Shown: positions 1 through 32,000 of the stretch, one piece after another
Position numbering within the stretch: the first letter of the stretch is position 1
Layout: the number at the start of each line of letters is the position of its first letter
Assembly (NCBI GenBank): GCA_000967895.1
Contig: FO203512.1
Span: forward strand, 3,315,531 to 3,347,530
Origin: Oleispira antarctica RB-8
Lineage (GTDB): Bacteria; Pseudomonadota; Gammaproteobacteria; Pseudomonadales; Oceanobacteraceae
Direction: 5' to 3'
DNA: 32,000 nucleotides
Made by a program: the position numbers and the translations under genes
Notes under the pieces: generated by a model
The model's database searches: none
What the model saw: only the letters and a program-made list of their open reading frames with translations
What the model was told of the DNA's origin: nothing

Positions 1-1273
1 ATACATTCACACCCCAGCCGAATAGCTGATCGGTTGTTACTTCTTTATTCAATGCCGCAATAATCACAACCAATAAACAAGGACGAAGCACCACACCCAT
101 GCTGCCAGACATAGCCGTTGCTGCGAGCGCTAATTGACGACGAGCACCAGCACGACGTAGTTCGTTATAAATTAAACCACCAATAGCTATGACAAAAATA
201 CCGGAAGCACCCGTATATGCCGTTGGTAATGCGGCTATCACCACCACCACCACCGCTAACATTTCTGGTGGTAAATTCCATGGACGGAATATATTGAATA
301 CCGCTTGAGCCATCTGAGTACGCTTAACCAGCATACCGATCCAAACGTACAAACCTACGTTCAAAAATAGCTGTGATAATTCCATCATCTGGTTTAAATA
401 AATACCAATGCCAGCCATGTGACCATTCGATATGAAGTAAGTACCTGAAATAATACACATGGTGGCATACAGTGGAATAGCCAACTGCGCCTTTAAGAAG
501 CTACCACCCGGCTTGGCATCTTTTGGCACAACAATAAATTGATAAACGCTTAATAAGAAGATGACTGCAAAACCTAAAATCCATAAATAATGCAATAAGC
601 CATGTTCGGAACTGACGACAACACCCGCGTTAAAAACAACTTCTTTAAAACTGTAAACCGAGAAGAATAAAATACCGCTAGCAATCATCTGAGAAAATGA
701 CGCTACGCGATAATCCATCACGGTTTCCATTGGACGCAAGGCTATGTGATGACGTCTAAATAACGCCGTCATGCCACAGATAAGCACCAATACCGCAAGC
801 ATAATGCGCTGTGCATGCAAACCGAATTCGCCAAAGTCTGCAACCGCAAGTTCTACCGCACGAAAAGCTCTTACTGCAGGAGTAATACGATCGACTGTTT
901 GCGCATACGTTTGATGCTTCGTTTCACAAACAACTTGAGCATTCACCAAAGACTGACGCAATACAGCATCATCGATCGGTTCAGGCTCTTCATCAAATAA
1001 GTCCCACTCATCCTCATCCGCAGGCGCTGCATTTTCAGCAATCAAGCGTGTAAGCTGACCATCGATATCTCCATCTATTTCGCAACTAGGCTGAATAGGA
1101 TCAGAACGCAGCTGGAAATAGCCATCCCATACATTTTCACCCAACTTTAATAGTTGGGCATGGGTGGCATGACTGGTATTTAAAAGTATGACAAAAATTA
1201 AAACCAAAAAAGCAGGCATTGCTGCCAGCCATTCAAAGCCAGTTCGATTCGCCAAGCGAAGAGTCTGGGTCAT
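1..1273 (-). CDS. TRAP-type transporter fused small/large permease (DctQ-DctM, TatQ-M-like); its 3' part lies beyond the left edge of the window
   Basis: Missing from the ORF track because it has no stop inside the window. Hand translation of the minus strand from the ATG (complement of 1271-1273) gives 424 uninterrupted codons: MTQTLRLANRTGFEWLAAMPAFLVLIFVILL ... LPTAYTGASGIFVIAIGGLIYNELRRAGARRQLALAATAMSGSMGVVLRP. It has many hydrophobic helices and lies 61 nt downstream of a solute-binding-protein gene on the same strand. Confidence 0.7.
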   Translation of the reverse strand, partial: MTQTLRLANRTGFEWLAAMPAFLVLIFVILLNTSHATHAQLLKLGENVWDGYFQLRSDPIQPSCEIDGDIDGQLTRLIAENAAPADEDEWDLFDEEPEPIDDAVLRQSLVNAQVVCETKHQTYAQTVDRITPAVRAFRAVELAVADFGEFGLHAQRIMLAVLVLICGMTALFRRHHIALRPMETVMDYRVASFSQMIASGILFFSVYSFKEVVFNAGVVVSSEHGLLHYLWILGFAVIFLLSVYQFIVVPKDAKPGGSFLKAQLAIPLYATMCIISGTYFISNGHMAGIGIYLNQMMELSQLFLNVGLYVWIGMLVKRTQMAQAVFNIFRPWNLPPEMLAVVVVVIAALPTAYTGASGIFVIAIGGLIYNELRRAGARRQLALAATAMSGSMGVVLRPCLLVVIIAALNKEVTTDQLFGWGVNV

Positions 1274-1334
1274 GATAGGTACCTATGTTCGAGTATTACT
1301 TTTTATATTTATTATAGAAATTTATTATTGTTTT

Positions 1335-2339
1335 CTATTCTAGTTTTTCAACACATTCCGCCGCTACTGGGTTGTTTTTACAACGCAGTTTACGCATCAG
1401 CTTCAACATTTTTCCATCATAAACACCTTCATCACGTAATTTAATACGTACATCACGCAACATACTGGTGTACTGCGTTGTAGCATCCGCTGATAGGTCC
1501 ATCCAATACTTAGGATCAATTTCTTGCGTTGCTTTTTCAACAACCTCATTGACCTTATCAAAAAAGCTGGCAACTTTAGCTCGTGATTTTTGACCAAACC
1601 CTTTTGGAAATTTATCAGCACGAATAATGATTTGAAAATCCATATACGCTAATACGAAGCGTAAAACACCTCCATTTTCTTCCAAACCTTTATACAATTC
1701 TAAAGGTTTGTAGGCCACGGTCGGTGCGTAGGCAACATCCACACTGCCATTATTAAACTTACCAGAAAAATTAGCTGAATTTGAAGGCACCATGGAAGCA
1801 CCAATATGATTCACCAAGAAGATAGAAGGCGCATCATAATCGATCGTTGCGATACGCTTACCCGATAATTCTTCTAACGTATCAATTGTTCTGTCACGAG
1901 TGAATAAGTAGATAGGTCCTGCTGGCATAATACCAGCAATCTCATATTGACCTTCAACCATATACTTAGCCGCTTTAGGACTGGTAATCATGGTTAATAA
2001 CGAACGTAACATTGCCTCATCAGGGATTGCACCAATCGCACCCACTGTTGCCGAAAATTTATTGAACGGACGTGCACGGGCACCTGTTACTAGCACAGCG
2101 TCACACTGGCCCGCTTTAAAATCGTCAAGCGCAATTTTTTCATCCGTATAGGCACGAGGTTCTACATCAGCACCCCATCCAAGCGCCTCTGTACGATAAT
2201 CCGTCATGGTATTGAACAAGGGACCATTAGCGCCGAGCGGGTCAAATACACAAATGCTCAGTTTTGGTAACTCATTTAGCGGTGTTTGAGCCAGTGCCAA
2301 AAATGGCAACATCAAGACAGACAGCAATAATGCACGCAT
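1335..2339 (-). CDS. Periplasmic solute-binding protein of a TRAP-type transporter (DctP/TatP-like)
   Basis: 334-aa ORF with signal peptide MRALLLSVLMLPFLALAQ. It shows a DctP-like stretch, GKRIATIDYDAPSIFLVNHIGASMVPSNSANFSGKFNNGSVDVAYAP. Its start lies 1 nt after the upstream lipoprotein stop, which suggests translational coupling, and a permease gene follows. Confidence 0.55.
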   Translation of the reverse strand: MRALLLSVLMLPFLALAQTPLNELPKLSICVFDPLGANGPLFNTMTDYRTEALGWGADVEPRAYTDEKIALDDFKAGQCDAVLVTGARARPFNKFSATVGAIGAIPDEAMLRSLLTMITSPKAAKYMVEGQYEIAGIMPAGPIYLFTRDRTIDTLEELSGKRIATIDYDAPSIFLVNHIGASMVPSNSANFSGKFNNGSVDVAYAPTVAYKPLELYKGLEENGGVLRFVLAYMDFQIIIRADKFPKGFGQKSRAKVASFFDKVNEVVEKATQEIDPKYWMDLSADATTQYTSMLRDVRIKLRDEGVYDGKMLKLMRKLRCKNNPVAAECVEKLE

Positions 2340-2340
2340 A

Positions 2341-3351
2341 TTAATCTCCTAACAAATCGTTAATATCTAAAGCTTCTTCTGCTGGCGATGCATCATCCCA
2401 GAAAGTCCCTAGGCCACCAATGGGAGTACGACTTCCTGTGGCTTCTGTCCATAAACGGTCAGATACTGCTAAAATTTGCTGGGTAGCGACTATATCAAGC
2501 ATGCGATATTGTGCATTAGAAGGTGTAGTTTTCACTGACTGGGCATGGCGACGAATGGCATCACGTAAACGCTCTTCATTACCCGAACCATCAGCAATAA
2601 CGACTTCAACCGCTTGCGCTAAACGAACACCTGCGTCACCCGCTAGGTCGCTGGCATCGGCCAATTCTTGCCAAGGATCAACGCCATCAGGTGCATTGTC
2701 AGGCATCATCGTCCAAACGGCCGCTTGCATCGCTTTTGGAACACCCCACCAGCGCTTAGCATCTAGACACTGACTACCACGAACAGATTTCATAGCGATA
2801 TCTTTTGGCACACCGACTTCACCTTGTCCGCGCACATCACTCATCACGGCTTGTAAGCCACTCACAAGACCTAGCATCCAGAAAAACTCATCTTCTTCGT
2901 CAAGATCAGGACATTCATTCCCCGGCTCACCAAACTCAGCCACTAAGTGCTTATAGCCTTTGTATTGACGATTTGCGGCGAGAGCAAATAAACGCTTTTG
3001 ACGAATACGAGCATCTTTTGCTTCACCGATATTTTGTGCTTTATAGGCACGAAGATAGGTTAAGCCTTCTTCGTTAGCTTTTGCTTCAGCACAAGCGCCC
3101 GCTTGCATGTACATAGAGGTTGCTAGGCGATCAGGAGACCAAGTTAATTCGGTAAAAGATAAGAGCATTGGCGTCATACTCTCACTCATTGCACAACCCA
3201 TTTCCGTATCATCAGTCTTCATAACATACGGCATGGCATAGTCTTCAGCATAATCATAAGCAAACCAACCGGTTGTTGTATAAATAGAACTACAACCTGA
3301 CATGGTTATTAGAATTAGTGCCGCAATGGCAGAGCGAATGCTTAGGTACAT
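2341..3351 (-). CDS. Lipoprotein, probably a TatT-like T-component of a TPR-protein-associated TRAP transporter
   Basis: 336-aa ORF with lipobox ILITMSG|C and a helix-prone Ala/Leu/Arg-rich body. It is the first gene in a lipoprotein / binding protein / fused permease order, as in Treponema pallidum TatT-TatP-TatQM. The family call is from memory and gene order, not an alignment. Confidence 0.45.
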   Translation of the reverse strand: MYLSIRSAIAALILITMSGCSSIYTTTGWFAYDYAEDYAMPYVMKTDDTEMGCAMSESMTPMLLSFTELTWSPDRLATSMYMQAGACAEAKANEEGLTYLRAYKAQNIGEAKDARIRQKRLFALAANRQYKGYKHLVAEFGEPGNECPDLDEEDEFFWMLGLVSGLQAVMSDVRGQGEVGVPKDIAMKSVRGSQCLDAKRWWGVPKAMQAAVWTMMPDNAPDGVDPWQELADASDLAGDAGVRLAQAVEVVIADGSGNEERLRDAIRRHAQSVKTTPSNAQYRMLDIVATQQILAVSDRLWTEATGSRTPIGGLGTFWDDASPAEEALDINDLLGD

Positions 3352-3538
3352 TTCAATCCCCTGTAATGTAATTTTTTGTTATTTTGGCCTGCGATAATAC
3401 AGTAATTAATGACCATTACTAGCTTTTAGCAGGCTCTTAATTCAAGGTGATTTTAGTGAAAAATATAATAAATCAAACAGATGATCAGCAAAGGTCTTTT
3501 ACTGCCATTTAGGCAGAGTCTAAAAACCTCCACAGACC

Positions 3539-4000
3539 TTATTTAACTTCAATACGCTGCCAGGTTTGTGAGCGACCAAACAAAGAGATGCCAACATAGC
3601 CTCGAACTTCAAGCTCATTCGGGTCATCAGAAATCGTGATATTGCTGGTGTAAACAGTGCCTGATTCAGGATCTAATATTTGTCCATTTTCCCACTCGCC
3701 TTTTCCCGTACGCTCGACGCCCCAAATAAACTGCATACCTTCTATTGGCTGATCTTTCTTGTCGCCTTCGCACTGATCACACAGATCACTAGCCGCATCT
3801 TTTTTTAATACTTTTTTGATTATGCCAACCATAGTGCCGTCTTCTGCAAGCGAGAGTACAACCAGACTTTTTATTTCACCAGTATCATCATCCACCGTAT
3901 GCCAACTACCTAATGCAGGGTCTTGAGCGTGCGCTGTATTAGCCAGAAAAAAGCTAAACATGAAACCAAATAATAGGGCTACGGTATGTATAAATTTCAT
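3539..4000 (-). CDS. Secreted DUF2147-family protein
   Basis: 153 aa with signal peptide ending TAHA|QD. The family pattern is visible: GSWHTVDD...IKS, CDQCEGDKKDQPIEGMQFIW, WENGQILDPESGTVYTS, LEVRGYVGISLFGRSQTWQR. Confidence 0.75.
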   Translation of the reverse strand: MKFIHTVALLFGFMFSFFLANTAHAQDPALGSWHTVDDDTGEIKSLVVLSLAEDGTMVGIIKKVLKKDAASDLCDQCEGDKKDQPIEGMQFIWGVERTGKGEWENGQILDPESGTVYTSNITISDDPNELEVRGYVGISLFGRSQTWQRIEVK

Positions 4001-4245
4001 GATTTTATCTCTGTAAGGTGTGTTATTTTTTTTGTAAGACTTCTAGTTTACCTTGCTTATCAAGGGATACAAATAGAGATACCGAAATACAATGACACCT
4101 GAGCTAATATCTCTCAATAAACACTTGGCAATGATGCCAAATCGAGGCAGACTCACATTGATTGGGTCTTAATGGAATAAGTGCACCAACGGGCTTTTTC
4201 TGTTTAATGCGTTTTCTCATACTTCAGGCTTAGAAGGTATTTTGC

Positions 4246-5625
4246 ATGACAGCACAACAAGCAACACTTAAGCTTTACGTTCTCGATACTAATGTCCTAA
4301 TACACGATCCCAGTGCCATTCTAAAATTTCAAGAACATCAGGTCGTCATCCCCATGATCGTTCTAGAGGAACTCGATAAATTAAAAATGGGGAAGCAATC
4401 CATTGCGGCCGATTGCCGTGAAGCAATTCGCCAAATTGATCGTATTATTGGTGATGCAACGCCGGTAGAAATTGCCAAAGGCGTACCGATTCTGCGAGAT
4501 AATGAAGAGGTCCAAGGCACCCTTTCTATTCTGCTCGATAGCTTTAAAGAAACGTCTCCCATCTTACCCACCAACCTTAACGATAACAAAATAATAAACA
4601 GCCTCGTTAAACTGCAGCAGAATCACCCCAAGCGCGATGTTATTCTAATTACTAAAGACATTAATATGCGGCTGAAAGCCAAAGGTTGTGGCATCTCGGC
4701 ACAAGATTATCAAAACGATCAACTGTTATCCGATATCGATTTGTTAGAACAAGGCTTTCATGCCTTAAAAGGTTCGTTCTGGCAGGAGCAGCATCAAGTA
4801 GAAACATTCCATGATGCCACCGGAACTTATCACAAGGTGTTGAAAGAAGTATTACCTGAAAACGTACACATCAATCACTTCATAATTGATGAACAAGAAT
4901 TTGTCGGGCGCATCACCACCATTAATGATGAAACCGTCACTCTCATTGATTTGCCCAAAGAACTCTTAATGCAGCAACAGGCATGGGGCTTAAAACCTCA
5001 AAATATTATTCAAGCACTTGCTCTTAATTTACTGCTTGATCCCAACATTCATCTAGTGAGCCTTACAGGACAAGCAGGCTCAGGAAAAACCATCCTAGCA
5101 CTCGCCGCCGCAATTGAAATGACCGTCGCCAATAAACAGTTTAAACGTATTATTGCGACTCGAAGTACACGCGGTTTAGATGAAGACATTGGTTATTTAC
5201 CTGGCACAGAAGCCGAGAAAATGGAACCCTGGCTAGGCGCAATAACCGATAACTTAGAAGCTCTTCACAGCGATGACGAAAATGCCCCTAGCAGCGTAGA
5301 CTACATACTGCAGAAGGTTCCACTGCAGTTCAAATCGCTTAATTACATTCGTGGTCGTAGCTTCCAGCAAAGCCTAATTCTTATCGACGAGTGCCAAAAC
5401 CTAACACCTCACCAGATTAAAACCATTATCACCCGCGCAGGGGCTGGTAGTAAGGTTATCTGCCTGGGAAATCTCTCCCAAATTGATACACCCTATTTAA
5501 GCCCTATCAGCACAGGCCTTACGTATCTGGTCGAGCGATTTAAAGATTTTGAGCATGGTGGGACAATTACACTGCAAGGTTCTCCACGCTCTATCCTTGC
5601 GGAATACGCTGAGAACCATTTATAG
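4246..5625 (+). CDS. PhoH2-type protein: N-terminal PIN domain fused to a PhoH-like ATPase
   Basis: 459 aa. PIN-like N-terminus is KLYVLDTNVLIHDP. Walker A is GQAGSGKT, and Walker B with the PhoH motif is LILIDECQNLTPHQIKTIITRAGAGSKVICLGNLSQID. RBS GAAGG sits upstream of the ATG. Confidence 0.85.
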   Translation: MTAQQATLKLYVLDTNVLIHDPSAILKFQEHQVVIPMIVLEELDKLKMGKQSIAADCREAIRQIDRIIGDATPVEIAKGVPILRDNEEVQGTLSILLDSFKETSPILPTNLNDNKIINSLVKLQQNHPKRDVILITKDINMRLKAKGCGISAQDYQNDQLLSDIDLLEQGFHALKGSFWQEQHQVETFHDATGTYHKVLKEVLPENVHINHFIIDEQEFVGRITTINDETVTLIDLPKELLMQQQAWGLKPQNIIQALALNLLLDPNIHLVSLTGQAGSGKTILALAAAIEMTVANKQFKRIIATRSTRGLDEDIGYLPGTEAEKMEPWLGAITDNLEALHSDDENAPSSVDYILQKVPLQFKSLNYIRGRSFQQSLILIDECQNLTPHQIKTIITRAGAGSKVICLGNLSQIDTPYLSPISTGLTYLVERFKDFEHGGTITLQGSPRSILAEYAENHL

Positions 5626-5809
5626 CTCGTTTAAAAAATATCACTATTTTTAATCTCTTATCAGCGTTCATTCAGTCACCACAGAGTGAGTGAACGCTCA
5701 CATCCGGCATCTCTGACAGACTTCAACATTTGACGTTCTAAAAAGCGTCTACTATATAACTAAGACTAAATATAAATTCCGCCCACTCAGTACGATCAGG
5801 GACTACATA

Positions 5810-6226
5810 ATGAATCGATTTTTATTTGCTAGCTTATTAACCGCTGCTGCTTTTCAACCGGCGATTGCCGCTGAGCAAATTTATGAACTGGAAGTGCAAA
5901 CCGATAGCAACTGGACCAGTATCGAAATTCGCGATGATGCCACATTCGTGAATGCGCCCCCAGGACAGAGTATGAATGTCACCGCAAAAGATGGCATAAA
6001 ATCGTATACGATCTCACCTAAGAAAGTTCACTTGCGCTCACGTACCCGCGGAGATGTGACGATGAATCTGTTTGTAAAATCACAAAATAACGTTTTGGGG
6101 ATGAACATCTGCAAAGGCTCACCGAGCAGCTATACCTTTATAAAATCTCAAGAAGCCAAACAAAAGAATGATGTGAAAGAAAAGGATTATTGTGAAACCG
6201 CCGCATTAGTTCTTCAGCTCTTTTAA
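5810..6226 (+). CDS. Hypothetical secreted protein
   Basis: 138-aa ORF with signal peptide MNRFLFASLLTAAAFQPAIA|AE. RBS AGGGA is present, and an intrinsic terminator follows. I recognise no family. Confidence 0.5.
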   Translation: MNRFLFASLLTAAAFQPAIAAEQIYELEVQTDSNWTSIEIRDDATFVNAPPGQSMNVTAKDGIKSYTISPKKVHLRSRTRGDVTMNLFVKSQNNVLGMNICKGSPSSYTFIKSQEAKQKNDVKEKDYCETAALVLQLF

Positions 6227-6247
6227 TCGATTACCTGAACTGTCATT

Positions 6248-6276
6248 AAAAGAGGTAATCTGGCTACCTCTTTTTT
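6248..6276 (+). terminator. Rho-independent terminator of the 5810-6226 gene
   Basis: Stem AAAAGAGGTA (6248-6257) pairs with TACCTCTTTT (6265-6274) around a 7-nt loop, and it runs into a T6 tract. Confidence 0.7.
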
Positions 6277-6334
6277 CACTCCTCAAATACATAACTGCAA
6301 GTTCCCTCTCAATTCATATACTTTATAGACACTC

Positions 6335-6368
6335 AAAAAAAAGCAATACTCGTGAGTATTGCTTTTTT
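6335..6368 (-). terminator. Rho-independent (bidirectional-type) terminator serving the 6396-6725 gene
   Basis: Stem GCAATACT (6343-6350) pairs with AGTATTGC (6355-6362) around loop CGTG. An A8 run flanks the left side and a T6 run the right, so a U-tract follows the stem on either strand. Confidence 0.7.
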
Positions 6369-6395
6369 GCATTTTTGGCCGCCCCATTAATTTTC

Positions 6396-6725
6396 TTAAG
6401 CGGTCGGGGTAATATTTTTCACATTTTTGGCGGTGAAATAGGCAAAGCCCCCTTCTATATCTCCAACCTCTACTCGATGAGGTGACAAAGGTGAGTTTTT
6501 CAAGCTCGCGACATAAACGCCTTTTGATGTTATTAGGTTCTTATCTATGTCATTAAAATGTGGCTGTGAAAAAGCAAACGTTTGCCGCTCACACCCGCGC
6601 TCAAGAGTCATGACCAATTGAGCATCTGCTAACTCATTTGCCCGAAAGAAATTGACATAAGTAACCTGATACTCATCTTCGAACTCGTATAAATAACGAC
6701 CAACCTGCTGACGACTGATGCTCAT
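6396..6725 (-). CDS. Hypothetical cytoplasmic protein
   Basis: 109-aa ORF with no signal peptide and no recognised motif. It has its own terminator and sits next to a 385-bp AT-rich upstream region. Confidence 0.45.
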   Translation of the reverse strand: MSISRQQVGRYLYEFEDEYQVTYVNFFRANELADAQLVMTLERGCERQTFAFSQPHFNDIDKNLITSKGVYVASLKNSPLSPHRVEVGDIEGGFAYFTAKNVKNITPTA

Positions 6726-7110
6726 ATGACTGAACTACCTATGTATAAACAAATGATTCACTATAAGTATTAGCTAGGATATCTCTGCTTTTCAAATCAA
6801 AATAACAGAAAACTACAGACCTTTTTTACGCGTCATTTTTCAGTTGGTTTTTACTATATTTTTTCCTTATTTACAGTCATTCTATTGTCACTATGTTACT
6901 TTTCGAGTGATGCATTTTAAATTAAGCCCTACATACTGATGAATAATATTTTTCGCTAAACCGCTGATTTAAAGTAAGTTTTTCCAGCTTAGTCTATTAA
7001 GTCACGAAAAATACACATATGGACTAATCCAATATGACGACTTAGAACGTATCTAGATTAACGAATATAAATGTATACTCTACTCACTTGAATAAGCCGA
7101 AATTGACGAT

Positions 7111-7503
7111 ATGAACGATAAAATTGCCAACATATTATTAGCCCACGGAAGCAGAGATCCTCAGTGGCAACGTCCATTTAATGACATGACTCATGCGATT
7201 AAACAACATGATGCGGCTTCGCTAACAGGGTCATCTCAACCTGTCGTTGTCGAACTCGCTTATATGGAGCTGTGTGAGCCTAGCCTTGAGCAAATGTGTG
7301 AACAACTATCACAACAGGGCTTTAATTTAATCAATGTTTATCCCGTTTTTTTTGCTGCTGGTACACATTTACGTATTGATGTCCCCAAGCAACTGAAAGC
7401 CATTGAAGCTGAACTAGGTTTGAAAACGAAATTACACCCTCCGGTAGGTCAAGAAAAAGCGGTACAGGATGCTATTACTCAAGTCATTCTGAAAAGACTT
7501 TAA
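7111..7503 (+). CDS. Small CbiX/SirB-family (class II) tetrapyrrole chelatase-like protein
   Basis: 130 aa. The single-domain CbiX(S) pattern is visible: ILLAHGSRDPQW (HGS motif), AYMELCEPSLEQ, and VYPVFFAAGTHLRIDVP (G-x-H...D-x-P). Confidence 0.65.
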   Translation: MNDKIANILLAHGSRDPQWQRPFNDMTHAIKQHDAASLTGSSQPVVVELAYMELCEPSLEQMCEQLSQQGFNLINVYPVFFAAGTHLRIDVPKQLKAIEAELGLKTKLHPPVGQEKAVQDAITQVILKRL

Positions 7504-7620
7504 ATGTTCACTATGCGAGCCTTTCAGTATTCAGCTAACCTATATAATCGTTGATTTATTACAACAATATAGATTAACTGAGAAACAAAAAATTAGAATG
7601 ACTTTCGCCAAGGACTGCCT

Positions 7621-9657
7621 ATGTCTCGCTTATTCGTCAAAGCCACAAGTTTAGCGGCAATTTGCCTTACCACATCCTTTAGCTACGCCGATAATGAAGC
7701 GGTACTGGATAACATTCGTATCACTGCCAAAGATGATCCCCTAACCGAGATATCGACTAAGAAGCTATTACGGATGCCGGGGGCCGGTAATGACCCCCTG
7801 AGAGCCATAGAAGCACTACCAGGGGTCACATTTACGACGGGTCGACGAGCGGAACCTGCAGTACGCGGATCGTCACCTGACGATAATCGATACATCATCG
7901 ATTTCATGCCTGTCTTAAACATTTTCCATTTTGATGGCTCTAGCTTGTTAAACGATAATGTTATCGAAAACTTTACGCTAGAAGCCGCTGCTTTTGATGC
8001 ACAGTACAACGATGCAACAGGGGCGGTCATTGAAGCGAATTCACGAGCACCATATACCGATCGAAAACAAGCGGTTATCGATTTCAGTTTATTAAAAGCC
8101 GGCATATTATTAGAGACCCCTATTACCGAAAACTCAGCAGCCTACTTGTCTGTTAGACAAAGTCTTATTCACCTTTATATTGAAAATCTACTGGATGACG
8201 ATGATTTTCAATTCACCACCGTGCCTGAATACTATGATTACCAAGCAAAATATCAGATACAACTATCGGGTGGCGATACATTAAGCATTCAAGCATTAGG
8301 AACACGAGACAAAGCGGGTTTATTATTCGATGACGAGTCCGACCAAATTAAGCGCGAACCAGGCCTAGCAGGCGGTATAAAATTTAATTCGCACTTTCAC
8401 TCTCAAGGCATTGTCTTAGAAAATACCTTATCAGAAACCACACAGCTCAAAACGGGTTTCTCACATATGCTGAGTGATTTCTCGTTAGGATTAGGGCTAG
8501 ACAATAACCTTAAAGCAACCTCCAATGACTATACACTTCGCACTCACCTCAGCACGGATATCAACCTAAATCATACCTTGCGTACGGGTATTGATATTTT
8601 TGAACGCCAAATTGATTTTAAGGGCGACTTCACCGCACCACCTTGCGATCTTACATCCAAACCTTACTGCCCTGTAAGTGATAGCCAAGAACGCATTGTG
8701 GAAAATGATAATCTGAAAATTTATAACTACGATGTATTTATTGCAGACGACTGGTTCGTCAGCCCAACTCTCACGCTAACCCCAGGTGTTTTATGGTCTT
8801 ACGATGATTATTCTGAGCAAACCTTCACCCAAGGTAAATTCAAGCTGCGCTGGGAATTTATCGATTACTGGTGGTTGAATACGGCTTGGGGCCAGTATCA
8901 CAAGTTCACTGATAATTTTGGCGAAGTCGCCAAAGGATTTGGCAACCCTGACCTCAGACAATCTACATCAGACCATTATACCCTAGGAGTTGAGCATCAA
9001 ATTGATGAGTCGACTCTGATTAAGCTAGACACCTATTACAAAACTTTTGGTGATCTTATTATTTCTCGCCAAGATAAAGATACCGTCTATCCAACACTGA
9101 CTGAAGATCAGTACCAAGCACTTCCTCGCTATACCAATGACGCCGACGGTGACGCTTATGGCTTTGAACTATTTATCAACAAATCCTTTAGTGAAGGTTG
9201 GTACGGCTGGTTATCCGCAGCGTACTCAGAAACTCGACGTCATAATAAAATAACAGGAGAAGATTTTAAGTATGCTTACGATCAACCTTGGATCATTAAC
9301 TTAGTCTCTAACCATGAGTTGAATGAAGACTGGACCATTGGATTTAAATGGCGCTATCAAAGTGGTCAGCTCATAACACCAATTATCGATACTAGATCAG
9401 TTACAAATCCCGATTATGTAATCCCTATCTATGGCGAGCTAAACTCTAAGCGCCTAGCCGACAGTCATAAACTCGACATCCGCCTAGACCGAAACTATCA
9501 ATATAAAAGCTGGAACATGGATTTATACGTCGAAGCCTTGAACGTGTATAACCAAGCAAACGTCACCAGCTATGAATACAACGCCGACTATACAGAGAAA
9601 GACGATGTTACCGGGCTTCCAACCATTATTTCCTTTGGTATAAAAGCGAATTTATAA
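7621..9657 (+). CDS. TonB-dependent outer-membrane receptor, substrate unknown
   Basis: 678 aa with signal peptide ending SYA|DN. A TonB-box-like LDNIRITA is followed by a plug region, GNDPLRAIEALPGVTF...PAVRGSSPDDNRYIIDF, and a long beta-rich barrel with Y/W-rich strands. RBS AAGGA is present. The C-terminus ends in L rather than the usual aromatic residue. Confidence 0.8.
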   Translation: MSRLFVKATSLAAICLTTSFSYADNEAVLDNIRITAKDDPLTEISTKKLLRMPGAGNDPLRAIEALPGVTFTTGRRAEPAVRGSSPDDNRYIIDFMPVLNIFHFDGSSLLNDNVIENFTLEAAAFDAQYNDATGAVIEANSRAPYTDRKQAVIDFSLLKAGILLETPITENSAAYLSVRQSLIHLYIENLLDDDDFQFTTVPEYYDYQAKYQIQLSGGDTLSIQALGTRDKAGLLFDDESDQIKREPGLAGGIKFNSHFHSQGIVLENTLSETTQLKTGFSHMLSDFSLGLGLDNNLKATSNDYTLRTHLSTDINLNHTLRTGIDIFERQIDFKGDFTAPPCDLTSKPYCPVSDSQERIVENDNLKIYNYDVFIADDWFVSPTLTLTPGVLWSYDDYSEQTFTQGKFKLRWEFIDYWWLNTAWGQYHKFTDNFGEVAKGFGNPDLRQSTSDHYTLGVEHQIDESTLIKLDTYYKTFGDLIISRQDKDTVYPTLTEDQYQALPRYTNDADGDAYGFELFINKSFSEGWYGWLSAAYSETRRHNKITGEDFKYAYDQPWIINLVSNHELNEDWTIGFKWRYQSGQLITPIIDTRSVTNPDYVIPIYGELNSKRLADSHKLDIRLDRNYQYKSWNMDLYVEALNVYNQANVTSYEYNADYTEKDDVTGLPTIISFGIKANL

Positions 9658-9698
9658 TTCATTATGGTGAGGTCTCTAATTGCCTATAAAAGGTAAAC

Positions 9699-9922
9699 TT
9701 GTTAGCAATAACGTCAGAACGCGAAGTTATTAAGCGATCTTTAAAAACATCATTGATTGTTAGGTCAATACTCGCCATTATTAATCACGGCGATGCTTTA
9801 TTGGCACTCAATACACTCTTAGATAGAGTCATTAAAATGGCGCTAACTTATGTGTGCCTTATTTAGTTTCAACAAGCGCCAACATAGGCGCCGTTCGTCA
9901 CCACGATAAAGTCCAACAGTAG
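9699..9922 (+). pseudogene. Frameshifted NrtS-like small membrane protein gene
   Basis: From TTG at 9699, frame A reads LLAITSEREVIKRSLKTSLIVRSILAIINHGDALLALNTLLDRVIKMALTYVCLI* (stop 9864-9866). The expected family C-terminus, VPYLVSTSANIGAVRHHDKVQQ*, continues in another frame from 9854 to the stop at 9920-9922. The frames switch within the TGTGTG run at 9851-9856. The NrtS assignment rests on remembered INHGD and VPYxVST motifs. Confidence 0.5.
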
Positions 9923-9934
9923 TAAGGAATACTA

Positions 9935-10390
9935 ATGACTGATTTATACGATTACCCTGTAGTTATCGAAGTCCCTGTCGCTTGGGGAGAAATGGATTCG
10001 TTCAAACATGTAAACAATGTTCATTATTTTCGATATTTTGAAAGCGCTCGTACTAAATATGTTGAAGAGCTCAAGATTCTCGACTTCATGAATAATTACG
10101 CTAAAGGGCCGATTTTATCAGAAACATCGGCTAAATTTTTAGCACCCGTTAGCTACCCAGATACACTCTCTATTGGTATTCGCAGTATAAAAGCGGAAGG
10201 AGGCAAGTTAATTCAAGAATATGCTATCTGGAGTCAAGAGCAGTCTAGACTAGTAACTACAGGCGAAAGCACTATGTTATTTTTTGATTATAAGATTGGC
10301 AAACGTTGCGACATTCCTACTGAATTGGCAAAGAGAATGGTTAAGCTAGAACCTTTACTCGCCAAGTCATTAGAGACGGCAAGTATCTAA
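9935..10390 (+). CDS. 4HBT-fold acyl-CoA thioesterase (YbgC-like)
   Basis: 151 aa. The hotdog-fold signature VAWGEMDSFKHVNNVHYFRYFESAR is present. RBS AAGGA is present. Confidence 0.75.
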   Translation: MTDLYDYPVVIEVPVAWGEMDSFKHVNNVHYFRYFESARTKYVEELKILDFMNNYAKGPILSETSAKFLAPVSYPDTLSIGIRSIKAEGGKLIQEYAIWSQEQSRLVTTGESTMLFFDYKIGKRCDIPTELAKRMVKLEPLLAKSLETASI

Positions 10391-10475
10391 TATAATCTCT
10401 TTCGAGGGTTGTTTTATTCCAATTCAGCCCTCACATTAGCTACTCACCAGCGCAATCTAGCCTAGGGCGGAAAAA

Positions 10476-11444
10476 ATGCTAATCGGTAAACGAGAAGAAT
10501 TCGATTTAAATGAAATGGCCATTTTTGTCCGTGTGGTTGAGTCCGGTAGTTTCACTGGAGCAGCTAAAGCCTTAGGTCTCCCCAAGTCTACGGTTAGCCG
10601 TAAAATTACTCAGCTAGAAGAGCGCTTAGGCGTTCGTCTAATTCAACGAACCACTAGAAGCCTGAGTCTTACAGATACTGGTAGCGCCTACCATGAACAT
10701 TGCGCGCGCATTTTAGGTGACATTGAAGAAGCAAACATTGCAGTAACGCAAATGCAAAGCACCCCAACAGGTACTTTACGCATTACCGCACCGGTATTAT
10801 TCGGTTCAACTGTATTATCTGGATTAATTGCCGAATATATGGAGTTGCATCCACAGGTTAATATCGATCTTATATTAACCGATCAAATGCTCGATTTAGT
10901 CCAAGATGGTATCGATGTCGCTTTCCGCGTTGGTCACTTAGAAGACTCATCTTTAATTGGTCGTTATTTGGGCGATGTTAAAGCGATTCTTTGCGCCAGT
11001 TCAGACTATGTAGAGCGCTTTGGAAAACCGTCGCATCCTGATGAAATAAGCAATCACCAAGTTATATCAGCCACAGGCTGGACCCAATGGTCGCTCAAAG
11101 GGCCTAATGCACAAGAAATAAATGTAAATATCAAGCCACGTTTAAAAGTGAATGATCTTTCAAGCCTCTATACCCTTGCCTTATCTGGTGCAGGCATTAC
11201 CGCTTTGCCAGTATTAATTGCAGCATCGGCGATCAAGAGTAAAAACTTAATTCCTATTTTATGCGACTGGCCTTTTGAAGCACACCCTATTCATACGTTA
11301 TACGCCAGTAACCGACATTTATCGGCCAAAGTAAGAAGCTTCGTTGATTTTGTTATTGAGCAGGTAAGACCTAATCCACCTTGGTTAGTGGATATGGAAG
11401 GACACGATAAATGTGAAGCAGAACAGCCTATTACAAAAAAATAA
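10476..11444 (+). CDS. LysR-family transcriptional regulator
   Basis: 322 aa. The N-terminal HTH reads MAIFVRVVESGSFTGAAKALGLPKSTVSRKITQLEERLGVRLIQRTTRSLSLTDTG, and a LysR substrate-binding domain follows. Confidence 0.9.
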   Translation: MLIGKREEFDLNEMAIFVRVVESGSFTGAAKALGLPKSTVSRKITQLEERLGVRLIQRTTRSLSLTDTGSAYHEHCARILGDIEEANIAVTQMQSTPTGTLRITAPVLFGSTVLSGLIAEYMELHPQVNIDLILTDQMLDLVQDGIDVAFRVGHLEDSSLIGRYLGDVKAILCASSDYVERFGKPSHPDEISNHQVISATGWTQWSLKGPNAQEINVNIKPRLKVNDLSSLYTLALSGAGITALPVLIAASAIKSKNLIPILCDWPFEAHPIHTLYASNRHLSAKVRSFVDFVIEQVRPNPPWLVDMEGHDKCEAEQPITKK

Positions 11445-12614
11445 TTACGCGAGTTTCTCTAAACTCTCTATGATTTTTTTCAATTGGGCTGGATTAATCT
11501 TATCGGTTTTAAACAATGTATCGATATGCACTAAAAACTGATGTAAATCTTTATCTAAACTTAGACCGTCATTGAAGATTTTATTGGTATTTGAAATTGC
11601 TTTTTCAATGGTGGTTTGTAAGCTTTTTTCCTGTGCTTCATCCATTCCTAAATATTGCATCGATGCTTCAATGTTGTCTGCCATATCTTCAACAACACTC
11701 GCAATGTCCTTCATAACGCCTTGATAGCTTTCATCAACCGACGACATCAAGTCTTTCATTTTTATAGTTAAACTGCGCACTAAATTTTTCTCTAATGCTA
11801 AACTTTCGAGCGTATCTAACGCCTGAATCCGTGCATCTGTGCCCTGTAATAAAGAAAATACATTATCTTTTATTGCACCATACTTTTTCTCATCCTCAAT
11901 CGGCATGTTCTTTACCAATAAAGAAACTGATTCATAATTCATCACCGAACGATGGCCAAAATCGACATAACGTCCCTGATCTTTCATTTCAGACAGTAAT
12001 TTAGATTCTAACGACTTCGCCATGCCATTAACTTCCATATTTTTAACGGAAAATTGGCTGCGTAACTGTAAGCTGCAACTAATTCCGTACGATTTTAACG
12101 CTTGAAATAGTCGCATTCCCAGTTCATCAATATTACTACAACGATTAACATCCAATAAAAATTGAATATTTACACCCAAATCGCTGGTATCAGACATGGC
12201 AATAAACGCCATTTCATTAGCCTGAGCAAGCTGCATTTTTAGCTGATCATTAGCAATTTTATTAATAATGATTCGTTCTAGGCGACCATGAAGCTCAGTT
12301 TTAAGATCATCAATAGATAAATAATCATCGGCACCACAATCATAAGCTGCTAAACGCTCTTCATTATTATCGTCGGAACTGACGAAGATAACAGGAATAT
12401 CAAAAGAAGCTTTAATCTTTTGACATAGCTCTAAGACAGGGATCGATGAACAGGTCATATCAGCCAAAACAAGCTGATAACGATTATCGCTTAACGCCTG
12501 AAGGCAGCCTTCTTCGTCGTTAACTAAAAGCGACTCAAAGGAGTCATCAAGATGATCCCCAAGGCATAGATTGTTATCACAGCCAAGAAGGATAATAGAA
12601 TAACTAGCGGCCAT
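11445..12614 (-). CDS. Atypical receiver (REC) domain protein with an uncharacterised helical C-terminal domain
   Basis: 389 aa. The N-terminal CheY-like fold shows IILLGCDNN, LVLADM (acceptor Asp) and PVIFVSS. In the usual GAxxYLxK position it reads GADDYLSI, so the conserved Lys is absent. Residues ~130-389 are coiled/helical, and I recognise no output domain. Confidence 0.6.
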   Translation of the reverse strand: MAASYSIILLGCDNNLCLGDHLDDSFESLLVNDEEGCLQALSDNRYQLVLADMTCSSIPVLELCQKIKASFDIPVIFVSSDDNNEERLAAYDCGADDYLSIDDLKTELHGRLERIIINKIANDQLKMQLAQANEMAFIAMSDTSDLGVNIQFLLDVNRCSNIDELGMRLFQALKSYGISCSLQLRSQFSVKNMEVNGMAKSLESKLLSEMKDQGRYVDFGHRSVMNYESVSLLVKNMPIEDEKKYGAIKDNVFSLLQGTDARIQALDTLESLALEKNLVRSLTIKMKDLMSSVDESYQGVMKDIASVVEDMADNIEASMQYLGMDEAQEKSLQTTIEKAISNTNKIFNDGLSLDKDLHQFLVHIDTLFKTDKINPAQLKKIIESLEKLA

Positions 12615-12749
12615 GCCAACCCCATAAAAATTAATAAAAATATTAGTTATTAATTAGGTATAGACAATGAGACGGCCGTTTTCAATTTAAAGTGTTCTTT
12701 AGTGCTGCTTTTTAATACGAAGTCATACTATATTCCGATATCCGTATAC

Positions 12750-15485
12750 TCAAATAATCATCCGCTCTCGAGCTTTTACAATCGCTTGAGTGCGACTTTT
12801 AGCCCCGAGCTTGGCGTTGATCTTGCGCGCATGTGTTTTTACCGTATGCAGAGAAATAAAGAGCTGATCAGCAATACCTTGATTAGAATAGCCTTCTGCA
12901 ATCAAACCTAAAACTTCTTGCTCTCGAACGCTCAAATTAGATGCTTCAATAAAAACAGGAACCGCCGACTGTGCCGATAACTCTGCTTTGCTACCCGGTT
13001 TATAATCAGTATGACGAGGCTCTTGCGATACCGTCGTTACTGTCAACATTGAGCCAATAGCCGATTCGAGATCCGAAACACTTATCGATATAAATTGGCT
13101 TAAATCCAATTTTATTTTTTCTTGCTCCGCAAACTTTAAACCCTGCTGCCATACCTGTTTAGCCTTACTAACCTCACCCTTTAAAGCATATGCGACCGCT
13201 TGGAATAATGTTCCTGATAGTTGAATAATGCTGGCCTGTTTTTTTAACGCCACACGATCGAGCAGTTGAATAACATTCGAATATTCTTTTTTCTGGAATA
13301 ATAAACGGGCGCAAGATAAACGATATAAGCCTGACTGCATCGGAAATAATTCAGCATGGTTCGTACCTAACGGATCATCTCCCTTAGTCACACGATCTAA
13401 GCACTCTTCAGCACGGTTCCATTTTCCTAAGGCCATCCAAATATTCGCTTTTACAATATCAATCCAGTTCTTGTAAACCTGTTCTGATACTTGCCAGCGC
13501 TGCATTAAACGCTCTGCTTCCGCAATAATGGCCAAAGCAGCTTTGCCTTCTTGCTTCATAATATGAATCAAGGCCAATAAGCTATAGCCATAAAGAACAA
13601 TAACGTCTCGACATCGATTTGCTTCATTAATGCCAATATAAGCATCTTGTCGAGCACCTTCAATGTCACCTTTTAACCAGCGTATAAACGCACGATAAAT
13701 AATTAATCGTGCATGAGGAAATAAACGTGCTTGCTGCGGTAAGCGTAGGGTCAATTCTAACCCCTGATCCACAACCTCAGCGCTGCGAAGAAGATGACCA
13801 CGATACTGCTCGACTCTAGCGTAATCAAAAAGAGAAAAAACCTCTAAACTTAATGCCTGATGCTGGCGAGCAATATCTATCGCTAAACGATTCCAAAGAC
13901 GCGCATTCTCAGGTTTTTGACTCACTAATTCTATATTGCACAAGGTAGAACACATTAATACCCGAATAGGAAAACGGTCTTCCGGCAACTCACGCAAAGC
14001 CAGCTCACATAGACTACGGGCTTGCCCATAATCCCCTTCTCCGCGCGCAATAAAACCTCGTAAGGCCAGTAGCTGTCCTGGATAGTGCATTTCTATCTGA
14101 TGAGTATCGAGTTGATTAATCAGACGTCCTACCGCGGCGTATTGAAAGGTTAACAATAAGCTCCAAATTTGCATCAGCTGCAAACGAGCAGAACTGGCAA
14201 TAATATCGCTCCCCACAAAATCACACCAAGCTAGAACCGCAGCAAAATCTAGATCGGCAATAATGCGATCAACTTCACTTTCAATCCATAAGGCCGCTTC
14301 TTGAGTGAGCTTGCCTAAGCGGGCATGCTGCAAGGCTTCAACTCGAAACCCTTGCTGTTTAAGACTATGAAAAGCGGCTAAATGTGTTTTTTCACGATCC
14401 TGTTCACTGCTGTACTGGCATAATAATTCGGCCAGTAGCGGATGCAGTGTGAACCAGCCCAAGCGTTGATCAATGCTGTCAATAAACAGATTGTGGTGTA
14501 CCAGCTGCTGAATCCAGCGACTGCTGTCTTCAATACCTAATACTTCGTTGCATAAAATTTCATTAAAACTGGTCAGCGGCGCAATACGAATTAAAAATTC
14601 TTTTAATTGAGGCTCCAGTCCAGACAGAACTTCCCCCATTAAATAATCAGCCAGCTGCTCCCTCTCATGACCCAAGTCTTCTGGCCAACTCGCATTCTCT
14701 CGACAGAGTAACCATAAGCCTAATCCTGCTGGCCAACCTTGCATTCTCTCCATCAAGTTAAAAGCTTGCTGCTGATCATAAATATCCGCTTGCTGTAACC
14801 AAGCAGTCACTTGCTGAAAATCGAACGCTAAATCTTGCTGTTTAATAAACTCTAAGCGCGGGTCTAACCTTAAACGCCCAAGTGCATTTGGGATGAACCG
14901 CGACGCCATTAATAAGCGCATATTACCGGGGAGTTGAGTCATCAAAGACTGAATGACCTGCCAAGCAGCAGGGTCTTCTATTTCGTGAACATTATCCAAA
15001 ACGACAATCAATGGACAATTCAAGCTGGCCAGCTCATCTAAAAAGAGCAGTAAAACTTCTTCGCAATCCAGCGAGCCTTGATTCATCGTCGCAAGCCAAT
15101 GCGCTAAGGCATCGGTAGCCACACCCGCCACCATTTTATTAGCGGCTTCAAGCAAGTGTCGCAGCAAAAAAGCTTCATGATTGTCTTTACTATCAAGGGT
15201 TAGCCATAAACCTAGAGTATCGTTACTTGCATCTTTAGAGTTAACTTGCTGACCATACCAATCACTCAACAGCACACTTTTTCCATAGCCCGCGGGGGCT
15301 AATAACCAAGTAATCGCTTTGCTTTGAGAAAGCTTTTGAGATAATTCAGGGCGCGCCAAAAAGTGCTCCGGCAACTCGATAGCTTTGCTTTTCAAAGCTA
15401 CCCAGGAAGATAGTACTTTCTGATCCAGCGTTGATAACCAAGCTTTTTGATCTGAATTAAATGCAGCCGTCTTCATTAATGCCAT
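12750..15485 (-). CDS. MalT-like STAND ATPase / LuxR-family transcriptional regulator
   Basis: 911 aa. Walker A is LLAPAGYGKSVLL and Walker B is LIVVLDNVHE. A long TPR-like helical repeat region follows. The C-terminal LuxR HTH is LSVREQEVLGLIAEGYSNQGIADQLFISLHTVKTHARKINAKLG. Confidence 0.85.
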   Translation of the reverse strand: MALMKTAAFNSDQKAWLSTLDQKVLSSWVALKSKAIELPEHFLARPELSQKLSQSKAITWLLAPAGYGKSVLLSDWYGQQVNSKDASNDTLGLWLTLDSKDNHEAFLLRHLLEAANKMVAGVATDALAHWLATMNQGSLDCEEVLLLFLDELASLNCPLIVVLDNVHEIEDPAAWQVIQSLMTQLPGNMRLLMASRFIPNALGRLRLDPRLEFIKQQDLAFDFQQVTAWLQQADIYDQQQAFNLMERMQGWPAGLGLWLLCRENASWPEDLGHEREQLADYLMGEVLSGLEPQLKEFLIRIAPLTSFNEILCNEVLGIEDSSRWIQQLVHHNLFIDSIDQRLGWFTLHPLLAELLCQYSSEQDREKTHLAAFHSLKQQGFRVEALQHARLGKLTQEAALWIESEVDRIIADLDFAAVLAWCDFVGSDIIASSARLQLMQIWSLLLTFQYAAVGRLINQLDTHQIEMHYPGQLLALRGFIARGEGDYGQARSLCELALRELPEDRFPIRVLMCSTLCNIELVSQKPENARLWNRLAIDIARQHQALSLEVFSLFDYARVEQYRGHLLRSAEVVDQGLELTLRLPQQARLFPHARLIIYRAFIRWLKGDIEGARQDAYIGINEANRCRDVIVLYGYSLLALIHIMKQEGKAALAIIAEAERLMQRWQVSEQVYKNWIDIVKANIWMALGKWNRAEECLDRVTKGDDPLGTNHAELFPMQSGLYRLSCARLLFQKKEYSNVIQLLDRVALKKQASIIQLSGTLFQAVAYALKGEVSKAKQVWQQGLKFAEQEKIKLDLSQFISISVSDLESAIGSMLTVTTVSQEPRHTDYKPGSKAELSAQSAVPVFIEASNLSVREQEVLGLIAEGYSNQGIADQLFISLHTVKTHARKINAKLGAKSRTQAIVKARERMII

Positions 15486-15785
15486 ACGCTTATTATGTTT
15501 CTACGTTGCGTTATTATTTTACTGTTAAAGCCGCAGTGAATCAGGCTTAAGTGAAGTACCATGAGATCATGCCACCCAGAGGAACTCAACATTATAGGCC
15601 AGCTAGTTACATAAAATTACACAATATTCTGAATTTTATGACCAAAATCAAAAAAAGCCGCACTCCAAGAATGTCGTTTTCAGCAGAAAGACAACACTCA
15701 TCAAAGATACGGCTTTTTATAGAGACAGCCTTGAGCCTGATCTTTTTACACGGTAAGCAGATCAGGACAATGAATCACAAAGTGA

Positions 15786-17441
<1,656 letters not shown>

Positions 17442-17480
17442 TTAAATTTTGTAGGTTAAATAAAAAAGTGAGTGTAATAA

Positions 17481-17774
17481 TTAAGCTTCTAAAACGCCGT
17501 AGATATCACTTTCATTCAAAATCAATAATTCTTCACCATCGATATCGATAGTATTTTGACCTGAGTATTTACCAAAAACGACAACATCGCCTTCGTTAAC
17601 CGCCAGCGCTTGCACTGAACCATTATCAAGAATACGGCCAGTACCCACAGAGATAACAACACCTTGATTTGGTTTTTCTGCCGCAGCGCCCGGTAAAATA
17701 ATACCACCCGCAGTTGCGGTCTCTTCTTCTTTACGGCGAACAACAATACGATCATGTAATGGACGGATTTTCAT
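17481..17774 (-). CDS. groES: Co-chaperonin GroES (Cpn10)
   Basis: 97 aa beginning [29 protein letters not shown], with RBS GGAGAG. Confidence 0.98.
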
Positions 17775-17863
17775 TTGCTAGACTCTCCAACTGTTGGATC
17801 CCAAGTATTAGGATCAATAAGGTAAACAAAGGCTAAATTGCCTCTGTGAAAAATAGATGGTTA

Positions 17864-17892
17864 ATTTATCGGGGCTTTTACTAGGATTTCAA
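17864..17892 (-). promoter_or_regulatory. Sigma32 (heat-shock) promoter of groES-groEL
   Basis: The minus strand reads cgTTGAAAtcctagtaaaagCCCCGATAAAT. The -35 TTGAAA is the complement of 17887-17892 and the -10 CCCCGATAAAT is the complement of 17864-17874. With CTTGAA/CCCCAT numbering the spacer is 13 nt, the same as I recall for E. coli groE. It sits ~90 nt upstream of the groES ATG. Confidence 0.75.
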
Positions 17893-17911
17893 CGGCTAGC
17901 CGAAAAAATAC

Positions 17912-18400
17912 CTACTTATCGTCTTTGGTATATTCGCCTTCAATTGTGATTTTTTCATGACTGCTTTGCGAGTCAGTGTGCGAATGTACATCTTTAAACG
18001 AGCCTTCCTGAAAACTACCCGTCGCTTGAAAGCTGCTTGCAGTCATCATGCGAGGGGTAATAAATGCAATCACCTTATGGACCAACGCTTTACGCGTCGC
18101 GGGGACGAGTAATGTAAAACCCAGCGCATCAGTGACAAAACCCGGCGTTAATAATAAAGCGCCGGCCAGTGCTAACAAGAAACCTTCTGCTAATTCTTGG
18201 GCAGGAATCTGTCCTTGCTGCATTTTTTGATTAGCACGCAATAAAGTACTAATACCCTGTTTACGCAACAACCTAACCCCAACAAAAGCGGTAATAACAA
18301 TTAAACCCAACGTCCAGCCAATACCAATGAAGCTATTCACTTTCAAAATCACGGCTAATTCGATTAATGGAATAATGATAAAAATAATTAATAAAGGCAT
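17912..18400 (-). CDS. fxsA: FxsA-family inner-membrane protein
   Basis: MPLLIIFIIIPLIELAVILKVNSFIGIGWTLGLIVITAFVGVRLLRKQG is the FxsA N-terminal signature. The track starts at TTG 18415, but a perfect AGGAGG sits 4 nt upstream of the ATG at 18398-18400, so I take that ATG as the start. Confidence 0.85.
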   Translation of the reverse strand: MPLLIIFIIIPLIELAVILKVNSFIGIGWTLGLIVITAFVGVRLLRKQGISTLLRANQKMQQGQIPAQELAEGFLLALAGALLLTPGFVTDALGFTLLVPATRKALVHKVIAFITPRMMTASSFQATGSFQEGSFKDVHSHTDSQSSHEKITIEGEYTKDDK

Positions 18401-18670
18401 TTGCCCTCCTACCAAGAAACTAAAACAACTGAGTTAATACTCTCTTAAATGGGTTCACCTGAACATATTTCAAGATCAATTTTCAATTCTCATGACTTTG
18501 CATCACTATTTTTAGTAAAGAATCGTCTAACCTCATCCCCTAATAATACGACCTAAAGCTGATTATCAATTGATTATTAGCTAATTCACTCAAAATTCAT
18601 CTTTTGCTGGCTCAAGCTGTCTATAATGGCTGCAATACTGGCTATCTATTCAAACCTTAGGGAAAAACTC

Positions 18671-19453
18671 ATGAATTTAACCGATAAAGTAATCGCCATT
18701 ACTGGCGCGGGCCAAGGTCTAGGTCGTGCTATGGCGGTCTATTTAGCTAATCGTGGGGCTGATATCGCCATCATCGATTTAAACCCAGAGCATATGGAAG
18801 AAACCCAAAAGCAAGTGGAAGCAACAGGGCGTAAGGCCGCAGTTTTTTCGTGCAATGTTGCCGACGAACAGCAAGTTGAAGAAACCTTCGCTGCAATCCC
18901 TATCCAACTGGGCCGCCTAGATGGATTGATCAATAATGCTGGCATCTTGCGTGATGGCCTTATGGTTAAAGCCAAAGGTGATGAAATATCCAAGCTTTCC
19001 ATGCCACAGTGGCAAGCAGTGATCGATGTCAATTTGACCGGTGTTTTCTTATGTGCACGTGAAGCCTCGATTCAGATGATTAAACAAGCTCAGACTAATA
19101 ATGAAAGTGCTGATTGCGCGGGCTGTATTATCAATATATCCAGTATATCTAGAGCTGGAAACATGGGCCAAAGTAATTACTCAGCAGCCAAAGCGGGCGT
19201 TGCTGCGATGACGGTAACGTGGGCAAAAGAACTGGCACGCCAGAATATTCGTGTTGCCGCTATTGCACCGGGATTTATCGAAACCGAAATGACCCAAAGC
19301 ATGAAACCAGAAGCCTTGGCTAAAATGACCGCAGGCATTCCCCTGAAGCGCATGGGCAAGCCTGATGAGATTGCTCACTCTGCAGTCTTCATTTTTGAGA
19401 ACGATTATTACACTGGCCGAATCATTGAGTGCGATGGTGGTTTACGTTTGTAA
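18671..19453 (+). CDS. Short-chain dehydrogenase/reductase (FabG-like 3-oxoacyl reductase family)
   Basis: TGAGQGLGRA (TGxxxGxG), NNAG and YSAAK (YxxxK) are all present. I chose the start at ATG 18671 (MNLTDKVIAITGAG) rather than the track ATG at 18626. The upstream ATG lies inside a TATAAT-like hexamer and adds a non-homologous extension. Confidence 0.85.
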   Translation: MNLTDKVIAITGAGQGLGRAMAVYLANRGADIAIIDLNPEHMEETQKQVEATGRKAAVFSCNVADEQQVEETFAAIPIQLGRLDGLINNAGILRDGLMVKAKGDEISKLSMPQWQAVIDVNLTGVFLCAREASIQMIKQAQTNNESADCAGCIINISSISRAGNMGQSNYSAAKAGVAAMTVTWAKELARQNIRVAAIAPGFIETEMTQSMKPEALAKMTAGIPLKRMGKPDEIAHSAVFIFENDYYTGRIIECDGGLRL

Positions 19454-19476
19454 GCTTTCTTCTATATCATCCATAT

Positions 19477-19779
19477 ATGACTGCAGAAGAAACGTTATAT
19501 CAATTCATTGCCGCTATCCCTAGCGGCAACATCGCAACTTACGGCCAGCTAGCACGCTTAGCAGGACGACCAGGTGCTGCTCGCTGGGTTGGCCGCACAT
19601 TAAAACATCTTCCCAAAGATTCTCGACTGCCCTGGCATCGAGTAATTAATGCCCAAGGGAAAATTAGTTTCCCAGAAGGCAGTGAGCCTTGGGTTGTTCA
19701 AAAAGACAAATTAGCAGATGAAGGCATTCTATTGCACAATGGCCGCATTCGTTTAAAGGACTTCCAGTGGCAATGCTAG
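19477..19779 (+). CDS. Alkyltransferase-like (ATL) protein: an MGMT DNA-binding domain without the acceptor cysteine
   Basis: Contains IPSGNIATYGQLARLAGRPGAARWVGRTL and LPWHRVINAQGKISF, so the PCHR active site reads PWHR. The start is uncertain: ATG 19477, or GTG 19429 overlapping the SDR gene. Confidence 0.7.
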   Translation: MTAEETLYQFIAAIPSGNIATYGQLARLAGRPGAARWVGRTLKHLPKDSRLPWHRVINAQGKISFPEGSEPWVVQKDKLADEGILLHNGRIRLKDFQWQC

Positions 19780-21092
19780 GCAACTCTTCTAACTCAGAGA
19801 CATCTAATCCCGACTCTTCTTTATCGGCGGCTATTCCTAATTGGCTAGCGCCTTTTTTACAACGTCGATTACTCATTTGCCTATTTACAGGCTTTGCATC
19901 GGGCCTGCCCTTATTTATTATTATTCAGCTAGTCCCCGCGTGGTTACGCAGTGAAGGCGTTGGTCTAAAAGAAATCGGCTTTTTTGCCCTGGTTGGAATT
20001 CCCTATACTTGGAAATTCGTTTGGTCTCCTTTAATGGATCGCTATGCACCATCGACACTTGGGCGACGCCGTAGCTGGATGCTAATCACACAAGTATTAA
20101 TGTTAGGCAGCATTGGATTTCTAGGATTTTTAGACCCTAAAACACAGCTCTCAGAAATTGCTATTTTATGTGCAATTACCGCGTTTTTAAGTGCCAGTTT
20201 GGACATCAGCATTGATGCCTTTCGCCGTGAAATATTACCCGATCGCGAACTAGGATTAGGCAATAGTATTCACGTGACAACCTACCGAATAGCGGGGCTA
20301 ATACCGGGTTCGCTATCCCTCATTCTAGCCGATCATTATGCTTGGGACATTGTCTTTATCATCACGGCTGCGTTTTTATCTTTCGGTATATTAATGGTCC
20401 TTTTCAGTGAAGAACCTGAAGTTAATAGTCACCGACCACATACACTCAAAGCGGCTATTATTGAGCCTTTTAGGGAATTCTTCGGGCGACATGGTGTGCA
20501 GTCTGCACTGTGGATTTTATCCTTTATGTTCCTTTATAAACTCGGTGATAGTATGGCGACGGCACTATCAACTCCGTTTTATCTCGATTTAGGATTCACA
20601 AAAACAGAAATCGGTTTAGTCGCTAAACATGCAGCGCTTTGGCCAGCGATTTTTGGCGGTATTCTAGGTGGAATATTAATGTTAAGAATTGGTATTAATA
20701 AGGCGCTGTGGCTCTTTGGCGGCGTACAGATTATGTCCATTCTAGGTTTCGCATTGCTCGCTGAAGTAGGCTATGACCTTTGGGTACTAGCCTTAGTCAT
20801 AGGCTTTGAATATTTAGGGGTTGGCTTGGGTACTGCCGCTTTCGTAGCCTTTATCGCCCGTACAACATCCCCAGCCTATACCGCAACACAACTGGCATTA
20901 TTTACGGCCCTGACGGCTTTACCTAGAACCTTCGCAAGTTCAACTACGGGGATTATCGTAGAGAGTATTGGCTGGACGAATTTCTATCTATTCTGCACCG
21001 CCATCGCTATCCCTGGCATGCTTTTGCTGTTCAAAGTAGCCCCTTGGCATGCACAAACTTCAGACCTAAAAAAGCCCGAGCTTGCTGACTAG
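19767..21092 (+). CDS. ampG: AmpG-family muropeptide permease (MFS)
   Basis: 441 aa. FTGFASGLPLFIIIQLVPAWLRSEGVGLKEIGFFALVGIPYTWKFVWSPLMDRYAPSTLGRRRSWML closely parallels the E. coli AmpG N-terminus. The start (GTG 19767 or ATG 19773) overlaps the ATL stop at 19777-19779. Confidence 0.88.
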   Translation: MAMLGNSSNSETSNPDSSLSAAIPNWLAPFLQRRLLICLFTGFASGLPLFIIIQLVPAWLRSEGVGLKEIGFFALVGIPYTWKFVWSPLMDRYAPSTLGRRRSWMLITQVLMLGSIGFLGFLDPKTQLSEIAILCAITAFLSASLDISIDAFRREILPDRELGLGNSIHVTTYRIAGLIPGSLSLILADHYAWDIVFIITAAFLSFGILMVLFSEEPEVNSHRPHTLKAAIIEPFREFFGRHGVQSALWILSFMFLYKLGDSMATALSTPFYLDLGFTKTEIGLVAKHAALWPAIFGGILGGILMLRIGINKALWLFGGVQIMSILGFALLAEVGYDLWVLALVIGFEYLGVGLGTAAFVAFIARTTSPAYTATQLALFTALTALPRTFASSTTGIIVESIGWTNFYLFCTAIAIPGMLLLFKVAPWHAQTSDLKKPELAD

Positions 21093-21135
21093 CAAGGCGA
21101 GCTTTTATATTTTCAAATAAAATAACTGCGCAGTT

Positions 21136-21621
21136 TTAATCTTTAAAATTCTTATACATCAACGGCAATTCGATCTCTTCATCCGCTTTTAGCATCTGCA
21201 TGACTTGCTGCAATTCATCACGTTTTTTACCCGTAACACGTACCATTTCTCCCTGCACGGCAGAACTCACCTTGATCTTACTTTCTTTGATCTTCTTATT
21301 GATGATTCGACCCAAATCTTTATCAATACCTTGACGTAGCTCTGCCGCCATTTTCACTTGTTTACCGGCACCGACTAACTTTCCATACTCAAGGCAAGAC
21401 ACTTTAATTTTGCGTTTAATAAGGTTGGACTCAAGCATCGGCTTCATTTGTTCGATCTGAAACTCTTCATTTGCAGTCATCAATACTTCTTTGTCTTTCA
21501 ATTCAAAGGTCGCCTTAACCCCTTTAAAATCGAAACGCGTAGTCACTTCACGATTGGCTGAGTCTACTGCGTTTTGTGCTTCGTGCTTTTCAATTTCTGA
21601 GACTATGTCAAAAGATGGCAT
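21136..21621 (-). CDS. yajQ: YajQ-family nucleotide / cyclic-di-GMP-binding protein (UPF0234)
   Basis: 161 aa beginning MPSFDIVSEIEKHEAQNAVDSANREVTTRFDFKG, with RBS GGAGG. Confidence 0.9.
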   Translation of the reverse strand: MPSFDIVSEIEKHEAQNAVDSANREVTTRFDFKGVKATFELKDKEVLMTANEEFQIEQMKPMLESNLIKRKIKVSCLEYGKLVGAGKQVKMAAELRQGIDKDLGRIINKKIKESKIKVSSAVQGEMVRVTGKKRDELQQVMQMLKADEEIELPLMYKNFKD

Positions 21622-21731
21622 GAGTCGCCTCCATATAATTTATAGATAGTGATAGATTGGATAGGTTATTAGATCGAATTATCAGCTATATATACCCTTT
21701 AAATGGCACTCTGGCAATAATCGACTACATT

Positions 21732-22703
21732 ATGTGTATGGATAAAAGAATGATACTAAACGGTGCTGGAACTTACTATTTTAAGGTTCACGGCTCAAAA
21801 GATGCCCCTCTCTTTCGCTCAGTATTCGAGTACGAATATTTCAAGCAGATGCTCGCAAAAGAAGAAGGCTGCGAGCTCATTGCTTATGTATTTTCAGAAT
21901 ACCAAGCGCAATGGGTCATGCACTGTAACCAAGACTGGCAAGTGATCTTGGATAATATTCGTGCCCATATGCAAGAGCTGCATTTCAAGCTTTGGCACAA
22001 ACATCAACAAATTATTTCTGAATCAGCCGAAGTACTGCTTGTCGAAGAAGACCGCTATTTAGTGCCTTTAGTCATGGAACTACACCATTGGCCAGTACGT
22101 GAAGGCCTTGTTGCTAGCCCCGAAGTGTACCCATGGAGCTCGGATAAACTCTACCGCCAATCACGCTACCAGAAAATACAGTCCAACTCAGGACTTGCGA
22201 GTCATCGCATGCTACAACGCTTAGCTAAACAACGATTTAATAGCTCTGTATGCTATGAACGGATGATGGAACAGGTTGAACCTTGGTCTATTGAAAATGC
22301 TAAAAATCGTTTATATCAAGCACTCGCGAGCGATGCCTACATTACATTATATCTACGAAATAAAAAGCCGACTCTAGCTCATACAGCAGAGCAAATTAAA
22401 GAGATGCACCAACAAGCAGAAACTTTAATTTGTGAGATCCTAGGTATATCTTTTGGGCAGCAGCAGCCAAGACTTAAGCGCCAATATTATCAGGTTGAAC
22501 CTTTAATACTGTGGCTTTTATTACAATCCCAGTGCAATACAAAACAATTATCCTTCATATTTGATTTGGATCCGACCATCATTCAAGGATGGGTACGCAG
22601 TGTGCCAAGTCTTCACCCAGAGTCATTACTGACAAAAATACAACAACGCTGGCAAGAGAAAATATCCCTAAAAGACTCACTATTACTTTCTCGCGTTAGC
22701 TAA
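21732..22703 (+). CDS. Degenerate IS200/RAYT-like (COG1943, Y1-transposase fold) domain protein with a possible C-terminal DnaA-domain-IV-like HTH
   Basis: It aligns by eye to the COG1943 pattern at YYFKVHG, LFRSVFEYEYF, ELIAYVFSEYQAQWVM, EDRYLVPLVMELHHWPVREGLVASPEVYPWSSDKLY. In ELIAYVFSEYQAQWVM the HUH-type NHxHLL motif is replaced by EYQAQW. The tail reads ICEILGISFGQQQPRLKRQYYQVEPLILWLLLQSQCNTKQLSFIFDLDPTII. The start is uncertain among TTG 21657 and ATG 21732, 21738 or 21750, and no good RBS is visible. Confidence 0.5.
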   Translation: MCMDKRMILNGAGTYYFKVHGSKDAPLFRSVFEYEYFKQMLAKEEGCELIAYVFSEYQAQWVMHCNQDWQVILDNIRAHMQELHFKLWHKHQQIISESAEVLLVEEDRYLVPLVMELHHWPVREGLVASPEVYPWSSDKLYRQSRYQKIQSNSGLASHRMLQRLAKQRFNSSVCYERMMEQVEPWSIENAKNRLYQALASDAYITLYLRNKKPTLAHTAEQIKEMHQQAETLICEILGISFGQQQPRLKRQYYQVEPLILWLLLQSQCNTKQLSFIFDLDPTIIQGWVRSVPSLHPESLLTKIQQRWQEKISLKDSLLLSRVS

Positions 22704-22721
22704 AACCGTATAATACGGGTT

Positions 22722-23687
22722 ATGAATAACCCAGATAGCGCATCGCTCAATAGCTCATCATTAAACATAGGCATTATTGGCTTAGGGGCCATTGGCTGCT
22801 TATTGAGCAGTCAAATGCCTAAAGGCTTTAATGTTTTTGCCTTACCCAGCAAGACTAATCTTAAAAGCGTTGACTTCCAGCTTGATAAATACGATCAAAG
22901 TAGCCACTACTCAATTCCCGTATGGCAAGATGAGAGACTCGATGTCATTATTATTTGCTGCAAAGCAACTCAGTGTCTTTCTGCTTTAGCATTATGGCAA
23001 CACGCCATTGATCAACATAGCCAAATTGTATTGCTGCAAAATGGCATGGGTCAACATGAACTCATTGCGTCGAAACTCCCAAACAATACAATCTTCGCAG
23101 CCTCGACAACTGAGGGCGCTTATAAAAAAGAAGTTGCTCATAAGAAAGACAATGATGACAACAATAAAAATAATTATCAGCAGCATATCGTGCATGCTGG
23201 CCAGGGGATTACTCACTGGGGTTACTATTCAGGGCCTAATAAAGCATCAAAGCCTACACTAAAATTAGATCTATCCCAGCTTGAAGGCCAACATAAATGG
23301 CACAATCATATTGAAGAAATTTTGTTTGCTAAACTTGCCCTCAATGCTGTAATCAACCCTTTAACCGTAAAATACTATTGCCATAATGGTGACTTACTGC
23401 GTAATCAAGCCATGACTCAAGAATTAGAAGATTTATGCCTCGAAACGGAACGTTTCTTTACCGCAATGAAATGGCCGCTCGATTTCAACCTTACAGAAAA
23501 AGTGAAATTCATTGCAGAGCTAACAGCCAAAAATCTATCGTCTATGCTGCAGGATATACAAGCGAAACGTGAAACAGAAATTGATTTCATTAACGGTTAT
23601 TTACTTAACAAGGCGAACAAAATCAATTACAACCTGCCTCTGCATCAAAAATTATTTGAGCACATAAAATCACTCCAACGTTCATAA
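22722..23687 (+). CDS. panE: 2-dehydropantoate 2-reductase (ketopantoate reductase)
   Basis: 321 aa. The Rossmann N-terminus is IGIIGLGAIGCLL. AKLALNAVINPLT and SMLQDIQAKRETEIDFINGYL are also present. Confidence 0.85.
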   Translation: MNNPDSASLNSSSLNIGIIGLGAIGCLLSSQMPKGFNVFALPSKTNLKSVDFQLDKYDQSSHYSIPVWQDERLDVIIICCKATQCLSALALWQHAIDQHSQIVLLQNGMGQHELIASKLPNNTIFAASTTEGAYKKEVAHKKDNDDNNKNNYQQHIVHAGQGITHWGYYSGPNKASKPTLKLDLSQLEGQHKWHNHIEEILFAKLALNAVINPLTVKYYCHNGDLLRNQAMTQELEDLCLETERFFTAMKWPLDFNLTEKVKFIAELTAKNLSSMLQDIQAKRETEIDFINGYLLNKANKINYNLPLHQKLFEHIKSLQRS

Positions 23688-23777
23688 ACTGCACATATCA
23701 TCGAACAATAATAGTAATCAAAAAACAAAAAAAGCTATGTTAGTATGATACTCAAATGACATTTTAGGATCTTCAAA

Positions 23778-25754
23778 TTGCTCATACGGCAAAAGGTTAT
23801 AACAGCAACCATTTTCACCTGCATATTCATTGTTATTCTTGCAACAACGGCCTATATTTTGGCGGCCGATCGTATTGGTCGTGAACAACTAGCGCCTCAA
23901 ATAAGTCGATCTTTTGCTGATATTTTTCAACTGCAGCTGCAACAGAATCCTGACGACATTTTGGCATTAAAAGCGATTGCTAATAGCATGGTTCAACATT
24001 ATCAGATTCAAGAGATTGCTTTCTATAATGCCAAAAACGAACGTATCATTTACGTGTGCTCTAATACTTGTTTACGCAACGCCCCCATCAAATTCAACCC
24101 CAAAAGTGTTAAACATCGTATTGCTAGCAATCATCACTTTATATATAGCCTTCACAGTAATAACAGCGATACTCCCTTAAGACTGATCATAGAATCAAAG
24201 ATAGGACTCGCCAGATTTTTCTATGCCGACACCGCTTCAACCGCCCTACTCATTGTTAGTATTTCAACGCTATTACTTTTCTTTTTATATAACAGCATTC
24301 GTTTTTGGCAGAGATCCCCCTACCAAAATTTATTAATGACTATCGAAAAAATTCAATCTCAACCTGATAACAGCATTCGTTTCGACTTAAAAGATGCCGA
24401 TACCGCTAAACTGAGCGAAGCATTAAACACATTAATTATTATTAATGAAGATCGAAAAATAATCTTAACCAAAGAAAAAGAAAAAGCTGAAAGCGCTAGA
24501 ATTAGAGCCATACGTTTATCAAACGAAACGCGCCATACTAATGAAAAACTTGCACGTGAAATCACCATTCGTCGGTCTGTTGAATCTCAACTAACTCATA
24601 CTCGAAGTATCTTAGACAGCATCATTGACTCAATGCCCTCGGCATTATTTACCCTCGATAATAATGGCTATATCATACAATGTAATCAGCAAGCAGCAGA
24701 TTGGCTCGCTTGTGAGCGTCACCCATTGGTAGGCAAGCGCCTATCCAATTACATAGAAGAATTGAAAGATTTTAATACTCTAATCAATCAGAGTTTGACA
24801 GAAAATTGCGTTAAGAAAATTGAACGATTGAAACTCTCTTTACCCATTGGAACCTTTCCTGCCGACATAGCAATTTACCCTCTTAAAGATAATAACTTAC
24901 AAGGTCTTGTTATTCGCATTGACGATATTAGTCAGCGAGAAAAAATGGAAGAAGTCATCATGCAAACGGAAAAAATGAAATCCGTTGGCGGTTTAGCAGC
25001 AGGAATGGCTCACGAAATTAATAACCCGTTAGGGGCAATATTACAGGGAATACAAAACATTCAACGTCGAATTCAAGTTGATAATGAGAAAAATAAAGAA
25101 ATTGCTGCAAGTCATAACCTTGATCTAAAAGCCATGACCGGTTATTTAGAACAACGTCAAATACTAAAATTCATCAACAACATTCAAGATGCCGGTAAAA
25201 GAGCTGCGAGCATTGTATCTAATATGCTGCAATTCTCGCGAGGCAACCAAAAACAACTCAGTCCAACATTAATAAAAGATTTAATAGAGCGCTCTCTCAA
25301 CTTGGCCCGTGCTGATCTAGAACTAAAAAACATCACCATTCATTTATCATACATTGATGAAACACTGCTCTTTCACTGCATCCCTTCTGAACTTGAACAA
25401 GTCATATTAAATTTATTACAAAATTCTGCACAAGCGCTCAGCCATTATCAGCCCTCTCATACCGATGAAAATTGGACTCCACAAATCAACCTCTCAGCAA
25501 CCCAAGATAATAGCCACACCTACATTAAAGTTAAAGATAACGGCCCAGGCATGTCAAAAGAGGTACGCCGCCGCATCTTTGAACCCTTTTTCACGACCAA
25601 AGACATCGGTGCAGGTACTGGCCTAGGCTTATCAGTTTCTTACTTCATTATTACCGCTCACCATCATGGCGAGCTTGAAATTGAATCTAAACCCAACCAA
25701 GGCGCATGCTTCACTCTCAAAATCCCTAATCAGCCGCTACTGCCTAAACCGTAA
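23778..25754 (+). CDS. Membrane sensor histidine kinase (two TM helices, PAS, HisKA, HATPase_c; NtrB/AtoS-like core)
   Basis: 658 aa from a TTG start with AGGA upstream. H-box is [12 protein letters not shown]-box LLQNSAQA, G1 DNGPGM and G2 GTGLGLS. A PAS-like segment, [29 protein letters not shown], is present. No response regulator gene lies next to it. Confidence 0.85.
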
Positions 25755-25811
25755 GGTCAATCGTTCGCATACAAATGACAGATGCTTTCATTTTTGATCA
25801 CTGATTACTAC

Positions 25812-25840
25812 TTGACCATAAATTTAATAACCCTTACCCT
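25812..25840 (+). promoter_or_regulatory. Candidate sigma70 promoter for the riboswitch-btuB transcript
   Basis: -35 TTGACC (25812-25817), a 17-nt spacer, then -10 TACCCT (25835-25840). This places the transcription start a few nt before the first riboswitch helix at 25851. Confidence 0.4.
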
Positions 25841-25850
25841 ACGCGCTCGT

Positions 25851-26070
25851 TTAGGTGCTACTAGGTATTCTTACCTAGAAGTTAAACGGGAAGTTTGGTA
25901 AGTCACTGCAACGCAAACGAATCCAACGCTGCCCCCGCAACGGTGATCGGCTTAACTTATTGTTTTATGCCACTGTGGTGCTCTCTTTGATATTTTAAAA
26001 GATTGAGCCTATGGGAAGGTGCAATAAGAGGAATTTAATTTCCAAGCCGTCAGCCCGGATACCGGCCTAA
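25851..26070 (+). promoter_or_regulatory. Cobalamin (B12) riboswitch aptamer
   Basis: The conserved elements appear in the canonical order: aacGGGAAgtttGGTaAg (25885-25902), GAATCCaacGCTGCCCCCGCAACGGT (25919-25944), GCCACTG (25969-25975), GGGAAGG (26013-26019), and the B12 box AGCCCGGATACCGGCC (26052-26067). The closing helix is TTAGG (25851-25855) with CCTAA (26066-26070). It lies directly upstream of a TonB-dependent receptor gene. Confidence 0.9.
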
Positions 26071-26158
26071 CTGCTATAGATTCTAATGTTGCGGCGGGCA
26101 GCTTAGGCGAAATTTTTCGCCTTCTCTTCCTGCGCAAACATATTATTAATGTGGTTAT

Positions 26159-28111
26159 ATGCGCATTCTACTCCTGCTTTCCATACTATTGCTGTCATTA
26201 AACGGCCTCGCCAATGAAGAGATTCATTTGGGAAGTTTGACTGTGGGAGCCAGTAAAGAAGATTTAATGAATTCTGATTACCAAGTTTTCCAACGTGAAG
26301 ACTTTGTTAATCGCTACCAAAATTTAGCCAGTTTTTTACAACAACAAAATGGTCTACAGATTCAACAAGCAGGTGGTTTAGGTAATCCAGCATTAGTATC
26401 TATTCGCGGTGCCAGTGCGAGCCAAACAACCTTACTGGTTAACGGCATAAGCGCTAATAATAGCCAACATGGTGGATATGATTTAAATACAATCCCGTTA
26501 AATCAGATTGAACGTATAGAAATAAGCCGTTCTGGCAGCTCATTTGACCTTTCTGATCAAGCGATAGGCGGTACGATTAATATTATTACTCGTGAAGGGG
26601 CTAATAATCAAAATTTCAGCCTCAATCTAGGCTCAGAAGAGACCCTAGCAGCATCATTTAGCAGTTCATTTGATCAAGGTTTAAGTATTCAAGTAGACCA
26701 CGAACAAAGTGCAAATTCATATGATTACCCAGTACCTAGCCCAATTGCAAACAGCAGTCAACGCAATCAAGACCAACCCTTAAACAACGCAGAGTTTTCT
26801 CGTTCGAGCGTTCAGCTAGTTCAGTCTTTTGAAGAAATATCTGCAAGAGTAAGACTGAATAAACAAAGCAAAAACATACCAGACTATTTTCGTAATCACC
26901 CCAACAACAATGCGAGTTTAGATAAGCAAGACGCTACTTTTTCTTTACAGGGCAAGCACAAGCTAGAGCATGAAAATACTAACAGCGCACTCGTTAGCGA
27001 ACATAACTGGCAAGTATTTCACCAAAAAACAAATGAACACTATCAAGATGACATGGGAGTTATTGGTTTAGGAAAAGATAATGATAAATTTTATCAAACT
27101 CGATCTGAAGCCCAATGGCAGTCAAAGTTATTATTTGAGCAATGGCAATTTCAAACTCAAGTCTCAGGCTATGAGGAGAGTTTTTCTAGCCGATATCTTA
27201 ATGATGACGACAGTTTTTTATGCTCGACTCCACAAGGAAACTGTGATCAAAAAGCCTACCAACAAGGCATTCAAGCCCTCGCTGGGGTTCGCTGGGCGAA
27301 TAAAAAACAAAATCAACAAATTACAATCGATGTATACCAGTCTCATACTAATAGTTATAACCGTAAACGCAGCAGTACAAAGGATAGCGAAGAAAAAAAT
27401 AAATATTTCATTGGCTACAATCTTAAATACTCAGTTTTTAATGATGCTAGTGAAACGCACTTTAGTATAAAAAATAGTAATCGCCAACCAACTCTATACC
27501 AGCTGTTCGGTGATAGAGGCCTATTATTAGGTAACCCTGATTTGCTTGATGAAACAAGCTTGAGCTATAGCGTTGATAATTTGTACAGTATTAACGACAG
27601 ACACCAAATGAATAGCGCAATTTTTTATCGTCAATTGAAAAATGCTATTGTCCCAGTTTACGATTCTCGTGGTGTTGGTCGCTATGAAAACAGTAAAAAA
27701 GCTTATCTTGCGGGAATTGAATGGCAATGGCGCTATCAAGGGGATCACTTTTATAGCCATTTAGGCGCTGATTTATACCAAAGTGAAAGCTTGGATGACA
27801 ATGTAAAGTCCTTTAATAATAAGCAAATAGCCGGTATTTATCACAACAGCGTTAGCCTCATCACGGGCTGGTCGCAACAGCAGCATAATATTGAATTAAT
27901 CAATCGTATTAATGCCAATATTTATATCGATCGAAGCAACTTAATTGCAGGTGATAACTACCACCTGACCGATATAAACTATCAGTATCAATACTCTCAA
28001 ATCTCATTGGGCTTTAGCATTAAAGACCTAATGAATACTCGATATAAAGACTTTACCAACCGTCCCGCTATTGGACGACAATGGATTGTTTTTACAAATT
28101 TTAACTTCTAA
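26159..28111 (+). CDS. btuB: TonB-dependent vitamin B12/corrinoid outer-membrane receptor
   Basis: 650 aa with signal peptide MRILLLLSILLLSLNGLA|NE and a TonB-box-like LGSLTVGA. The plug region reads NGLQIQQAGGLGNPALVSIRGASASQTTLLVNGI...ERIEISRSGSS, and the C-terminus is FTNFNF. The substrate call rests on the upstream B12 riboswitch. Confidence 0.8.
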   Translation: MRILLLLSILLLSLNGLANEEIHLGSLTVGASKEDLMNSDYQVFQREDFVNRYQNLASFLQQQNGLQIQQAGGLGNPALVSIRGASASQTTLLVNGISANNSQHGGYDLNTIPLNQIERIEISRSGSSFDLSDQAIGGTINIITREGANNQNFSLNLGSEETLAASFSSSFDQGLSIQVDHEQSANSYDYPVPSPIANSSQRNQDQPLNNAEFSRSSVQLVQSFEEISARVRLNKQSKNIPDYFRNHPNNNASLDKQDATFSLQGKHKLEHENTNSALVSEHNWQVFHQKTNEHYQDDMGVIGLGKDNDKFYQTRSEAQWQSKLLFEQWQFQTQVSGYEESFSSRYLNDDDSFLCSTPQGNCDQKAYQQGIQALAGVRWANKKQNQQITIDVYQSHTNSYNRKRSSTKDSEEKNKYFIGYNLKYSVFNDASETHFSIKNSNRQPTLYQLFGDRGLLLGNPDLLDETSLSYSVDNLYSINDRHQMNSAIFYRQLKNAIVPVYDSRGVGRYENSKKAYLAGIEWQWRYQGDHFYSHLGADLYQSESLDDNVKSFNNKQIAGIYHNSVSLITGWSQQQHNIELINRINANIYIDRSNLIAGDNYHLTDINYQYQYSQISLGFSIKDLMNTRYKDFTNRPAIGRQWIVFTNFNF

Positions 28112-28126
28112 TAAATAGAGATCATT

Positions 28127-29329
28127 ATGAAAATAATAACCCCCTTATTAATTGCAACAAGTCTATTGATTGGTTGTGGAGCTGATAATGATAAGAAGAA
28201 AAAAGACTTCAAGATTTCACAAGATTCTTATGCCGTACAAACTGTCGCATCCGATTATTCCAGCAGTCAGGTTGCGATAGGTAACCTAATCGGTGATCGA
28301 TCAGCAACCCAAGGCTTATTAACTAAAGCAGAATCTAACTTCACTATCTCTACTTATGAAAATAATCTTTATCATATCGGCAAGAATCAAATAGACGCTA
28401 TTAGCCGCTATGATGCTACTCAGAGCGTTTCAAACAGCGAATGGGCCTATGGCGCAAACCATGACGACGAAGGTTCTGCGAATACTTATACTCTTGTGCA
28501 ACAAAATGCGACTAATGGATATTTAATTCGCTATGGCAGCACTTTTGTACTGCAAGTAGACCCGAGTGCGGCACTCGAAGAAAATTTCGTAAAAGCAAAA
28601 ATTGATCTTTCAGCCTATAACTACCCAGGTTCCGAATATCCACGTATGGTTGATGCTGTGATTGCTGATAATAAGCTTTTCGTTGCTCTGCAACGCTTAG
28701 ATGGCTGGGCACCAAAGCCAGCCTATATTGCGGTTATCGATATTGAAACTAACGAAGAAATTGATACTAATATTCAAGAAGATGGTTTTAAAGGTATTCC
28801 TTTAAATGCAACCAACACTTTTTCTTTAGTCGAACATAATGGTCAGATATATGCAGCAGGACGTGGCGGCTATAACTCCGATACTGGCGGCTTAGATGTA
28901 ATAGATACGACTACTTATGCCATTACCCAACTAATTGATGAAAGCAGCTTTCCTCAATTAATTGATTTTAGTGATGACGATAACAATTCGAATGACAGCT
29001 ATTACCACGTATTAGATGTAGCAGTGGTAAGTGATCAACTAGCGTATGCCACATTAAATATTGAAATTGGCTATAAAACTATTGAAACAAAAATCGTAAT
29101 GATTAATCCCAGCACAAAAGAATTAACGATATTATCTCAACCTACTGCTATAAATGGTAAAGAGATCAGTGATCTTAATATCGATTCGAATGATCGTTTA
29201 TGGGTAGGCATTGCAAATGCCGATGCACCAGGCATTTGGGTTATGGATACCGATACCAACACTATAAGCGGTGATTTCATCGAACTTGATATGCCTGCGA
29301 AACGTATTGAGTTTTTAACCGTACAATAA
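28127..29329 (+). CDS. Lipoprotein of unknown function with YVTN/YncE-type beta-propeller-like repeats
   Basis: 400 aa with lipobox SLLIG|C. A recurring 'hydrophobic strand ... (V/I)(I/M)(D/N)xx(T/S)' unit appears four times: KLFVALQRL...AYIAVIDIETNE; GQIYAAGRGG...GGLDVIDTTTYA; LAYATLNIE...KIVMINPSTKE; DRLWVGIANADAPGIWVMDTDTNT. It starts 15 nt after the btuB stop. Confidence 0.6.
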   Translation: MKIITPLLIATSLLIGCGADNDKKKKDFKISQDSYAVQTVASDYSSSQVAIGNLIGDRSATQGLLTKAESNFTISTYENNLYHIGKNQIDAISRYDATQSVSNSEWAYGANHDDEGSANTYTLVQQNATNGYLIRYGSTFVLQVDPSAALEENFVKAKIDLSAYNYPGSEYPRMVDAVIADNKLFVALQRLDGWAPKPAYIAVIDIETNEEIDTNIQEDGFKGIPLNATNTFSLVEHNGQIYAAGRGGYNSDTGGLDVIDTTTYAITQLIDESSFPQLIDFSDDDNNSNDSYYHVLDVAVVSDQLAYATLNIEIGYKTIETKIVMINPSTKELTILSQPTAINGKEISDLNIDSNDRLWVGIANADAPGIWVMDTDTNTISGDFIELDMPAKRIEFLTVQ

Positions 29330-29373
29330 AAGCATAACCAATGTACATAAAACGCACACATAAGGAAAAAATC

Positions 29374-29958
29374 ATGGGCAACCGACTATCAAAAATATCC
29401 ACCAAAACAGGTGACAAAGGCGAAACCGGCTTAGGTGATGGTAGTCGGATTAGTAAAACGTCGACACGTATTCACGTCATTGGCGAAGTCGATGAAGTAA
29501 ATTCTTGGGTGGGTGTTTTGGCCGCTGAATTGGATTCAGACGATCATCATCAGATGATTCTTAGCCAAATTCAGCATGATTTGTTCGATCTAGGTGGCGA
29601 GCTTTGTGTGCCAGGCTATAAAGCCTTAGCACCCAGTATGCTCGAAGAATTAGAAAATACACTGGTTAATATCAACGAAGCCTTACCCCCGCTAAAGGAT
29701 TTTATTTTACCGGGTGGCAGCAAAGCTGCATCTTATTGTCACATGGTAAGAACGGTTAGTCGTCGTGCGGAACGTTCGATCGTTGCTTTAGCTAACGAAG
29801 AAGCTGAGGCGGGTAATGAAATTAATCCACTTGCGGTTCAGTACCTAAACCGCTTGTCAGATTTTTTCTTTGTATTAGCCAGAGATATTGCTAGAAAAAA
29901 TGACGGCCAAGAAATTCTATGGAAAAGCCGTCATACGAAATCTAAGAAAGATGCTTAA
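29374..29958 (+). CDS. PduO-type ATP:cob(I)alamin adenosyltransferase
   Basis: MGNRLSKISTKTGDKGETGLGDGSRISKTSTRIHVIGEVDEVNSWVG is the PduO/MMAB N-terminal signature. I chose ATG 29374, which follows RBS AAGGA, rather than the track ATG at 29341. Confidence 0.88.
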   Translation: MGNRLSKISTKTGDKGETGLGDGSRISKTSTRIHVIGEVDEVNSWVGVLAAELDSDDHHQMILSQIQHDLFDLGGELCVPGYKALAPSMLEELENTLVNINEALPPLKDFILPGGSKAASYCHMVRTVSRRAERSIVALANEEAEAGNEINPLAVQYLNRLSDFFFVLARDIARKNDGQEILWKSRHTKSKKDA

Positions 29959-29969
29959 TACTACCTATT

Positions 29970-30003
29970 TTAACTAGCGGGTATTTTAAAAGCCGCTAGT
30001 TAA
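29970..30003. repeat. Perfect 11-bp inverted repeat between convergent genes
   Basis: TTAACTAGCGG (29970-29980) pairs with CCGCTAGTTAA (29993-30003) around a 12-nt loop. Neither strand has a U-tract after the stem. Confidence 0.6.
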
Positions 30004-30047
30004 AAAGCAGAAAGTGGGGAGGATGTGAAAACATAACACCTTCTCCA

Positions 30048-32000
30048 CTATACTTTGAATCGTTCGACCCTTTGCTTTAAAGACTCCGTTAAAGACTGAG
30101 TTTGACGCACGGCATCTACCGTTCCTTCTACATTTTTTGCGGTCTCTTCACCATGCCCTCGAATAACCGATAAATTATTATTCAAGGCTTTAGCTGCTTC
30201 TTGCTGACTGCTGGCAGTGGAAACAATCTCTAATGTCTTTCTTTGAATCTCTTGCATACTACCTTGAATACTTTCTAAGGCCTCACCCACCTGACCAGAA
30301 CTATCAACTGTTTTATTTACCATCGTTCTATTAATTTCCATAGTCTCAACAGCGCGTTGAATATTTTGCTGTACTTCCTTAATGAGACCTTCAATTTCTT
30401 CAGCTGAACCCTGTGTACGACTCGCTAATGTTCTCACTTCATCAGCAACCACCGCAAAACCACGCCCTTGCTCACCCGCACGCGCAGCTTCGATTGCCGC
30501 GTTTAATGCCAGTAAGTTAGTTTGTTCGGCAATCCCTTTAATCGTACCTAAAATAGAGCTGATATTGGTTGAGTTATCGGCTAAACGATTCACCGCTTCC
30601 ATTGAATTACTCATTTCTTCCGACAGTTGCTGCACATCGGTAATCACATGATCAACCACTTTGCCTGCTTGCTGTGAACGATCCGCTCCCGAAAGAGCCG
30701 CTTGTTCAGCCTCACCCGCCATGATGACAACCGTACTCGCTCGATCAGACATATCAGTAATCGTATTCGCAACTTCTTCAGTTTGCAGCATCTGAGTATT
30801 CACTGACTTACGACTGTTATTTGCAATAGTCTCGACATCAGCCACCTTTTCACCGACATTTTCAGCGGTATCTTTGACTGTTGACAAAATGCCACGAACT
30901 TCTGACGTCATTTCATTAAAGGCATCCCTTAATTGCCCCATTTCATCTGTGCCAGCAAAGACTATGACCTGAGTTAAGTCTCCTTTTGCTATCTTTTGGG
31001 CGGCACTAAAGAAGCGGGCGATAGAGTATTGAACTGATAAGAAGAAGGCCGAGTACAAGTAAATAATAATTGCCATTACTGTTAATAATACAGACGCGGT
31101 CACCAACATATGTGAATTTTGATCATCTAAACGTGCTTGTAATTTTTTACCAATTAATGGCAATACCATGCCATCTAGGTCACGCAACGCCTGTATTTTA
31201 GACTGAGCCATCGCTTCAAAATCAACCCAATCCATAGTGACACTCGTTGCAGCGATGATTTCTTCATCTAATGTCATCTGAATATCAAGCATGCCATTAC
31301 CCGAATTTTTAGCCTGTTCAGCAACGCTATCTAAGCCTAATGCTTCTAAACTACTGGTCACTAACTGTATATCTGGTACTGCAGCAGCCATTTGATCAAA
31401 GACGTCATTTAAAAAATCATAAGTCATAGATTGAAGGTATTTTTCAATCATCGCGAAAATGCTCGCTGAATAGCCAAGACCTGCCGCATCACGTATCACA
31501 GGTGAGTTGGCTAGAGATATGATCAATAACTGCTGAATCTCGGGATCTGAATCCAGCGCTAAACCTGTGCTTTGTGCGTACTTATTAATCACAAGATAAA
31601 GCTGATCGATTACTTCCTGATAAAACTTAAATTGATCAGGCAAGGTAGGCATTCGCGCATTACCATCAACACTCAACTTGCTGAAATTATTCTTTTTAAA
31701 AGCAATCAACTGTTCGCTAAGGTCATCATTTTCAATGGCCTCAATCGCTTTGTTAAATTGGCCATCAATACTTAAACGATATTCCTTCACTCGGCTATTC
31801 AGCCTTGTGTCCTGCTGAAAGATCGATGGGGATGCATAATTACGATAATCTTCAATCGTATACACAACATTCATCATGCTTTGGATATTATCTACCGCAA
31901 CTAATTCACTCTCAGTTTTCTTTAGACTTTGATAGGATGCATAAAATACTTGGCCACTTAAAAAGACCAAAGGCACCATGAATAAAAAGCTAATCAATCC
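30048..32000 (-). CDS. Methyl-accepting chemotaxis protein; its N-terminus is probably cut by the right edge of the window
   Basis: It carries TM1, a ~275-aa helical periplasmic sensor domain and TM2 ([23 protein letters not shown]). The HAMP domain reads [32 protein letters not shown], and the MCP signalling hairpin reads [40 protein letters not shown]. The track start at 31997 is a TTG inside TM1, and the frame stays open to 32000. Confidence 0.88.

Follow-up and report, generated by a model that had tools for sequence, protein, structure and literature searches.

A BtuG-like beta-propeller lipoprotein as a predicted corrinoid-capture partner in a cobalamin riboswitch operon of Oleispira antarctica

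Introduction

Most microbes need vitamin B12 and few make it; it is scarce in sea water, where it shapes bacterial and algal communities. The sole known outer-membrane B12 'capture lids', the BtuG proteins, belong to Bacteroidota of the gut. They are stated by the primary paper to occur in that phylum alone, and a survey of transporter lids recorded almost none outside it. A 32,000-nucleotide window of the Oleispira antarctica RB-8 genome (contig FO203512.1, positions 3,315,531 to 3,347,530) holds a lipoprotein gene, labelled 'hypothetical protein' in sources, between a riboswitch-controlled TonB-dependent receptor (TBDR) gene and a corrinoid adenosyltransferase gene. Does this locus encode a BtuG-type lid in a gammaproteobacterium, and on which side of the outer membrane would such a protein act?

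Operon organisation

The operon runs from a cobalamin riboswitch through a TBDR and a 400-residue lipoprotein to a PduO adenosyltransferase, all on the + strand (Table 1). The lipobox-bearing reading frame (28127-29329, +) lies exactly where a sequence-only reading of the window had placed it. It begins 15 nt after the TBDR stop (28111) and ends 44 nt before the PduO start (29374), and the second gap contains an AAGGA Shine–Dalgarno sequence. The ATG at 29341 is a less likely start for PduO, since the tblastn alignments obtained from other genomes start with the 29374 Met.

The same reading had proposed a riboswitch at 25851-26070; RF00174 confirms the element and widens its limits to 25846-26084. 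An extended hairpin separates the aptamer from the TBDR start codon; this candidate expression platform failed the terminator scan, and the MFE fold of 26050-26175 has an energy of -35.7 kcal/mol (z = -1.9). Terminator-like sites were absent from the + strand between the riboswitch and mid-pduO, and promoter-like matches numbered 8 against 13.6 expected from shuffles, with none near either gene junction. The earlier claim that the genes are separated by neither a promoter-like gap nor a terminator hairpin is thereby upheld, and the TBDR, lipoprotein and PduO genes are probably co-transcribed under riboswitch control.

The identities first given to the neighbouring genes were also recovered. 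The upstream gene encodes a Plug domain and matches the BtuB model TIGR01779 weakly (73.6 against a cut-off of 599.7), while the downstream gene matches PF01923 and the PduO model TIGR00636 (179.6 bits against a cut-off of 108). A signal peptide and SLTVGA, which resembles a TonB box, are present in the TBDR, whose PDB sequence matches are confined to the plug. Homologues of this TBDR are named 'vitamin B12 transporter' in some sources.

Table 1. Features of the riboswitch operon, in window coordinates
Feature	Position	Strand	Basis
Cobalamin riboswitch aptamer, controls operon	25846..26084	+	RF00174, 80.6 bits vs gathering 31.5, full model 1-189
Extended hairpin between aptamer and TBDR start codon; candidate expression platform	26086..26141	+	MFE fold
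Divergent TBDR, 650 aa, presumed corrinoid transporter	26159..28111	+	Plug PF07715, 62 bits
Lipoprotein signal peptide (residues 1-16) and predicted lipid-modified Cys17	28127..28177	+	Lipobox LIGC read from sequence
Flexible acidic/basic tether, residues 18-33, GADNDKKKKDFKISQD	28178..28225	+	Low pLDDT
Seven-bladed beta-propeller domain, residues 34-397	28226..29317	+	AF2, Foldseek and hhalign
PduO-type cob(I)yrinic acid a,c-diamide / corrinoid adenosyltransferase, last operon gene	29374..29958	+	PF01923, 190 bits; TIGR00636

Signal peptide, tether and composition of the lipoprotein

The N-terminus, MKIITPLLIATSLLIG followed by C, combines a single basic residue with a hydrophobic core and carries an L-I-G-C lipobox. 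Cys17, encoded at 28175-28177, is invariant in 42/42 close homologues and 118/118 diverse homologues, and a PROSITE-like lipobox pattern is matched by 229 of 265 family members. The tether that follows has a pLDDT below 50 through residue 24 and of 62 for the block 21-30 in the AlphaFold2 (AF2) model. Its length and sequence vary across the family; 60% of members have Asp or Glu at +4, and 46% have one of the two at +5. The mature lipoprotein is strongly acidic (pI 4.2; 56 Asp/Glu versus 25 Lys/Arg). No Pfam or NCBIfam family is matched, and the protein is not BtuF, as had been stated at the outset: a Peripla_BP_2 (PF01497) match is absent at E <= 1.

Propeller fold and structural neighbours

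AF2 returned a model with a pLDDT of 90.5 and a pTM of 0.88. The model contains about 28 strands and therefore seven four-stranded blades, which answers the earlier question of whether a 6-8-bladed propeller would be predicted. Four blade-like repeats had been noticed by eye in the sequence; these are real, and correspond to the A–B strand pairs of blades 4-7, but give an incomplete count against the seven blades of the model.

Foldseek searches of the PDB placed BtuG or BtuB-BtuG structures at all of ranks 1-13, with E-values of about 1e-11 and target-normalised TM-scores of 0.73-0.77 (BtuG-type entries 8okv, 8bmy, 8bmz, 8bmx, 8p97, 8bn0, 8bai and 3dsm). The next group was XusB, another TBDT lid (E 5e-10, TM 0.59-0.67 overall and 0.62-0.67 when normalised on the target), and generic propellers reached a TM of at most 0.67. 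BtuG was not found by phmmer or hmmsearch against the PDB; the sole result of sequence searches of the PDB, with a single sequence and with a profile, was a short match to a Reg_prop-like blade of BT4663.

Sequence relationship to BtuG

BtuG is known from Bacteroides thetaiotaomicron as BT1954, BT2095 and BT1490, with PDB entries 3dsm, 8bmx, 8bmz, 8okv and 8p97. Aligned by hhalign to 11 BtuG sequences, the family gave probabilities of 98.4-99.1% and E-values of 5.6e-15 to 4.6e-19. The alignment was collinear over 341-349 columns, from the lipobox Cys, which pairs with BtuG2 Cys32, to the C-terminus. A reversed-alignment control gave 0.1%, and the best off-register alternative gave 97% with a score of 85 over 158 columns, versus 144 over 349 columns in register. 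Against single BtuG sequences, the probability ranged from 1 to 94%. With the family HMM, scores ran from 5.9 to 21.7 bits for all 11 BtuGs and did not exceed 3.9 bits for the reversed sequences.

The lipoprotein shares about 11% sequence identity with BtuG. Homology to BT1490, BT1954 or BT2095 at the sequence level, for which Wexler 2018 used BlastP at 1e-10, was not detected by the phmmer and hmmsearch searches of the PDB. PF16819 (DUF5074) is not matched by the lipoprotein and is matched by 8/118 family members, all below threshold. As a BtuG marker this model was rejected as not specific, E. coli YncE itself carrying precomputed PF16819 matches. From sequence and model together, the Bacteroides BtuG proteins appear to be the closest known relatives of the lipoprotein. 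Generic blade similarity accounts for much of the hhalign signal, so orthology to BtuG in particular is no more than possible.

At this level of identity, residue equivalences with BtuG2 are uncertain in register by 1-2 residues and only partly informative. In BtuG2, Trp194 lines the cavity, Tyr239 contacts the corrinoid and the Asn54–Thr64 loop clamps B12, which is drawn to the protein through a negatively charged face (PMC10404256). Trp194 pairs with a position that is 91% aromatic in both families, and Tyr239, in a G-x-Y motif, pairs with family residues G247 and Y249. The Asn54–Thr64 loop pairs with VAxDYSSSQV, the most conserved motif of the family. For Trp272, Tyr316 and Tyr335 of the BtuG2 pocket, the family alignment shows no conserved equivalent.

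Family and genomic context

The family comprises 1240 clusters at 50% identity; among its marine gammaproteobacterial hosts are Oleispira, Thalassolituus, Hahella, Catenovulum and Paraglaciecola. The cluster names of distant members are almost all missing or 'hypothetical protein'. The context of homologues, which the sequence-only reading had suggested tabulating, is tightly tied to B12 uptake. In 15/15 genome loci, the gene immediately upstream encodes a TBDR. Among the 22 assessable loci, defined as those with enough upstream sequence, a TBDR shares the operon in all 22 and is directly adjacent in 21; RF00174 is above gathering in 21 and weak, at 25 bits, in the remaining one. The family was seen only in B12 contexts among the sampled loci.

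Frequent partner genes are those for BtuF/BtuCD or cobinamide salvage. Examples among distant members are TBDR-propeller-BtuF-BtuC-BtuD (L020), TBDR-propeller-CobQ-CobU-CobT-CobS-CobC in Hahella chejuensis (L027), and TBDR-propeller-ExbB-ExbD-TonB adjoining CbiK and CobN (L026). The PduO gene is kept downstream of the propeller gene in 5/15 genome loci; downstream enzymes differ between lineages and the receptor partner is constant. An apparent propeller-BtuF fusion, P0202, was rejected as a Rosetta-stone protein. An intact Sec signal peptide (MSSRRL...PRAHA/SDQ) sits where its two parts join, so the call is a read-through or merger of two neighbouring genes from a single metagenome contig; the synteny there is TBDR-propeller-BtuF-BtuC. 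Since separate BtuF genes co-occur with the propeller gene, the propeller does not replace BtuF.

Comparison with known systems

Like BtuG, the lipoprotein is an acidic seven-bladed propeller of about 40 kDa, in which about 16 tether residues follow the lipid-modified Cys. Its gene similarly follows a btuB-type TBDR directly, under a cobalamin riboswitch and, in the family, often with btuFCD. BtuG is also its best PDB fold match, and the profile-profile alignment with BtuG is collinear. Unlike BtuG, the family has gammaproteobacterial and other non-Bacteroidota hosts, falls below the DUF5074 threshold as well as being distant in identity, and has loops longer by about 30-40 residues, an acidic insert at 271-290 among them. 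Furthermore, the BtuG2 pocket is matched in part only, and the Bacteroidota LES or export context is absent.

Proteobacterial surface lipoproteins that capture ligand for a co-encoded TBDR are exemplified by TbpB, LbpB and HpuA of Neisseria and Moraxella. TbpB-type proteins have handle and barrel lobes and depend on Slam for export, and the lipoprotein gene is usually upstream of the receptor gene. The fold described here is unrelated to theirs, and both a Slam gene and a C-terminal barrel are absent.

XusB, a Bacteroides DUF4374 protein (PDB 9hqe, 9hqk), is also a propeller lipoprotein and caps a TonB-dependent transporter. XusB binds siderophores and is encoded in iron-regulated loci, unlike the family in its sampled loci. 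E. coli YncE (PDB 3vgz), with which the sequence-only reading had also drawn a parallel, is a YVTN-type propeller of seven blades whose gene neighbours that of a TBDR, the PQQ transporter PqqU. YncE is, however, soluble, periplasmic, encoded on the opposite strand and not a lipoprotein, and its deletion leaves PQQ uptake unaffected (10.1101/2022.06.07.495086). The parallel proved weak: YncE stands at Foldseek rank 38, and hhalign gave 0.4%, or 23% over 58 columns with a wide profile, YncE being a single sequence in this control, as its family search gave only near-identical E. coli copies.

Anchoring and membrane side

Relatives lacking a lipobox carry the NF041766 'choice-of-anchor U' domain (71-108 bits versus a cut-off of 32) and tripartite C-terminal tags of the type Gly-rich/Cys/TM/Arg-Lys; one non-lipidated relative has the DP motif of JDVT-CTERM, nine residues past the Cys. 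No Slam/DUF560 gene was found among the listed neighbours of 9 loci, and no C-terminal eight-stranded barrel in the AF2 model, which is propeller to its last residue. A dedicated surface-lipoprotein export route is not evident, the LES signal being defined for Bacteroidota only. With Gly at +2, the lipoprotein has no Lol-avoidance signal. By default, Lol sorting brings Gly+2 lipoproteins of Gammaproteobacteria to the inner leaflet of the outer membrane. The MYXO-CTERM tag, related to the tags of the non-lipidated relatives, directs cell-surface anchoring in Myxococcus (PMC11980579; 10.1101/2023.06.07.544157). The lipoprotein is most likely a cell-surface lid, a placement judged slightly better than even. 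Residence in the inner leaflet, facing the periplasm, is judged rather unlikely.

Proposed role and alternative explanations

The lipoprotein is probably a BtuG-like corrinoid-capture partner of the upstream riboswitch-controlled TBDR: an acidic outer-membrane propeller predicted to bind corrinoids and to form a complex with the receptor. The genomic context of homologues and the predicted fold, two checks put forward by the sequence-only reading, both came out in favour of its proposal of a BtuB partner. When B12 is scarce, the riboswitch would permit expression of the operon. Cys17 would be lipidated, and the lipoprotein sorted to the outer membrane, where it may dock on the receptor and hold cobalamin or cobinamide in the central propeller cavity. 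The corrinoid would then be passed to the receptor for TonB-driven import, and the cytoplasmic PduO enzyme would adenosylate it.

An unlikely alternative is a corrinoid chaperone that faces the periplasm, anchored in the inner leaflet, which takes up B12 as the receptor releases it and delivers it to BtuF. Precedents are the propeller AztD, which hands zinc to AztC, and the propeller lipoprotein NirF, which binds a periplasmic tetrapyrrole; AztD and NirF/NirN resemble the lipoprotein in being propellers that bind metal or tetrapyrrole at a central cavity for periplasmic hand-on. The default sorting of Gly+2 lipoproteins favours this alternative, as do the absence of Slam or LES machinery near any locus inspected and the suggestion by Price & Arkin that lid export is missing in most non-Bacteroidota diderms (10.1101/2023.03.17.533168). 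AztD and NirN do appear among the Foldseek matches, though at lower TM-scores (0.43-0.49); NirN and NirF are eight-bladed, and a TBDR link is lacking in those systems. The top structural and profile matches, in contrast, are surface lids, BtuG and then XusB. In addition, the choice-of-anchor and Cys-CTERM tags of the non-lipidated relatives belong to a class linked to surface display (PMC11980579). P0202, as two merged genes, is no evidence that the propeller and BtuF share a compartment, and the separately encoded, co-occurring BtuF argues against its replacement by the propeller.

It is considerably more doubtful that the lipoprotein is a structural partner of the receptor without corrinoid binding, whether as a factor in its assembly, stability or gating, comparable to the propeller lipoprotein BamB of BAM, or purely as a shielding lid. 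Strict adjacency and tight spacing with the receptor gene would fit any obligate partner, and several BtuG2 pocket residues are not conserved. However, BamB is outside the top 50 Foldseek matches, the most conserved family motifs sit at the equivalents of the BtuG ligand loop and aromatic residues, and the strong negative charge parallels the electrostatic capture of B12 by BtuG (PMC10404256).

Hardly credible is a lactonase/SGL-like hydrolase that remodels incoming cobamides or their precursors outside the cytoplasm: scattered sub-threshold Lactonase, SGL and Phytase-like Pfam matches in a few members, the conserved N119, D205, E211 and N230, which could in principle bind metal, and the corrinoid-processing enzymes encoded downstream would suit it, but no catalytic family is matched at threshold, the weak Lactonase match occurs in only 4/118 members, lactonase structures rank far below BtuG in Foldseek, and the downstream enzymes are cytoplasmic and lineage-variable, whereas the receptor partner is constant.

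Implications

The literature searched contained no description of a BtuG-type protein outside Bacteroidota, in agreement with the earlier statement that no characterised gammaproteobacterial equivalent was known. Against BtuG as known from Bacteroidota, what appears to be new, judged from sequence and model, is a BtuG-like propeller lipoprotein in a B12-riboswitch TBDR operon of a gammaproteobacterium. It belongs to a large unannotated family whose genes lie in B12 riboswitch operons, both in marine Gammaproteobacteria and in other diderms.

If the lipoprotein is a capture partner of its receptor as proposed, the lid mechanism would span phyla, the family would supply fresh candidate high-affinity corrinoid binders, and marine B12 uptake genes now called 'hypothetical protein' could be better annotated. 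A broader reading is offered tentatively, at somewhat less than even: BtuG-type lids of B12 TBDTs may extend beyond Bacteroidota, as related propellers displayed on the surface of marine Gammaproteobacteria and other diderms. Their anchors, on the same tentative footing, may be lineage-specific: a lipid at the N-terminus in some, a choice-of-anchor domain together with a C-terminal Cys sorting tag in others. This raises the question of how Proteobacteria bring such lipoproteins to the cell surface. Surface display, if true, would imply a proteobacterial lipoprotein export route undescribed for such use, possibly linked to type II secretion, and very high-affinity scavenging of corrinoids in the ocean.

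Lipoprotein fold and relation to BtuG

The lipoprotein begins with a textbook lipoprotein signal (MKIITPLLIATSLLIG/CGADND), whose lipobox residue Cys17 is invariant in 42/42 close and 118/118 diverse homologues. An identical partial protein from Oleispira antarctica is on deposit as a 'hypothetical protein', and comparison with Pfam and NCBIfam matched no family, the sole match being a 24-residue propeller motif at 13.5 bits. The gene family is real, conserved and unannotated.

An AlphaFold2 model based on 42 homologues (pLDDT 90.5, pTM 0.88) is all-beta with ~28 strands, and the modelled fold is seven four-stranded blades. The sequence-only reading had called for a propeller, which is modelled with confidence, and had picked out four blade-like repeats; these are real, being the inner strand pairs of blades 4–7, but the model has seven blades. 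In a Foldseek search of the PDB, ranks 1–13 were all Bacteroides BtuG or BtuB–BtuG entries (8okv, 8bmy, 8bmz, 8bmx, 8p97, 8bn0, 8bai and 3dsm), with E ~1e-11, target-normalised TM 0.73–0.77 and 10–12% identity. Next was XusB, a siderophore lid, and after it generic propellers, with Escherichia coli YncE at rank 38. The mature lipoprotein is strongly acidic (pI 4.2; 56 Asp/Glu vs 25 Lys/Arg); in BtuG2, the propeller face that binds corrinoids is negatively charged (PMC10404256).

For profile comparison, 11 BtuG sequences were aligned, all taken from the Wexler et al. 2018 supplement. They matched the family with a probability of 98.4% (E 5.6e-15, 341 columns), and a 165-sequence family alignment with 99.1% (E 4.6e-19, 349 columns), collinearly from the lipobox Cys to the C-terminus; a reversed BtuG alignment gave 0.1%. 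The family HMM scored 11/11 BtuGs positively (5.9–21.7 bits; reversed controls all ≤3.9 bits). Single BtuG sequences ranged from 1 to 94%, with four at ≥93%, three of them in register over 241–347 columns, and YncE gave 23% over 58 columns. Off-register family–BtuG alignments still reached 97% (score 85, 158 columns), so a good part of the BtuG signal reflects the shared YVTN-like blade motif. By structure and profile, we read BtuG as the closest characterised relative of the family, with homology likely at the superfamily level; specific common ancestry with BtuG and independent recruitment of a similar propeller are both possible.

The Pfam model DUF5074, which matches BT1954 at 73.6 bits and touches 8/118 family members, all sub-threshold, was rejected as a BtuG marker because YncE is covered as well; it is a broad YVTN-like propeller model, not a BtuG-specific one.

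Positional equivalences with BtuG/BtuG2 are suggestive, in a register uncertain by 1–2 residues (residue roles from PMC10404256). The cavity residue Trp194 aligns with family W194 (aromatic in 91% of each family), and the G-x-Y motif bearing the corrinoid-contacting Tyr239 with G247/Y249 (Gly in 92%; Tyr or Phe in 81%). The BtuG-invariant Asp204 falls at D205 (93%) and the invariant Gly89-Asp90 at S70-D71 (88% each; Asn at 71 in the window protein). The B12-clamping loop Asn54–Thr64 corresponds to VAxDYSSSQV, the top-conserved family motif, each conserved in its own family with a different sequence. BtuG2 residues Trp272, Tyr316 and Tyr335 are without a conserved family counterpart.

Operon and receptor

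Features of the window and of homologous or control loci
Sequence	Feature	Coordinates	Strand	Remarks
Window	Cobalamin riboswitch aptamer	25846-26084	+	RF00174, 80.6 bits vs gathering 31.5
Window	Long imperfect hairpin	26086-26141		Core GGCGAAA/UUUCGCC
Window	TonB-dependent receptor (TBDR)	26159-28111	+	650 aa; Plug-domain match
Window	Lipoprotein ORF	28127-29329	+	400 aa
Window	PduO-type adenosyltransferase	Start most likely 29374	+	
Window	Sensor histidine kinase-like (by eye, H-box)	23778-25754	+	Ends 92 nt before riboswitch
Window	Methyl-accepting chemotaxis protein-like (by eye)	30048-31997	-	Converges on pduO
Window	ORF, 336 aa	2341-3351	-	No Pfam match at E ≤ 1e-5
Window	ORF, 678 aa	7621-9657	+	No Pfam match at E ≤ 1e-5
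Window	ORF, 348 aa	21657-22703	+	No Pfam match at E ≤ 1e-5
L015 (Parathalassolituus penaei)	Borderline TwoAYGGAY RNA	8159-8288		43.9 bits vs gathering 43; ~1 kb downstream of lipoprotein gene
L016	P0202	1221-3434		714 aa
L018	ORF between TBDR and propeller	2194-2409		71 aa; no Pfam match; 4-nt overlap with propeller start
L020	P0179	2561-4819		752 aa
L022	P0188	6001-7854		Non-lipidated long relative
L022	Second cobalamin riboswitch	10026-10148		Starts just downstream of TBDR
L023	Second cobalamin riboswitch	5210-5378		Starts just downstream of TBDR
L024	P0156	447-1964		
L026	P0246	1645-3843		Non-lipidated long relative
L028	E. coli yncE	5308-6369		Precomputed PF16819 (DUF5074) matches

The intergenic gaps of 15 nt and 44 nt reported earlier for the lipoprotein gene hold on the sequence, as does the absence of a terminator: the + strand has no terminator-like site between operon genes. 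Shuffles led to an expectation of 13.6 promoter-like matches; 8 were observed, all of them away from the gene junctions. With the junctions free of both, co-transcription of the riboswitch, TBDR, lipoprotein and PduO genes is plausible. The hairpin between aptamer and TBDR start (stability only z = -1.9) was not picked up by the terminator scan; it may be the riboswitch expression platform.

In the window TBDR, matches to Pfam and to solved structures are confined to the plug domain; PF00593, the barrel model of Pfam, found no match, and the BtuB equivalog TIGR01779 scored 73.6 bits against a cut-off of 599.7. Some sources name its homologues 'vitamin B12 transporter'. This unusually divergent protein probably belongs to a separate subfamily of corrinoid receptors found together with the propeller.

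Family size and genomic context

A word-indexed search returned 138 relatives, those with organism names all from Oceanospirillales-type taxa, and an exhaustive profile search returned 1240 representatives at E ≤ 1e-3, 297 of them at E ≤ 1e-30. A homologue of the window receptor lies directly upstream of the propeller in 15/15 genome loci, drawn from Oleispira, Thalassolituus, Oceanobacter, Parathalassolituus, Catenovulum, Paraglaciecola and a Pseudoalteromonas MAG. Among the loci of nine distant representatives, also examined for receptor and neighbours, a receptor is present in all but L024/L025, where the upstream ORF is incomplete and without a Pfam match. A same-strand upstream cobalamin riboswitch was found in the window and in 20/21 other loci whose sequence reaches far enough upstream, the remaining loci ending too close to the genes; the exception, L009, has a 25-bit match (E 5e-4). 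The tie to receptor and riboswitch proposed by the sequence-only reading thus extends to the homologues.

Downstream genes vary: PduO is present in 5/15 loci, Hahella has salvage genes, and transport genes occur elsewhere; unlike these, the receptor is the propeller's constant partner. The order is TBDR–propeller in L017 (Catenovulum maritimum) and L021, with the 71-aa ORF intervening in L018. L020 carries TBDR, double propeller, BtuF, FecCD and ABC ATPase; L022/L023, BtuF–propeller–TBDR; L026, TBDR, propeller, ExbB, ExbD and TonB beside CbiK and CobN; and L027 (Hahella chejuensis, CP000155), TBDR, propeller, CobQ, CobU, CobT, CobS and CobC.

The L020 protein P0179 is a tandem double propeller whose C-terminal half is a second family copy (hhalign E 2.8e-44), in a complete TBDR–propeller–BtuF–BtuC–BtuD operon behind a riboswitch. 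The second riboswitch in L022/L023 suggests that another B12-regulated operon begins immediately alongside. The lipoproteins P0156 and P0145 carry an extra ~100-residue N-terminal domain before the propeller, with a weak, sub-threshold Cadherin-domain match (24.9 bits).

Anchoring and topology

A strict lipobox occurs in ~229/265 family members. Gly, Ser and Phe predominate at position +2, where just 5% have Asp, so a Lol-avoidance signal is absent; positions +4 (60%) and +5 (46%) are enriched in acidic residues. Default sorting would leave the lipoprotein facing the periplasm, and it has neither a Slam gene nearby nor a barrel domain, nor any LES context.

A subset of longer relatives (P0188, P0246, P0197 and P0231) lacks the lipobox and has ordinary signal peptides and a C-terminal NF041766 'choice-of-anchor U' domain (71–108 bits vs cut-off 32). 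Their C-terminal tags are tripartite (Gly-rich/Cys, TM helix, Arg/Lys cluster) and resemble JDVT-CTERM or MYXO-CTERM; P0188 has the JDVT-CTERM pattern, its DP motif lying nine residues past the Cys (21 bits vs cut-off 27). This Cys-containing tag class was defined in 10.1101/2023.06.07.544157, and cell-surface anchoring has been shown for MYXO-CTERM (PMC11980579). The long forms also occur in B12 loci (L022/L023, L026). The same propeller domain on N-terminal-lipid and C-terminal-tag forms points to alternative membrane or surface anchors by lineage, which favours a cell-surface role and argues against the periplasm-facing arrangement. We consider the latter unlikely and lean slightly towards a surface-exposed lipoprotein. 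Gammaproteobacteria can display lipoproteins, as in the type II secretion-dependent Shewanella MtrC/OmcA and Klebsiella PulA.

P0202 was rejected as a propeller–Peripla_BP_2 fusion, because its residues ~419–449 form an intact Sec signal peptide inside the protein. Loss of a stop codon between neighbouring propeller and btuF genes, or a call that merged the two, is the probable cause; it concerns one metagenome contig and counts neither for nor against either topology.

Proposed mechanism and significance

It is proposed that low B12 opens the riboswitch, so that receptor, lipoprotein and PduO would be made together. The lipoprotein would sit on the receptor via a flexible tether of ~16 residues, as in BtuG2, and its central cavity would capture cobalamin or cobinamide, assisted by negative charge. 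The receptor would then take over the corrinoid and import it, driven by TonB, and PduO would adenosylate it in the cytoplasm.

Searching gut genomes by BlastP at 1e-10, Wexler et al. 2018 (PMC6143338) placed BtuG homologues 'exclusively' in Bacteroidetes; Price & Arkin found TonB-dependent transporter lids almost solely in Bacteroidota, the ElpS family excepted (10.1101/2023.03.17.533168). A review from September 2026 (PMC13616437) covers BtuH and BtuJ outside Bacteroidota, though not BtuG. The literature searched held nothing relevant on BtuG with Gammaproteobacteria or on BtuG-like proteins; within it the propeller family is undescribed, in keeping with the earlier statement that no characterised gammaproteobacterial equivalent was known. 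On sequence and model, the best reading of the family is a BtuG-like partner that would capture corrinoids for B12 receptors outside Bacteroidota, a directly testable reading that would surprise experts on B12 uptake and TonB-dependent transport.
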